Assembly (NCBI GenBank): GCA_963752595.1
Contig: CAVVYZ010000009.1
Span: 128,001 to 192,000, forward strand
Direction: 5' to 3'
Source: an uncultured delta proteobacterium
Lineage (GTDB): Bacteria > Desulfobacterota > Desulfomonilia > UBA1062
DNA: 64,000 nt
How positions within the stretch are numbered: position 1 is the stretch's first letter; every line of letters begins with the position of its first letter. The position numbers and the translations under genes are program-made. The notes beneath the pieces are model-generated. The model ran no database searches and was not told the DNA's origin. It saw nothing but the letters and a program-made list of their open reading frames with translations. Positions 1-64,000 of this stretch are shown here, one piece after another.

Positions 1-221
1 CATATCAATATGCAGGTGAATTGCAAGGGAGAAATGCGGGTACAGGTTCCGTGCCCTTTGTACTGATGGGCTTTTCAATGCAAATAATGCATGAGCTTGT
101 ATTGCGGCTCATATCTTCTGTTTGTTTTCACTGCGCTGGGGCCTGCACAGGGCCAATACCGCACTGGACGAATGTTCCTCTGATATGCTATTGAAGCAAC
201 CAAGAAGACTGGGAGGGAAAG

Positions 222-2708
222 ATGACAACGGAATACGATCCTCAATCAATCGAGTTGAAATGGCAGGAAGCGTGGCAGAAGAAAAGCCTCTTCCATGTCG
301 GCGAAGAGAGTCAAAAACCCAAGTATTATCTGCTGGAGATGTTCCCTTACCCTTCCGGACGCATTCACATGGGCCATGTCCGCAACTATACTATCGGTGA
401 CGTAGTTGCCCGGTACAAGACCATGCAGGGCTTCAATGTCCTGCATCCCATGGGATGGGACGCCTTCGGCATGCCTGCGGAAAATGCCGCCATTGCAAGC
501 AAGGTCCACCCCAAGAAGTGGACGTATGAGAATATGGCCTACATGAGGACCCAGCTCAAACGGATGGGCTTCAGCTATGACTGGGACCGGGAAGTCGCTA
601 CCTGCGATCCCGATTATTACCGGTGGGAGCAGCTTTTCTTCATCCAGATGTTCGAACGCGGGCTCGTCTACAAGGCACGGGCTTTCCTCAACTGGTGCGA
701 CAAATGCCAGACAGTCCTGGCCAACGAGCAGGTGGAAGAGGGCCAGTGCTGGCGCTGCGGCTCGCAGGTCCTGCTCAAGGAGTATGACCAGTGGTTTTTC
801 AAGATCACAGCCTATGCCCAGGAGCTCCTTGATAAGATAGAGGAGCTTAAACAGGGCTGGCCCGAGCGGGTGCTCACCATGCAGCGCAACTGGATCGGAA
901 GGAGCACCGGCACTCTTATCCGCTTTAAGATCGAGGGAACCGAAGAAGACATCGAGGTGTTCACCACCCGGCCCGATACGCTCTACGGCGCTACGTTCAT
1001 GAGCCTTGCGCCCGAGCACCCCCTCGTGAGAACTCTGCCTGCAGGCACCGGCCTGGAAGAAAAGGTCAAGGAATTCGTCGACAAAACCCTCCAGGTCGAT
1101 ACCTATACCCGTACTTCGGATTTCTACGAGAAGGACGGGACCTTTACCGGAAAATACTGCATCAATCCCGTTACAGGCTTGCGGATGCCCATATTCGTTG
1201 CCAATTTCGTCCTGTACGACTACGGCACCGGCGCGGTCATGGCCGTTCCGTCCCATGACCAGCGGGACTTCGAATTCGCCAAGAAGTACGATCTCCCCAT
1301 CATCGTCGTGATCCGGCCCGAGGGCGAAACGCTGAATGCCGACACCATGGAATGCGCCTATGAGGGAGAGGGAGTGCTCGTGAACTCTCAAGAATTCAAC
1401 GGCATGAAAAACAAAGATGCCATGCGCGAGGTCACCAAGCGCCTTGAAGCCATCGGCAGCGGGTCGGCAACCGTGAATTACCGGCTGCGCGACTGGGGCA
1501 TCTCCCGCCAGCGTTACTGGGGAACTCCCATTCCCATGGTACGTTGCGAGAAGTGCGGGACCGTGCCGGTAAAAAAAGAGGATTTACCCGTTTTATTGCC
1601 GGAAAACGTACGGTTCACCGGCACGGGGATGTCTCCCATAGCCCAGGACGAGTCATTCGTGAATACCGACTGCCCGGTCTGCGGGGGAAAGGCACGAAGG
1701 GAAACCGATACCATGGACACCTTCGTAGAGTCCTCGTGGTATTTCATCCGATACTGCAGCCCGAACCATCCGGACAAGGCATTCGACAAGGCCGAGGTGA
1801 GCTATTGGATGCCGGTGGACCAGTATATCGGCGGCATCGAGCATGCGATCCTACACCTGCTCTATTCGCGATTCTTTACCAAAGTGCTCAGAGACCTTGG
1901 TTACGTCGATTTCGGTGAGCCGTTCAAGCGGCTCCTTACCCAGGGCATGGTTATCAAGGACGGGGCCAAGATGTCAAAATCCAAAGGCAATGTCGTGGAC
2001 CCCGAAGATCTCATCAGGAAATACGGAGCAGATGCCACGAGGCTTTTCTGCCTGTTTGCAGCACCCCCGGAAAAGGACATGGACTGGAGCGACAAGGGAA
2101 TCGAGGGCTCATACCGGTTCCTCTCCAGGCTCTGGAGGCTCGTTGTTGAGACAAAGGACCGGATGGAATCAGCAGGCAATGCGTCAGGACAGACTCCTAA
2201 GTCCGTGGAGGCGCTGAAGCGCAAGACCCACCAGACCATCCGCAAGGTAACAGAGGATATCGAGAAGCGCTTCAGGTTCAATACCGCCATTGCTGCCATG
2301 ATGGAGCTCGTAAATGACCTGTACCGGGCACGGGAAGCGGCCGGGACTCCCGAAGAATTTGCCGTGATCAGGGAGGCTGTCCGGAGCCTGCTCGTCATGC
2401 TATCTCCCTTTGTCCCCCATATCGCGGATGAACTCTGGGAAACGACGGGGAACAAAGAGACTCTTTTCAAAACTGCCTGGCCGGTCTATGATCCAGCGTG
2501 GGCCGAGGAGCAGGAAACGACTATAGCGGTTCAGGTGAACGGCAAGCTCCGGGCAACCATTACCGTCCCAAAGGATACGGACCAGTCGGAAGTGGAGGCA
2601 AAGGCCGTGGCTGAACCGAACGTGAACCGCTTCCTTGAGGGGGCGCAGGTGAAAAAGGTAATCTATGTCCCGAACAAGATCGTTAATATTATTGCTGCTC
2701 TTGCTTAG
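222..2708 (+). CDS. leuS: Leucine--tRNA ligase
   Basis: 828 aa; MFPYPSG, HMGH (HIGH) and KMSKS motifs, [26 protein letters not shown] editing-domain motif. Confidence 0.98.
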
Positions 2709-3138
2709 CACCGCCTCCTGCAGCTACTCTTTCATTCTCGACGGGAAGAAGAGCGAACAGAAATTTCTACTGGAGCCCAGTGCCAATGCTACCACTCTGA
2801 TCCAGGGGGGGATGATCCTCGATGCCAACCTGGAAAGGACACTCTCCTCCATGGGTATGATTGCCTCGGGCAGCAGTACCTACACCCTCCACAGCACCCT
2901 TGCATCTTATACAAACCAGGCTATAACCTCCACCTCGCTGTCGACCAAAGATCGGTATCGCCTCATTATTACCGTTACTGCACGCATCAGGAATTCCCAG
3001 GGCAAGGTGGTCTGGAGCATGAGCTTTACGGATACCGGCACCTATGCCGAGGGAGGCCAGGCAGAAAACGCCCTTGACGAGGCAAGCAGGAGAGTCTCCG
3101 AGCAGATAGCGCTGGCGCTGGCGTCTTTGACTTTATGA
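2665..3138 (+). CDS. lptE: LptE-family lipoprotein (LPS assembly)
   Basis: Lipoprotein signal ([10 protein letters not shown]); conserved position between leuS and holA. Confidence 0.7.
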
Positions 3139-4088
3139 AATCCCCGCAGATAAGCAATCCCCTGAAAGATTCATACCTCCTGATCGGGGAAGAGACCTTC
3201 CTCATAGAAGAGCAGCTGTCGGCAGTACGTGCGCTTCTGGGAGAAGGATCATCTATGAACACGGCCTCCTATCACGCCCAGGAGATCCGTCGCATCGAAG
3301 AGATCATAAGTTTGTGCAATACGCTCCCCTTCTTATCCGACCGGAGACTCATCATCATCAGGAACATCCACAAGCTCCTATCAAAGGACCTGGATGGGGT
3401 ATTAGCCTACCTTCGGAATCCGTGCGGGAGCACCACCCTCATCCTCACCATCGAGGGGGTACGGGAAGAGAAGAAGGTCATGAAAAAGCTCGCCCCGGGC
3501 TTGGAGATCCTTCACTTCGACTCTTTCAAGGGGAAGGACCTTATCGACTGGATTCTCTCCAGGGCGCGGGTATGCCGGAAAACTATGGACAAAGATGCTG
3601 CCTATTTGCTTGCCGAAGCCACGGGAGGAAACATCTGGTTCATCTCCTCAGAGATCGAAAAGATCAGCCTCTTCATCGGAAATCGGCCATCCATAACGAT
3701 TCATGATGTCGAGCATCTTGTCATGCGTTCCGGCGAACCGCCGGTATTCGCTTTCCTGGATTCGCTCTTCGATAAGAAGAAAGACGTCGCATATAAGCTC
3801 TGCGAACTTGAGGGTGCGGGCATTGCCGAGCTGGAGGTCGTATCCCGCATCGAGAAGCAGGCCGTACTCCACTATCAGATACTCTGCACCGGCCGGTCAA
3901 AGGGTACGGATGTCCATCCGTATGTCGAAAAGAAGATCGTTTCCCGCAAGTCTCTCTGGAGTGCGAGGCAGCTCTTATCCTTGCTCGGTCAGATGCGCCG
4001 GGTGGAGCAGGCCATTAAATCCGGAAGATCGCTCCATCCATATGCAGCGGTTCATGAAGCGATACTTGGGGTCGTTTTCCCGGCCTGA
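3135..4088 (+). CDS. holA: DNA polymerase III subunit delta
   Basis: YLLIGEETFLI, TLPFLSDRRLIIIR, SEIEKI motifs; leuS-lptE-holA-rpsT synteny. Confidence 0.92.
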   Translation: MKSPQISNPLKDSYLLIGEETFLIEEQLSAVRALLGEGSSMNTASYHAQEIRRIEEIISLCNTLPFLSDRRLIIIRNIHKLLSKDLDGVLAYLRNPCGSTTLILTIEGVREEKKVMKKLAPGLEILHFDSFKGKDLIDWILSRARVCRKTMDKDAAYLLAEATGGNIWFISSEIEKISLFIGNRPSITIHDVEHLVMRSGEPPVFAFLDSLFDKKKDVAYKLCELEGAGIAELEVVSRIEKQAVLHYQILCTGRSKGTDVHPYVEKKIVSRKSLWSARQLLSLLGQMRRVEQAIKSGRSLHPYAAVHEAILGVVFPA

Positions 4089-4137
4089 TCCCTTCCTTTG
4101 TTTCTTAAAAAAGGACTTCGACCGGGAGGGCGGGAAA

Positions 4138-4404
4138 TCAGGAGGACTGAGAGCTGACCTTTTTCGTAAGCCTGGAAATCTTCCTGGATGCGGTTCTCCT
4201 GTGCAGGATACCCTTATTTACCGCACTGTCCAGACGGGAAACGGCATCGGTATAATTTTTCTTGGTTCCATCTGCGTCTTTTTCTTCGATGGATGAGAAT
4301 ATCTTCTTCACCATGGTGCTGATGGTGGATTTATAGCTCTTGTTTCTGAGCCTTCTCTTTTTGCTCTGTTTCTCCCTTTTGAGGGCTGAAGCATGATTCG
4401 CCAC
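4138..4404 (-). CDS. rpsT: 30S ribosomal protein S20
   Basis: MANHASALKR...KGILHRRTASRKISRL; GGAGG RBS upstream. Confidence 0.97.
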   Translation of the reverse strand: MANHASALKREKQSKKRRLRNKSYKSTISTMVKKIFSSIEEKDADGTKKNYTDAVSRLDSAVNKGILHRRTASRKISRLTKKVSSQSS

Positions 4405-4556
4405 TTACAATTCCTCCTTCGTTCTTATAAAAATCCGAGGTGATTCTTAATAGCTATGCTTCCCCGATATGTCAAGCTCTTTATCTTCCCGTACACGAAG
4501 TCGATCCATCGGGCCTCTATCATCCTTCCCGGCGGGAAGAATTCGGATATAAGAGC

Positions 4557-5492
4557 TCAAAATGCAAACCGGTCCTGGTGCTCGATGCAGGAAGATGCCT
4601 TTCTCCCCGTTATCCGGTCGTTCGGACCGACATTCCCGATAATCAAAGGCGATTCGCAATCGTGGAGTGCCAGGGTCTTCCTGGCAGTATGGCTGTTGAA
4701 ATTTGCATAACAATAAAGGCAGCCGTGGGGGCACGTGTTGTATGCACCGATATCGATGCTTGCATTACAGCAGCACTCAGTTCTCTGCGTCCTGTCTTTT
4801 TTTACACTGAGCCGGTAGCCGGTAATCCGTGAGATCAACTCTTCATCAATACATCTGCCGTGAGGTATCCCGTACTCGTCCAGATCGATTTCCTCCGCGC
4901 AGCTCACCACTTCCAGGGAATACTCCCCTGCCAGGCTTGAGATCATCCTTGCCGCCTCTTTCATGCGTCGCGAAGAGAGCTCGATGAGGTTTATGTCGGA
5001 CAAATTCCCTGCGTTGTTCTTATAAATATCAAGGAAGCTGAGCACACACCGCTCGGCATACGGGGACAGCTCTTTCGCCATACGGGAAAACGACTCTTCG
5101 TGGAACTTCATGTCATATCTGTCCGTCAGGATAATGGGATCGTACCGCCAGATTACCCTTTCCTTTCCGATAGAGAGGGAAAGCCTTTTGAAAATATCCA
5201 CGATAATGTCCTTGGGCAGGACATTCGTCTCCAGGTCCTGATCGTAGGGGGTTACCGTGAACTGGAAATAATAATGGTACCGCGACAGGAGATCCAGCCT
5301 GTCGAGCATCCTCATGGGATTCTTGGTTACGAAAACGATGCAGTCGACAACCGAAGGGTTTAAATCCACGTGGCTGATCTGATTAGGGTTGTATGGATTG
5401 CGAACGTATACATACCCTTGGGCAATCCTTTTAAAGAACCAATCCGAAAAAAAGGCCGGTATATCCGTACGCCTGCTTGCTGAAACGATCAT
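4557..5492 (-). CDS. DUF1848 family protein
   Basis: N-terminal SASRRTDIPAF, WRYDPI, C-terminal DIGAYNTCPHGCLYCYA. Confidence 0.9.
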   Translation of the reverse strand: MIVSASRRTDIPAFFSDWFFKRIAQGYVYVRNPYNPNQISHVDLNPSVVDCIVFVTKNPMRMLDRLDLLSRYHYYFQFTVTPYDQDLETNVLPKDIIVDIFKRLSLSIGKERVIWRYDPIILTDRYDMKFHEESFSRMAKELSPYAERCVLSFLDIYKNNAGNLSDINLIELSSRRMKEAARMISSLAGEYSLEVVSCAEEIDLDEYGIPHGRCIDEELISRITGYRLSVKKDRTQRTECCCNASIDIGAYNTCPHGCLYCYANFNSHTARKTLALHDCESPLIIGNVGPNDRITGRKASSCIEHQDRFAF

Positions 5493-5692
5493 GTGTCAGA
5501 TTTCCTTGATGCTTAAAACGTTAAAAGATTTAATAGACTTTACCTTTGATATCCGCTACCGACTGTTTCCTGCCCGGACTGCCAAGACCATCAGGGAACA
5601 CATACCTTGCTTTCGTGCTCCATGACAACCCTTTTTTGTGCTGCATGAAGGCTTTAGAAAACCTCTCGCTGTCTGCCCACGAAAAAAAATGA

Positions 5693-6658
5693 TTACCCGT
5701 CCCTGTGGCACGCCACAAAGTGCCCCTGCTCTTTTTCTTCGAACCTCGGGCTCTCCCTGCCGCAGAGCTCGAACGCCTGGGGGCATGAAGATTGATAGGA
5801 ACATGCCGATGAAAAGCCGGAGGGCTGGGTGCCGCCTTTCTTCACGTACTTGAATCCCTTGCCTCTGTTCGGGACAGGCTCCGGCACCGCCTCCATCAGG
5901 CACTTCGTATAGGGATGGAGCGGCCCGGCAAAAAGGGAATCGGCCGAAGCGAGCTCAACGATCCTGCCTTTGTACATGACTGCGATGCGGTGCGACAGGT
6001 AACCCACGACGGAGAGATTGTGGGAGATGAACAGGTAAGAGAGATTCATGCTTTTCTGGAGCTCCACCAGGAGGTTGATCACCTGGGCCTGGATGGAGAC
6101 ATCCAGTGCAGAGACAGGCTCGTCGCAGATCAGAAGCCTGGGGCGCACGGCCAATGACCGCGCTATGCATATCCTCTGGCGCTGCCCGCCGGAGAACTCA
6201 TGGGGATACCTGTCCAGCATATCCTCGTGGAGGCCCACCATCTTGAGGAGCTCCAGTGTTTTCTCATGACGCTCACCCTTCGTGCCCTCTTTATGGATGA
6301 TCATGGGCTCTTCGATGATTGATCTGACCCTTTTCCTCGGGTTGAGCGAGCCGAACGGGTCCTGGAAAACCACCTGAATCCCTTTGCGGATCTTTGCGAG
6401 TTCATCACCACGGGCATTTCTGATGTCCGTCTGGTCGAAAAGAACACTGCCGGCGTCTGCCTCTTCAAGGGCAAGGATGATCTTCGACAGCGTCGTCTTC
6501 CCGCATCCCGACTCACCCACGAGGCCCAGCGTCTCGTTGGGATAGATATCCAGGTCGACCCCGTCCACTGCGGTGATGTGGCCGGCTGCTTTACGGAAAA
6601 TACCGGTTGTCAGGGGGAAGGTTTTTTTCAGTCCGCGGATTTGAAGCAGAGGGTTCAT
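5693..6658 (-). CDS. Oligopeptide/dipeptide ABC transporter ATP-binding subunit (OppF/DppF-like)
   Basis: GESGCGKT, FSGGQRQR, CDEPVSALD, HPYT and C-terminal Cys domain; ATG overlaps the upstream stop (ATGA). Confidence 0.93.
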   Translation of the reverse strand: MNPLLQIRGLKKTFPLTTGIFRKAAGHITAVDGVDLDIYPNETLGLVGESGCGKTTLSKIILALEEADAGSVLFDQTDIRNARGDELAKIRKGIQVVFQDPFGSLNPRKRVRSIIEEPMIIHKEGTKGERHEKTLELLKMVGLHEDMLDRYPHEFSGGQRQRICIARSLAVRPRLLICDEPVSALDVSIQAQVINLLVELQKSMNLSYLFISHNLSVVGYLSHRIAVMYKGRIVELASADSLFAGPLHPYTKCLMEAVPEPVPNRGKGFKYVKKGGTQPSGFSSACSYQSSCPQAFELCGRESPRFEEKEQGHFVACHRDG

Positions 6659-7698
6659 CGGCTTGCGTACCTCCAGCATCTCACCGAATGTCCTTCTGTA
6701 GGGACGAATACCGGCGGATATTCCTTGCGGCAGATATCCATGACTTCTTCGCAGCGGTTATTGAAGGTGCACCCCTGGGGCACGTCCTTTACCTTGGGGA
6801 CATTGCCGGGGATCGTATGGAGGCTCTCGCCCCGCTTACGTGCCCCGACCGTGGGGATGGACCTCATCAGACCCTTGGTATAGGGATGAAGCGGTGTTGC
6901 AAAGATACTCTCGACTCCTGCATACTCCACAACGTGGCCGGTATACATGACTGCAACCTCATCGCACGAATTCGCGACAACGCCTAAATCATGGGTCACG
7001 AGGATGATGGATGTGCCCGTCTCGTCCTTGAGATCTGTCATCAGAGAGAGGATCTGGGCCTGGGTGGTCACGTCAAGGGCTGTCGTGGGCTCGTCTGCAA
7101 TCATCAGGGAGGGCTTGCACGCAAGGGCCATGGCGATCATGATCCGCTGGCACATGCCGCCGCTCAGCTGGTGGGGATAATCATTGACGCGTTTAGCGGG
7201 AGAGTCGATACCCACCATATCCAGCATGTGGACGGTAACGTCCCGAGCCTGCTTCCGGGTCGCTGCCAGGTGGGGCTGATGGAGAGCTATGACTTCCTCG
7301 ATCTGCGATCCTATGGTAAATACGGGATTCAGGGATGTCATGGGCTCCTGGAATATCATCGAGATTTTATTCCCTCTGATCTCGCGGATTCCCTTATCAT
7401 CCAGGGAGAGCAGATCAATCCCCTGAAAAAAGATCTTTCCCCTTACAATCCTGCCCGGAGGCTGCGGGATAAGCCTGAGAATCGTGAGGGCCAGCACTGT
7501 TTTTCCGCATCCGGACTCACCGACGATACCCAGGGTGTGACCCTCTTCCAGGTGCAGGTCAACCCCGCTCAGGGCTCTCACAACGCCCTCCGGGGTATGG
7601 AAATGGGTATGGAGATCCTGTATATCGAGAAGAAATCCCTTTTTCTCAATGGCCGGGGTGGATTCTTTTGAAGAATGAAGTTCCTTACTGGCGTTCAT
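6655..7698 (-). CDS. Oligopeptide/dipeptide ABC transporter ATP-binding subunit (OppD/DppD-like)
   Basis: GESGCGKT, IFQEPMTSLNP, LSGGMCQR, ADEPTTALD. Confidence 0.93.
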   Translation of the reverse strand: MNASKELHSSKESTPAIEKKGFLLDIQDLHTHFHTPEGVVRALSGVDLHLEEGHTLGIVGESGCGKTVLALTILRLIPQPPGRIVRGKIFFQGIDLLSLDDKGIREIRGNKISMIFQEPMTSLNPVFTIGSQIEEVIALHQPHLAATRKQARDVTVHMLDMVGIDSPAKRVNDYPHQLSGGMCQRIMIAMALACKPSLMIADEPTTALDVTTQAQILSLMTDLKDETGTSIILVTHDLGVVANSCDEVAVMYTGHVVEYAGVESIFATPLHPYTKGLMRSIPTVGARKRGESLHTIPGNVPKVKDVPQGCTFNNRCEEVMDICRKEYPPVFVPTEGHSVRCWRYASR

Positions 7699-7723
7699 AT
7701 CGTTCCTGTTTCTTAGCTTCCTC

Positions 7724-9895
7724 TCAGATAAGGCCTTGAAGCCTCTCGGTGAGCAGCGTATATCGCCGTGCTTTTATCACATTCGCTATGGCAATTTCTA
7801 TGGCTCTTTCGCTTCCCACCAAGGCAACCAGTGATTTGCCCCTGGTCATCGCGGTATAGAGCAGATTCCTCTGGAGCATGATGCCATGCTGCGTGTGAAG
7901 TACAAGCACCACAGCAGGGTATTCGTTGCCCTGCGACTTATGGATCGAGCACGCATACGAAATCGCGAGTTCATCCATCGTAGATCTCTCGTATCGTATA
8001 ATCCTCCCCTCAAAGTCAACATCCATGATCTTCTTCTCCGGATCGACGAACATCACCGTGCCCATATCACCGTTAAATATTCCGTTGTCATAGTTATTCC
8101 GGAGCTGCATCACCTTATCACCCTCACAGAACCTCCGGGAGCCGTGCATCAGTACATTGCCGGAGGGATTGAGCAATGCCTGCAGCTCGGTGTTGAGGTT
8201 TTCTACCCCGAGGATCCCTTTGTGCATAGGGGAGAGAACCTGGATTTCCCTGAAAGGATCGAATCCGAAACGCTTCGGTATCCTCTTGGCAACGAGTTCC
8301 TTTGTAACATCGAGGATGCCGTGCGGATTATCCCTCCGGATGAAGAAGTAATCTTCTTTTGTGTCTTCGCTCTTCTCGAACGGCTTCAGTCCCTGGTTGA
8401 TTCTGTGGGCATTGATGACGATCAGGCTTTTCAGGGCCTGCCGGAAAATGGCCTTGAGGCGGATGGTCTTCACGATCCCCGACCTGATAATATCCATGAG
8501 CACATTCCCGGGGCCCACTGAGGGGAGCTGATCCGAGTCACCCACAAGGATCAGCGTGGTTCCGATATCGATTCCCTTGAGCACGCGGGCGAATAAAAGT
8601 GCATCCACCATGGAGGCCTCATCGATGATGAGCACATCTGATACAAGTTTTCGCACGTCCTGCCCGTACCCGGTCTGGTCCGCCGGGTTGAACTCGAACA
8701 GCCGGTGGATGGTCTTTGCCTCCCTTTGCGTGGCTTCGCTCATCCGTTTTGCCGCCCTTCCCGTAGGAGCACAGAGATGAACTTTCAGCCCTCTGCGCTC
8801 ACAGATCTCCGTGATTCCCCTGATCAGGGTGGTCTTCCCGGTACCAGGCCCTCCGGTTATAACCAGAATCTTCTCGGACAATGCGCTTGCCAGTGCATCT
8901 TTCTGCTCCTGTGCGAACTGCATGCGGTAGGTGGCCTCAAACCACTGGACGGCATGGGGGATGTCGGAAATATTCAGGTGAGAAGGTGCACTGAGGAGGG
9001 CTTTCAGATCCTTGACAATCCTTTCCTCGGCATCATAGAGTGCACTAAGGTACACGAAGTTTTTTCCGGCGTGATCGATTACGATCAGCTCACCCTCAAA
9101 CGCGAGCTCCTTCACGGCATCACGGACCTTGGACTCCGGGATCTCGAGGATCTGCATTGCCCTTGAGATAAGGCTTGCTGATGGATAGCAGACGTTTCCG
9201 TTTTCCGATATCTGTCCCAGAACGAAAACGACCCCTGCCTTTGCCCGTTGGGGCGACTCCCGAGGCACACCGAGCTTGAGCGCCATCTTGTCTGCAGTCT
9301 TGAAGCCGATCCCAAAGATATCAAAGCAGAGCCTGTAGGGATTCTCCTGGATAATACGGGCGGCATCCCTGCCATAGAACAGGTAGATCCGGTAGGCATA
9401 GGCGGCCGGTATACCTTCAGTCTGAAGGAAGATCATGATATCCGACATCTCATGGTGATCTCTCCAGGCATCGTGAATCTTCCTCGCCCTTGATTTGCCG
9501 ATGCCCTTGACTTCCGTAAGCCTTTTGGGGTGGTTTTCGATTATATCGATGATGCCGATGCCGAATATGTCGATAAGCTTCCTGGCGGTTTCTTTGCCTA
9601 TGCCCTGAATGAATCCGGAGGCAAGGTATTCCCTGATGCCGCTCAATGTCCCCGGCTTGAGGGGGACAAAAGAATCTATCTGAAACTGCTGTCCGTACGG
9701 TTCCCGGTTTATCCACTTCCCTATGATGAGCACCCGTTCCCCCGGATGAATCCCGAAAAACGTTCCGGTTGCGGTGATGAGGTTGTGCAAGGGCAGGGCG
9801 GTGATTCTGGCAACGCTCCAGCCGCTCGACTCGTCGCGGTAGAGTATCTTCTCGAGTACCCCCTCTATTTCGTGCCTTTGCACAGCTGTATTCAC
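7724..9895 (-). CDS. recD2: ATP-dependent RecD2-like helicase
   Basis: N-terminal OB and HhH (GIG repeats), GGPGTGKTT, IIDEASM, GDSDQLPSVG, YACSIHKSQG. Confidence 0.95.
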   Translation of the reverse strand: MNTAVQRHEIEGVLEKILYRDESSGWSVARITALPLHNLITATGTFFGIHPGERVLIIGKWINREPYGQQFQIDSFVPLKPGTLSGIREYLASGFIQGIGKETARKLIDIFGIGIIDIIENHPKRLTEVKGIGKSRARKIHDAWRDHHEMSDIMIFLQTEGIPAAYAYRIYLFYGRDAARIIQENPYRLCFDIFGIGFKTADKMALKLGVPRESPQRAKAGVVFVLGQISENGNVCYPSASLISRAMQILEIPESKVRDAVKELAFEGELIVIDHAGKNFVYLSALYDAEERIVKDLKALLSAPSHLNISDIPHAVQWFEATYRMQFAQEQKDALASALSEKILVITGGPGTGKTTLIRGITEICERRGLKVHLCAPTGRAAKRMSEATQREAKTIHRLFEFNPADQTGYGQDVRKLVSDVLIIDEASMVDALLFARVLKGIDIGTTLILVGDSDQLPSVGPGNVLMDIIRSGIVKTIRLKAIFRQALKSLIVINAHRINQGLKPFEKSEDTKEDYFFIRRDNPHGILDVTKELVAKRIPKRFGFDPFREIQVLSPMHKGILGVENLNTELQALLNPSGNVLMHGSRRFCEGDKVMQLRNNYDNGIFNGDMGTVMFVDPEKKIMDVDFEGRIIRYERSTMDELAISYACSIHKSQGNEYPAVVLVLHTQHGIMLQRNLLYTAMTRGKSLVALVGSERAIEIAIANVIKARRYTLLTERLQGLI

Positions 9896-9915
9896 CGGAA
9901 AATCCCTTTATGCAA

Positions 9916-10281
9916 TCAATACATCACCTTTCTCTCGCCGGATTTGAGGAGAAAGTGAACCTGGCCGACGCCCTCTTTCAAGCGGATGGTATCAAAAACC
10001 TCGCGGTGAAGGCGGTCCTCAAGGGGTATCACTCGGGAGATGGTACGGTTATCTTCTGATATTCCAGAATGAAGCTCTATGATGCGGCCTGCAACAATAG
10101 CATATCCACATCCCCCTGCCCCGCAGCAGGAAGATTCAGTAGATGCAAAACCTACGAAAGAAAGGACAGGGCCTTCCTGGTGGGGGATGATCACTTCCCT
10201 GGTTATTACGTAATAGCCGGCTATTGTAGTGATCTCTTCATTCAGAAGGGGATGAATGAAATCTATCATGCTCTCATCCAT
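9916..10281 (-). CDS. Hypothetical protein with SSCCGxGGC motif
   Basis: ATG at 10281 preceded by GGGAGG; 121 aa; Cys cluster SSCCGAGGC. Confidence 0.7.
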   Translation of the reverse strand: MDESMIDFIHPLLNEEITTIAGYYVITREVIIPHQEGPVLSFVGFASTESSCCGAGGCGYAIVAGRIIELHSGISEDNRTISRVIPLEDRLHREVFDTIRLKEGVGQVHFLLKSGERKVMY

Positions 10282-10478
10282 GCATTTCCTCCCTCTTTTA
10301 CATGCTGGATTATTGTCTACATTGTCAAGGCATGAGATATGCATTATCAATCGCTCATGTACATTTTTATTGGATAATACGGTTAAAGTTTGTAAACCGG
10401 AGCACCGATGAGCCAAGTATTGAAAAGCTGTTGAGGAGCAGAAAGGGGATATATCCAAAGAATGGAAGGTATCATGAT

Positions 10479-11501
10479 ATGAGCCTGTTCGATAGTCTCT
10501 TCGGCAAAAATAAAGGTGCAAAGGAGTTACGTGCCTGTGAATCTGCCTTGGAGAAACGGCCTGACGATGCAGTATTGTTAAAAAAACTCGGAGATCTCTA
10601 TCTTAAAGCTGATAAAAATGAAGAGGCCTCGGACATCTATGTCCGGCTGGGGGATATATACAATAATAAGGGGTTTTACCCCAAGGCCGTTGCGCTCTAC
10701 AAACAGGCCATCAAAATAAATCTCCTCTGGGGAAAGCCCTATGAAAAGCTCGCAGAGCTCTATCAGTTACAGGGCTTCAGCCGGGAAGCCGCTACTCAGT
10801 ATGTAAAACTCTCGGAAATATTAGAGAAAAACGGCGAGAATGAAGCGGCTACCATGTATATGCAAAAGGCAGCCGAACTCGATCCCGCCCATATGACCGT
10901 AAATAAAAAGGTGCAGACCTTCAATGTCAGGGAAAAGGGCATGATGGACCCTCTTCCCAAGACTTCCGAACAGCCCGGGATTCAAGAGACGGATTTCTAT
11001 GATCTCAACAATGAGCTGGATCGGGAGATAGAAGAGCTCCATATCGACGCTTCTTCGGAGAATCTCATAGATGAAACCGGTGTGGAGAGTGTTTTCAAGG
11101 CCATAGAAGAAAGTGTATCCGAGGAAGGGAAGGAAGACCCCCTGTTCCTTTACAACATGGGCCTCGCCTACCGGGAAACCGGACTTCTTGATGAAGCAAT
11201 TGAATCTTTCAATAAAGTGATTTCCACGGGGGAAAAGCTCTTTGATGCCTATACCATGCTTGGAATAACTTACCGCGAGCGGGGGATGTTCATGGAGTCC
11301 CTGAAGGCTCTCAAGGGTGGATCTTGTCTGGAAGATACATCGAAGGACATGAAGGTGGGCATTTATTATGAGATCGCCCAGACGTACAAGGCGATGGGAG
11401 AAAATGCCAATGCCCTGTCCATTTTCAAGGAAATCCATAAAGAGCATAAGGATTTCAAAGACGTTGAAGTCGAGATCGTAAGACTGGCGGGTGGAGGATA
11501 A
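10479..11501 (+). CDS. Tetratricopeptide repeat protein (N- and C-terminal TPR blocks, acidic linker)
   Basis: Repeated LGDLY/LGDIY/LAELY helices; C-terminal YNMGLAYRETGLLDEAIESF TPR block; stop abuts the mglA start. Confidence 0.88.
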   Translation: MSLFDSLFGKNKGAKELRACESALEKRPDDAVLLKKLGDLYLKADKNEEASDIYVRLGDIYNNKGFYPKAVALYKQAIKINLLWGKPYEKLAELYQLQGFSREAATQYVKLSEILEKNGENEAATMYMQKAAELDPAHMTVNKKVQTFNVREKGMMDPLPKTSEQPGIQETDFYDLNNELDREIEELHIDASSENLIDETGVESVFKAIEESVSEEGKEDPLFLYNMGLAYRETGLLDEAIESFNKVISTGEKLFDAYTMLGITYRERGMFMESLKALKGGSCLEDTSKDMKVGIYYEIAQTYKAMGENANALSIFKEIHKEHKDFKDVEVEIVRLAGGG

Positions 11502-11502
11502 T

Positions 11503-12453
11503 ATGGCTGTTATCAATTATTCGAAAAAGGAAATTTCTGCAAAAATAGTTTATTATGGACCTTCTCTGTGCGGGAAGACCACCAATATACAATCCATATA
11601 CGCCAGTATAAAACCCGATCAGAAAGGCAAGCTCGTATCTCTCGCTACAGAGGCGGATCGTACGCTCTTCTTCGATTTCCTCCCCATAGAGATCGCTAAT
11701 ATCCGTGGTTTTAAGACGAGGCTTCATTTCTACACCGTTCCGGGGCAGGTTTACTATAATTCAACCCGGAGAGCTGTTCTTACCGGCGTTGACGGACTTG
11801 TATTTGTGGCCGATTCCCAGCGTGACAAGATGGAAGAAAATGTCGAGAGCCTTGCGAACCTTGAGGAAAATCTCAATTATTACGGCAAGAGCCTCAAAAC
11901 CCTGCCGCTGGTTATCCAGTATAACAAGCGGGATATCCACGATGCCACTCCTATCAACGAGATGGAGCAAATCCTCAATCCGAACAATTATCCATATTCC
12001 GAGGCGGTCGCCACTACCGGCGAGGGGGTACTCCAGACGCTTACCAAGATTACGAAAATGGTACTCCAGCATATCGAAATGGGAACGAGCGGCAGGACAC
12101 AGCAGCGAAAAACAGAGCCTTCTCCGGAAAGGGAGCGGATAGCTGTCGAACCGCCGATGCATTCGAATAAGCATCAAACACCTCATCGTGAACCGGTGCA
12201 GAGACATGAAGCGCCGGATTTGGAGAGGGCCGCACCCGTTCAGGAAAGGCCCGGTCAAAGACTGCCCGAAGTATCCTTCTCAGGGTCTCCTGAATTTGCA
12301 GGAGGCCGCATTCAGATCGTAGGCACAGAAAGTGCAAAGATTATCTCCGTGAATGCGATAAGTATCCCATTACATTTGAAAATAGAAGGTGACGAGAGGA
12401 TATATACCTTGGATTTGGCCATCAAGCTGGACAAGCTACTCCCAGAGGAGTAA
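11503..12453 (+). CDS. mglA: MglA-family small Ras-like GTPase with C-terminal extension
   Basis: KIVYYGPSLCGKTTN, DRTLFFDFLP (R53), YTVPGQ (Q82), NKRD; GGAGG RBS. Confidence 0.93.
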   Translation: MAVINYSKKEISAKIVYYGPSLCGKTTNIQSIYASIKPDQKGKLVSLATEADRTLFFDFLPIEIANIRGFKTRLHFYTVPGQVYYNSTRRAVLTGVDGLVFVADSQRDKMEENVESLANLEENLNYYGKSLKTLPLVIQYNKRDIHDATPINEMEQILNPNNYPYSEAVATTGEGVLQTLTKITKMVLQHIEMGTSGRTQQRKTEPSPERERIAVEPPMHSNKHQTPHREPVQRHEAPDLERAAPVQERPGQRLPEVSFSGSPEFAGGRIQIVGTESAKIISVNAISIPLHLKIEGDERIYTLDLAIKLDKLLPEE

Positions 12454-12457
12454 CGGT

Positions 12458-13957
12458 GTGTTCGAATTGTCTACAATTGCAGGCTTGCTGCCAATATCTC
12501 AAAAAGCGCTTTACGCCTATTGGCCGTTCGTAGCAACACTCATTGGAAACGGATATTTTTTTGTCGTTACCACAACACTTGTAACACTCTTTCTCGTAGG
12601 CTTATGCCTTATTGCAAAGTATGCTCCCAACTTCCTCAATGACCTGAAAACCAAGACGAACAACGAGATCCCATCTATGGCCCTCATCTCTTGGATCGTG
12701 CTGGTCCTTGCCTTCCCAATATTTTTCGATGCAGGGCCTTTATGGTTCGTGCTCTGGTGGTTCATAGTCCTGTGGGGATATCTGAATGTCTTTGAGAAAC
12801 GGATAGCCTTTGTATTCATATCGATCATCTTCATGTCGAGCTGGCTTGCCCATGTCGGCGCCGGATTTCTCACCTATGCCGAAACACACGTAAACAGAGA
12901 GATCTTCACTGTCGATCATTCCATCGCATCCGCCAAAGATACTGTCGCCATTGCGGACTGGGTTCAGAATAATCCTGCCGATGCAGAGCCTATGAACATC
13001 CAGGCAATCACGGAAATACGGAAGGGAAACTATAGTGCAGCAGGGGCCTTGCTGAACAAGGGATTGGATCTCGAACCCAATAACAGCAGGTACTATAATC
13101 ATTTGGGTATCTCTCTCGCCAACACAGGCAGGAACAGCGAGGCCATCATGGCTTTTCAGAATGCAGTGGCATTGAAACCGAACAACATCATCTACCATTA
13201 CAACTTGAGCAGACTCTACCAGGCTACCTTCAATTTTTACGAAGCTGAACGCTCTGTCCAGAAGGCGAGCAGCATAGATCCCGAGATGGTGCGAAATCTT
13301 CTCGATCAGGAAGAGAAAGCAAAGGTCAAGAAAAAAAGTTACATCATTGAACATGTCCCCCTCATAAATCAACTTGCACGCCAGATGAAGCCATCCGGAG
13401 ATCTCAACAGGACAGCCGATGCCCTGTGGGATTTTGCCTTTGGTATTTTCGAAAGGGGCATGGCCATTTACATCAGCGTTGCAGTCGTTCTGATTATATT
13501 TTTCATTGGGCATATCCCTGAAGAAAAGTTCACGAAGCGCTGTCACCGGTGCGGCAACCTCTATTATTCGGGCACGACCTCCAAATCCGGGTATCCCATG
13601 TGCCTTCAGTGCCATTGGATAGAGACAAAACCCAAGAATAAGATGAACACCATCCTGGCGAACAAGGCAGAAGAAATCAAAAGCCACCGCACCAGGAGCG
13701 CATCGCATGCATCCAAGCTGGAGTTCATTCTCCCGGGCTTGGGGTCTTTTATTGCAAACAGACCGCTGAAAGCCGTTGTAAGGCTTACCTTGTTCTGTTC
13801 GTCGTTGATTTTAATCATTACGGGCTTCAGGTTTATCTACTCTTTCGTCCCTGCAGGGGTTGACTTTACCGGATATGCACGGACTGCCGGCGTCCTCATG
13901 GCCGGGTTCCTTTACTGGAGATCGTATAAGTCACCTCCGGCGAAATACGGGGTATAG
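12458..13957 (+). CDS. Membrane protein with TPR repeats and CxxC...CxxC zinc finger
   Basis: Several N-terminal TM helices, TPRs (YYNHLGISL, HYNLSRLY), CHRC...CLQC, C-terminal TMs; GTG start inferred. Confidence 0.8.
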   Translation: MFELSTIAGLLPISQKALYAYWPFVATLIGNGYFFVVTTTLVTLFLVGLCLIAKYAPNFLNDLKTKTNNEIPSMALISWIVLVLAFPIFFDAGPLWFVLWWFIVLWGYLNVFEKRIAFVFISIIFMSSWLAHVGAGFLTYAETHVNREIFTVDHSIASAKDTVAIADWVQNNPADAEPMNIQAITEIRKGNYSAAGALLNKGLDLEPNNSRYYNHLGISLANTGRNSEAIMAFQNAVALKPNNIIYHYNLSRLYQATFNFYEAERSVQKASSIDPEMVRNLLDQEEKAKVKKKSYIIEHVPLINQLARQMKPSGDLNRTADALWDFAFGIFERGMAIYISVAVVLIIFFIGHIPEEKFTKRCHRCGNLYYSGTTSKSGYPMCLQCHWIETKPKNKMNTILANKAEEIKSHRTRSASHASKLEFILPGLGSFIANRPLKAVVRLTLFCSSLILIITGFRFIYSFVPAGVDFTGYARTAGVLMAGFLYWRSYKSPPAKYGV

Positions 13958-13961
13958 CGGT

Positions 13962-14951
13962 ATGGCGTTGCTCGGAACACTCAAAGGTTTTGGCGTAACT
14001 GAGATATTCCAGCTCATCTCACAGCAGATGAAGACAGGAACCCTGATCCTCGCCTCCTCCAAGGCATCCATATCGCTTGTATTCGACAATGGGACAATCC
14101 AGGGGATCAAATCCGACCAATGGGAGATAGACCCCCGTGCAGACCTGCTTCTCAAGGGGGGATTCATCTATGAGAAGGATTTCAGGACTGCCTTTGAGCA
14201 TGAAAAAAAGAATTCTCACAAGTGGTTTGATATACTCATCAACCAGGGAAAGCTCAAGAAAACCTTCCTGGAGAGAGCCACCAATGTAGTCATCAAGACC
14301 ATTCTTCTGGATATCTTTCAGTGGAAAGAAGGCAGTTATAAGTTTGAAGACTGGGAAGTCGATGCTGAGGGCGTTCTCCCCTGCCATGTCCCGACCGAAG
14401 GGGTTATCCTTGATACCTTGCGGGTCATCGACGAGTGGCCGATCATCAAGCAGAAGATCCCTCCTGTTGATTATAGCCCGGTCACGATCATGCCTCTTAC
14501 CGAGGATATCGTAAAGAAGTATCACCTTGGCGCTATTGAAATGCACATTTTCGATCTCATCGATGAGAAAAGCACGGTACAGAACATCATCCGGCAGTCC
14601 CTGGAACCGCCTTTCGAGGCATTGAGCGCCCTCGTCAGACTCATCGATTGCGGACTCGTGGAGGTCTTTCCCCAAGGAACCGTGGAAACACGCGATTCAT
14701 CTATTGCGAAACGTGTATTCCTGCTGAAACTGAAGAAGGTGTCCTCCTTCATTCTGCTTGCAATTACAGTTGCAGTTCTCTTTCTGATCGGACAGCCAAG
14801 ATTCCTGCAGGGGAACTTCGTCCCTGATGAGGTCATGTTTTACATACGGAATCAAAAGGCAATGGCTCAGGATTTTGCCCGGCAGGAGATATGGCTTTCA
14901 AAGCTAAGTACAGATACTGATACCCGTTCGTCCTCATCTTCACGGGAGTAA
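13962..14951 (+). CDS. DUF4388 (PatA-N-like) domain protein with C-terminal TM helix
   Basis: MALLGTLKGFGVTEIFQLISQQMKTGTL...FQWKEGSYKF...LRVIDEW. Confidence 0.88.
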   Translation: MALLGTLKGFGVTEIFQLISQQMKTGTLILASSKASISLVFDNGTIQGIKSDQWEIDPRADLLLKGGFIYEKDFRTAFEHEKKNSHKWFDILINQGKLKKTFLERATNVVIKTILLDIFQWKEGSYKFEDWEVDAEGVLPCHVPTEGVILDTLRVIDEWPIIKQKIPPVDYSPVTIMPLTEDIVKKYHLGAIEMHIFDLIDEKSTVQNIIRQSLEPPFEALSALVRLIDCGLVEVFPQGTVETRDSSIAKRVFLLKLKKVSSFILLAITVAVLFLIGQPRFLQGNFVPDEVMFYIRNQKAMAQDFARQEIWLSKLSTDTDTRSSSSSRE

Positions 14952-16572
14952 AAGCAACATCGACATACCGTGTCAATTGCTGTGAATTCTCATCGATTGT
15001 GAATCTCAAAGTATGGAATACTCTGTTTGAATGCTTCAGGATCAGTTTGCACTGGGCCTTGGTATACTTTTTCATACCGACTATTTCCATGGATGGGATC
15101 ATGAATACCGGTTCCGGATTTCCCTCTCCGAAAGGGGCAAGCATCTCCAGTTCTTCCAGAAGCACCGGCGTGATATCCAAGGGAGAAACTTTCAGGTCCA
15201 CCTCAAAACTCTTCACCTGCTCTTCCTTGGCTGCCAGCACCCCGTCAAGGGCGCGTGCAAAGGTAAGGATCCTGCTCTCATCGATATTGAGGCCGACAGC
15301 CATCTTGTGGCCTCCGAAACCGTTCAAGTCATCGGAGACCCTGGAGATGGCTGTGTGCAGATCTATCCCTGTGACGGACCTCCCTGAACCGATTCCTATA
15401 CCATCAAGTACGGATATAACGATGGCAGGCTTTGAAAAGATGGATGTAAGCCGCGATGCGACAATCCCTATCACGCCTGTGTGCCAGTTCGCCCCTGCCA
15501 CTACGATAACGTTGTTGAGTGGGGCATCGCTTTCCAGCCGGCTTAAAACCTCGGTGAGAACCTGCTGTTCCTCCATCTGCCTGAACCGGTTGAGCTGATT
15601 GAGCTCCAGCGCCAGATTCTGCGCTACGACTTCATCTTCCGTGATCAGAAGCTCGAAGGCCTTTTTCGCGTCTGAAAGCCTGCCTGCGGCGTTGATTCTC
15701 GGCCCCAGAATGTACCCGACATCCCGGGAAAAGAGCTCTCTGTTGAGCCCTGATACCTTGATCAGAGCAGCAAGTCCTATTCTTCCGGATGTATTCAGGA
15801 TATTCAGGCCTTCTTTTACCAGAATGCGGTTTACACCCGACAAGGAAACTGCATCCGCAATGGTAGCCATGGCAACGAGATCGAGCTCATCCTTGAGATT
15901 CGGTAGGCAGTCAATGCCCTGCCGCCTCAAGCACGACCTCAGGGCTATGATAAGATGAAAGACAACCCCTGCACCGCAGAGATCCTCCCCGGAAAAGGGG
16001 CAATCGGCCTGTTTTGGATTGAGAATGCAGTATGCATCGGGAGTCGATTCTCCCAACACGTGATGATCCGTGATGATGACATCCATGCCGAGACTCTTCG
16101 CATGGGCCACCTCCTGGACAGAGGTGACGCCGCAGTCTGCGGTAATCAGGAGGCTTACGCCCTTTCCTTTCAGTTCATCGATGCCCCGGGTATTCAGACC
16201 GTATCCGTCACTGACGCGATCGGGGATGAACAATTCCGGCGGACTGCATCCGACATTGGTGAGGAAACGCTGGATCAGCGCTGCACTGCATACGCCGTCC
16301 ACATCGTAGTCGGTAAATATCCCGATGAGCTCGCTTTTTTTAATTGCGGCCAGAATCCGCTCGCAGGCACGTTCCATGTTTTTCATATCCTGCGGGTTCT
16401 TCAGCTGGCCGAGGTTCGGGATCAGGAAACTCAAGGCATCGCGGGAGCTATCCAATCCGCGGATTCTCATCAGGGACCTGAAGGTCGGTGTGAATTTAAG
16501 ATCGGACAGCGCATTATGGTCTATATGCCCTTTGATAATCCACTCGCGAGAGAAGCAAACCATACGCCGCAC
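14833..16572 (-). CDS. recJ: Single-stranded DNA exonuclease RecJ
   Basis: DYDVDG, GYGL, ITADCG, ITDHH, GPRINAAGR, GSGRS, GGHKMAVG. Confidence 0.96.
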   Translation of the reverse strand: MRRMVCFSREWIIKGHIDHNALSDLKFTPTFRSLMRIRGLDSSRDALSFLIPNLGQLKNPQDMKNMERACERILAAIKKSELIGIFTDYDVDGVCSAALIQRFLTNVGCSPPELFIPDRVSDGYGLNTRGIDELKGKGVSLLITADCGVTSVQEVAHAKSLGMDVIITDHHVLGESTPDAYCILNPKQADCPFSGEDLCGAGVVFHLIIALRSCLRRQGIDCLPNLKDELDLVAMATIADAVSLSGVNRILVKEGLNILNTSGRIGLAALIKVSGLNRELFSRDVGYILGPRINAAGRLSDAKKAFELLITEDEVVAQNLALELNQLNRFRQMEEQQVLTEVLSRLESDAPLNNVIVVAGANWHTGVIGIVASRLTSIFSKPAIVISVLDGIGIGSGRSVTGIDLHTAISRVSDDLNGFGGHKMAVGLNIDESRILTFARALDGVLAAKEEQVKSFEVDLKVSPLDITPVLLEELEMLAPFGEGNPEPVFMIPSMEIVGMKKYTKAQCKLILKHSNRVFHTLRFTIDENSQQLTRYVDVAFTPVKMRTNGYQYLYLALKAISPAGQNPEPLPFDSVCKT

Positions 16573-16620
16573 CTTAGCGCCGGGAATTCAATTAGTCAAG
16601 CTGTGACGAGCAGACGCTTT

Positions 16621-17385
16621 TCAGGCTTCCGATAAGTACCTGCCAAGAACTTCCTTCGTTTCGAGCATATCCTGCGGTTTCACCTCCATGGTGATCGACG
16701 AACTGTATCCCCTCGAGCCCAACTCTTTCAAAATTCCCGGATAATCTATGATACCCCGGCCCAGGGAAAGGTGCTGATCGTCTTTGACGCTTGTCCCCCC
16801 GTGATTGTCATGGACATGGATATGGGCTATCTTCTCGAACGCATGGCGCATGAACCCGTAAGAGGTATTTTCCCTTGAGAGAAGCTGGCCATGCCCGATA
16901 TCCAGGGTCATCTTCAAAGACGGTATCGCTTCAAACGCCATGCGGAAGCTCTCGAAACGCTCGCTTAAGTTTTCGATGCACAGAACGATGCCCTGCTCCT
17001 CTGCATAATCGGCCATGCCCTTCAAAAGATGGATTTTCTTCTCGATAAGCTCTCTATCGGCCCACCGCTTGTCTATCCAGAAATGGATCGTTCCTTTCGA
17101 GATTTCGAGCTCTCTGGACAGATCGAGAAGCCTTTTGATCTTGGGAACGAAATCTTCCTTCAGAGATTCGGCATCAAAGGGGTTCCCTTCATTGGGGTAG
17201 TGTGCCAGGTATGTTATTCCGAAACGGTCCTTCAGGGATTGTAAGGTATCGAGTTCTTTTTCCACCTCACTTGGTTCATTGAGGGAGATTTCCGCAAAAG
17301 GGAGACCCAGATCGGATACCTCTTCGACCTGTGTTACAGTGTGCGCCCTGCCGCCGATAATCAACCTGTCCATTGAAAGCTTCAT
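16621..17385 (-). CDS. Sugar phosphate isomerase/epimerase (AP endonuclease 2 TIM barrel) family protein
   Basis: LCIENL, TLDIGH, HIHVHDN, DQHLSLGRGIID, ITMEV metal ligands. Confidence 0.85.
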   Translation of the reverse strand: MKLSMDRLIIGGRAHTVTQVEEVSDLGLPFAEISLNEPSEVEKELDTLQSLKDRFGITYLAHYPNEGNPFDAESLKEDFVPKIKRLLDLSRELEISKGTIHFWIDKRWADRELIEKKIHLLKGMADYAEEQGIVLCIENLSERFESFRMAFEAIPSLKMTLDIGHGQLLSRENTSYGFMRHAFEKIAHIHVHDNHGGTSVKDDQHLSLGRGIIDYPGILKELGSRGYSSSITMEVKPQDMLETKEVLGRYLSEA

Positions 17386-17407
17386 TTCTTTCCCCCCTGC
17401 GGGAATT

Positions 17408-18004
17408 TCATTCCCTTCCTTCAGCCGTATCCCTGGATCCATCTCTATGAGACCCTATCCGGTAGAAATAAACCGGATCATTGAATATCCGGTGGCTGCT
17501 CTTCAGCACTTTCTCGGGCTTCCACCCGGGAATTACAAAATTCGCACTGATCACCAGGGCTCCCCTTTTCAGCTCCTGATCCAGCTTCTTCCCAAGCCTC
17601 GGCATGATATCGGGGAACAGGTAGCAGAACGTGCAATCGGCACTGCTCAAATCCACATCCCAGAAACTTCTGTACGCCACTGTAGATCTCAGACGGAGGA
17701 GCAGGATCTTCAGCCGGCAGACGGCATATGCGATGGGATTGATCTCATAGCCGGTCACCGTCCGTCCGTACCTCTCTTCTACCGCTGCCATGAATCTTCC
17801 ATCTCCTGATCCGAGCTCACGTATATCCAGAAAGCCTGAGAAATCCACGGAACCGGCAATCATCTTTACCATAACCTTTGGTGTGGGAACGAACATGGCT
17901 CCGCCGGTCTTGTGATGAACGGCAAAGATGACGATCGAGAAGAGGAACAGGCTGCAGAATATAAGCAGTGCTATGATAATGACAGCCTTAAGGATGATCT
18001 CCAT
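17408..18004 (-). CDS. Membrane-anchored class I SAM-dependent methyltransferase
   Basis: N-terminal TM, GAMFVPT, ELGSGDGR, GYEINP, FCYLFP. Confidence 0.88.
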   Translation of the reverse strand: MEIILKAVIIIALLIFCSLFLFSIVIFAVHHKTGGAMFVPTPKVMVKMIAGSVDFSGFLDIRELGSGDGRFMAAVEERYGRTVTGYEINPIAYAVCRLKILLLRLRSTVAYRSFWDVDLSSADCTFCYLFPDIMPRLGKKLDQELKRGALVISANFVIPGWKPEKVLKSSHRIFNDPVYFYRIGSHRDGSRDTAEGRE

Positions 18005-18173
18005 CTCCTACCTCATACCTTCTTCTGATGCATCTTTCCCGGACAGATCCACGATAGGGGCATGGATATTGCCGGCGCAGAAAATCATACCCCCTTCGTC
18101 ATATACAAGCAGCAAACCCTCTTGGCGGGGAAAAGCCTCCGCCCGGGTACGGGATGAGGGACGCCAAAGATCA

Positions 18174-19523
18174 TCAGGATAGTTCATTTCTGCGGTCGTG
18201 TTCAGGAGAAGGCTTGACAATGAGCTCCAATCCGTCCAGTTCCACGACTTCGACCTGATCATCTGGAATAAGCCCTGCCGGACCCTTTGCATTCCAGTAC
18301 TCGCCGTGGCAGAAGACCTTGCCCTTGCCTTCGGCACCCCAGGAATACACAATTGCTTTCTCGCCGATGAGGCCCTGCCTTCCGCTGACTGGTGATTGAC
18401 GGTGTGTTTTTATGACCAGGTACAGGACCGAGACAAAGAAGGCGGCGAAGAAGAGGGTAACAGGAAGGATAATGCTCAAGGAAACCTGTTCATAAAGCTC
18501 CTGGTTCCTGAACAGGAGTACCGAGCCCAGCACCATGGAGACTATCCCCCCACCGTGAGCATGCCGTAGCTGGGCACCTTGATCTCGGCAATAAACATGA
18601 TCATCGCCAAGGAGAATGAGCGCTACGCCCGCAAATTGACCGGTAGCGTCTGAAAGGCAAAGAATGCGAGGATCAGGGATATCCCTCCGATAACCCCGGG
18701 AAGAATGGCACCCGGGCTGGCGAGCTCGAAGAATATGCCTGCCATGACCGATGAGCATGAGGATATAGGCGATATTGGGATTGGAAATCGCCGCAAGAAG
18801 CCGATACCTAAACCCCATGGGCTCGACACCAGGCATGGCACCTTTGGTCTTGAGCCCGAAGGGCTGCTGTTTTTCTTGACCTTTTGCCCGTCGAGCTGTT
18901 CAGAAGATCATTCATATTCTGTGCGACGATATCGATAACCTTCAATTGCAACGCCTCCTGCGCAGGGGTGGAAACGCTCTTTACGACCGCATTCTCGGCC
19001 CACTGTTCGTTCCTTCCCCGCTCCCGCGCAATGCTCCGCGCATAGGCAACGGCATCGTTGGTGACCTTTTCCACCATGGTCTTGCCTTGCCTTTCTCTTC
19101 TCCTATGCCCGGACCTACACCGACCGGATGCGCAGCGCCGATGTTCGTCCCCGGGGCCATGGCAGCGATATCCGAAGCCAGGGTAATGAGTCGCACCGGC
19201 AGAAGCTGCCCGGGCCCCTGCGGGTGATACATAGACGATCACCGGGATATTGGCGTTCATCTCCTTCTGCACGATATCCCGCATGGCGGTATCCAGACCC
19301 CCCGGGAGTGTCCATCCGGATGATGATTGCCTTTTTTTGGGTGATACGGCATTGTCGATATTTTCGATGAATGAAAGAGGCGATGGGAGGGGTGATGGCA
19401 TCCTTCACATCGATCACCAGAATATCGCGATGCCTGAGGAATAGCAGGAGCAATCAGCAGCGCCATCCAGAAGGAAAACAGGACTTTCCCTATTTTGGCA
19501 GAGAAATATTGAGGTATGTCCAT
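18174..19523 (-). CDS. nfeD: NfeD-family membrane protease, split by several frameshifts
   Basis: Pieces in alternating frames: MDTPGG(L)[62 protein letters not shown]. Confidence 0.85.
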
Positions 19524-20160
19524 TACCTTTTTTATATCTTCCCATACGTCCCTCTTCTTTGCCGGATTATGGAGCAGATAACTCGGGTGATAGGTAGGCA
19601 TCACCTTGATGCCTTGGTAATCATAAAAATTACCCCGGAGCGCACTGATGGAGGTTTCGGTGTTCAGAATCGTCTGGGCTGCAATTTTACCCAGGGCGAT
19701 GATCACTTTCGGCTCTATGACCTTGATCTGCTCATCAAGAAAACCGATGCATTCCCGGATTTCCTCGGGCAGTGGGTCCCTGTTGCCCGGGAGGTCTGCA
19801 TTTGGTGATATTTGCGATGTAGACGTCCTGACGTGTCAGGCCCATCCCCTTCTCGATGATATCGGTAAGCAACTTCCCGGCAGGGCCGACAAAGGGCCTT
19901 CCGGTCTGGTCTTCAACAGCACCGGGGGCCTCGCCGATGAACATGATGTCGGCGTCATGATTGCCTTCTCCGAATACGATATTCTTTGCCGTCTTGCACA
20001 GCGGGCAGCAGTTGCATTTCTCCAGGCGCGCTCGTATTGCCTCTAGTGCCTTTTCCTTTGAAACAGCTTCCGGCATGGCCTGCACCTCGCGGGGATGCAT
20101 GAGGAATCGGCCGGTCCACAGCATTTCCTCACGCAGCATTTGGATGATGAGGTCATTCAC
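19490..20160 (-). CDS. Uracil-DNA glycosylase family 4, frameshifted
   Basis: [34 protein letters not shown], then TYHPSYLL in the next frame; end approximate. Confidence 0.9.
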
Positions 20161-21369
20161 ACCCTTTCCCTTACGAAATCGAGAATTTTATGTGCCAGTG
20201 CTTCTTTTTCCAATCGTTCAAAGGTATACAGTATCCCGCCGGGGACTATGATGATACCTGAATTGGTATCCGATCCGAAACCGCTTCCCGTTTCTCCCAC
20301 CCTGTTGGCCACGATCATATCAAGCCCTTTGGTAATGAGCTTGTTCCGGGCTGATTCGCTTAAGTTCTCGGTCTCTGCGGCAAAACCCACAAAAAACTTG
20401 TCATTTTTCAAGGGCTTTATGGTTGAGAGGATATCATGGGTTTGTTTGAGTTCGATGGAGCGATCTTATCGCCCTTTTTTATCTTGGATTCACGATACCG
20501 GGCCGGTGTATAGTCGGCCACAGCGGCTGCCATGATGAGCACATCGGCCTCTTCGAGACTCTCTATGACTGCGGAAAGCATCTGCTCTGCAGATCGGACC
20601 ATTACCACCTGAGCCCAGGGCGCATAATCCATGGCCACAGGCCCGCTGATAACCTTCGTGGCAGCTCCTCTCACACATGCAGCTTCCACGAGAGTTGCCC
20701 CCATCTTCCGGTTGAGCGGTTCGTGATGAAACGCACCGGATCAATGTCTTCGCAGGTGGGCCCGCAGGTGATGACAATGGAGATTCCGGAGAGGTCTTTC
20801 TGATAAAGGTGCTTCTTTGCCTCGGCAACGATCCTGTCGGGTTCGGGCAGCCGCCCTGCCCCTTCCCATCCGCATGCGAGCTCTCCGGCTGCAGGTTCAA
20901 GGATGTGCACCCCTCTCTCCTTGAGTATTTCGATATTCTTCCGGGTTGCAGGGTGGCTGTACATATTTACATTCATTGAAGGGCAAACGAGGATGGGCGC
21001 TTTCGTGGCCAGGACAATGCATGAAAGCAGATCATCCGCTATCCCGGATGCCATCTTTGCAATAAAATCTGCCGTTGCCGGGGCGATGAGAAGAAGATCC
21101 GCCCGGTCGGCCAGTGCGATGTGCTCCACCTCGTGGGCATCGGAGGGTATAACAGGAAAGAGCTCAGTGCATACAGCCCGGCCGGAGACCGTCTGCAGGG
21201 AGAGCGGCGTTACAAAATGCGAGGCAGCTTCGGTCATGACGGCATGCACATCCATACCTAAAGCCTTCAGCCCCCGAATGACAAGAGGGGCCTTATAGGC
21301 TGCAATGCCGCCGGTAATCCCGTAAACGACCGTGTGGCAGGCTAGATCTTCTCCTGAGGTACTACCCAT
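20157..21369 (-). CDS. coaBC: Bifunctional phosphopantothenoylcysteine decarboxylase/ligase, frameshifted
   Basis: GITGGIAAYK, PSMNVNM, LACGWEGAGR, IDPVRFITNRSTG, MAAAVADY, VGFAAET across three frames. Confidence 0.93.
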
Positions 21370-21772
21370 ATCTCCACCCAAGTCCTGAGAGGGTCTTCCG
21401 TGATGAGGACGGATGAAAACCTTTCGCTTTTCTTGAAAAAGAGCTTTATCGCCCCCTGATACTTATATTGATTCATCATGGCCCATCCATCGGAATTCAT
21501 CGATGTGATGAAAAACTGGGCAAGGATTCCGCATAGACCCGTCCCGTAAGGACGAGCCTTCCATGCCCGTTTATAATATAGCTTTCCTTCGACACCATGC
21601 TCCAAGTCTCCGGGGATGAGGATATCCCCGAAATCTAAGTACCGGGGCGACGATTGCGCATTCCTGTGGAAGCAGGGGAACCGTTCAGCGTTTCCTGCAG
21701 CTTCGCACAACCGGGCAACAAAAGGATACCCACCATAACTACCACGAACATACAGACGTACAGCTTCTTCAT
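21342..21772 (-). CDS. Conserved hypothetical lipoprotein, frameshifted
   Basis: Signal MKKLYVCMFVVVMVGILLLPGC, then YLDFGDILIP...FFITSMNSDGW...VEIWVVP in other frames. Confidence 0.6.
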
Positions 21773-21784
21773 ATCATCTCCCCC

Positions 21785-22416
21785 CTACAGGAATGGGTTA
21801 TGCCTGCGTTCAAACCCGATAGTGGTTGCAGGCCCGTGACCCGTAAGAACCTTAACATCATCACCAAGAGGAATCAATTTGGTCTTTATTGAATTGATAA
21901 GGGTATGGTAATCGCCCCCGGGAAGATCCGTCCTTCCTATGGAGCCTGAAAACAGGGTGTCTCCGGCGAAGCAGTATTTTCCATCCGCTGTAACGAGTGA
22001 AATCCCCCCCGGCGAATGTCCCGGTGTCTCGATGACCGTGAGCATAAGTTTTCCAAACACAACCTGATCCCCTTCGGCGAGGAACCGGTCGGGTTCAGGT
22101 GGAGTGGCTAATGCTGATCCCGAAAAGCCTGCCCATTTTCGATGCGGCTTTCAGAATCAGGAAGCTCTGCCTCGTGGAGCATAAGATCCGACGAGAAGGC
22201 ATCCTTGATGTCTTTCAATGCGCCGATGTGGTCGACATGGGCATGGGTGTTCACCGCAGCAACAACGTTCCAACACCCATCTTCTCCACCTCCTGCACGA
22301 TTTTTTTCCCTTCGCCCCCGGGATCGATAACGATTGCCATCCATGGTGGATTCATCAGCAACGATAAAACAGTTGGTCATGAACTCAGTGACCACAATCG
22401 TATTCAATAACATCAT
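21785..22416 (-). CDS. MBL-fold metallo-hydrolase (glyoxalase II-like), frameshifted
   Basis: THAHVDHIG, TPGHSPG, GDTLFSGSIGRTDLPGG, GHGPATT. Confidence 0.9.
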
Positions 22417-22648
22417 GCCCCCCTGATCACTTCGAGGAAGAGTTCACCCTCAAGATGATCCTCAACAATTTCTTAGAGAACAGAATAATATACAGAAGAG
22501 GTTATTGGTCAACTGAGACCATCGCTTCTTACCGGTTCAGTCAGATTGATTTATCAGGAAACATTTTTGGTGACGTAAAATTGGAAGGATCATAATATTG
22601 TGGGCAGATAAAGTTTTAATCGCAAGATTTCCGATGAACAGTTCTGAG

Positions 22649-24024
22649 ATGGCACATATACTCATAGTCGAAGACGACATAAATCTGGGTCAGGTCCTTT
22701 TTCAGGAGCTGAAGAAACATAACCATGACGTGGAGCTCGTAGAAAACGGAGAGGCTGCACTCGCGCGGGTCAACAAATACATATACGACCTCATGCTTAC
22801 CGACCTGAAATTGCCGGGCATGGACGGCATTGAACTGCTCAAGAAGGTAAAAACTACCAATCCCAGTCAACCATTGTGATCGTCATGACCGGTTATGCTT
22901 CGGTGGATACCGCTGTGGTGGCTATGAAGAACGGGGCACAGGACTTCATCCAGAAACCTTTCGGCCTGCAGGAAATCACCCAGAAGATAGATGACTCCCT
23001 TGCCATCAAACGGATGAAGAACGAGATCGACTATCTCCGCCATGCCCAGGAAGATATCATTTACCGCACTACGGACATCATCGGGGAGAGCCCTTCGCTG
23101 AGAAAGGTGCTCAAGATGGTGGAGAAAGTGGCAAAGGCTGACTCCACCGTGCTCATAACCGGTGAGACCGGTGTAGGCAAAGGACTCGTAGCCGGGGCGA
23201 TCCATCACAACTCCAACCGGGGCAATAATAATTTTGTTCAGGTCAACTGCGCCGCGTTGCCCCATAACATCCTGGAAAGCGAGCTTTTCGGACATGAAAA
23301 GGGGCCTTTACCGGGGCAATAAAAACGAGAACCGGCAGGTTTGAGCAGGCCAACATGGGCACTATCTTCCTCGATGAGATCGGGGACATGGATATCGCCC
23401 TCCAGTCGAAAATATTGCGGGTCCTTGAAGAACGCGAGTTCGAAAGAGTCGGGGGAGAGAAGACCATCAAGGTTGATGTACGGGTCGTCGCTGCTACCAA
23501 TCAGGATATTCACACCCTGGTTCAGCAGGGTAAATTCCGAGAAGACCTTTATTACCGGATCAACGTGGTCAACATCGATATCCCACCTATCCGGCAGCGA
23601 AAGGAAGATATAGAGCCCCTTGTCCGCTATTTCATAAGGAAATATTCTATCGAATTCAAAAAACCGGATATGGATATCGACCCCTATGCCCTTGAATGTC
23701 TGATCGATTATGACTGGCCTGGAAACGTCCGCGAAATCCGCAACTGCATCGAACGCGCAGTCCTTCTGACCGAAGGGAACATCATCCGACATGCAGGATA
23801 TTTCCATCCATACAGGAGCCCAGGGCGGAAACCGGCACGAAGAGAATACATGCGTCTCTCATCGCTAGCCGTGAACTGAAAAAGAGAGTATCCTCGATGC
23901 CCTGAGAAAGAACGATTGGATACAGAAGGACGCTGCAGATACCTTAGGGATCAGCAAACGGGTAATCCACTATAAGATCAAGAAGTACGGTATCACCCAC
24001 CCCAGATGGATTAAAAACCGATAA
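22649..24024 (+). CDS. Sigma-54-dependent response regulator (NtrC/AtoC-like), frameshifted
   Basis: Receiver (VEDD, TDLKLPGMDG), GETGVGK, ESELFGHEKG(AFTGA), FLDEIG, FREDLYYRIN, WPGNVRE, Fis-type HTH ending GITHPRWIKNR. Confidence 0.92.
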
Positions 24025-25867
24025 TATCAACGAACAGAGACGTTACATCAGGATCCAGTGATTTTCCGGCCATGGAACACAACTCTCTCAATGCCTGCTC
24101 GTGGCTCAGCTGAAAACGGTACAGCCTCGGGGTCGTTATGGCGTTGAAGGTATCGACGACCCGCATCGCCCTTGCACTGATGGGGATATCATCACCTTTG
24201 AGCCCCCTGGGATATCCGCTCCCGTCGACGTTTTCATGGTGATACATGAGGATCTCTTCGTTAAGATCGAGTACCTTGACATCCTTGAGCATCCTTGTCC
24301 CTATGAAGGTGTGGGAATTGATTTTGTTCTGGTCAAAGGGTGTGATTTCACCCTTGGTGAAGATGGATGACGGAATCCCCAGATAGCCGATATTTGCAGC
24401 CAGGGCCGAATTTGCCCACTGTGCCGCCTGGGTCTCCCCCTTGCCCATTTCCTTTGCCAGGGTAAACATCTGGTCGGCGACCTTGATGGAATAGCCCATG
24501 GGATACCCTGCTCTGAGATCGCTCAAGATCGATGTCGTCGTGAGAATGCCCAGGTACCAGTTGCGGATATCCGGATCAAAGCCCAAGGCAACTGCCCATG
24601 CAGGCGTGATATAGGTGATAACCCATTCATAAATGTCGTCGGAAAGGCCTTCATGAACGAGATAGCCGAGATCGTTTCCCTGCCAGCTCACCAGGGCTCC
24701 GGGCGGTTCGTACCGAATGGAAATATCATCTGCCTGGCACTGGATCCGAAGCAGATCCAGCAGCTCGTTGAGGGTTTCGATATGAGGTCCGGAGCAGAGG
24801 ATCTTTTTCATTCTCAGTTCCAGAGAGAGATTGGTCTGCTTCAAAGCCCCTGTCTGGGAATACCGCGCCATGTGGATGCCTTTTTTCTTTGCATGTGACA
24901 GGGCCTGATGCGCGATGTTGATGAGCCCTTTCGCATCCTGGGCTTCATCCGGCAAGGTCGCTATCCCTATGGTCATGTTATTTGCAAGGTCTGCGCCGAG
25001 ATTCAATGTTGCATTGTGCAGGGCTGTTATCGCATCCTGAGGGGAGCAGCCGGGGAGGATCACGAAAAAACTCAACTCCTCATAGCGGATCACCTTGTCA
25101 TAGCGCCTGAGGCCGTCCTGTATTCTTTTCGCCAATGTCTTTAGTGTCCTCACGCCTTCGGGGATATGCTGATAGAGCCCGAACTTGTCCCTGTCCCCTA
25201 TTTCAATGATTGCAACGCTTGTGGGAAACGACAGGCGCTTGGAAAGCTCCTCATACTGGTGAAGGACATCCAGGATTACATGCCTCTGGGGAATATCCAT
25301 ACGCAGATCCAGAGCTTCATCATAATCCGGTGCCGGGCTGATAACCTTCTGGAGGATATTTTCGGAGCCGAGGAGCAGATGCTTTATCAGAATGATATCG
25401 TTGATATCGAAGCATTGCCCCGTCTTCCGGTAGAGTTCGAGACACCCGATAATCTTGGTATCCCTGTATATCGGCAACGCGATCATGGAATGGAACATGA
25501 TCGGCAGCTCATTGTTCTCGAGCCCTGTCTCGCTTACATCCGTGATCAGGATCGGCTTTGCCTTGTCCCTGATAACGGAAGTGAAGACATTGCCCTTCTC
25601 TATCTTCTCGGGTATCTCCCCTGCAATCCTCTGCAGAACCATGCATCCTGCGGTGACCAGACATATACGAGGGCCATGTCGAAGGACGTAATGTGCTCTA
25701 CGAAATTGAGAAAAAGATCGGATAACTTCTCTACGCGGACATCCACCTCCGAGAGCAGGGATACCTGGAAGAGTAGCGGGATAGACCCGAGCATTCTGCT
25801 TAATGAAGTCAGGGGTAAGCTCCAGGGTCTGATCAATAACACAATTAGTCAATCTATCAATGCACAT
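24011..25867 (-). CDS. GAF + degenerate GGDEF + degenerate HD-GYP protein
   Basis: GAF (HSMIALPIY), RRYDKVIRYEELSF, HHENVDGSGYPRGLKG; two apparently compensating frameshifts near the 5' end. Confidence 0.82.
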   Translation of the reverse strand: MCIDRLTNCVIDQTLELTPDFIKQNARVYPATLPGIPALGGGCPRREVIRSFSQFRRAHYVLRHGPRICLVTAGCMVLQRIAGEIPEKIEKGNVFTSVIRDKAKPILITDVSETGLENNELPIMFHSMIALPIYRDTKIIGCLELYRKTGQCFDINDIILIKHLLLGSENILQKVISPAPDYDEALDLRMDIPQRHVILDVLHQYEELSKRLSFPTSVAIIEIGDRDKFGLYQHIPEGVRTLKTLAKRIQDGLRRYDKVIRYEELSFFVILPGCSPQDAITALHNATLNLGADLANNMTIGIATLPDEAQDAKGLINIAHQALSHAKKKGIHMARYSQTGALKQTNLSLELRMKKILCSGPHIETLNELLDLLRIQCQADDISIRYEPPGALVSWQGNDLGYLVHEGLSDDIYEWVITYITPAWAVALGFDPDIRNWYLGILTTTSILSDLRAGYPMGYSIKVADQMFTLAKEMGKGETQAAQWANSALAANIGYLGIPSSIFTKGEITPFDQNKINSHTFIGTRMLKDVKVLDLNEEILMYHHENVDGSGYPRGLKGDDIPISARAMRVVDTFNAITTPRLYRFQLSHEQALRELCSMAGKSLDPDVTSLFVDIIGF

Positions 25868-25912
25868 GATGCTACTCGAGCACCTCCGTTGTAGAATCTT
25901 CAACAGATGAGG

Positions 25913-26044
25913 TCAGATCACCCTTTTATATTGCATGCCATTCCAATAGGCTTCGTATTCCCTGCATGCCCTCTTCAGACCGGAGAGCCCTCGAATCCCA
26001 AGCCTTTCAAGCTGTTCAAGAATCTCTCTGCGAGTAAGCCTCAT
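25913..26044 (-). CDS. Small hypothetical protein (43 aa)
   Basis: GAGG RBS then MRLTRREILEQLERLGIRGLSGLKRACREYEAYW; directly upstream of the GAF-GGDEF-HD-GYP gene. Confidence 0.55.
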   Translation of the reverse strand: MRLTRREILEQLERLGIRGLSGLKRACREYEAYWNGMQYKRVI

Positions 26045-26297
26045 CACTATCCTCACCACTGTAGTCTTGTACTCCAAAGTGTGCAAACATGGTGCCATAG
26101 ACAATCACCTATGAAATGCAATACTATTACATAGACGTTATAAAATCATATCCTGAATATTATCATGGGCATTTTTAGGAAAAAAAGAACTTTTGTTACT
26201 CTTTATAAGAAAGAAATTACATACTGTTTCTGGGCATATTCAAAGAAATTTACTCGCATGAATCATGCCTCATTTTGAGTCAATTTCCAGCGCTTGA

Positions 26298-27841
26298 TCA
26301 CCGGAGAGAAAACCTCATACCCATAATCCAGAGCATGGCCGAAATATAATGCCGCCGCCGAGTGGCGATGGAGCTGAACAGCATGGAAACGCTCAGACTG
26401 ACAATCCGCCCGCCCAGAACTTCATATGCAGAAAACAGCAGAAGGCCGGCACCCATGACCAGGGAAGCACCGAGCATTTGCACTATCTTGACCCAGATCT
26501 CCCGGGGCAGCGAATCCCCTCCCGGGAATGATCCGGTACATGATGATCATCTGAACCGCCACCGAGATGCTGCTTGCCAGTGCGATGCCGCCGAATGCCC
26601 CATGAACGGCATGAGGGCTACGCTGAAGAGCGCATTGATGACAAGGCTGATCCAGGCCGTCTTCACCACCGCCTTGGGCTGCTGCATGGCATACAGGGTC
26701 TGGGTGAGTATCCTCGAACAGCCCACAGCGCATCAGACCCACGGCATACATCTGGAGGGCAAAGGCCGTGGCCAGAACATCTCCATCCCAAAAGCCCCTC
26801 GCATGAAGAGGACTGCGAAGATCGGCTCTGCAAGGACCAGCATCCCGATGGTGGCAGGGATGGTGAAGATCAGCACCGCGATCATGGAATCCCCGGTGAG
26901 CGCTGACAGCCTTTCATGATCCGATCGTGCATATGCGGTGCTCATGGCCGGAAGCATCACATTGCTCACGGAAAAGGCGAACAGTCCCAAGGGAAGCTCC
27001 AGGATGCGGCTCGCAGTAGTAGAGATACGAAACGCTTCCGGTGGTAAGGAGCGATGCGAGCAGGGTCCCGATGAACACATTCAGCTGGTAGACCGAGGCG
27101 CCGATAGCGGCAACGCCCATGAGCTTCAGGACCTGCTTGAGCCGGGGATGGTAGAAGTCTGCCGTAAACCGCAGAGGGACCTTCATGATCTTGATAGGGG
27201 ATCATCTGCAGGAGGATCTGGGCGATACCCCCCAGGATCACGCCCCAGGCAAAGGCATCCTCCGGCTGTCTGAAAACCGGGGAACAGCGACATAGCCTAC
27301 ACGGGAACGCCGATCATGAAGATATTGAGGAGAATCGGGCGCAGCCTGCAGGCGCGGTGAAATGCCCCAGTGAATTGAGGACCCCCATGAGGAGTGCCGC
27401 GATCCCGATCAGCAGGATGAAGGGGAACATGATGCGGGTGAGATGAACCGCGATATCAAAGGCTATCCTGTCTTTCAGAAAACCCGGCGCCATGGCGGCC
27501 ACCATGGCCGGAGAGAGGATCTCGCCGATAATGACCACGGCGATCAGGGCATAGAACATGAAGGTGAAGATATCCCGGGTGAGCTCGAAGGCCTTTTCCA
27601 GATGCCGTCCTTTTCCCTTGACTTCCGTAAAGACCGGGATAAAGGCAACGCTGATGGCGCCTTCCGCCATGAACCTGCGCAGGAGATTGGGAATCCTGAA
27701 GGCAACGATAAACGCATCCGCTACAGGATGCCGGCGCCCAGGATCCAGGCCATGACCATGTCCCGGACAAAACCCAGGATACGGCTGATGCCGGTAAGCC
27801 CTCCGACAGCGGCGATATTCTCTGAACGCGCTTTTCTTCAT
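26298..27841 (-). CDS. murJ: Lipid II flippase MurJ, split by many frameshifts
   Basis: SRILGFVRD, ADAFIVAFRIPNLLRRFMAEGA, RILELPLGLF, FMRGAF, GGIALASSIS in alternating frames. Confidence 0.9.
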
Positions 27842-27871
27842 CCTTTAGGGCCACACGGAGGCGGCTCACTT

Positions 27872-28583
27872 TCACGATATATTTCTTATTTTGCCCTTAC
27901 CTCGGCACGAACATGGATGGTTTTTTTCGGGAGATAGGAAAGATCCGTTTCCAGATTCACATTCCCGCCGACAAAACCCATCCGATTGCCCAGGAGAAAA
28001 CTTGATATCGTGATTTTCCTGGACTGTCCCGGCTTCAGGTAAAAGGATCAGCGGCACAGCGAAGAGCTCAGGCGGCGTTGCCTCGATCTTGGTTATTTTT
28101 AAGGGTTTCTTGCTCACGTTTTCTACGATTACTCGCGGCTTTCGCTGTCTGGCCCTGGAGGATCTACCGAAATTCATCAGCCTGGGAGATACTTTCAGTG
28201 TCTCGAAGACCGGGCCTTCATGGTAAGGACGATTAGATCCTCCTTCGGATCGTTTGTTTCGATCTTTATCTCTTTAAAGAGGTCTGCCGTGTATGCATAG
28301 GTGGACATCTTCACGATGATCTTCCTCGCTTCGCCGGGTGCAACGGTCTGCCCGCCCGGGGCAGATATCTCGACACCTCAACACGGCCTCACTTTGAAGG
28401 TAAGGGGCTCATCACCGAATTCTTCAGGTGGAACACATTGGATATTTCTTTTCCCTGAGGGACTTCTCCCGCATCGTATGCGGTATTCTGGATAAACGCC
28501 TCGGGTGCGCAATGAGAAACCTGGGGGAATAAGAGGAACAGCAGAAGAATCAATCCCCCACCCAATCCGGATAATCTCTTCAT
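27872..28583 (-). CDS. Secreted DUF1573 (Ig-like) domain protein, probable selenoprotein, with indels
   Basis: GGAGG RBS, signal peptide, YDAGEVPQG, FHLKNS(G)DEPLTFKVRPC-UGA-GVEISAPGGQTVAPGEARKIIVKMST...KEIKIETNDP; 3' end approximate. Confidence 0.75.
28337..28377 (-). promoter_or_regulatory. Candidate bacterial SECIS element
   Basis: Immediately 3' of UGA (28378-28380): GGUG-N8-UCUGCCC-CGGGC-GGGCAGA-N6-CACC; 7-bp upper stem starts 12 nt after UGA, G at loop position 2. Confidence 0.65.
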
Positions 28584-28698
28584 TGTCTCACCTCCGTAGC
28601 TCGAGCTATCACAATTCCAAACACGTTTCCAGACGTATTTGGAGGGCGGATCGCTTCCTGCTGTTGACTTTTCCCTGCCCACAGAATAGATCGTTACT

Positions 28699-29127
28699 AT
28701 GCGCGGTAAATTGGAACAACCGAGAGGGCTCATCGAACTGATCTCCGTAGAAGTGGAACGCATCGACAGCGAGTATGGAGAGTTCTGGCTCAGCTATGAA
28801 TACAGCTGCCCTGCAGGGCAATACAAATCCGCAATGGTACTGCCGATATTCAACTCAAAGGAGATGACGAACCAGTTCTTCAAGGAATTCATGAACGAGG
28901 CACGGCATCTCTCCGAGATGGAAAGCAACGAGGTATGCGCCGTGGGATTCAATGTTGCAAACAAGATCAACAGCATGCTCCCCATCAAAAATCTCTGCCA
29001 GCGGGTGATAGAAGTGCTCCAGTCGCCCGAGCCTCTCAACGAGAACCGGGAATACATCGACCTGTGCTCCTCGGGATTTCATTTCAAGGAAGCGGGAAAA
29101 AGCCTCTCCGTCCATGGGGTTCGATGA
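28699..29127 (+). CDS. Hypothetical protein (possibly the N-terminal part of the next gene)
   Basis: 142-aa ORF with protein-like composition overlapping the next ORF by 14 nt. Confidence 0.6.
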   Translation: MRGKLEQPRGLIELISVEVERIDSEYGEFWLSYEYSCPAGQYKSAMVLPIFNSKEMTNQFFKEFMNEARHLSEMESNEVCAVGFNVANKINSMLPIKNLCQRVIEVLQSPEPLNENREYIDLCSSGFHFKEAGKSLSVHGVR

Positions 29128-29839
29128 GCGTTTCAAGACTTTCATGAACCGGGCCCGGGACAAGATGGAACAGGGATACTACACCATCGCTGCGGACGAT
29201 CTGGAAAAGGCGAATATCCTTTGCTCCACATCCCCGCTGATTTATAAGCTCATCGGCATCTGCCACCGGGAACTCGGCCACCTCGACCTTGCACTCGAGA
29301 TGTTCTCCAAGGCCCTTGACTCCGGCGACAAGGAAAAGGATACCTATCTCTATCTTGCGGAAATCAACTTTTTCCTGAACAATATGGAGGAGGCCCAGCG
29401 TTTCCTCGAAATGATGCTCAAGGAATATCCCGATGACATCCGGGCCCTGGTGGAGTTGGCAAACATCAGGTATCAGATGGATCAGGAGTACACCGATATC
29501 CTTGACCGCGCCTTTTCCCTCGACAGGGAAGGAACACAGAAGAGCATCCTCCAGACGTTCGTTTTCAAAAAGGTCGGGTACACGAAGCACAAGAAAACCT
29601 CCATCGAGAAGGCGGCCCTTCTCCTCCAGATTCCGGAACAGACGATACGTCTGCTTGCATCGAGTAATCGCGTCCCGGCACGGACTTTTCCCGAGAACGA
29701 TGAAATGATCCTCGATGAACATGAGCTCAAGTCATGGGCTTTCGTATACAGGAGATATTACTTGCTTGAAGATGAAATCCAGAGAGTTTCAGCTAACCCT
29801 GCAGCAAATAAAAATCAGGGCATGGCTGTTCTGCCCTGA
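29114..29839 (+). CDS. TPR protein with C-terminal excisionase-like (HTH_17) domain
   Basis: TPR helices (IYKLIGICHRELG, YLYLAEINF); SIEKAALLLQIPEQTIRLLASSNRVPA...LDEHELKSW. Confidence 0.7.
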   Translation: MGFDERFKTFMNRARDKMEQGYYTIAADDLEKANILCSTSPLIYKLIGICHRELGHLDLALEMFSKALDSGDKEKDTYLYLAEINFFLNNMEEAQRFLEMMLKEYPDDIRALVELANIRYQMDQEYTDILDRAFSLDREGTQKSILQTFVFKKVGYTKHKKTSIEKAALLLQIPEQTIRLLASSNRVPARTFPENDEMILDEHELKSWAFVYRRYYLLEDEIQRVSANPAANKNQGMAVLP

Positions 29840-30533
29840 GGACTCCTTCCGGGGTCTTCGCCCTGTTGTCTTATTCTGTCATGGTATCCCGGGAGGGAGT
29901 CCCGACCCGAGCGACAGGGGTTATCTGGACATGGTGGAAGAGCTTGCCCTGGACGGGTATTGCTGCGTTACCTTCAATTTCCGCGGGTGCGGGTTCTCCG
30001 AAGGCAGCATAGATATGCGGGGCTGGTATGACGATCTTGCCGCAGTTGCGGACAAAGTCATTGACACGCCGGGCATTGATCCTGCTGCCGTACACTGCGT
30101 GGCTTTCTCCGCCGGAGGGGCCATTGCTGCAAAATTCGCTTCCAGGGAAAAGCATTTCAAGAGCCTGCTGCTCATGGCTACGCCTGCTGATTTCCGCGAT
30201 ATCCTCCCAGATGACCCCGGGCTCTTGAGGCAGCACTTCCGGAAGATCGGGATTATCAGGGATGAGCATTTTCCCCCCGATCTCAAGGCCTGGCATCAGG
30301 ATTTCCTTGCCCTCGAGCCGGCCGGATGGCTTCCCTTTGTCTCGCCCCGCCCGGTGGGCATCGTGCATGGGGACAAGGACGAGACGGTTCCGCCAGGGCA
30401 CGCCCGCAAGCTCTTTGCCGCTGCGTGTCATCCCAAGAAGATCACCATGGTGGAGGGCGCAACCCATCACCTGAGAAAGGATCCAAGGACTGTCCGCATC
30501 ATCAGGGACTGGCTGAAAAAGGGTGCAGGATAA
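29772..30533 (+). CDS. Alpha/beta hydrolase
   Basis: LFCHG, FNFRGCGFSEG, AFSAGG nucleophile elbow, HGDKDETV, ATHH. Confidence 0.9.
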   Translation: MKSREFQLTLQQIKIRAWLFCPEDSFRGLRPVVLFCHGIPGGSPDPSDRGYLDMVEELALDGYCCVTFNFRGCGFSEGSIDMRGWYDDLAAVADKVIDTPGIDPAAVHCVAFSAGGAIAAKFASREKHFKSLLLMATPADFRDILPDDPGLLRQHFRKIGIIRDEHFPPDLKAWHQDFLALEPAGWLPFVSPRPVGIVHGDKDETVPPGHARKLFAAACHPKKITMVEGATHHLRKDPRTVRIIRDWLKKGAG

Positions 30534-30549
30534 AAAATCGGGGCTCCCT

Positions 30550-31221
30550 ATGAACGAGCATACTTTTGAAAACAATTTTTACTATCCTATTTTCATCGAC
30601 TTACGGGGCAGGACCGTGACAGTAGTCGGAGGAGGTCTCGTCGCCTGCAGGAAAGTCGAGGGACTGCGCAAGACCGGCGCCCACGTCAAGGTGATCGCAC
30701 CTGACATCATGAGCGGGATCTCTCAAGACAGCGAAGTAGAGATACTTCGCAGAGACTACATACCCGAGGACCTGGAGGGAGCCTGCCTCGTCATCGCAGC
30801 AACCGACGATGAGACAACGAACATTGCGGTGAGCCGGGACGCCCGTTTAAGGAACATCTTCTGCAACGTCGTGGACAAGCCGGAACTGTGCAGCTTCATC
30901 GTCCCCTCTGTCGTAGAGAAGGGCCCCATCAGGATCGCCGTCTCCACCGGAGGGGTTTCTCCTACCCTTTCAAAAAAATTGAGGGTCGAGCTCGACAAGT
31001 TCCTGGGGCAAGAATATGCAACGCTGGCGCTCGTCATGGGGAAAATCAGATCGCTGGTACTCTCCGGAGAGGGAGGCTTTCAAAGTCACAAAATGATATT
31101 CGACGTACTGATCAACTCCGAGCTCATCGATGCGATCCGGGAGCAGGACAGGCACCTCGCCGAGGAGATCCTCTATGACGCCCTCGGAGAACATATCGAC
31201 CTTTCGGAGCTCATACCATGA
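30550..31221 (+). CDS. sirC: Precorrin-2 dehydrogenase/sirohydrochlorin ferrochelatase (SirC/Met8p-like)
   Basis: YYPIF, VVGGGLVACRK, NVVDKPELCSFIVPS, AVSTGGVSP. Confidence 0.92.
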   Translation: MNEHTFENNFYYPIFIDLRGRTVTVVGGGLVACRKVEGLRKTGAHVKVIAPDIMSGISQDSEVEILRRDYIPEDLEGACLVIAATDDETTNIAVSRDARLRNIFCNVVDKPELCSFIVPSVVEKGPIRIAVSTGGVSPTLSKKLRVELDKFLGQEYATLALVMGKIRSLVLSGEGGFQSHKMIFDVLINSELIDAIREQDRHLAEEILYDALGEHIDLSELIP

Positions 31222-32033
31222 CCGCGTCTGCCGTGGTTCTGTCCTATATCCTTTCGAGCATCGGGTTCATCGGATATCTCTTCTGGAGGAGGCCGCTCGT
31301 GGTGATCATTTCCCGTATCCTGTTCGGGATCAGCGTGGCTCTGCACTTCTTCCTGCTCATCATGCTGGCCGGGCAGGCCGGGCAGCTTCCCATTCTCTCT
31401 CCTGCCCAGGCGGCAAATATGATGATCTTCCTCTCTTCACTGGTCTTCATCTTCTTTGTGTATAAACGATCCACCGCTGTTCTGGGCGCCTTCTTCGTGC
31501 CTGTCGCAAGCTTCTGTTTAAGCCTGATTGCGCCTTCTCTCCAGACAGGACATGGAACCTCTTTTGCATTTTCCCGGATCTGGTATCCCCTGCATACCCT
31601 GACCGTCATCAGCGGAGAGGCATTGTTTGCCGTGGCATTTGTCGTATCCGTGGTCTACCTGGTCCATGATTCCGTCATCCGGAAGGGAAAGATCCATACA
31701 GCAGTCTCGAGCTTGCCTCCCTTGAGAATGCTGGATAAGATCCTCACCGTGTGTTTGAGCACCGGGTTCGTAGCCATAACCGCCGGGATGATGTTCGGCG
31801 CTCTCTGGGCGTCGAGCCTGGGAGTTGATTTCGCCCATTTAGCCGCCAAGGCCTCGGCCGGCGCAGCAACGTGGTTCGTCTTCGCATTCAGCATCCACCA
31901 GCGGTTCGCCATCGGATGGGCAGGCAGAAGGACGGCGATCATCACGATAGCGGGATTCATCCTCATGGTCCTCCTGTTCGTTATCCTGAACCTGATGTTC
32001 CCTGAGGTACACGGCATAAGGCTTACGACATGA
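31218..32033 (+). CDS. ccsA: Cytochrome c biogenesis CcsA-like membrane protein
   Basis: About 8 TMs, WYPLHT, LPPLRMLDK, GMMFGALWA, GWAGRR, terminal His; typical position before hemA. Confidence 0.82.
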   Translation: MTASAVVLSYILSSIGFIGYLFWRRPLVVIISRILFGISVALHFFLLIMLAGQAGQLPILSPAQAANMMIFLSSLVFIFFVYKRSTAVLGAFFVPVASFCLSLIAPSLQTGHGTSFAFSRIWYPLHTLTVISGEALFAVAFVVSVVYLVHDSVIRKGKIHTAVSSLPPLRMLDKILTVCLSTGFVAITAGMMFGALWASSLGVDFAHLAAKASAGAATWFVFAFSIHQRFAIGWAGRRTAIITIAGFILMVLLFVILNLMFPEVHGIRLTT

Positions 32034-33265
32034 ACCGCATCAACTGCCTCAGCATCAATTACCGTAATGCCCCTGTCGCGATAAGGGAAAAGATGCAACT
32101 CTCTCCTCGCAACCTCCTCGACCTCATGCAGAAGGATACGGAGATCTATGCACTCTCGACATGCAACCGGACCGAGCTCTATTGGACGGATATCGAGGAA
32201 CAGGTACTCCTCCGGCGCATGAGCGCCCTTTCCGGCATAGAAGAGGAAACGCTGAAAGGAGTTACTGAAATGCTCCGGGGCAAAGAGGCCTTACTGCATC
32301 TTTTCAAGGTTTCTTCCGGGCTCGATTCCCTGGTCATCGGAGAGACGCAGATCCTGGGCCAGGTCAAAGAGGCATACCGCGAGGCCCTCGAAGCGAAAAC
32401 AACCTCGATTTTCCTCAACAAGGCCCTTCACCGCGCCTTCCGCACTGCCAAACGGGTGCGCACCGAGACGGATATCGGCAAGTATCCGGTCTCTGTTGCA
32501 TCGGAAGCAGTGGAGCTTGCCTGCCATATCTTCGGCGACATCCTGGACAGCACGGTCCTGGTCATCGGTGCAGGCGACATGGCAAGCATTGCAGCACAGC
32601 GTCTCAAGGAACGGGGCGCCAGGAACCTGCTCATCATGAACAGGACCCACAGCACCGCATGCCGGCTGGCTCAGGAACTGGAAGGTACCCCCAGGCCGTT
32701 CGAAGCACTCCAGGAGGAGCTTGGCCGCTGCGATATCGTGATCACCTCCACAGGCTCTCCCGTTCCGATCATCAGCAAGCCCATGATGGACGTGGTCATG
32801 AAGCAGCGTCGCAACAGCCCGCTCATCATCATCGACATCGCGGTACCGAGAGATGTGGACCCCGCGGTAGGGAAATGCTATAATTGTTATCTTTATGACA
32901 TCGATGCGCTCAAAACCATTGTGGACAGGCACCTTACCAACCGTCAACAGCAGGCGGACAAGGCACTCTCGATCATCGCCGCCGAGGTCGAGCTTTTCGA
33001 AAAATGGGTCCACTCACTCAATGCACAGGACACGATCAGAGACCTGTTCAGCCTCATGGATGCGTACGTCGATGATGAGATCCGGCAAAGCGGCCTCGAG
33101 AGTGAGGACGCAGCCATGCTGGAACAGAAACTGCGGACATCCCTGAAGCGGCTTGTCCACCGGGTGGTGAGCTTCCTGAAGGAGCACCCGTCACTCGCCA
33201 ATATAGAACATACACGGAGGATTTTCCAGCTCGATGCGAATTATCAGGATCGGCACAAGGGGTAG
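32030..33265 (+). CDS. hemA: Glutamyl-tRNA reductase
   Basis: LSTCNRTE, GLDSLVIGETQILGQVK, VIGAGDM, DIAVPRD. Confidence 0.97.
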   Translation: MNRINCLSINYRNAPVAIREKMQLSPRNLLDLMQKDTEIYALSTCNRTELYWTDIEEQVLLRRMSALSGIEEETLKGVTEMLRGKEALLHLFKVSSGLDSLVIGETQILGQVKEAYREALEAKTTSIFLNKALHRAFRTAKRVRTETDIGKYPVSVASEAVELACHIFGDILDSTVLVIGAGDMASIAAQRLKERGARNLLIMNRTHSTACRLAQELEGTPRPFEALQEELGRCDIVITSTGSPVPIISKPMMDVVMKQRRNSPLIIIDIAVPRDVDPAVGKCYNCYLYDIDALKTIVDRHLTNRQQQADKALSIIAAEVELFEKWVHSLNAQDTIRDLFSLMDAYVDDEIRQSGLESEDAAMLEQKLRTSLKRLVHRVVSFLKEHPSLANIEHTRRIFQLDANYQDRHKG

Positions 33266-34127
33266 CAGGCTCGCTCTCCGTCAGACTGAAATGGTTCGGG
33301 AGGCCTTATCGCTCGTTGCCCCTGAAATCAAGACGGACGTATGCGTCGTGAAGACGACCGGAGACATCCTCTCGGAAGCGCCGCTCGATGCTATCGGCGG
33401 CAAGGGGGTCTTCGTCAAGGAGATCGAGCGGGTCCTTATCGCTGAAGAGATAGACTGCGCCGTGCACAGCCTCAAGGACATGCAGGCCGTGCTGCCCGAA
33501 GGGCTTAGCGTCAGCGCATACCTGAAACGGGAAGATCCCAGGGACATGCTCTTTTCGAAAAACGGCTTTACCCTGAAAACGCTGCCTTCGGGTTCGAGGG
33601 TCGGCACTTCGAGCATGCGCAGGCGATGCCAGCTCAAAATCCTGCGGCCGGACCTGGAAATAACGGACATACGGGGGAATGTACCGACCCGCCTCGGAAA
33701 GATCGGCCACGGCGTCGATGCAGTGATCCTTGCAGCTGCCGGGGTAAAAAGGCTCGGCCTTGCAGAGGGAACGGCCCTCGATATCGAAGACATGCTTCCT
33801 TCTCCCGGCCAGGGCATCATCGCCATAGAGAGCAGGGGTTCTGATGCCCGGCTCAATACCATATTGAAGAAGCTTGACCACATCCCCACGCGGGTGTGCG
33901 CCGAGACCGAGCGTTCGTTCCTTGCCGCCCTGGGCCAGGACTGCAGCCTTCCGGCAGGGGCTCATGCGACGTTCCACGACGACCTCATATTCATCACCGG
34001 CATACTCGGCTACCCCGATGAATCATCGATTGAAAAGATGCATATGGAAGGAGTCGATGCCTCCGTCGGATCCCGCCTGGGACTCGGCTTGAAAGCCAGG
34101 GTTCATCCGGAAGAAGGTCTCTCATGA
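33234..34127 (+). CDS. hemC: Hydroxymethylbilane synthase
   Basis: IGTRGSRLAL, GGKGVFVKE, AVHSLKD, GTSSMRR, IRGNV. Confidence 0.97.
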   Translation: MRIIRIGTRGSRLALRQTEMVREALSLVAPEIKTDVCVVKTTGDILSEAPLDAIGGKGVFVKEIERVLIAEEIDCAVHSLKDMQAVLPEGLSVSAYLKREDPRDMLFSKNGFTLKTLPSGSRVGTSSMRRRCQLKILRPDLEITDIRGNVPTRLGKIGHGVDAVILAAAGVKRLGLAEGTALDIEDMLPSPGQGIIAIESRGSDARLNTILKKLDHIPTRVCAETERSFLAALGQDCSLPAGAHATFHDDLIFITGILGYPDESSIEKMHMEGVDASVGSRLGLGLKARVHPEEGLS

Positions 34128-35605
34128 AGGTATACCTCATCGGCACAGGACCGGGCGACCCGGGGCTCATCACGCTCAAAGGATCGCGGATCATCCCCCT
34201 ATGCGATGCAGTCGTCTATGACGATCTCATTCCGCCGGAGATCCTGAGCCTGGCAAAGCCCGGGGCGCAAAAGATATATGTGGGCAAGAGGGCCGGGCGG
34301 GACTACATGAAGCAGCCTCAGATCAATGATCTCCTGCTCAGCCTTGCCGGGCAGGGTCTTACCATAGCACGCCTCAAGGGCGGAGATCCGTGCATCTTCG
34401 GACGGGGCGGGGAAGAGGCCCTTTTCTTACATGAAAACAACATCCCCTTCGAGATCATCCCCGGGATCACCTCGGCCATAGCCGGGCCGATCAGCGCGGG
34501 CATCCCGCCGACCCACCGTGGGATAGCGTCTTCGGTCAAATTCATCACGGCACACGAAGACCCGGACAAGAGCTCCGGCTTTCTCGACTGGTCTCTGCTG
34601 GCCAGAGACAGCGGGACTCTGGTGTTTCTCATGGGTGCTTCGCGGATCGGTCGGATCGCGGATAAGCTCATGGGTGAAGGGATGAGGCCGGACATGCCCT
34701 GCGCCCTTATACAGAATGCCACCACACCCATGCAGCGCCATATTGTCTCAACCCTCGCGGATGTGGGGGCCGAAGCGGAAAAATACGGAATCGGCTCTCC
34801 CTGCATCGTCGTGGTGGGAGCAGTCGCCGCCTTGAGCAAGGATCTCTACGTGGAGGCTGTGAAGCCCCTGCAGGGAAAATCCGTGCTGATAACCAGGCCT
34901 TCCCACCTGGCGATCGAGAGCGCTCCTTTGTTTACGGAAAACGGGGCAAAGGTCGTGCTCTATCCTTTGATAGAAATATCCCCGCTCCCATTCGATCTGC
35001 CGGATGTTGCAGCCTTTGACCTCTTCATCTTCACCTCCCAGAATGCAGTGCCTTTGTTTCTGGATAAACTTTTTGCAGCAGATCTTGATGTCCGGGCATT
35101 CTCGGGCAAGGAGATCTACTGCATCGGCCCCAAGACAAGGGAGGCTCTGCGCAGCTACGGAATCATCGCGGACGGCATGGCAGAAGAATACCGTGCCGAA
35201 GGGATCATAGAGATGCTGCGCGGAAAGGATCTCTCAGAAAAAAAGGTATGCCTGCCCAGGGCCAAAGGCGCGAGGACGTACCTGGTGGACGCCCTGAAGG
35301 AAAAAGGGGCGGTGGTAGAGGAAATCTTTGTCTACGAAACCACGCTCCCAAAGGATGCAAACAGGCAGGATTTCCTCGCTGCCCTTGCAGAAGCGGATAC
35401 CGCCGTCTTCACCAGCCCGTCGGGGTTCAGGCATGCCCTGATGCTCCTGGAAGACGACCCGGGACCCCTGAAGGATAAAAAACTCGTTGCCATCGGCCCG
35501 GTGACCGCCTCGGCAATGGAAAAGGCAGGCTTTCCTGCCCACATTACGGCCGCGGAATACACCGATGCCGGGATTATCGAAGCAATGAAAGGAGATCCGT
35601 CATGA
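34124..35605 (+). CDS. cobA: Uroporphyrinogen-III C-methyltransferase / uroporphyrinogen-III synthase fusion (CobA-HemD)
   Basis: GTGPGDPGLIT, RLKGGDPCIFGRGGEE; HemD half VLITRP, FTSQNAV, FTSPS, AIGPVT. Confidence 0.95.
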   Translation: MKVYLIGTGPGDPGLITLKGSRIIPLCDAVVYDDLIPPEILSLAKPGAQKIYVGKRAGRDYMKQPQINDLLLSLAGQGLTIARLKGGDPCIFGRGGEEALFLHENNIPFEIIPGITSAIAGPISAGIPPTHRGIASSVKFITAHEDPDKSSGFLDWSLLARDSGTLVFLMGASRIGRIADKLMGEGMRPDMPCALIQNATTPMQRHIVSTLADVGAEAEKYGIGSPCIVVVGAVAALSKDLYVEAVKPLQGKSVLITRPSHLAIESAPLFTENGAKVVLYPLIEISPLPFDLPDVAAFDLFIFTSQNAVPLFLDKLFAADLDVRAFSGKEIYCIGPKTREALRSYGIIADGMAEEYRAEGIIEMLRGKDLSEKKVCLPRAKGARTYLVDALKEKGAVVEEIFVYETTLPKDANRQDFLAALAEADTAVFTSPSGFRHALMLLEDDPGPLKDKKLVAIGPVTASAMEKAGFPAHITAAEYTDAGIIEAMKGDPS

Positions 35606-36780
35606 TCGGCATCTCGAAACTCTACTGCGGAACCGTGGAGGCTTCCGACCCGCTGAGGTACGGCAGGCTCTCCAAGGATCTTCCCTCCCACCTCCTCCAA
35701 TTCTCGTCCGACAAGAAGCCGGTCGTGGTCTGGAATGCAACGTCTGCCTGCAACCTCAAGTGCGTGCACTGCTATGCATCGGCAGGAAAACTGCAGTCGC
35801 GTAATGAGCTCTCCACAAGGCAGGGGCTTGAGCTCATCGAAGACCTCAAAGATTACGGTTCCCCTGTCATCCTCTTCTCAGGCGGCGAGCCGCTGCTGAG
35901 GAAGGACCTTCCCGATCTGATCAAGAAGGCGGTCAAGTCAAAGATGCGCGCCGTGATCTCCACGAACGGGACTCTCATCACCCAGGATCTCGCCATGGAA
36001 CTCTCGGACTACGGCCTTTCCTATATCGGGGTGAGTCTGGACGGCATGGAAGAGGTCAACGACATCTTCCGGGGCGTTTCGGGGGCTTTCAATGATGCCA
36101 TGAAGGGCATCTATCACGCTATGCACCAGGGTATCAAGGTAGGGCTTCGCTTCACCATGAACAAGCGGAACATGGGAGAGATCCCGAAGATCCTCGACCT
36201 CATGAAGTCCGAAGGGATTCCCCGCATCTGTTTTTATCACCTGGTATACACGGGCAGGGCAAAAGAGCTCATGGAAGAAGACCTTACCCATGAGCAGACC
36301 AGGCAGACCCTTGACCTCATCATGGACAGGACAAAAGAGATGATCGCTGCAGGCCGGAACGTAGAGGTGCTCACCGTGGACAACCATGCGGACGGCCCCT
36401 ATGTATACCTGCGCCTGAAGTCCCAGGGCGATCCCCGCGCCGGAGAAGTGCTCGAACTTCTCAAGATGAACGGCGGCAACTCTTCGGGACTGGGCATCGG
36501 CTGCATAAACTGGGACGGCGAGGTATATCCCGATCAGTTCTGGCGCCACAAGGTACTCGGCAGCGTGAAGGACCGCCGCTTTTCAGAAATCTGGGAAGAC
36601 ACATCCAATGAGCTGCTCATGAAGCTCAAGAACAAGAAAGACTACGTAACCGGAAGATGCCGGAGATGCAGGTGGCTTACGGTGTGCGGAGGCAATTTCC
36701 GCGCCCGCGCCGAGGCTGCCACCGGCGATCCGTGGGGAGTTGACCCTGCCTGTTACTTAAGCGACGAAGAGATCTCATAA
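35602..36780 (+). CDS. ahbC: 12,18-didecarboxysiroheme deacetylase (radical SAM/SPASM, alternative heme biosynthesis)
   Basis: MIGISKLYCG...DPLRYGR, KKPVVVWN, CNLKCVHCY, LTVDNHADG, CGGNFRARA. Confidence 0.92.
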   Translation: MIGISKLYCGTVEASDPLRYGRLSKDLPSHLLQFSSDKKPVVVWNATSACNLKCVHCYASAGKLQSRNELSTRQGLELIEDLKDYGSPVILFSGGEPLLRKDLPDLIKKAVKSKMRAVISTNGTLITQDLAMELSDYGLSYIGVSLDGMEEVNDIFRGVSGAFNDAMKGIYHAMHQGIKVGLRFTMNKRNMGEIPKILDLMKSEGIPRICFYHLVYTGRAKELMEEDLTHEQTRQTLDLIMDRTKEMIAAGRNVEVLTVDNHADGPYVYLRLKSQGDPRAGEVLELLKMNGGNSSGLGIGCINWDGEVYPDQFWRHKVLGSVKDRRFSEIWEDTSNELLMKLKNKKDYVTGRCRRCRWLTVCGGNFRARAEAATGDPWGVDPACYLSDEEIS

Positions 36781-36865
36781 GGGGAAAATAAATTGTCCCT
36801 TAAGCGAGCCGCGAGGTATTAACTCTTTAGATTAACACGCTCTTCCCTTATGATCTTTCCGGGGA

Positions 36866-37279
36866 TCAGCTCCCGGGTTTTTCCATCCTGCTGAATATCG
36901 GGTCAGCCGCGAGGAGTACCGTACGGTCGAGGCCTGCTTCACGGTCCTGATTGGCTTCCATGTATTCGGGAGAAGCAACCATGTCCAGAAACGCCTTCCG
37001 GGAAGGGTATTCCACGAGCATCACGTGATCGAAGGCGTCGTCTTCATATCCGATGAAGACCTGGTCAACGCTTCCCAGCCAGATCAGACGTCCGCCTGCC
37101 TTCTTCAGTAGAGTGCCGAGGGCATTCGCATACCGTTCATAGGATTGCTTGCCCGTTTCGCCTTCTTCTTTGCCTTTCGGGTTGAATTTCAAGAGGTTGA
37201 CCATGACGAAAGTACCTTGCTTTTCACTCCTTTTCAGTTCCCTGAATTGATCCCCGGTCGGATTATTTGTTTTCATCAC
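36866..37279 (-). CDS. DUF1330 domain protein
   Basis: VMVNLLKF, GGRLIWLG, LVEYPSRKAFLDM, REAGL. Confidence 0.85.
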   Translation of the reverse strand: MMKTNNPTGDQFRELKRSEKQGTFVMVNLLKFNPKGKEEGETGKQSYERYANALGTLLKKAGGRLIWLGSVDQVFIGYEDDAFDHVMLVEYPSRKAFLDMVASPEYMEANQDREAGLDRTVLLAADPIFSRMEKPGS

Positions 37280-37315
37280 GCGTTCCCTCCCCTGCCCGAT
37301 GATATCACGTGCAGT

Positions 37316-38444
37316 TTATATCGTCTCCGGGCACATGATCAAAGCCTGTTCGACTTCCTTCCTGACCATGCCTGAAGACTGCGGATAAAAGCCTCTCAGG
37401 GCTTTTCCGGCCTTGCCGCCGCCGATCCTTCCCAGCGCCCATGCAGCCATGGAGCGCACCCGCTCGTCCTCACTGACCGAATACGCCTTCACAAGGTCCG
37501 GTGTATACCGTTCATCACGACTGTTTCCCATGGCCCTGGCAGCATTCATCTTCCATTTCCAGAGCATGTCCGGTCCCATGTAGAACATATGCGGCCGGAC
37601 ATTTTTCTCAAAATATTCCCTGTCCATATTCAAGAGTATTGTTAGATCGAAGTGTTCCGCCTTTGCAGCCACGCGTACGATTTTCCTGCAACCCCTGGCC
37701 AAGCCAGGCAGCATTTCTCGGGCAGACGTTCTGGCAGCGGTCGCAGCCGTATACGTACATCCCCATTGGTTCCCGTAATTCAAGGGGCGTGATCTCTTTT
37801 CCAAAATAGGTAAGATACGAGATGCATCTGCGGGGGTCGATGGTACCGTTTCCCTTCAGTGCACGGGTCGGGCATGCAGCGATGCAGGCATTGCGGCACC
37901 AGTCAGGGCAGTCATATTCTGCCGTGGACTTGTCAGGGGTGAACTCCTGGTCCACGACGACCGCCATGGGTATGACCCATGAGCTTCCCCGGAATTTCCG
38001 CGAGTAGAAGAGGCAGTTCTTTCCAAGGGTTCCGAGCCCTGCCCGTGTGGCTGCAGCCCTGTGGGGAAGATCGAACGGCACCTTGGACTCTATCCCGTGC
38101 TCACGCAGGAATGTCCGGAAAGCCTTGATGCGCATGCTCATCCCGTCTTTGGTAACACGGTCGTCATCCAGGTAGCATCTTCCGAACGTACCCTCAAGGG
38201 ATCTGGGGAAGGATTCCCGGAAATAGGAGTCAATGAGAACGATGATGGACTTTGCCCCCGGGAGAAAGGTATGCGGGTCTGTTCCTGCCGGCAGATCCAG
38301 TCCTATTTTCTTTGTCCAGCCGTATTCTTCCTGCCGGGCCGTAAGAAATTCACGCTGGGAATCAAAAGCCTCAGCAGTGGTAAACCCGACATCCTCGAAT
38401 CCGAGCAAGACCGCCCGGTCTCTGATCTCTTCCTTTGTCAGCAT
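37316..38444 (-). CDS. queG: Epoxyqueuosine reductase (QueG-like), one frameshift near 37690
   Basis: AGLGTLGKN, CRNACIAACPT, CISYLT, YGCDRCQNVCP; HEAT-repeat C-terminus (NAARAMGN, AAWALGRIGG) in the next frame. Confidence 0.8.
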
Positions 38445-38620
38445 ATACTGCCAAACCCCCTCTCATCTAAAATAGAACAATCGTTACATTGTCAGCCAAC
38501 TCTCCCTTGCTGTCAAGCAAGGTATTTGCTCCCATTAATCTCTTCTTCACCTATCCATCATCACAGGCCTGGTGTATTATTGAAATATGACTCATGATGA
38601 TGAACTGATCAGGGAATTGG

Positions 38621-39559
38621 ATGATCATGTCTAGGTGGATCAGACCCTTTTTATGCTTTATTTTTATTATCTTTTTCTCTGCACAAGCTGTGCATGCTCA
38701 GCAGCTGTCACGGATCGAGAGTCATGAGGTGACCGTCCTGTGCGAAAAGACTCTTGTTCCTGCAGCCAGGGAGGTCATCACCCTCTATTCCGCGCTCAAG
38801 GCAGAGCTTGAAGCGACCTTCCTCTGGGACATCGATTTCAAGCCAGTCGTCGTTCTCATAGGCCAAAGGGGGATCTTCCAGCAGATGTCGGGCCACCGTT
38901 CGTTTGTAGCCTATGCGATCCCGCAGAAAGAACTCATCGTTGTCGACTTCACCAGGATGAATGAGGACCCCTTTACCCTGGAAGTGACACTCAAGCATGA
39001 GCTTTGTCATCTGCTCCTTCACCGGCGCATGGAGAAAACAGACCTGCCCAAGTGGCTTGATGAAGGGGTTGCCCAGTGGATAAGCGAAGGGATCCCGGAA
39101 ATAATCACTACCGGGAGGCCATCCATGCTCACCCAGGCAGCTTTTACAGGCCGCCTGCCGGCCCTCGAAAGCCTCGCGTACTCTTTCCCCCGGGACGAGC
39201 AGGGTCTGGCTCTTGCGTATGAGCAGAGCAGATCCATAGTGGAGTTCATCATCGACAACTACGGCAAGAACGGCATTCTCAACATCCTTGAAACAATGAG
39301 GAAGGGCGCAGGTTACCGGGATGCCATTCTGCTGTCGCTGATGATTTCCTATCCTGAACTGGAGAAGAGATGGCAGGAAGACCAGCAAGGCATGATGGCT
39401 GTCCTGTCGTATTTTGCCGTCAATCTCTATACGATTATTTTTGTCATGGCGGCACTTCTCACCTTCTGGATTTATATCAGGTTGACCATCAGGAAAAGGC
39501 GCCTCCGTGAAGAACCGGAGGATGAAGATCACACCCCCCTTGGCCCCTTGCCCTCGTAA
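38621..39559 (+). CDS. Peptidase MA-like zinc metalloprotease, membrane anchored
   Basis: Signal peptide, HELCH, PKWLDEGVAQW, AYEQS, C-terminal TM. Confidence 0.85.
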   Translation: MIMSRWIRPFLCFIFIIFFSAQAVHAQQLSRIESHEVTVLCEKTLVPAAREVITLYSALKAELEATFLWDIDFKPVVVLIGQRGIFQQMSGHRSFVAYAIPQKELIVVDFTRMNEDPFTLEVTLKHELCHLLLHRRMEKTDLPKWLDEGVAQWISEGIPEIITTGRPSMLTQAAFTGRLPALESLAYSFPRDEQGLALAYEQSRSIVEFIIDNYGKNGILNILETMRKGAGYRDAILLSLMISYPELEKRWQEDQQGMMAVLSYFAVNLYTIIFVMAALLTFWIYIRLTIRKRRLREEPEDEDHTPLGPLPS

Positions 39560-39640
39560 TCGCCGCCCGCGATTCATTCCTCAATAGTATCGTTCAGTTT
39601 CACTTTTGACATTGAGGGAGATGGGGAAAATGGTTGATTT

Positions 39641-39680
39641 TAGTTTGTATATGAACTATTTAGTTTCCATATGAATTATT
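39641..39680. promoter_or_regulatory. Tandem MarR-type operator palindromes
   Basis: TAGTTtgtatatgAACTA and TAGTTtccatatgAAtTA repeated at 20-bp spacing just upstream of the marR gene; TTGACA at 39606-39611. Confidence 0.65.
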
Positions 39681-39695
39681 TATCAGGAGTTTTAT

Positions 39696-40133
39696 ATGAC
39701 GGATAAACGGCTTTTCTTTAAATATAACCGCTCCCAGCATTTGCTGTATACCAAGATGGAGCAGGGATGTATGGCAGAGCTCGGGATCACTCCGATCCAG
39801 CTCGGCGCAATATTTTATCTTCTCAAAAATGATGGCTGCCTTCAGAAAGACATTGCCCGGGGCCTTCACCTGAATAAACCTGCAATTACCGGCCTTATGG
39901 CCAGGATGGAACGGGCAGGACTCATCGAAAGAAAAGGATGCAGCAGGGATGGGAGGGCTTCCCGGACCTTTCTCACGGATAAGGCGAAAGATCTGGCAGC
40001 CAAGGCATTCCCCCTTCTGGAGAAACTCAATGGGGCCATAACGCAGGGATTTTCAGAAGAAGAGATAGATGTGATTCACCGGTTCTTTGATTCCGTGATC
40101 ATACAGTTTTCCAAGGAGGACATATATGAATAG
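39696..40133 (+). CDS. MarR family transcriptional regulator
   Basis: GITPIQ, QKDIARGL, AITGLMARMERAGLIER, DGRA..LTDK. Confidence 0.93.
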   Translation: MTDKRLFFKYNRSQHLLYTKMEQGCMAELGITPIQLGAIFYLLKNDGCLQKDIARGLHLNKPAITGLMARMERAGLIERKGCSRDGRASRTFLTDKAKDLAAKAFPLLEKLNGAITQGFSEEEIDVIHRFFDSVIIQFSKEDIYE

Positions 40134-40587
40134 CATGCACACCGCTTTCCAGAAGCTTGCACGCATTCCTTTCGGCAGGCATATTGCCTCCAAAGCGGTA
40201 AGCTTGAAGATCCCCTATTTCTCGACCATCCGACCTCTCATAACCGAGCTCAAGCCCGGAGAGTGCACCATTGTCATGAAAGACCGGAGGTCGGTGCGCA
40301 ATCACCTGGGCTCTGTCCATGCCATTGCCATGTGCAACCTGTGCGAACTCACCATGGGTATGGCGCTGCACCCCAGCATGCCGCCGAACATGCGGTGGAT
40401 ACCCAGAGGAATGAAGGTCCGCTACCTGAAAAAGGCCCATGGGACGCTTACGGGCAGGTGCACTCTGGATCCGGTCAGCATACTGCCCGGAGATATCGAG
40501 CTCCTCGTATCAGTCACGGACAGCAACGGTGATCTTGTCATGGATGCAGTTATTACCGTGCTCATCTCGGAACATAAGGCGGCTTGA
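40126..40587 (+). CDS. Hotdog-fold thioesterase (DUF4442-like)
   Basis: PYFSTIRP, VRNHLGSVHAIAMCNLCE, RWIPRGM, YLKKA. Confidence 0.88.
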   Translation: MNSMHTAFQKLARIPFGRHIASKAVSLKIPYFSTIRPLITELKPGECTIVMKDRRSVRNHLGSVHAIAMCNLCELTMGMALHPSMPPNMRWIPRGMKVRYLKKAHGTLTGRCTLDPVSILPGDIELLVSVTDSNGDLVMDAVITVLISEHKAA

Positions 40588-40621
40588 TGATTGCCGATGG
40601 TCTTCAGCCCGGATCTCCAGC

Positions 40622-41167
40622 TCATTCAGGGCACTGAACCATATCGCCGGGATGAAGAATCCACTCATCCGGGATGATTTCACCGATGAGCACACCATTG
40701 TCGAAAACCCGTACGATCCCGCTTTCCGAGACGACCACCGCAATGGCATCCGTGTGTTTTGTAATGGAAGCAGCCGCAACGTGCCTGCTCCCGAGGCCAA
40801 GAGGAACGCGGATGCCTTTGGAGGAGGCATCGATGTAACGACAGGCCGACTTCACGATGCCGGAATCGGAAACAATGAAGGCGCCGTCGAGTTGGGCAAG
40901 CTCCTTCACGGTCTCCCTGAGGTTGGAGTCATCAATATGTTTCAGGCGATCCGGATGGCATGCCAGAGGATCGAGAATCATGCTCTTGGAACGTCTCATG
41001 GTGTTTTCGGTATCGGAAACCACGAACATGGTTCCTATTCTTCGTCCTTCCCTTCCTTCCCTGGCTATTTCAAAGGCCAAGGTAATGATCTTTTCCAGGA
41101 CATCGAGATTCACCCCCCGGTCAGAGGTACACAGATCATGAATGGTTCGAACAATCCTTCTTTCCAT
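40622..41167 (-). CDS. Stand-alone diadenylate cyclase (DisA_N/DAC domain)
   Basis: EGREGRRIGT, KELAQLDGAF, GLGSRHVAAA, VVSESGIVRVF. Confidence 0.85.
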   Translation of the reverse strand: MERRIVRTIHDLCTSDRGVNLDVLEKIITLAFEIAREGREGRRIGTMFVVSDTENTMRRSKSMILDPLACHPDRLKHIDDSNLRETVKELAQLDGAFIVSDSGIVKSACRYIDASSKGIRVPLGLGSRHVAAASITKHTDAIAVVVSESGIVRVFDNGVLIGEIIPDEWILHPGDMVQCPE

Positions 41168-41356
41168 CGTCAAAGGCCCCTAAAAAACAGCGCGAATCGC
41201 TTTTTTTAGCGTCAGCCTCTTTCCAGTCACACCGGACTCTTTCTTTGTAATCTCATTATTCTCTCAGCCGGCACAAATCGCAGGCAAGAGTATCTATCTT
41301 CTTGCTCTCATGGAATATTAGAATAGAGGGGGTCGACTAAAACCCAAGCGTTTTTG

Positions 41357-42286
41357 TTATATCATGTGCAGAGGCCGCTTCCGCCTGGGCAGATCTATGT
41401 GCTCTCCGTCATGCGCAGCAATGACCTCAGGATGGAAGCGTGAAGCCTCCTCCACAAATTCATCCGAAGAGGTATACCGCTGGGAATAGTGGCTCAAAAC
41501 AAGCTGCCTCACCTTGCTGTCTCTGGCGATCATCCCTGCCTGGGCAGCAGTGAGGTGGCCGAATTCCTGAGCTTTTACTTTAAGATCATCCAGGAACGTA
41601 GCTTCTATGAGAAGCATATCGGCGCCCCAAGCAAGGTCTTTGACGGCATCGCACATCCTGGTGTCCATGACATAAGCAAACACCTGCCCGGGAAGAGCAC
41701 TCCCCACATCATCAACGGTTACTATCTGGGATTTCACTCGAACACGGCCGCTCTTTTTCAGCTCGCCTGCCATGGCTCCGAAGATACCCACTTTGCAGAG
41801 CATTTCAGGATCAAGGGTATATGAATCCTTTTCCTGGATGCGGAAGCCGAATGTCTCGATCTCATGATCGAGCCTGACCGAGGTGATTGTGAGGCGGTCA
41901 TTCTCGGAAATAATGCCTTCGTGCTGAATGGGGCACGCTCTTAAGCGCGCTTCGTTATGGTACGAACAGGCATCCCTCAAGTGTTCATAATACCGCTGTC
42001 CGGATGCCGGGTAGTACACCTCGATGGTCTGGGGTACGCGGTCAAGGGAGATGCGCTGGATGATACCGGCAAGACCGAGACAGTGATCTCCATGAAAATG
42101 GCTGATGAAGATCTTGGTGATCCCCGAGACAGCGACTCCGGCAAGGATCATCTGGCGCTGCGTCCCCTCCCCGGGGTCAAAGAGAAATCCTTCATTATCG
42201 AATCTGAGGAAATAGCCGTTCTGGTTCCTCTCACGCGCAGGTACCTGGCTTGCGGTACCCAGGACAATGAGCTTTCTCTCGGACAT
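41357..42286 (-). CDS. rnz: Ribonuclease Z
   Basis: LGTASQVP, FDPGEGTQRQ, HFHGDHCLG, DTR, EATF, GHLTA, LSHYSQRY. Confidence 0.95.
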   Translation of the reverse strand: MSERKLIVLGTASQVPARERNQNGYFLRFDNEGFLFDPGEGTQRQMILAGVAVSGITKIFISHFHGDHCLGLAGIIQRISLDRVPQTIEVYYPASGQRYYEHLRDACSYHNEARLRACPIQHEGIISENDRLTITSVRLDHEIETFGFRIQEKDSYTLDPEMLCKVGIFGAMAGELKKSGRVRVKSQIVTVDDVGSALPGQVFAYVMDTRMCDAVKDLAWGADMLLIEATFLDDLKVKAQEFGHLTAAQAGMIARDSKVRQLVLSHYSQRYTSSDEFVEEASRFHPEVIAAHDGEHIDLPRRKRPLHMI

Positions 42287-42546
42287 ATATGTAACCTTTT
42301 TTCCTTATTCTCTATCACCAGAGGCCTTACCTATGAAGATATCCTTTTACTTTGGGGAAATCTACCCTTCTCAACCCCTTGAAGCAATATTAGTTTTAAA
42401 ATAATTACTTTTCAGCAGCTGTTCGCAGGGAGATAATAAGAAGGCAAGGGTCGGGGCCTTTTTTACCAGACATACTACACATTATGTCAAAAATCGTTTC
42501 CTGATTTACTGTCTTTACCAGGGTCGCGGATTATTATCCGGTTATT

Positions 42547-42975
42547 TCATTCATCGAACTTTGCGGGTTTCTTTCCGCGTTTCTGTTTCCTGTCGCCCTT
42601 GAGCTTCTTCTCTCGGATCCTTTCCTCCCTGGCTGACTGCGAGGGCCTTGTCTTAATCCTGCGCTTCGGAGGGACGGCAGCCTGCCGGATGAGGACAACC
42701 AAGCGTTCCAGGGCGTCTTCCCGGTTCCTCTCCTGATACCTGAAGCGCCTTGCCGTGATGATGAGAACCCCGTCTGCGGTCATGCGTCTGCCCGCGGCCT
42801 GCCTTATTCTCCTCTTAATCTCTTCGCTCAGGTGAGGAGACTTAAGGACATCGAAACGGAGCTGAGCTGCAGTGGCGACCTTGTTGACATTCTGCCCTCC
42901 CGGGCCTGATGAACGAACAAAGTCCCATTGGAGCTCGTTTTCATCAAGAGAGATATGGTCGGTAATAACGATCAT
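42547..42975 (-). CDS. arfB: Alternative ribosome rescue peptidyl-tRNA hydrolase ArfB
   Basis: RSSGPGGQNVNKV, QERNREDA, basic C-terminal tail. Confidence 0.95.
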   Translation of the reverse strand: MIVITDHISLDENELQWDFVRSSGPGGQNVNKVATAAQLRFDVLKSPHLSEEIKRRIRQAAGRRMTADGVLIITARRFRYQERNREDALERLVVLIRQAAVPPKRRIKTRPSQSAREERIREKKLKGDRKQKRGKKPAKFDE

Positions 42976-43015
42976 TTTTTATTTATCCGCCCCGAACAGC
43001 ACCAACCGGTCAAGC

Positions 43016-43060
43016 ATGCGTACCGCCGGCAAAAATCGAGCCTTTGCCGGCGGTACGCAT
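43016..43060. terminator. Perfect 18-bp inverted repeat (terminator or stabilising hairpin)
   Basis: ATGCGTACCGCCGGCAAA-N9-TTTGCCGGCGGTACGCAT just downstream of the enoyl-CoA hydratase stop; no U-tract on the minus strand. Confidence 0.55.
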
Positions 43061-43094
43061 CTTTACCACCGGATCGTTACTTTTTCCTGAAACA

Positions 43095-43853
43095 TTACAT
43101 CATCGAGAGTACGAATTCGAGCGCGCCCCTTACATCCTTGTTGAAGAAGCAGTTCAGGCTGGTCTGCCAGTCTTCCTGGGCGATTCTCTGCCTCATCCTG
43201 TCTGCCACAGGCTTCTTCAGCCCTTCTTTCAGCTTGGTGAACGCCCGGCCCGGGTTGTCGATCCACTTGGAGACGATCTTCTTGGCCCTCGGTATGAGGT
43301 CGGCATCTTCCACGATCTCGTCTATGATCCCGAACTCTTGAGCCTGAACCACGTTGAGCATCTTGCCGAAGTACATCATGTCGCGGAATTTCTTGTCGCT
43401 GTCGAATCCGAAGCGCATCACCCCTGACTGGGCAAGGGACAACGGCAGGCCGAGCTTGATCTCGCTCATGCCTACGTTGATCTTGGGATGATTCTTGGCG
43501 ATGCGATAGTCGGAAGCCATGGCAAGGATCAGGCCGCCCGCGATGGCATGACCGTTGATGGCGGAAACCACCGGCTTCTTGCACATAAAGAGCTCTATGA
43601 GGATTTCTTCCTCCTCGTTGAAGAAATCAACAATCTCGGTAAGATCCTTGAAGCCCAGAAACATCGGCAGATCGAACCCTCCGGAGAACGTCCTGCCGGC
43701 ACCGGTAAGGATGATGCCCCTGACTGATTCATCCTCATTGGCCGTCTTCACGACCTCGCTGAGAGTCTTCAAGGTCTCGCGAGTGATGGAATTCACCTTC
43801 CCGTGATCGAATTCCGCTGTGATTATCCCCTCTTCGTTCTTTACATTCAGCAT
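43095..43853 (-). CDS. Enoyl-CoA hydratase/isomerase family protein
   Basis: FSGGFDL, KPVVSAINGHAIAGG, MSEIKLGL; only one catalytic Glu apparent (isomerase-like). Confidence 0.9.
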   Translation of the reverse strand: MLNVKNEEGIITAEFDHGKVNSITRETLKTLSEVVKTANEDESVRGIILTGAGRTFSGGFDLPMFLGFKDLTEIVDFFNEEEEILIELFMCKKPVVSAINGHAIAGGLILAMASDYRIAKNHPKINVGMSEIKLGLPLSLAQSGVMRFGFDSDKKFRDMMYFGKMLNVVQAQEFGIIDEIVEDADLIPRAKKIVSKWIDNPGRAFTKLKEGLKKPVADRMRQRIAQEDWQTSLNCFFNKDVRGALEFVLSMM

Positions 43854-44047
43854 TCCTTCCTCCTGCTCAATAATTTTGATCTTTCCATTAATCCGGCATC
43901 TGAGCACCGGGTATCATAGAGGATTTTCAGGAATTTGTCATTCGAGAAGTCTTTGATATTTTCCGGGTACATCCATGAGATGTTTCCTGATATATCCTCT
44001 TGCACTCTTGAATGGCGATTGATCCGGCATGTCCTTCGGCGGGTAAG

Positions 44048-44953
44048 CTAACCTATTCTTTCAAGCAGCTTCCCTATTTCCCGGACCTTCCGGAGACCTT
44101 CCAGCCACTGCGCAGGAATAGCACCCATCCCCAGATGCGCACCAAGAACCATGCCCACTGCAGAGGCCCGAGATGCAGAGTCGCCCCCTGCCGTTACCGC
44201 CTGGATCAGGGCCTCCTTAAGATCATTTTCATACTTCATGATGAGGTGAATCACCCCTGGGAAGGATTCATGAACATGACCGTTCTGACCGAACCCTGTT
44301 ACTGCATCCACGCTTTCCTTTCCCCGTGAGGAAAAAGCATCCTTCACCCAGTTGCTGATCCGGGTATCTGCAAAGCGTTCTCCGCTGGTCTCCCATATTG
44401 CATCAACCGGGGAAGCCCCTTTGAGCACATTGAAACAAACCCGGGCCAGGAACTCGCTCGCTTCGATGGTCAGCGCATTCCCATGCGTCATTGCCGCCTG
44501 GAGCCGCGATGCATCGACAAGGCCATCCAGATCGTTCCGGAGACAGTACACCAGCGGGGAAATCCTCGCGGCACCGCTTAAGTCATTCGATAAAGAACCC
44601 GACTCCAGAGGCCCCTTGCCCAGGGCAAAATTCTGGAGCGTTCCCCGCGTAGACTGGTCCATGTATCCTCTGTAATTACTGAAGAGATCCTGCCAGCGTT
44701 CAGAAAAGTCATCAAGATTAAAGCACCTACATGCAGCAACAGATTCCAGGAGAACGAATGCCTGGTCACCGCAATTGGTAAACTCGCCCTTGTCCTTGGT
44801 TTTGTGATACGAGTTGTTCGCAGGCTGGACTAAGTCCTCTATCCTTCCGAATTCTCTTGCGATCCTCTCAGTCGAGAAAATCCAATGAGATCCCAATGCA
44901 AGGGAGTCCCCGATAAAAGCTCCAAGGACCATGCCCTTTGCCTTCTCAAACAT
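44048..44953 (-). CDS. ADP-ribosylglycohydrolase family protein
   Basis: GAFIGDSLALG, FTNCGDQ, AMTHG, GGDSASRASAVG, IPAQW. Confidence 0.88.
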   Translation of the reverse strand: MFEKAKGMVLGAFIGDSLALGSHWIFSTERIAREFGRIEDLVQPANNSYHKTKDKGEFTNCGDQAFVLLESVAACRCFNLDDFSERWQDLFSNYRGYMDQSTRGTLQNFALGKGPLESGSLSNDLSGAARISPLVYCLRNDLDGLVDASRLQAAMTHGNALTIEASEFLARVCFNVLKGASPVDAIWETSGERFADTRISNWVKDAFSSRGKESVDAVTGFGQNGHVHESFPGVIHLIMKYENDLKEALIQAVTAGGDSASRASAVGMVLGAHLGMGAIPAQWLEGLRKVREIGKLLERIG

Positions 44954-45123
44954 ATTTAAGACCCTCCATTTCCCAAAGTTCTCACCATTGACAATCGGAT
45001 AACGGATTACCCATGACCCGGCCCTTGGAAAAGAACACCTTAGGAGATCACAAGAGAGGTGAATAATCATACTTATAACATAAGCCGGCATAAGCACAAG
45101 GTCTTTTAACGATGTATTACCGA

Positions 45124-45360
45124 TCAGGTGACTATGGCCCACGCATCGAACAGCATATTATATCGCAAGATGAAAATGCCCTTATCCGTGCGGACCCTGT
45201 AGTAGTCAAGCTCGACCTTGCCCGGTACGTTCCGGCCCTCATACCACCTGTCCAGTATTTCTTTTATTCCGTACCGCTTTCCTTCGAAGATAAAGGAGGT
45301 GGGCTCCTCATGGTGGGGATGGCCCCCCTTGCATTCAACATGGATTCTCTGCAACTCCAT
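45124..45360 (-). CDS. Small conserved hypothetical protein (DUF6504-like)
   Basis: EEPTSFIFEG..IKEILDRWYEG..YYRVRT..ILRY..W pattern. Confidence 0.7.
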   Translation of the reverse strand: MELQRIHVECKGGHPHHEEPTSFIFEGKRYGIKEILDRWYEGRNVPGKVELDYYRVRTDKGIFILRYNMLFDAWAIVT

Positions 45361-45428
45361 GGGGTAATGGATACCCGCTTACAGAGGTATTTCAATACCA
45401 ATGACAGCCCAAGAGATATACTGGAAAC

Positions 45429-45959
45429 TTACCTTTCTATCTCGACTTTTACTTTTTTCCTGCCCCATATCAAGGCCTGTGTATGGGTATTGTAGTAGAG
45501 GTCAATCCTGGTCGGCCCCTTTATCGCCGATCCACGATCTTCAACTACTCCCCATCCATATCCGGGGACATACATCTTGGTTCCGAAGGAGTAGTATTTC
45601 GTATCTGCTGCAATAGTGCCGCTGCTTGGAAGCAGAAGCCAGGGGAAAAAGACGGTCCGTATAGGGATCATCCAGGGATGTACAACGCTGTCCAGGGAGA
45701 ACAGGCCGGGTTGGGGCATATGGGGTTTAGTTCCGCTCGCTGTCCGGCCGGTATAGGGTTTTCCATCATTCTTGCCGTCGCTTATATACTTGTTCCAGAC
45801 ATCGAGCTTCAGGTGGCTCCAGCTTCCTCGCTCCCATTTGCAGCATTCCCCGCAGCCGCAGTAGGCAGTGGTATCCATGGTTCGGATCTCACGGTCGGCA
45901 GCACAGCCTGTCATGAAGGCCAGCATCCCAAGACATACTATGAGCGTCGCCCTTCTCAT
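45429..45959 (-). CDS. 3D-domain lipoprotein
   Basis: Lipobox MTGC, TTAYC, TASG, GTIAAD, VEDRGSAIKG, RIDLY. Confidence 0.88.
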   Translation of the reverse strand: MRRATLIVCLGMLAFMTGCAADREIRTMDTTAYCGCGECCKWERGSWSHLKLDVWNKYISDGKNDGKPYTGRTASGTKPHMPQPGLFSLDSVVHPWMIPIRTVFFPWLLLPSSGTIAADTKYYSFGTKMYVPGYGWGVVEDRGSAIKGPTRIDLYYNTHTQALIWGRKKVKVEIER

Positions 45960-46049
45960 GTCCGAATACCTCCTTATTGTGTGGTAATCGGCAAGCCTGG
46001 AGACGATCATGAGACAGCACCGGCAGCTTAGGGGTACGGGTGCAAACGG

Positions 46050-46130
46050 AAAGGATCTTACGATAGGTATCAAGACCGTCCATACCCGAAGCCATGATCA
46101 TATCGAGTACGACGATATCGACTGTCCCGT
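46050..46130 (-). pseudogene. Remnant of a response-regulator receiver domain
   Basis: Frame reads TVDIVVLDMIMASGMDGLDTYRKIL, typical of hybrid kinase receivers; no intact gene around it. Confidence 0.6.
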
Positions 46131-47269
46131 CCTCCAGGGAAGAGAACAGGATCAAACCAGGTAAGTATGGCGGCGTTTTCTTCAGAGGGGTAGGCATGAG
46201 CAAGATCATCAATTATCTTGAGAGTGATGTCTGCCTCTGCCTTCTCCAGGATTTCGCAGCCGGAGTGTGCGCGAGCCGCCGGGAACATCCAGTCGTGGGC
46301 GCCGTGGACCCAGTAAATCCTTCTGGATCGCGCAAGGGTAAGCTCTCCGGGAGGGAGCACACCTGATACGGGGCTGAAGGCATGAAAAGGAGTCTCCGGC
46401 AGCAAGGAGCACCCCAAGGCAAAGGTTGCACCGTCAGAGAAACCTGTCAGAAGGATTTTCTGCAGATCCAGGGGGTACTCTCCGGCAAGCCTCTTCAGAA
46501 GATCGATCAAAGGGAGCAGATCTATTTCAGGGTCTTCCAAAGACCAGGTCATACCTGCAGATGTCGGGGCGAGGAGAAAAAAATCCCGGCACCTCGCCTC
46601 CCGAATCCAGGTCCAGACGAAATCCCTCCCATGGCCGAAACCTCCGTGAAGAGCAACAATAACGGGAAGCCGCTTCTTTCTTCCCGGCATCTCCGGAAGG
46701 AAAAATGACGGGATACCGCGTGCAAACGGATCTTGCCCTTCCGTCATATGAATGAGCCGCTCTCCCCGCCCGGTATCTTCTTGTGTTTCATGCTTCCAAT
46801 GCCGGCATTGCAAGGGACTTCCTTTGAAAAAATCATCTATTTCCCGGACTTCATGCCGCAACTCGAAAAGCAGTTCCCGGATCCGGCAGATCTTTCTTCC
46901 GGCCTGCATGGCATTGAGGATTCCGGCCTGGAAATCATCGAAAGAAGCATTGAATCTCGATACAGCCTCCATACCGAGCGCCGCGGACCTCAAGAGAATG
47001 CTGCCTGTATGGATTGCCTGAAAAAACGGTTCCCTGTCCGAGCGCTGAATCAATTCCGGGTCCTTCAGCGAGAACTCGTCCATGGCGCCCTGAAGGCCGG
47101 CTGCCTTCCGGGCGAGCGCCTCGCCGTGCTTCCGGATCATGAGCGGATGAAACTTTCGTTGAACCTTCTCAAATAATCTTAACATATCAAGAAGAGAAGA
47201 ACAGAGCTTGCGGGCTTTGCCTTCACAGAGGATTTCACCATCCTGCTCCGGTCTCCTCTCTTTTTCCAT
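46070..47269 (-). CDS. Phospholipase/carboxylesterase
   Basis: VALHGG, GFSDGA, HGAHDWMFP, DLAHAYP. Confidence 0.88.
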   Translation of the reverse strand: MEKERRPEQDGEILCEGKARKLCSSLLDMLRLFEKVQRKFHPLMIRKHGEALARKAAGLQGAMDEFSLKDPELIQRSDREPFFQAIHTGSILLRSAALGMEAVSRFNASFDDFQAGILNAMQAGRKICRIRELLFELRHEVREIDDFFKGSPLQCRHWKHETQEDTGRGERLIHMTEGQDPFARGIPSFFLPEMPGRKKRLPVIVALHGGFGHGRDFVWTWIREARCRDFFLLAPTSAGMTWSLEDPEIDLLPLIDLLKRLAGEYPLDLQKILLTGFSDGATFALGCSLLPETPFHAFSPVSGVLPPGELTLARSRRIYWVHGAHDWMFPAARAHSGCEILEKAEADITLKIIDDLAHAYPSEENAAILTWFDPVLFPGGRDSRYRRTRYDHGFGYGRS

Positions 47270-48457
47270 CAGCGACCCCCTTGGACCTTCTTGATGTCTG
47301 CCTTGATAAAAACAGGATAATACAGGCTGTCGTCATCCATGAGCCTTCTCATATCCAGTGTATTGAGGGCGTAGGTGCAGACCAGATCTGCCCCTTTAAG
47401 CCCGGGATGGGCCTTCCCAGCGTAAACCAGCAGATCTTTCGATTCCGTACGGGACGGGCAGTACAGTTGTCTCTTTTCGGACCAGGGACCGGTAAGGGCT
47501 TTTGCCCAGCGGTATACGAGGCAATGACCGGTGAAGCTCTCGGTCTGGACCTCCAGGAATCGGCCGAGTGCAGGCTCGTAGTGGACCGTGTATTCTATCT
47601 GGGCATCCGTGAAAAGGGGCTCGGGTTTTCGCATGAGTTTATCCTGGCTTACCCATCCGGCTTCACCTGTCCACCACTGGGGTTTCATGAGATCTCCCTG
47701 TGCCGCATCGGTAAGGCTCCATCGTACGGGGTATGCCCCGTGATCGAGCGCGTGGGCGCCGAAGGCATACAGATAGCCGTCCAATACAAAGCAGCATGCA
47801 GAACCGATAATGACATTGAAGGTATTCTCCGGTGTCCGGAGCCGGCTTTTCTTCCAGAGCCCGGGGTCTTCACCGGGGTTATCGATGCCTACAGCCTCCC
47901 ATCCCTTTACTGCAAACCCGAACCCTCCCGGGGAAGGTTCGATCTCCATGAGAAAAATCACGAGGCGGTTCAGTACCACAGCTCCCGATCCGGGCCAGTA
48001 CCAGTTCCCCGGATTCGAAGGAAAAAAGGCATCGGGCGTGCCGTCTTTTGTCTCCCAATGAAAGGTAACGGTTGCATCTGCAGGATCATAGCCTCTCTGG
48101 ATCGCGATGGTATTCCTCACCAGGGAAGCATCTTTTCTCTCTCGACTCACCCCTTCCGATAAAGCTGTCACCGAAGATCCACAGCACCCTGCCTGCCTTG
48201 AGGTCTATAGAGTATGCTCCATCGCCTCCGAGCCAGTGCTCATCGCCCCTGAAAGGCTGCTCTGCCTCGTACCACCTCCGAGCGCTGAACGTGAACGATT
48301 CGTGCCCCTGTGAAGGAAGGGCTCCGTTGCTGCATGCGAAGAAGATACAGGCGAGGAGGCCGGGCAGGAGAATCCTGAGCAGGAAGAACAGGCCTAAGGA
48401 GGGGCGCTTCCTGTCTTGCCCGGTATAGGATGAAACGGAAAAAGGAGTCCCCATCAT
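47269..48457 (-). CDS. Secreted DUF5005/DUF4185-like protein, one frameshift near 48140
   Basis: WLGGDGAYSIDL..LWIFGDSF then VRNTIAIQ, WYWPG, TGPWS, YAGKAHP, YYPVF. Confidence 0.75.
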
Positions 48458-48537
48458 TTCAGCCCCATGGAGATCATTGCATCACCCTCCTACTAACCTC
48501 CCCTGATACAGCATTTACAAGCCTGGAAGTCAGATGA

Positions 48538-49560
48538 CTATGGGGTTAAAAATCCTATTTCTTTCGCGTATTCGAACTGCCTGGCCCACGGGATACCGGG
48601 ATGGGCGGCCGTGATGATATCTTCCCCGACATACGAAAGAGACCTGGCATCGAGCCCTACGGGATCATAGCCGCCGAGAAATCCGATATCCTTCGATATG
48701 AACTCGGCCTTTCCCGGCAGGCAATCACACTCCGATGCGATCCTGATCAAGGCATTGATGAGGATCGTCCTCCCTTGTATCCGCTTCCACACGGCTGCAG
48801 CGGTTTCGATGATCTTTTCCTGAAAGACCCTCATATCAGTGTTAAAAGAGATCCTCAATGCAACATCCGGACACATGGCGATGCACTGGGCGCATCCGAT
48901 GCACAGTGCCAGATCATACACAGGAAATCCATCTTCACCTACCTGGGCAGCGCCCGTGGGACAGGTTTCGGCGCATACGCCGCACCGGGTGCATTTTCTT
49001 TTGTTCAGTGAAGGTTTTGCATCGGCATGCATCCGCTGCTTCTGTGCGCGTGATGCAAACCCCATGGAAATATTCTTGATGGCACCTCCGAACCCGGCTC
49101 CAAGGTGCGCCTTGAAGTGGGAAAAGATTACGAAGCCCTGCGCCTTCTCTACGACGGCAGCTGCCTGGACGCTTTGAAAGTGCCTGTATGCACACGCGAG
49201 ATCAGCGACATCTTTGCCGTCAAGCCCGTCTGCAATGACCACCTCGCACCCGAGGTAATCGGAAGAGTATCCGTGTTCCGAGGCGGTATCAAGGCTGTCA
49301 CGGCCGTTCCTCCTCCCGCCGGAGTAGAGAACGGTGGTATCGAAGATAAAGGGCTCAATCCCCTGACTTAAGAGCCACCGGGCAATTTCTCTTGCATAGG
49401 AAGGGGGAAGAAAGCCGTGATTCCCCCGCTCGCCCCAATGGAGCTTGATGCCGACACGGTCGCCTTTGCGGAAAGGATGCAACATGTCCTGGAGCAGGGA
49501 TCTGAGTGCTGCCAATGCCCCTTGCTCGGTATGGTCCGTTGGGTAAAATAGTTCACTCAT
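48538..49560 (-). CDS. DUF362 domain Fe-S protein
   Basis: IKLHWGE, IADGLDG, SHFKAH, GGAIKNISMG, two 4Fe-4S motifs (CTRCGVCAETCP, CIGCAQCIAMCP). Confidence 0.9.
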   Translation of the reverse strand: MSELFYPTDHTEQGALAALRSLLQDMLHPFRKGDRVGIKLHWGERGNHGFLPPSYAREIARWLLSQGIEPFIFDTTVLYSGGRRNGRDSLDTASEHGYSSDYLGCEVVIADGLDGKDVADLACAYRHFQSVQAAAVVEKAQGFVIFSHFKAHLGAGFGGAIKNISMGFASRAQKQRMHADAKPSLNKRKCTRCGVCAETCPTGAAQVGEDGFPVYDLALCIGCAQCIAMCPDVALRISFNTDMRVFQEKIIETAAAVWKRIQGRTILINALIRIASECDCLPGKAEFISKDIGFLGGYDPVGLDARSLSYVGEDIITAAHPGIPWARQFEYAKEIGFLTP

Positions 49561-49694
49561 AGTTCATCATTATATCAGATGAAACAAGATCGACAACTGG
49601 GAAATCATTTTCGATATCAGCTTCTTGTTTTCTGATCGGATTACTGCTTGTTGCGGTGCAAAAAAAGGAAACCAGGCTGATAAGGGGAATTATC

Positions 49695-50600
49695 TCACAA
49701 AGGATGCTGTTTCTGCCGCTGCGGATATTTCACGACCACATGATACTTGCGAACGAAACTAATCGGGTGATAGGAGAGTTTGGCCTTCCTCAATCCTTCC
49801 TCGTCCAGGTCCTGCTCGCGATTCACGAACGTGAAATCCCTGTGTGCGGCTAAGAACATCTGGTTCATTGCCTGGTAAATCCCTGAGTATTCCGTGAAGC
49901 CCTTTTCAAAATGAATACTGAGGGTGCTCAGGGTGAAGGCCTCGGCAATGCAGAACGCCACCAGCTCGCTGTTTACGATGAGGGCGCCGCCCATAATGTT
50001 TTGGAGCCGATCCCACTCACTCAGAACGCGATCTATCACACGGTTCTCTGCCGAGAGCGTCTCTGATGACTCGCAATCCCTCCACACGCACCACCGTTCC
50101 TGCATCTCCTTTGTTCTCCCGATGAGAAGAGGATGCAGGTCTAGATACTGATACTCATGTTTCTTTATGAACTGGTTCAAGAGGTTTTTCTTTTTGTGAT
50201 ATTTATTGCCTGAGAGCCCTACCAGATCTTCCACGGCATAGAGATAGTCCCAGTGCTCACGAGCTTCCTGCATTTCCATCTGCCCCGTGAAATGCGGTTC
50301 CCAGGCAAGCACTACTTCCTGCGGGACCCGTGTGAAGGAGGGGTTGCTCTCTCCGAGCAGGCCGATTTCCTTCTTCCACTGGATTGTTTTCAGACGACCT
50401 ACAGGGCTCCAATACATATTCTCAGGCCTTGTCTGCTTGATCCAGACGACATCTTTTCCCCAGGCCCATTCAAGACCGTATTCCTCTGCCCAACCCCAGA
50501 GATTGATGAAGCTGTAGTCGGAGGCTGTTATGCCGCAGGCCGTGAGCAATTCGAGATATCTTTCCTGTTTATCTAGAGATATGGGCTCGAAAATATACAT
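49695..50600 (-). CDS. DUF2156 (aminoacyl-phosphatidylglycerol synthase-like) stand-alone protein
   Basis: SDYSFINLWGW, WDYLY, LSGNKYHKKKN, HFEKG, NREQDL..GLRKAKLSYHP. Confidence 0.9.
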   Translation of the reverse strand: MYIFEPISLDKQERYLELLTACGITASDYSFINLWGWAEEYGLEWAWGKDVVWIKQTRPENMYWSPVGRLKTIQWKKEIGLLGESNPSFTRVPQEVVLAWEPHFTGQMEMQEAREHWDYLYAVEDLVGLSGNKYHKKKNLLNQFIKKHEYQYLDLHPLLIGRTKEMQERWCVWRDCESSETLSAENRVIDRVLSEWDRLQNIMGGALIVNSELVAFCIAEAFTLSTLSIHFEKGFTEYSGIYQAMNQMFLAAHRDFTFVNREQDLDEEGLRKAKLSYHPISFVRKYHVVVKYPQRQKQHPL

Positions 50601-50775
50601 GAAAACCCTTTACCGGCCTTATGTATTTTTCCTTTCAATAATACAATAATCATCCGCAGACTTTTTTTGTAAAGCTCAAAAGATCCGGCCACCCTGCTAT
50701 CTCAGCGAATGGATATTGAAACAACACGGGTAGGTATACCCATTTCGAGTTTTCCGGGCCCTATACAGCTCCTTA

Positions 50776-51810
50776 TCAGAGCTCGTGGGTCGTCTTGTCT
50801 ACGTATCTGGCTATGTCGGCCATTATATCGCCTATGTCCTCTTCTTTCAGACGCAGGATTTCTGCCGCATCCGGATGGATAGAGTAGAGCATCCCGTCTA
50901 TCCCTGCTCCGATACCGCTCATGATCGCAATGGCGTCGGCCATGTGTACGATATAGGACAGCATATCCTTATCCGAAGGGGTCGGATCGTGGTGATAGCG
51001 GATGGAAAGAGCGATGTGCTTTGGGATCTGCCAATGCTCGCATACCTCGGAGGCAAGCTCTGCATGATCGAATCCCAGCATCCTCTTTTCTGCTGAGAGG
51101 AACGACTCATTCTCCAGCTTGACAAAGGACTGGAATTCTTCCTTTCTCTCCAGGATGTAAGGATCGAGGATGATCTTCCCCACATCATGGATAAGACCTG
51201 CAGAAAACGCATCCTGCTCCAGGGCGGGATGTACACGCCGCGCAATGATCTGAGAGCCGCTGGCAACCGCCAGAGAGTGCATCCAGAGATCGCCGGCAAC
51301 AAGATCGTATCCGTCGAGATTCTTGTCGAGAATTTCCGAGGAGCAGGCCAGATTGAGCAGCTCCATGAGGGTTTTGGCCCCGAGCACAGCCGATGCGTGA
51401 TGTACAGAGGAGACATTTCCGCTGTGCCCGTAATATGGGGAATTTGCAATCTTGAGCACCCGGGTTACAATCCCCTGGTCGGTTTCGATAATCTTTGCAA
51501 GGTCGGAGAAGCTGGAATTGGGATCAGCAAGGACCTTCCTTGCCTTCTGCGCTACCTGAGGCATGGGGGGCAAATCCTTCAAGGTCCTGAAGATCCTCTG
51601 TTTGAGCACATCTCCGGCTAGAAAGCCCTTATCCTGTGCATGCCCTTCCGGGGCATTGCCACTGTCCTGTGGAGAGGCATTGAAATCGATATCCATCATT
51701 CCCTTGCAACTCGGACATGGAAGGGACACCCTCCCCTTATCTCTGAACGCCGTGAGATGCTCGTCTTGAACGGTGTATTCCTTGCTGCAGTGAGGGCATC
51801 GTATCTTCAT
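50776..51810 (-). CDS. Zinc-ribbon + HDOD domain protein
   Basis: CPHC...CPSC; LPPMP, LKIANSPYYG, LWMHS, GLIHDVGK, GFDHAE, YHH. Confidence 0.92.
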   Translation of the reverse strand: MKIRCPHCSKEYTVQDEHLTAFRDKGRVSLPCPSCKGMMDIDFNASPQDSGNAPEGHAQDKGFLAGDVLKQRIFRTLKDLPPMPQVAQKARKVLADPNSSFSDLAKIIETDQGIVTRVLKIANSPYYGHSGNVSSVHHASAVLGAKTLMELLNLACSSEILDKNLDGYDLVAGDLWMHSLAVASGSQIIARRVHPALEQDAFSAGLIHDVGKIILDPYILERKEEFQSFVKLENESFLSAEKRMLGFDHAELASEVCEHWQIPKHIALSIRYHHDPTPSDKDMLSYIVHMADAIAIMSGIGAGIDGMLYSIHPDAAEILRLKEEDIGDIMADIARYVDKTTHEL

Positions 51811-51974
51811 GGCAATCTCTCCATATCTTTTCCCTGGTAAGGGCGCCTGATGAGTGAGGCTCCCCGATTCCAGACCCTCACAAGCTCCCTTGGTCCATAC
51901 ACCGCTTTCACCCGCTGCCTACCGGATATCCCTGCTACCTGCTCAAATCGGTACAGTATTCCGTCCTTCGTCAT
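51807..51974 (-). CDS. Possible 55-aa small protein bridging cheD and the HDOD gene
   Basis: Open frame MTKDGILYRFEQVAGISGRQRVKAVYGPRELVRVWNRGASLIRRPYQGKDMERLP with ATGA overlaps at both ends. Confidence 0.4.
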   Translation of the reverse strand: MTKDGILYRFEQVAGISGRQRVKAVYGPRELVRVWNRGASLIRRPYQGKDMERLP

Positions 51975-52414
51975 GATATCTTTATCTTTCCCTCATCGAT
52001 ATTGAGGATTATGGTCTTGAGCTTGGTACCACCCACAGATTCGAGTTTCACCGGGACGTTGTGCCTGCCGAGGAGATCCTTGATCGTAGACACCAGGCGG
52101 GAACCTACATTTTCACTCTCGCCCGATGCAAGCATGGAAGCGCCTCCGGCAATGGCTACGGACATCTGGCCGTCCGCACCCCGCTTCTTGAACTCGCTCA
52201 TGACGTGCTCGATAGCAGTATCTGCAAAATATGCAGGGTTTTCAGGGTGTCTTCCCTGGGACATTCCCCGGAGGATGTGGAGCCCGGCTGCCATTTTATG
52301 CCGGGGGTTGAAGAGAATGATGCCCACACCTGTGGCTATCTTGTCGATCCAGAGAAGCCCCTCGGAAGCAAACTCACATTTCATTGGTTTTACAGCCGTT
52401 GTCTTCATGTGCAT
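51971..52414 (-). CDS. cheD: CheD-family protein (catalytic Cys absent)
   Basis: AAGLHIL, PAYFADTAI, IAGGASM, NVGSR, SVGG; LGSCV motif reads IATGV. Confidence 0.8.
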   Translation of the reverse strand: MHMKTTAVKPMKCEFASEGLLWIDKIATGVGIILFNPRHKMAAGLHILRGMSQGRHPENPAYFADTAIEHVMSEFKKRGADGQMSVAIAGGASMLASGESENVGSRLVSTIKDLLGRHNVPVKLESVGGTKLKTIILNIDEGKIKIS

Positions 52415-52574
52415 AAAATTCCCTTACCTGCTCTTCGGAAAAACGCATCGATTTCTATAGTCCCACGTTCCTCATAAACCAGGGATACCGGGAAAGTATA
52501 ACCAGAATGTCTTTGAAAGGCAGGGCTTCCCCTTTACGGTCCGTTTGGGAAACCTGATCAGTTCTGTGGGGCGG

Positions 52575-53474
52575 TTACTGGGAAAGGAGGAAGCATTTCT
52601 TGGAGCTCAAACCCAGCCTCCAGTTGGATATCTGTCCTTCTTCGATGGTGAGCGTGTCCCCTGCTATCTTCTTGTATCTGAAATGGGTTCCGTTGGTGAG
52701 CAGTCCATCGCCCTTCTTGTCGAAAATCATGGCACCGTCCCAGACCTCGAAATTCGGTGCGTACTTGAACGGGTGCTCGGAACTTCCTGTGAATTTGATT
52801 GCAGTACCCGGTGTGGACGACAGGTTCACAAGATAGCCCGACTTGGATGAATCCGATATATCCAGCACGGTCTGATAACTGTCCAGGTTCACATTCCAGT
52901 TCTCGGGCGGAGCAAAGCTCTCACTGGTTATCTGGAGCATCCTTTTTGTCCAGGAAAAATACATGCTCGTCTCACCGAACTCCTCCAATTTCTGAAAAGC
53001 CTTGTAGGAATCCTCAAAGTTGCCCATCAGAAGATAGTTGACCCCCATGTTCTTATAAAGCGGGGAATACTTCGGGTCTATGGAAAGGGCCTTATCAAAA
53101 TTCTCCTGCATTTCCTTGTATCTCTCGAGCTCAAAAAGGTTTGCCCCACGGTTTACCCAAACCAGGACATTCTTCGGGTCTATCTTCAGATATTCATCAA
53201 AGCAGCTCAGGGCCATTTTGTAGTTTTTCATCTGCCAGTAGATCTGGCCTTTCAAAAGCCATGCTTCCTTGTACCGTTTATTGACTCTCAAAGCCTCATC
53301 GCACTGGCTTAAGGAATTCTCCCATTCACCTTTTTCCCATGCATTCTGGGCCTTGGTATACGCATCCTGCCCTGGATTGGGGGTCGTCTCGGCAAATATA
53401 TTCATTGCAAAAAAACTAAAGAAAAAAACAATGCATATCGTTTTGATTACGGCTGCTGTCTTCAGCAAAAGCAT
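52575..53474 (-). CDS. Exported TPR protein
   Basis: Signal peptide; about four TPRs (AWLLKGQIY, VWVNRGANL, LYKNMGVNY); beta-rich C-terminus. Confidence 0.85.
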   Translation of the reverse strand: MLLLKTAAVIKTICIVFFFSFFAMNIFAETTPNPGQDAYTKAQNAWEKGEWENSLSQCDEALRVNKRYKEAWLLKGQIYWQMKNYKMALSCFDEYLKIDPKNVLVWVNRGANLFELERYKEMQENFDKALSIDPKYSPLYKNMGVNYLLMGNFEDSYKAFQKLEEFGETSMYFSWTKRMLQITSESFAPPENWNVNLDSYQTVLDISDSSKSGYLVNLSSTPGTAIKFTGSSEHPFKYAPNFEVWDGAMIFDKKGDGLLTNGTHFRYKKIAGDTLTIEEGQISNWRLGLSSKKCFLLSQ

Positions 53475-53534
53475 CTTACCCTCCTCAATTTTCAGGTGAG
53501 ACTTCCGTATGTTTCAACCTTTATAACTATATAT

Positions 53535-53996
53535 TCATGTTTTGTAAATCCCATTCCCTTTTGCGCTGTCTCTGGAAATACGAAGAGGGGGCTTGCCGGC
53601 ATTAGCCCGAATCCAGTTGATGGCCGACAGCACCTTTTCCTGGGAAACGATCTTACGTTCCAGTTTGCGTTTTCCGGGAAAATCAATGAGGGTCAACCCG
53701 ATGAGGATGGTGATAACCCCCTGCCCGGGCAGAACGAGCATCGCTATGCCGGCGAGCAGAAACACGATCCCGATTGCATTCTTTACTGCAGCAGCCAACA
53801 TACGGACCAGCGGGTGGCGTCCTTTGCTGAATTCCCTGAAATGGTCCCGCTCATACAGAAAATAGTCGGTAGGAATCCTGATAACGAGGAGTGATATGAT
53901 AACCGGTGTGATTATCAGAGCAAGCAGGGATATCGCGGCCAGATACTGCAGCTGGGACCGGTAACAGACTATCCATTCGATGATCGTTTCAATCAA
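53535..53996 (-). CDS. PGPGW-domain membrane protein
   Basis: IPTDYF, KNAIG, GIAMLVLPGQG, DFPGKR, INWIR..GKPPL; GGAGG RBS. Confidence 0.85.
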   Translation of the reverse strand: MIETIIEWIVCYRSQLQYLAAISLLALIITPVIISLLVIRIPTDYFLYERDHFREFSKGRHPLVRMLAAAVKNAIGIVFLLAGIAMLVLPGQGVITILIGLTLIDFPGKRKLERKIVSQEKVLSAINWIRANAGKPPLRISRDSAKGNGIYKT

Positions 53997-54191
53997 TCCT
54001 GCCTCCTGATCCGGGTAACTTTATGCCCTTTTCACCCCACCTGTCCATCTTCGGCAGGGCCAATGGGCTTCCGTGAGGATATCCGGATAAAAAATTGAAT
54101 CCCGTACAAGGTATCCACAAGAACAAACCATATGGTGCCGCCTTTAAAGAGGCCGGGAGACAAGCCTGGATGGATGCAGAGGCCATACCTG

Positions 54192-54773
54192 CTACTTCTT
54201 CAGGAGCCCCTGCATGATGATGTCCAGCCCCTGCTCGAACATCTTCTGGGTTGATTTGCCCTCGGATTTCACATAGGTCTTGATGATGAACATCACATAG
54301 ATCGAATAGAGAAGCTCGGTGAGATGGTCAACATCCACCTCGCGGAATTTTCCCTGGAGGATGCCCTTTTCCAGGACCCTTCTGAGCAGCTGCATGGACG
54401 CGTGATTGATCTCGTAAAAAGGGTCTTCTTTGCTGGAAAGCGGAAAGATGGACGGGTCATTTATCAGTACGGTCCGTAGCGATACATCGCGGGAAAGGTA
54501 GGTATAGCTCTTTCTGCACATAATGAGAAACTGTTCCACCACGTCATCAATCTTCTCTATGGCCTTGCTCACCATGTCCTGCCATCGGAGCAGCCCATGG
54601 GCAACGGCCTTCTCGTACAGGTCCCGCTTGTTTTCCACGTAGAGGTAGAGATTACCCTTTGTCATTCCCAATTCATCGGCGATGTCTTCGACGCGCGTCC
54701 TTCTGTATCCGTAGCGGGCAAATACCCGCAGGGCGGCTTCATAAACTGTTGCGATTTTTTCTTCTCTATTCAT
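54192..54773 (-). CDS. TetR/AcrR family transcriptional regulator
   Basis: AALRVFARYGY, VEDIADELGMTKGNLYLY. Confidence 0.95.
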   Translation of the reverse strand: MNREEKIATVYEAALRVFARYGYRRTRVEDIADELGMTKGNLYLYVENKRDLYEKAVAHGLLRWQDMVSKAIEKIDDVVEQFLIMCRKSYTYLSRDVSLRTVLINDPSIFPLSSKEDPFYEINHASMQLLRRVLEKGILQGKFREVDVDHLTELLYSIYVMFIIKTYVKSEGKSTQKMFEQGLDIIMQGLLKK

Positions 54774-54892
54774 GGGACACCTATCCGTAACCCTTGATCT
54801 TGCATCTCAGCAATTCGATGTCAATAGCTATTCAATCCCCCGTTGCCAATCAATTATTTAAATATGCGAACATATCGTTCATTATTTCAATT

Positions 54893-54926
54893 TGTTATTG
54901 ACATAATAACACTGGAATATTACTTT
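54893..54926 (+). promoter_or_regulatory. Sigma-70 promoter with overlapping palindromic operator (probable TetR site)
   Basis: TGTTATT-gacat-AATAACA perfect 7-bp IR (54893-54911) covering TTGACA (54898-54903); TACTTT 17 bp downstream. Confidence 0.6.
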
Positions 54927-54998
54927 GGTTCGGTATCCTGAAAACAAGTATGGACCCGTTTTGTTTAATAAATTTATTGTAACCGGAGGAGGTATGTC

Positions 54999-55632
54999 AT
55001 GACAGAGTCTTCTGCTCAGGCCCTTTCCATTCTCAGGGATCCCTCACAGTTTCAGTGGTATATCATTCCGTTTCTTCTCGTCGTCATTTATGTGTACCAT
55101 AATGAGGTGCGGCTTAAGAATTGGAATGCCGTTTTTGCAGGTCTTGCCCTGTGGGGCTGCGACTGGTTCAACGAAATATGGAACGCCCTGGTGTTTCATT
55201 TCACGCAGTATGCGCCTGTCTGGGGAGCGCCCGGCAAGACGGCCTACCTCATCCTCATCGGTCTTAATATCGAGATAAGCCTGATGTTTCTCCTCATGGG
55301 GGTTGCCTGCTCCATCATTCTTCCCGAAGACCGTAAACTTAAGATCCTGGGCATGCCCAATAGGCTCTTTTATGCAATTATCCTTCACCACGCTGGCCGT
55401 GATCGTGGAAATCCTCCTGAATGCCATAGGCGCCCTGACCTGGGATTACTCGTGGTGGAATGCGAGAAGCCCCTTGCTTATCTGGCTGATCGGATACTTT
55501 TATTTCTTTGCCGTGGCTTACCTCGTGTACGATATGAAAACGATCAGGTCCAAGGTGATCACCGTCGGAGCCATCTTTAGCCTTGATATCGTCTGCCTCG
55601 TGGTCTTCATAGGAGTGCTCCACTGGATCTGA
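54999..55632 (+). CDS. Conserved integral membrane protein, one frameshift near 55380
   Basis: GGAGG RBS; hydrophobic; DWFNEIWNALV, GLNIEI, continues VEILLN..LTWDY in the next frame. Confidence 0.75.
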
Positions 55633-55963
55633 TGAAGTTTATCCATCAGGATAATAAATGCCCATCCGGATGATGCTTTTCAAACCGGATAGAGGGACAT
55701 CGAGATAAAGCCCCTGCACACCTTTGACCGGGAGCGGGGAAGGATTGGATTGAAGCTCGCATCCTCCTCGCCCTGTTTTCCCTCCCTCACACTCCCGCAC
55801 TATATGTCCGTCATTCTGGATCCTCCTGGATCGTGAATCCGTATATACCCAGGTGCCGGCCATAAAAATTAAATCGGGTATGTACCGGCTGGTTGCGGAT
55901 GAATCCATGATGATTAGCCCCTATTCTAATACTTATGTATGGCAGAGAAAAGGAGGGAGCATC

Positions 55964-56578
55964 ATGAACGAAAAAGTTGACAAGGAACTGATCAAAGAGC
56001 GGCTGAATCCTTATATCCCGAAGAATATCATCTCCGACATGCTGGAAAACAGAGTGGTCAATGACCTGTGGGATGTCCTGTATGCTGCTGTGGATTATTA
56101 TACCGAGGGGAATGAACAAGCCCTGGATGCAGTCCATGATGTGGAAGTGAAGAGTGTGGATCAGCTCATTGAGAAAATGCGACAATGGGGAACTGCCCGG
56201 GAAGAGGAAATTGACAAGGAGCGCCTGAGAGATCTCCTGGAAGAGTACCTCCCGGATGATATCGTGGAAGATGCACTCGAAGGAGAAAAGCTGGACGACC
56301 TGTGGGATATCCTGCATATTGCCGTAGATTATTTTACCGACGGTGACAATCGGGCTTTTGATGCCATCAAGGGCCTTAAAATCGAAACCGTTGATGAGCT
56401 CATGGACCATGTGAAGTGGTGGCGCAACCTCACATCTGCACCGGACATCTGGTACAATCCGGAGCAGGGCCAGGAAATTGGTGTAGGAACAGAGGCAGAA
56501 GAGATACCTTTATCCGAACGGGAACAGCTGGAAGGCGAAGAAGACGAAGACGAGGAGCGGAGGGAGCAAAAAGAGTAA
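55964..56578 (+). CDS. Acidic hypothetical protein with internal 78-aa tandem duplication
   Basis: AGGAGG RBS; repeats DLWDVLYAAVDYYTEG / DLWDILHIAVDYFTDG; Glu-rich tail. Confidence 0.8.
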   Translation: MNEKVDKELIKERLNPYIPKNIISDMLENRVVNDLWDVLYAAVDYYTEGNEQALDAVHDVEVKSVDQLIEKMRQWGTAREEEIDKERLRDLLEEYLPDDIVEDALEGEKLDDLWDILHIAVDYFTDGDNRAFDAIKGLKIETVDELMDHVKWWRNLTSAPDIWYNPEQGQEIGVGTEAEEIPLSEREQLEGEEDEDEERREQKE

Positions 56579-56617
56579 TAAGTTTTACCTGTTATGTCCT
56601 TGACAATAACCTTTCTT

Positions 56618-56895
56618 TGAAGTGGCTCCGGTTGTATGGACAGGGGATGGTGTTCTATAAGTGGAGCCTTGCCGCTATTCCCATTAAGCTGCATCGGGCA
56701 GATACTCCCGAAAACCCGGATAAACCTCATCCGGGGTTGATCCGTCAAGCGTGGAGTGTAGCCTGCGATGATTGTAAAAAGTCAGATATCCTTCCAAGCC
56801 GCTTCCGGCTTCGCTGACGCTCTCATAGGCGTGCAGATAGACCTCCTCATATTTGATGCTCTTCCAAAAGCCTCTCTACGAAAACATTGTCACGC
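56618..56895 (-). mobile_element. IS3-family remnant (transposase C-terminus plus terminal inverted repeat)
   Basis: Minus strand reads RDNVFVERL-(fs)-WKSIKYEEVYLHAYESVSEAGSGLEGYLTFYNHRRLHSTLDGSTPDEVY, stop at 56684; IS3-like end TGAAGTGGCTCCGGTTGTATGGACA from 56618. Confidence 0.85.
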
Positions 56896-59513
56896 CGACC
56901 CGGCTTTCCTCTTCGAGACAATCCCTTTGAGACCCCCGGAGGTAAGAGATGCGATGCTTCCGAGCATCACGGGAAGAGAAAAGGTCGCATAAGATGCAAG
57001 GTACCTTGGTTTCCATTCCGGAGAGAAATTCTCCTTGAAAAGCCTTAAGCCCTGGAAATTGTAGAAATGCTCTGCATGATGAAAAATGAACGACCCGATC
57101 CTGTTCCACAACGAGGCCATGGATGCACCCTCGAGGCCTGATAAGGGCGCCATGCCGAGGTTGAACCACTGGTAGCCGTTTTGCCCCCCCATATCATGAG
57201 ATGGATGAAGAGATACTCCATAACTCCGCCGGGTGATTGCGGCAGGTATCTCATGAGATCCACCGAGAACTCCTCTTTTCTATCTGTTGCCCACACATTG
57301 GCAAAGGAGATGATGTTCCCCTCCTTACGGATGACTGCGACCGGAAAGTGCCTGATGTATTCTTCCCGGAAGGAGCCGAGGGAAAACGTTTTTTCCGTGG
57401 CATGCTTGTCTGCCGGCCAGGCATCCGAGATCTGTCTGAGATCCTTTTCGATTGTCGGCACATCCTGTGCCGACACGATCTCGAAGGTGCACCCTTCATT
57501 TGTGAGCTTGTTGAATATGTGCCGGAGGTCCTTGCGGCTTCTGCCCGAGAGAGAAAATTTCTGGAGATTCACCCTGGCTTCTTCTCCAAGCTTTACAATC
57601 GTCATACCTAAGTCGATATAAACATGAAGATTCTTGGAACCCACTTCATAGAATGCCGGCTGAACATCATACCGGTCGCACATTTCGCAGAACTGCCATG
57701 CAAGCTCCGGCCATTCGTTTTCCGGGCCTATTGGGTCTCCCATGGCGATCCAGCTTCTGCCCTCGATGCCGTACATGATACAGGCGTTTCCTTTGGCATT
57801 GAAGAGAAACGCCTTGTCTCCGAGCAGCGCAAGGTTCGCATACGTTTCCGGCGAATTCCTGATTATCGGCAAGGCCCGTTCCAGGTCTTCTTTGTTGCCG
57901 GTGTCAGGCCTGGGCAGGAAGGAGTGGAGAATCTTTACCAGGGCAAATGCGAGAACTGCTACCGAACTGCCGACAAGGGCCCGGAGAGATCTCGGGGCAT
58001 TCTGCATGAATGCGAAATGCCACCAGAGGTCAGTGGAATACTCCGTGTGTTTGTAAGAGAAAAAGGTCAGCCACGCTGTGCATATGATAGCGACGATGAT
58101 CGTCACGATCCAGGAAAGGGTGAATTTCCCTCCCAAGAGAGATCCCTTACGGTAGAAACTCGGCCGGGAAGGAATTACTATGAGCATGATCATGAACAGG
58201 ATGGCAGCCTCTTCATAATCAAGTCCCTTAAGGAGTGAAAAGAGCACCCCGGTCCCCAGCAGTGCAACGGTAAGATAATAGGACGTATCCACTCTCCTCC
58301 GGATGCCCCATGATAGGATCGGCAGGCTTACCCCAACCACGCTCCCAAGGAAATGGGACACCTCGATGATAGGGAGGGGAAACAGACGTTCCATCTCGAT
58401 GAGCCGAGCGGTTACCGCCGGTGTGGCCCCCGAGAAGAGGAGGATTACCCCGCTCAGGAATGTGACCACGGTCAGTAAGGCAGGAACAACGACGAAGATC
58501 CGTTCTGCAAACGCCTTTGAACCGTTCATCAGGAGATGTTTGCGGTCGAGGACCTCTTTCGCGGCCAGGATGACGGCGGCGATCAACAAGGGCATGATAT
58601 AGTAAACGGCCCGGTAAACGATAAGTGAGGCCAGTGCCGAGGAAGCAGGAAAATGTTTCGTGAGGAAAAGGAGCATCACTGCCTCGAAGACGCCGAGCCC
58701 GCCGGGTATCTGGCTGATTACTGCTCCAAGCTGGGCAAGCATGAATATGCCCAGCTATATTGAGAAAGGTATCCCCGGGGGCAGGATCACGAATAAGACG
58801 CTGCCTGCCAGCACCCAGTCGAGTGTGGCGATGCCGATCTGCGGGAGGAAAAGGCGTAAAGGGGGTGCGGAAAACTCCAGGCTGCCGATTCTTGCCGTGC
58901 CTTTCCATGATGCAGCCACCGCTATATAGAGCAGCACCGGTATCAGAGACAGGATTCCTAAGGGGAAATCGGTTTTGAACGGCAGGAGGAGCTCATGCGG
59001 CAGGACCATGGGCCTTAAAAGAAAAACCCCTGAGCTCAAGGTAAAAAACCCGAGCCAGAGGCTTACGGTGCAAAAGAAGATGATCTTGGTGATCTCAAGC
59101 CCGGACAGCCCCCAGGAGGAGTATAGCCGGTAACGCACCGAGGCTCCGGCAAGCATTGAGAAACCGATATTGTTGCTGAAAGCATACCCGATAAAGGATG
59201 CGGTGGCAATTCTCCTGTAGGCAAGCCTGAGGTTGACGAATTTCAGGGCCAGGTAATAATCATAGCCGGTCATGACTCCATAACTGAAAACGGTAAGTAT
59301 GAGCGCCATTATGAGGGCCCTGTCGGGAATAGCATGAAGGTATAGGCCGATGTCTTTGAGATGATACGCCTGAAGCTCCCTGTGCAGTACCCAGAGCGCA
59401 AGAATGAAAAGAGATAAACCAATAAGCGGAGGGATGATCTTTAGGAAATAGGGGTTGAGTCCCTTCCACCAGGGTAGAGGATGATCTCGGTTTTGCTGGA
59501 AAGGATGGGCCGT
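56890..59513 (-). pseudogene. mprF: Bifunctional lysylphosphatidylglycerol flippase/synthase MprF, disrupted
   Basis: LSGASVRYRLY-like, PGGLGVFE, LFSGATP, GDPIG, EKTFSLG, DLMRY, FNLGMAPL, YNFQGLR; ACG at start position, in-frame TAG at 58755-58757, frameshift near 57190. Confidence 0.88.
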
Positions 59514-59618
59514 TGCCTCTGCCTCCGTACGTAATAAAGAATACTATAACGTCTTACCTTATCATTAACCGCAACCGGCTGCCATCGAACATGCCGGTAT
59601 TCAACACTATACTTGAGA

Positions 59619-59951
59619 TTAACAATGAGACGCGTCGGCAGCAGCCCTTGAAATCCCTGCCATGGCCTGCTCCAGGGAAGCCTTGATCGTACTGTTTTCC
59701 TGCTCTACGAGGATCATCCCCTTCTGCACGCGATCGCCCTCACGACAGCATTCATACTTGATCGTGCCCGAAACCATCGAGGTGATATTGACTTCTGGCG
59801 CCTCCACGATGCCGGTTGTCCTGACCTCGGTGGGAACCTTCGTCCGGAAGTGATACGTATAAGCCAGTACTGCAATGACTGTTAAGACAATGATGATGAC
59901 GGCAATGTACCTTTTTTCATAGAAAAACCCTGAAGGTGTACCTATAGTCAT
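59619..59951 (-). pseudogene. Truncated HlyD/secretion membrane-fusion protein (N-terminal part only)
   Basis: TM anchor, TGIVEAPEVNITSMVSGTI, REGDRVQKG, then stop at the start of the helical hairpin. Confidence 0.7.
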
Positions 59952-60052
59952 GAATAAGCCTTCACGGTCCGAATCCAAGGAAATCAACCCTTGCGGCAGT
60001 CTGCCCGGGCTTCCTTTGTGCTTTGTCTGCCTCAAGGTTGCCTGCAGCCGGA

Positions 60053-62581
60053 TCAGAAATTCACAAACCGGTAAAATACCTTTTTCACTACCTCTGCTGA
60101 AATTATATACGTGATGATGATGAAGAACAGCCAGAACAGGAATGCGGCAGGAATCGGCTTGAAGCCTATCAGATAGGCTATGGGGCTGTAGGGTAAGATA
60201 ACGGCGGCGACCACTACCGCGAGCGTTGCCAGGAGGAGCTTTCTGCTCGGTCTGCTCCTGAAGAAGGTTTTCCTCGTTCTGATCACGAGTACGATGAGGG
60301 AGGCCGACGCGACCGACTCTATGAACCAGCCGGACCTGAACAGTGCGGAATCGGCATGGAGCAGGAGCAGCAGCACGCCGAAGGTGCAGTAATCGAAGAC
60401 AGAGCTTAAGCTCCCGAAGACGAGCATGAATGACCGGATGAACTTGATGTCCCACCGATGGGGTTTTTCGATCATGACATCATCGACCGTATCCGTTGCA
60501 ATGGTCATCTCAGGGAGATCCGTCAGCAGGTTCGTGAGGAGTATCTGCTTGGGGAGCAACGGCAGAAACGGCAGAAACAGGGAGGCGCCAGCCATACTGA
60601 ACATATTCCCGAAATTGGCGCTGGTCGCCATGAAGACGTATTTCAGGGTATTCGTGAAAGTCCTGCGGCCCTCCACCACCCCCTGAACGAGCACCCGGAG
60701 ATCCTTTTCGAGGAGCACGATCTCGGCCGCACCCTTGGCAACATCGGCTGCGGTGTCCACCGAGATCCCGACGTCGGCCGCATGCAGGGCCGGCGCGTCA
60801 TTGATGCCGTCGCCCATGTAGCCGACGACATTTCCCGCCTTTTTCAGAGAGAGGATGATCTGTTCCTTCTGGCTCGGCTCCACCTCTGCGAATATGTCGG
60901 CCTGGGGAACCCTTGACAGAAATGCCCCGTCGCTTAAGCCGGTGAGGTCGCTCCCCGTGATGACCACGGGCTCCGGGAGCCCCATCCTGCTATAGATCGC
61001 ACGCGCCACCCTGCTGGAATCTCCGGTAACGATCTTGGGGGAAATGCCGAGGTTTTTGAGCCTGGCGAATATTTCCGCAACATCATGCTTGGGAGGGTCA
61101 TAGAGGGCAATGATCCCGAGAAAGGTCATGTCTTTTTCATCATCCTTGCTGATGACGGCTGTGCCGCCCATATCCCGGCAGGCAACACCGATGGTCCGGT
61201 ATCCCTGGTCGTTGAGATCGTCCCCCAGCTTCCGGATCTTCTCTTTCGCCTTCCCGATATCGACAGTACCCCCCGATGGATCTTCCACCCCGGAGCATGC
61301 GTCGATCACATGCGCCAGGGCCCCCTTGGTCACCATGAGGCAGGTCCTGTCATGGGATACAAGAACGCTTAAGCACTTGCGGGTGAAATCATAGGGCACC
61401 TCATCGATTTTTTCCCAGCCGGACAGGTCATATTTCTTCGCCTCCAGCAGGGCATCATCAATGGGGTTTACATAATTCGTCTGGAACGTCGAATTCAGGT
61501 ATGCATTGAACAGGACCTTATCGCTTTGCTCACCACTGAGATCCAGGGCGGATTTGATCCGGATCTTCCCCTCGGTAACCGTGCCTGTCTTGTCTGAGCA
61601 CAGGACATTCATACTCCCGAAGTTTTCAATGGCCGGCAGGTGCTTTACGATCACCTTGTGCTCGGCCATCCTCTTGGCCCCCTGCGCAAGGTTGATGGTG
61701 ATAATGGCGGGAAGGAGCTGCGGGGTAAGCCCTACGGCAAGTGCCAGGGAGAAGAGGAAGGAATCCATGACCGGCCGGTTCAGGTACACGTTGAAGGCAA
61801 AGATCACGAGGAGCATGGTCAGCGTGATCTCCATCAGAAGATACCCGAAGTGTTTGATCCCTCGCTCAAACTCGGTTTCCGCAGGCTTGAGCTTTATACG
61901 GTCCGATATTTTGCCGAACTCGGTGTTCCGACCGGTTTTGACGACCACGGCCTTTCCCGTGCCTGCCACGACGTGGGTTCCCATCCACAGGACATTCTTC
62001 CTCTTAGCCAGGGGTGCATCGGAAGGGACCGAGCCCGAAGACTTCTCTGCCGGAAAGCTTTCCCCGGTGAGCATGGCTTCATCGGCATGGATATCTTTGG
62101 ATTCCAGGATCACGCAATCAGCAGGGATCACATCACCTGCCTTGAAGATGGTGATATCCCCCGGCACCACTTCTGTGATCTCCATCTCCTGCGGTGAGCC
62201 GTTACGGAGGAGGGTGCAGCGGATCCGGACTATAGCTATCAGTTCCTCCATGGCATTGGCAGCACCCCGTTCCTGGATGAAGCCCAGAACAGCACTGACC
62301 ATGATGATGCACAGGATGATCGATGCATCGGTCCGGTCCCGCAGGAAGTAGGAGACTGCCGTTGCAAGGAGCAGGATAATGATGATGGCATTGTTGAACT
62401 GGGAGATGAAGAGTGAGAGGACGCCTTTTTTCTTTTCCTTCTTGATGGTGTTGGGTCCGTATTCCTCCAGCCGTTTCCGTGCCTCTTCTCTCGTGAGGCC
62501 GCTCTCGCCCGTATTCAGGGATGCAAGGAGATCCCTGGTGCTCATGCTCCAGAAAGGCACTCGAAGCAGTGATGGATTCAT
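60053..62581 (-). CDS. mgtA: Magnesium-translocating P-type ATPase
   Basis: LTGES, AVGLTPQLLP, CSDKTGT, PYDFTRK, GDGINDAPAL, SANFGNMFS. Confidence 0.92.
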   Translation of the reverse strand: MNPSLLRVPFWSMSTRDLLASLNTGESGLTREEARKRLEEYGPNTIKKEKKKGVLSLFISQFNNAIIIILLLATAVSYFLRDRTDASIILCIIMVSAVLGFIQERGAANAMEELIAIVRIRCTLLRNGSPQEMEITEVVPGDITIFKAGDVIPADCVILESKDIHADEAMLTGESFPAEKSSGSVPSDAPLAKRKNVLWMGTHVVAGTGKAVVVKTGRNTEFGKISDRIKLKPAETEFERGIKHFGYLLMEITLTMLLVIFAFNVYLNRPVMDSFLFSLALAVGLTPQLLPAIITINLAQGAKRMAEHKVIVKHLPAIENFGSMNVLCSDKTGTVTEGKIRIKSALDLSGEQSDKVLFNAYLNSTFQTNYVNPIDDALLEAKKYDLSGWEKIDEVPYDFTRKCLSVLVSHDRTCLMVTKGALAHVIDACSGVEDPSGGTVDIGKAKEKIRKLGDDLNDQGYRTIGVACRDMGGTAVISKDDEKDMTFLGIIALYDPPKHDVAEIFARLKNLGISPKIVTGDSSRVARAIYSRMGLPEPVVITGSDLTGLSDGAFLSRVPQADIFAEVEPSQKEQIILSLKKAGNVVGYMGDGINDAPALHAADVGISVDTAADVAKGAAEIVLLEKDLRVLVQGVVEGRRTFTNTLKYVFMATSANFGNMFSMAGASLFLPFLPLLPKQILLTNLLTDLPEMTIATDTVDDVMIEKPHRWDIKFIRSFMLVFGSLSSVFDYCTFGVLLLLLHADSALFRSGWFIESVASASLIVLVIRTRKTFFRSRPSRKLLLATLAVVVAAVILPYSPIAYLIGFKPIPAAFLFWLFFIIITYIISAEVVKKVFYRFVNF

Positions 62582-62781
62582 AGACCAAATGATAGAAAGA
62601 TCCCTACAAAACTCCAAGTTTATTTGGAATAGCTGCCCTTCAATCCCATCCCTTCATAAGTTTGAGCGGCCTTTAAGAAAGACAGGCCCTCTCTCGCCCG
62701 GAGACCGGTATGCACTGTATGGCGCTTGCCCGAAGGAAAATCTATTCTACTATTATTCTTATTTGGACAAGGGAGGGGATT

Positions 62782-64000
62782 GTGCAAAGACATTCTTTCC
62801 GCATGATTGGGAGGATCATAGCTCTTGCCTTATGTTTCTGCGCCTGTTCCCTTCACGACGCCTGGTCAGCAGGCCCCCTCATATCGCAGGATATAACGGG
62901 GACCGCTCAATCTCTCGCCGGGTCCCAGGCCGATCAGGAAGGGCTCCGCAATGCTATCATCAAGATCGCCAAGGAAAGCATCCCTGCAGTAGTCCACATC
63001 GAAGTGACGCAGAGCGAGGTGGTGGAGAACCCTTCACTGCAATTCCAGAATGATCCCTTCTTCAGGCGCTTTTTCGATATTCCCGATACCCCGAGAAAGT
63101 TCAGGAGGGAGATGAAGGGCATCGGGACAGGCATGATCATCAATGACAAAGGCTTCATCCTCACGAATAATCACGTGGTGGCCGGAGCGACACAGATACA
63201 GGTGGCGCTGTCCGACGGGAGCGAGTATCCGGCAAAGGTGATTGGGACAGATCCGAAGACGGACCTTGCTGTGGTAAAGATCGATGCAAAGGGCACGCTT
63301 TCCTATGTGACTTTCGGCGATTCAGACAAAGTGCAGGTGGGCGAGTGGGTAGTCGCCATAGGCCAACCCCAGGGGTTGAACGAGAGTGTGTCCCAGGGCA
63401 TCATCAGCGCCCTGCACAGGCAGGGGATAATGGATCCGAACACCTACCAAGACTTTCTCCAGACCGATGCCGCCATCAATCCGGGCAACAGCGGCGGTCC
63501 GCTGATCAATCTTGACGGCAAGGTCATCGGGATCAACTCCATCATTGCTTCCCAGTCAGGCGGCTTCGAGGGGATCGGGTTCGCCATACCGAGCAATACA
63601 GCCGTCCATATCGCCAACGCCCTGATGACGACCGGCAAGGTGGTGCGGGGGTGGGTGGGGCTGACGGTCCAGGATATCACGTATCAGGAGATGAAGAAGC
63701 TCGGGCTCTCTTCGAAAAGGGGCGCTCTCGTTAGGGATGTTATGAAGGGAGGGCCTGCCGATAAGACAGGGATCAAACCGGGAGACGTGATCGCAAGCTA
63801 TGACGGGAAAGAGGTCCCGGATTCGGGCATGTTGAGAAACCTGGCTGCAAGCACCCCTGTCGGGAAGAATGTGAGCCTCGGCATCTTGCGGAACGGAAAA
63901 ACGTCGACCGTCCCGCTCAAGGTGGGGAACCTCGAAGATGCTTCCAGGATGATGGCCGCCCAGGTGAAAGACAAGCTCGGGGCCGACGTCCGGCCGGTCA
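62782..64000 (+). CDS. Do/DegQ family serine endoprotease (partial, runs off window)
   Basis: GGGAGG RBS, GTG start, signal peptide, DPFFRRFF, ILTNNHVV, TDLAVVK, QTDAAINPGNSGGPL, PDZ; absent from the ORF track because no stop lies in the window. Confidence 0.95.
   Translation, partial: MQRHSFRMIGRIIALALCFCACSLHDAWSAGPLISQDITGTAQSLAGSQADQEGLRNAIIKIAKESIPAVVHIEVTQSEVVENPSLQFQNDPFFRRFFDIPDTPRKFRREMKGIGTGMIINDKGFILTNNHVVAGATQIQVALSDGSEYPAKVIGTDPKTDLAVVKIDAKGTLSYVTFGDSDKVQVGEWVVAIGQPQGLNESVSQGIISALHRQGIMDPNTYQDFLQTDAAINPGNSGGPLINLDGKVIGINSIIASQSGGFEGIGFAIPSNTAVHIANALMTTGKVVRGWVGLTVQDITYQEMKKLGLSSKRGALVRDVMKGGPADKTGIKPGDVIASYDGKEVPDSGMLRNLAASTPVGKNVSLGILRNGKTSTVPLKVGNLEDASRMMAAQVKDKLGADVRPV

Follow-up and report, generated by a model that had tools for sequence, protein, structure and literature searches.

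In the stretch of DNA analysed here (the window, 64,000 nucleotides from an uncultured deltaproteobacterium whose genome is designated G000), the in-frame TGA at 28378-28380 on the minus strand is, judging from comparative sequence evidence, very probably read as selenocysteine (Sec) by means of SelB and a SECIS element. The initial annotation had proposed a hidden selenoprotein at this place, which is borne out by the conservation of the TGA in relatives, by selection on the hairpin that follows it, by Sec genes in the genome, and by the cysteine found at the same position in a relative (G096) that is devoid of such genes. For the mechanism as a whole, i.e. a recoded, exported Ig-like protein with a Pro-Cys-Sec-Gly redox loop in the cell envelope, the chances seem about even. 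The recoding itself is ordinary and of no new kind; what is new is the switched motif, the family-wide branch linked to murJ, and the natural series of motifs.

The gene, its neighbours and its predicted product

The predicted selenoprotein gene occupies 27886..28583 on the minus strand, running from an ATG (28583-28581) to a TAA (27888-27886) and encoding 232 residues of a presumably exported protein. The initial annotation had placed its end at 27872, but the gene ends at this TAA. These limits follow from tblastn and blastn against the intact orthologue in G004 (the closest relative, with DNA 84% identical over 12 kb, used as reference), from the intact frames in relatives and from Pfam on the G004 protein. 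A TGT codon for Cys (28381..28383) lies directly 5' of the TGA, and the frame remains open beyond it, reading DEPLTFKVRPC*GVEISAPGG...KEIKIETNDP, just as had been described.

Alignment to G004 reveals ten indel sites in the window gene (at about 28418, 28212, 28164, 28146, 28132, 28055, 28039, 28020, 28012 and 27976) and dozens more across 22.2 to 29.1 kb, including murJ, with none in 31.4 to 34.3 kb. The indels at 27622, 27726, 28416 and 28652 are absent from the independent contig set of run X1 (depth 2-3), and those of the window gene are most likely assembly errors. Where the initial annotation had postulated one missing base near 28415, both the X1 contig and the closest relative confirm that a base is missing near 28416, but there are about ten such sites rather than one. 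The inspection of reads that it had advised has a similarly mixed outcome: X1 corrects the indel near 28416 but leaves the TGA codon unsettled, because its single contig over this region (depth 2.3) carries one mismatch, of which the exact site is not listed, somewhere in 28366-28414.

Directly downstream lies murJ, encoding the lipid II flippase (26298..27841, minus strand, limits approximate), which was recognised from ORF fragments, being interrupted by many indels in the window, and from the Pfam MurJ match of the G096 orthologue. Divergently oriented is a TPR/HTH gene (28699..29839, plus strand), the first of a conserved run (hydrolase, sirC, ccsA-like, hemA, hemC) and mentioned here for context only. 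No sigma-70 promoter match was found near the selenoprotein gene; candidate terminator-like matches did turn up. Of the 50 relatives having the gene, all but G013, a fragmented assembly, carry one copy of the clade immediately upstream of murJ (49 of 50), and this fixed place before murJ suggests a possible role in the envelope.

A cleavable signal peptide of 25 residues (28509..28583, minus strand) is predicted from the sequence, its hydropathy (not SignalP) and a helix at residues 2-18 in the model of the G004 protein; by the same hydropathy measure, a hydrophobic N-terminal stretch is present in all 52 TGA genes that could be scored. It is followed by a DUF1573 (PF07610) Ig-like domain at 28212..28484 and a second Ig-like domain (HYDIN/VesB/CFA65, ASH, PapD-like) at 27900..28195, both on the minus strand and with approximate limits, the latter interrupted by several frameshifts in the window. 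These correspond to residues 34-124 and 130-227 of the 232-residue G004 orthologue, the second domain being assigned by model and fold search. PF07610 scores 73.9 bits on the whole orthologue versus a gathering cut-off of 26.1, and 18.5 bits on the broken fragment of the window. In an AlphaFold2 model with Cys in place of Sec (mean pLDDT 92.3), both domains are all-beta, strands 61-65 and 71-74 are joined by the loop that carries the motif, and the TGA would interrupt a single folded domain. Export via a cleavable signal peptide and exposure of the motif loop are predicted with moderate confidence, in line with the exported Ig-like architecture proposed earlier, here with two ASH-type Ig domains and Sec in the first. 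The motif is the only Cys site in 41 of 52 mature proteins.

Conservation of the TGA, the hairpin and the Sec machinery

In a first search of 40 relatives, the fragment was present in all 11 same-genus genomes and in 23 of the 24 same-family genomes, with one TGA in each best match and 163-175 more codons up to a normal end. Reading out 24 relative genes showed that 160-175 codons are conserved 3' of the TGA, so the homologues do not stop at this position, an outcome that the initial annotation had named as fatal to its proposal. A profile made from 20 TGA-gene proteins matched 51 out of 52 family genomes, and 50 of these 52 contain an in-frame TGA gene with conserved coding sequence on both sides (since the family genomes are kin, such counts are not independent trials). 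The TGA column corresponds to the first Cys of the DUF1573 C-G-C, and the syntenic G096 gene has TGC there, which is the TGA/Cys alignment that had been anticipated. The Cys/Sec column is invariant in an alignment of 30 sequences, although the C-x-C and C-x-x-C copies can be aligned to it in more than one way.

By genome (n = 52), the motif is Cys-TGA-Gly-Val/Ala in 48 (G000 included), only Thr-TGA in two (G018 and G095) and Cys-Cys in one (G096), while none was found in G017; G105 has two extra copies with Ser-TGA. Among 57 aligned TGA genes the residue before the TGA is Cys in 54, Thr in two and Ser in one, and a Cys two residues after the Sec occurs in none. Altogether, four genes from three genomes have Thr or Ser where the others have Cys, which means that the partner Cys is not universal.

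Outside the family the picture differs. In a phylum-wide sample of 401 genomes, outside-family matches scored at most 165 bits versus 210-335 for full-length family members, and each of the 25 outside-family loci that were read has U-G-C or C-G-C; among the loci read, the C-U branch was thus seen in this bacterial family only. In metagenomes, a DNA pattern combining Cys-TGA with the hairpin had 116 matches, of which 82 strongly encode the protein described here and one is borderline, the rest being chance-like. The best 150 matches from a profile search of 1.84 billion representatives were giant multi-Ig-repeat proteins only and were uninformative.

Given the ten or so indel sites in the window gene, the many in murJ and the codon that run X1 does not settle, the TGA could also be a true stop, the gene being split or a pseudogene, or it could have arisen by a sequencing error in this error-rich region. 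The protein database might seem to agree, as 17 of 18 homologues (lengths 127-406 searched) are pieces of 127-168 residues. However, the three pieces that were viewed begin immediately 3' of the TGA or at a Met inside the frame, which is what gene callers would produce and hence explicable as an artefact. The same TGA is found in the same column in 49 other genomes and in the 82 coding metagenome matches, it splits one folded domain, and Cys stands in its place where the Sec genes were lost (G096), all of which makes a true stop or an error scarcely credible.

The hairpin has all the features described in the initial annotation: a perfect 7-bp stem (28347..28365, minus strand) starting 12 nt 3' of the TGA, and a 5-nt loop, CGGGC, with a G at loop position 2. 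Only the GGUG/CACC lower stem held up in part, as it folds in the window sequence but is absent from the consensus structure of 25 genes. By itself the hairpin is modest, with z-scores of -0.31 to -2.13 in four windows and a perfect 7-bp stem at a similar place for 632 of the 152,342 TGA triplets of the genome (0.41%). Over 25 aligned genes, the stem is 88.2% paired, with both-side changes in five of the seven pairs; equal pairing was reached in 0 of 500 shuffles, and slid-register controls were 31-53% paired. In the stem-loop, the Pro codon ends in G in all 57 genes, compared with 30-77% for the commonest base in 37 other four-fold columns, and the wobble bases pairing in the stem are fixed at 95% (Ala) and 84% (Gly). 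Finally, the four core pairs are intact in all 59 TGA genes versus two of the 11 Cys-only members. On this alignment evidence the hairpin is under RNA-level selection, and the covariation, the fixed wobbles and the intact core pairs speak for the SECIS interpretation given earlier. The contrast between intact and broken hairpins (TGA versus Cys-only) lies inside one gene, though the genomes are kin.

The spacing, too, matches that of other predicted selenoprotein genes of G000. The loop begins 20 nt after the TGA in the window gene and 19-24 nt after the in-frame TGA of the genome's own fdhA (five), selD and UGSC (four) genes, which were taken from a regular-expression hunt that was otherwise swamped by chance matches. 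An Rfam scan of six loci gave no SECIS or tRNA-Sec family match.

With respect to the machinery, selA, selB and a TGA-containing selD of G000 all score over their cut-offs, whereas selC was not found in this 84%-complete assembly by Rfam, ARAGORN, blastn or nhmmer, so that three genes of the selABCD set called for in the initial annotation were found. ARAGORN's sole 'tRNA-SeC' call in G000 is a 69-nt stretch with no tRNA fold, and a 20-nt blastn match to selC at C2:97810 sits in unrelated sequence. In the closest relative, G004, selC was not found either; ten of the 11 same-genus genomes have it, as do 43 of the 52 in the family. In same-genus genomes selC adjoins surE, a gene likewise missing from both the G000 and the G004 assembly, for which reason an unassembled region is the simplest explanation.

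The missing selC nevertheless raises the question whether the TGA is read as cysteine by a selC*-type tRNA-Cys(UCA) together with SelB*, giving Cys-Cys. Such an arrangement may exist in the family: G021 and G110 have a 92-nt UCA tRNA (with A1:U72 and U73), which a second selB immediately follows, with a cysS copy next in G110, an arrangement which resembles the system inserting Cys at UGA in the accessible part of PMC5389517. A further point that does not fit simple Sec insertion is that five near-complete genomes (G021, G024, G102, G104 and G108, four of them re-tested) combine the TGA gene and selC with no selA that could be found. In G000, however, there is one selB over the cut-off, next to selA and the TGA-containing selD, and nothing matching the selC*-type tRNAs that G021 and G110 carry (in an incomplete assembly), while the joint absence of surE points to an unassembled region and selC is widespread in the family. 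Decoding as cysteine therefore appears highly unlikely, and insertion of Sec remains the preferred reading.

The latter is also supported by a natural experiment. G096 (98% complete) lacks selA, selB, selC and selD, with surE assembled, and carries TGC-TGC (Cys-Cys) at the same murJ locus, the sole such case in the family. In the trees its gene pairs with the Cys-TGA gene found in the genus to which G096 belongs (SH-aLRT 95 and 98), and its hairpin is broken, with two of four core pairs kept.

Possible roles of the Cys-Sec pair

The function considered most plausible, by analogy with thioredoxin reductase, is that of a reversible selenenylsulfide, a proposal about as likely to be right as wrong. 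SelB would read the hairpin and Sec would be inserted at the TGA, so that the mature exported protein would carry Pro-Cys-Sec-Gly as its only thiol/selenol site. The Cys-Sec pair could then cycle between a selenolthiol and an eight-membered selenenylsulfide ring, as does the Gly-Cys-Sec-Gly of mammalian thioredoxin reductase, for which such a ring is described in the available text of PMC11508645. The Sec would attack a disulfide or an oxidant, the adjacent Cys would resolve the product, and a periplasmic thioredoxin-like protein would re-reduce the selenenylsulfide. In U-G-C the partner Cys stands two positions after the Sec, and in the C-U branch (C-U-G) it would have shifted to the position directly before the Sec.

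The redox role is favoured because Cys-only copies keep two cysteines and because a few longer homologues carry a thioredoxin-like fusion. The lack of any other Cys in 41 of 52 mature proteins and the loop position of the motif point the same way. Ten Cys-only extra copies are nested in the branch, all away from murJ, each with two cysteines spaced as C-x-C or C-x-x-C, and in 3 of 72 longer homologues a classic C-G-C DUF1573 is fused to a thioredoxin-like domain with C-x-x-C. Against it, these fusions are few and belong to the classic C-G-C type, not to the C-U branch. Of the vicinal redox pair proposed in the initial annotation, the adjacency of Cys and Sec holds in 54 of the 57 aligned genes, but its redox activity is conjectural and the Cys is replaced in four genes. 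In these genes, having Sec without Cys, the resolving Cys would be dispensable, which argues against a strict need for the ring. No thioredoxin-like partner was found in the conserved locus.

The main rival concerns the function of the same selenoprotein: in the periplasm, the Cys-Sec pair may bind a soft metal or metalloid (Hg, Cu, As) or pass it on, instead of undergoing redox cycling. Four of the five residues of PCUGP, the motif of HgcA, recur in P-C-U-G, and in the accessible part of their preprint (10.1101/2022.07.06.499078) Haft and Gwadz tie CU motifs mostly to heavy-metal binding. Table 1 of PMC13188914, the part of that paper relevant here, lists CU for SaoL, SaoB, SaoC, HgcA, MbdU, KCU-star and a CopZ-like protein. 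Forms having Sec only would suit a ligand role. As a weak hint, off-locus Cys-TGA copies in G121 and G120, and a classic U-G-C copy in G002, lie near an ArsP-type permease. The core locus, on the other hand, holds murJ, haem synthesis and signalling genes and no metal transporter, and thus does not provide the metal-handling neighbourhood of heavy-metal CU proteins. No copper-protein family was found (E 1e-14) among 87 neighbours (of 179 ORFs) of 20 off-locus copies, and hgcA is over the cut-off in 18 of 52 family genomes compared with 51 having the TGA or Cys-Cys gene, the hgcA of G000 itself being without CU. Metal binding is therefore possible, though not probable.

It could also be that the same selenoprotein is a structural or scaffolding Ig protein of the envelope, co-expressed with murJ, in which a long-lived Se-S bond links the Sec with a partner or another copy and the Cys is optional. 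This would agree with the nearest folds, namely 2QSV and the ASH-type Ig repeats found in structural proteins, with the tight linkage to murJ (49 of 50 relatives), and with the Thr or Ser substituting for Cys in four genes. Yet 54 of the 57 aligned genes retain the Cys and every Cys-only copy has two cysteines, while gene order next to murJ can be inherited without shared function and all 10 C-x-C and C-x-x-C copies are elsewhere. A purely structural role is accordingly considered unlikely.

Taking the redox role as the preferred one, a more far-reaching, tentative and rather doubtful interpretation would be that of an undescribed core envelope selenoprotein of a whole anaerobic deltaproteobacterial family, with a thioredoxin-reductase-like Cys-Sec centre placed in an Ig-fold loop, outside the thioredoxin and flavoprotein folds, and tied to lipid II flipping by its position at murJ. 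If true, nature would offer a series of motifs on one scaffold (U-G-C, C-U, Sec alone, C-C, C-x-C and C-x-x-C), in which the partner Cys changed from one side of the Sec to the other and the loss of selenium brought a wider spacing, allowing a direct test of why adjacent pairs favour selenium. To our knowledge, no function has been assigned to the DUF1573 domain. With the natural variants on this small, well-folded scaffold and the intact Cys-Cys orthologue of G096, whose expression needs no recoding, it would be easy to test what the domain does and what selenium contributes to adjacent pairs.

Relation to known selenoproteins and Ig-like proteins

A DUF1573 selenoprotein, OS_HP2, was already predicted in 2007 (PMC1976440, seen in part). 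DUF1573 selenoproteins carry the motif UGC in the accessible lists of PMC9312934 and PMC13188914, and three representatives in the portion of the PMC12013277 supplement available have about 240-260 residues, an N-terminal hydrophobic stretch and G-U-G-C. In the sections available of PMC10434189, a DUF1573 gene appears just as an entry in an expression table. The C-U-G-V form, which the initial annotation did not recognise as characterised, is indeed distinct from these published lists, as far as they were accessible, where DUF1573 is given only as U-G-C. Likewise, a C-U form of DUF1573 was not found in the (mostly open-access) literature on DUF1573, OS_HP2, exported Ig-like or PCUG selenoproteins or in surveys, nor was there a match in the accessible part of the BSepDB supplement (PMC13326102), although the BSepDB website and NCBIfam seeds may hold such sequences.

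Phylogenetically, the C-U branch comprises 67 sequences that split from 65 classic C-G-C/U-G-C rows with an SH-aLRT of 99, and the split is kept (SH-aLRT 96) when the motif is masked and a long row (L078) is dropped; both trees were made by a quick method with SH-aLRT support only. Scored against NF041425 (cut-off 100 bits, Sec scored as Cys), the G004 protein reaches 77 bits and nine more branch members 47-83, so that 10 out of 10 fail, whereas five of seven classic members pass. Falling below this cut-off and having no U-G-C, the branch member of the window is a DUF1573 protein that would function like a selenoprotein of that superfamily, and not a member of OS_HP2 as defined. Gene callers cut at the TGA, so that a near-universal gene of the family is missing from the protein databases, and the proteins fall under the cut-off of NF041425, the sole curated model of the superfamily. 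In PMC13188914 (a 2026 inventory of prokaryotic selenoproteins, accessible in part), a domain with another Sec motif is given a subfamily of its own, by which standard the C-U branch would be a new entry.

In its general features, the branch resembles OS_HP2/NF041425: the domain, the Sec column, the size and the layout (a signal peptide and two Ig-like domains, with Sec in the first) are the same, the SECIS lies directly 3' of the UGA, and both are predictions from deltaproteobacterial DNA. It differs in having P-C-U-G-V/A versus x-U-G-C, with the Cys after the Sec gone and one before it, and in its fixed position upstream of murJ. Classic U-G-C copies coexist with it in several of the same genomes.

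As regards the fold, Foldseek relates the protein to 2QSV of P. gingivalis (E 6e-12), of which the function is not known, and to the ASH repeats of the ciliary central pair (E 3e-15), with phmmer supporting the former (E 0.005). Identity to ASH, HYDIN and PapD-like domains and to 2QSV is 12-20%, however, and none of these is a selenoprotein or explains the Cys loop.

With the bacterial CU selenoproteins (HgcA, SaoL, SaoB, SaoC, MbdU, KCU-star and form 2 of the CopZ-like protein), the branch shares the adjacent Cys-Sec, the existence of Cys-Cys homologues and the truncation of database entries at the UGA, and with HgcA (PCUGP) also the P-C-U-G. It differs from them in its Ig-like fold and in a core locus without metal-handling genes, and no homology with them is apparent.

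The likeness to mammalian thioredoxin reductase, finally, is a chemical analogy only. The branch has no flavin domain, its motif is located in an internal Ig loop rather than a flexible tail, the protein is predicted to be periplasmic, and the bacterial SECIS lies within the coding region. In one relative the motif reads G-C-U-G. What the branch has in common with the Gly-Cys-Sec-Gly tail is an adjacent Cys-Sec followed by Gly and, going by the available text of PMC11508645, the existence of natural Cys-Cys counterparts.

Neighbourhood of the family copy

Compared with the closest relative (G004), positions 22200-29150 of the window hold dense one- and two-base indels, by which murJ, the sigma-54 regulator and other genes are broken, while positions 31400-34300 hold none. 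Gene calls within 22200-29150 should be treated with caution. Beyond murJ, and facing the sigma-54 response regulator, lies a multidomain gene with GAF, GGDEF-like and HD-GYP domains (24011-25903, minus strand), which is kept in 15 of 17 sampled loci.

The mercury methylation gene hgcA (C9:17204-18193, plus strand) scores over its cut-off in the genome holding the window (G000), as it does in 18 of the 52 genomes of the taxonomic family. The N-terminal extension of the G000 gene contains Cys-Cys, not Cys-TGA. In two relatives hgcA lies about 2.6 kb (G097) and 7 kb (G098) from a C-x-x-C copy of this DUF1573 protein family.

In-frame TGA genes and DUF1573 motif variants

G000 has four UGSC-type genes with an in-frame TGA, all clustered on contig C20 (near 15918, 18984, 20836 and 35399, plus strand) and with near-identical hairpins. 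Five formate dehydrogenase alpha-subunit genes also have an in-frame TGA (C1:284284, C15:218842, C18:11450, C23:77394 and C9:296013), and the same hairpin loop is found in four of them.

Two further DUF1573 genes of G000 (L008, C30:52690; L009, C19:5061) have no TGA; one carries C-G-C and passes NF041425 at 130 bits, the other carries G-C-C-G. Outside the taxonomic family, odd classic-type motifs occur as U-A-C (L078, in G045) and as C-C-G-C, with cysteines on both sides (L139, in G453); the latter could be an intermediate.

Relatives in which no selA was found, and tRNA(UCA) loci

Neither TIGR00474 nor PF03841 found selA in five relatives that are 96-99% complete (G021, G024, G102, G104 and G108). 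All five have selC, and the four tested also have selB and selD. The negative result for selA may reflect gaps in the assemblies, a Sec synthase that has diverged, or recoding of UGA as Cys.

Directly upstream of a second selB, two relatives encode a 92-nt tRNA with a UCA anticodon, A1:U72 and U73: G021 (C179; L182:173-264) and G110 (C135; L183:261-352, also L327). In G110, tRNA(UCA) and the second selB are followed by a cysS copy and then by a Cys-only (C-x-C) copy of this DUF1573 protein family, which overlaps the cysS end. PMC5389517 describes the selC*/selB*/cysS* system, in which Cys is inserted at UGA via tRNA(UCA), and the G021 and G110 loci fit the same system in a further lineage.
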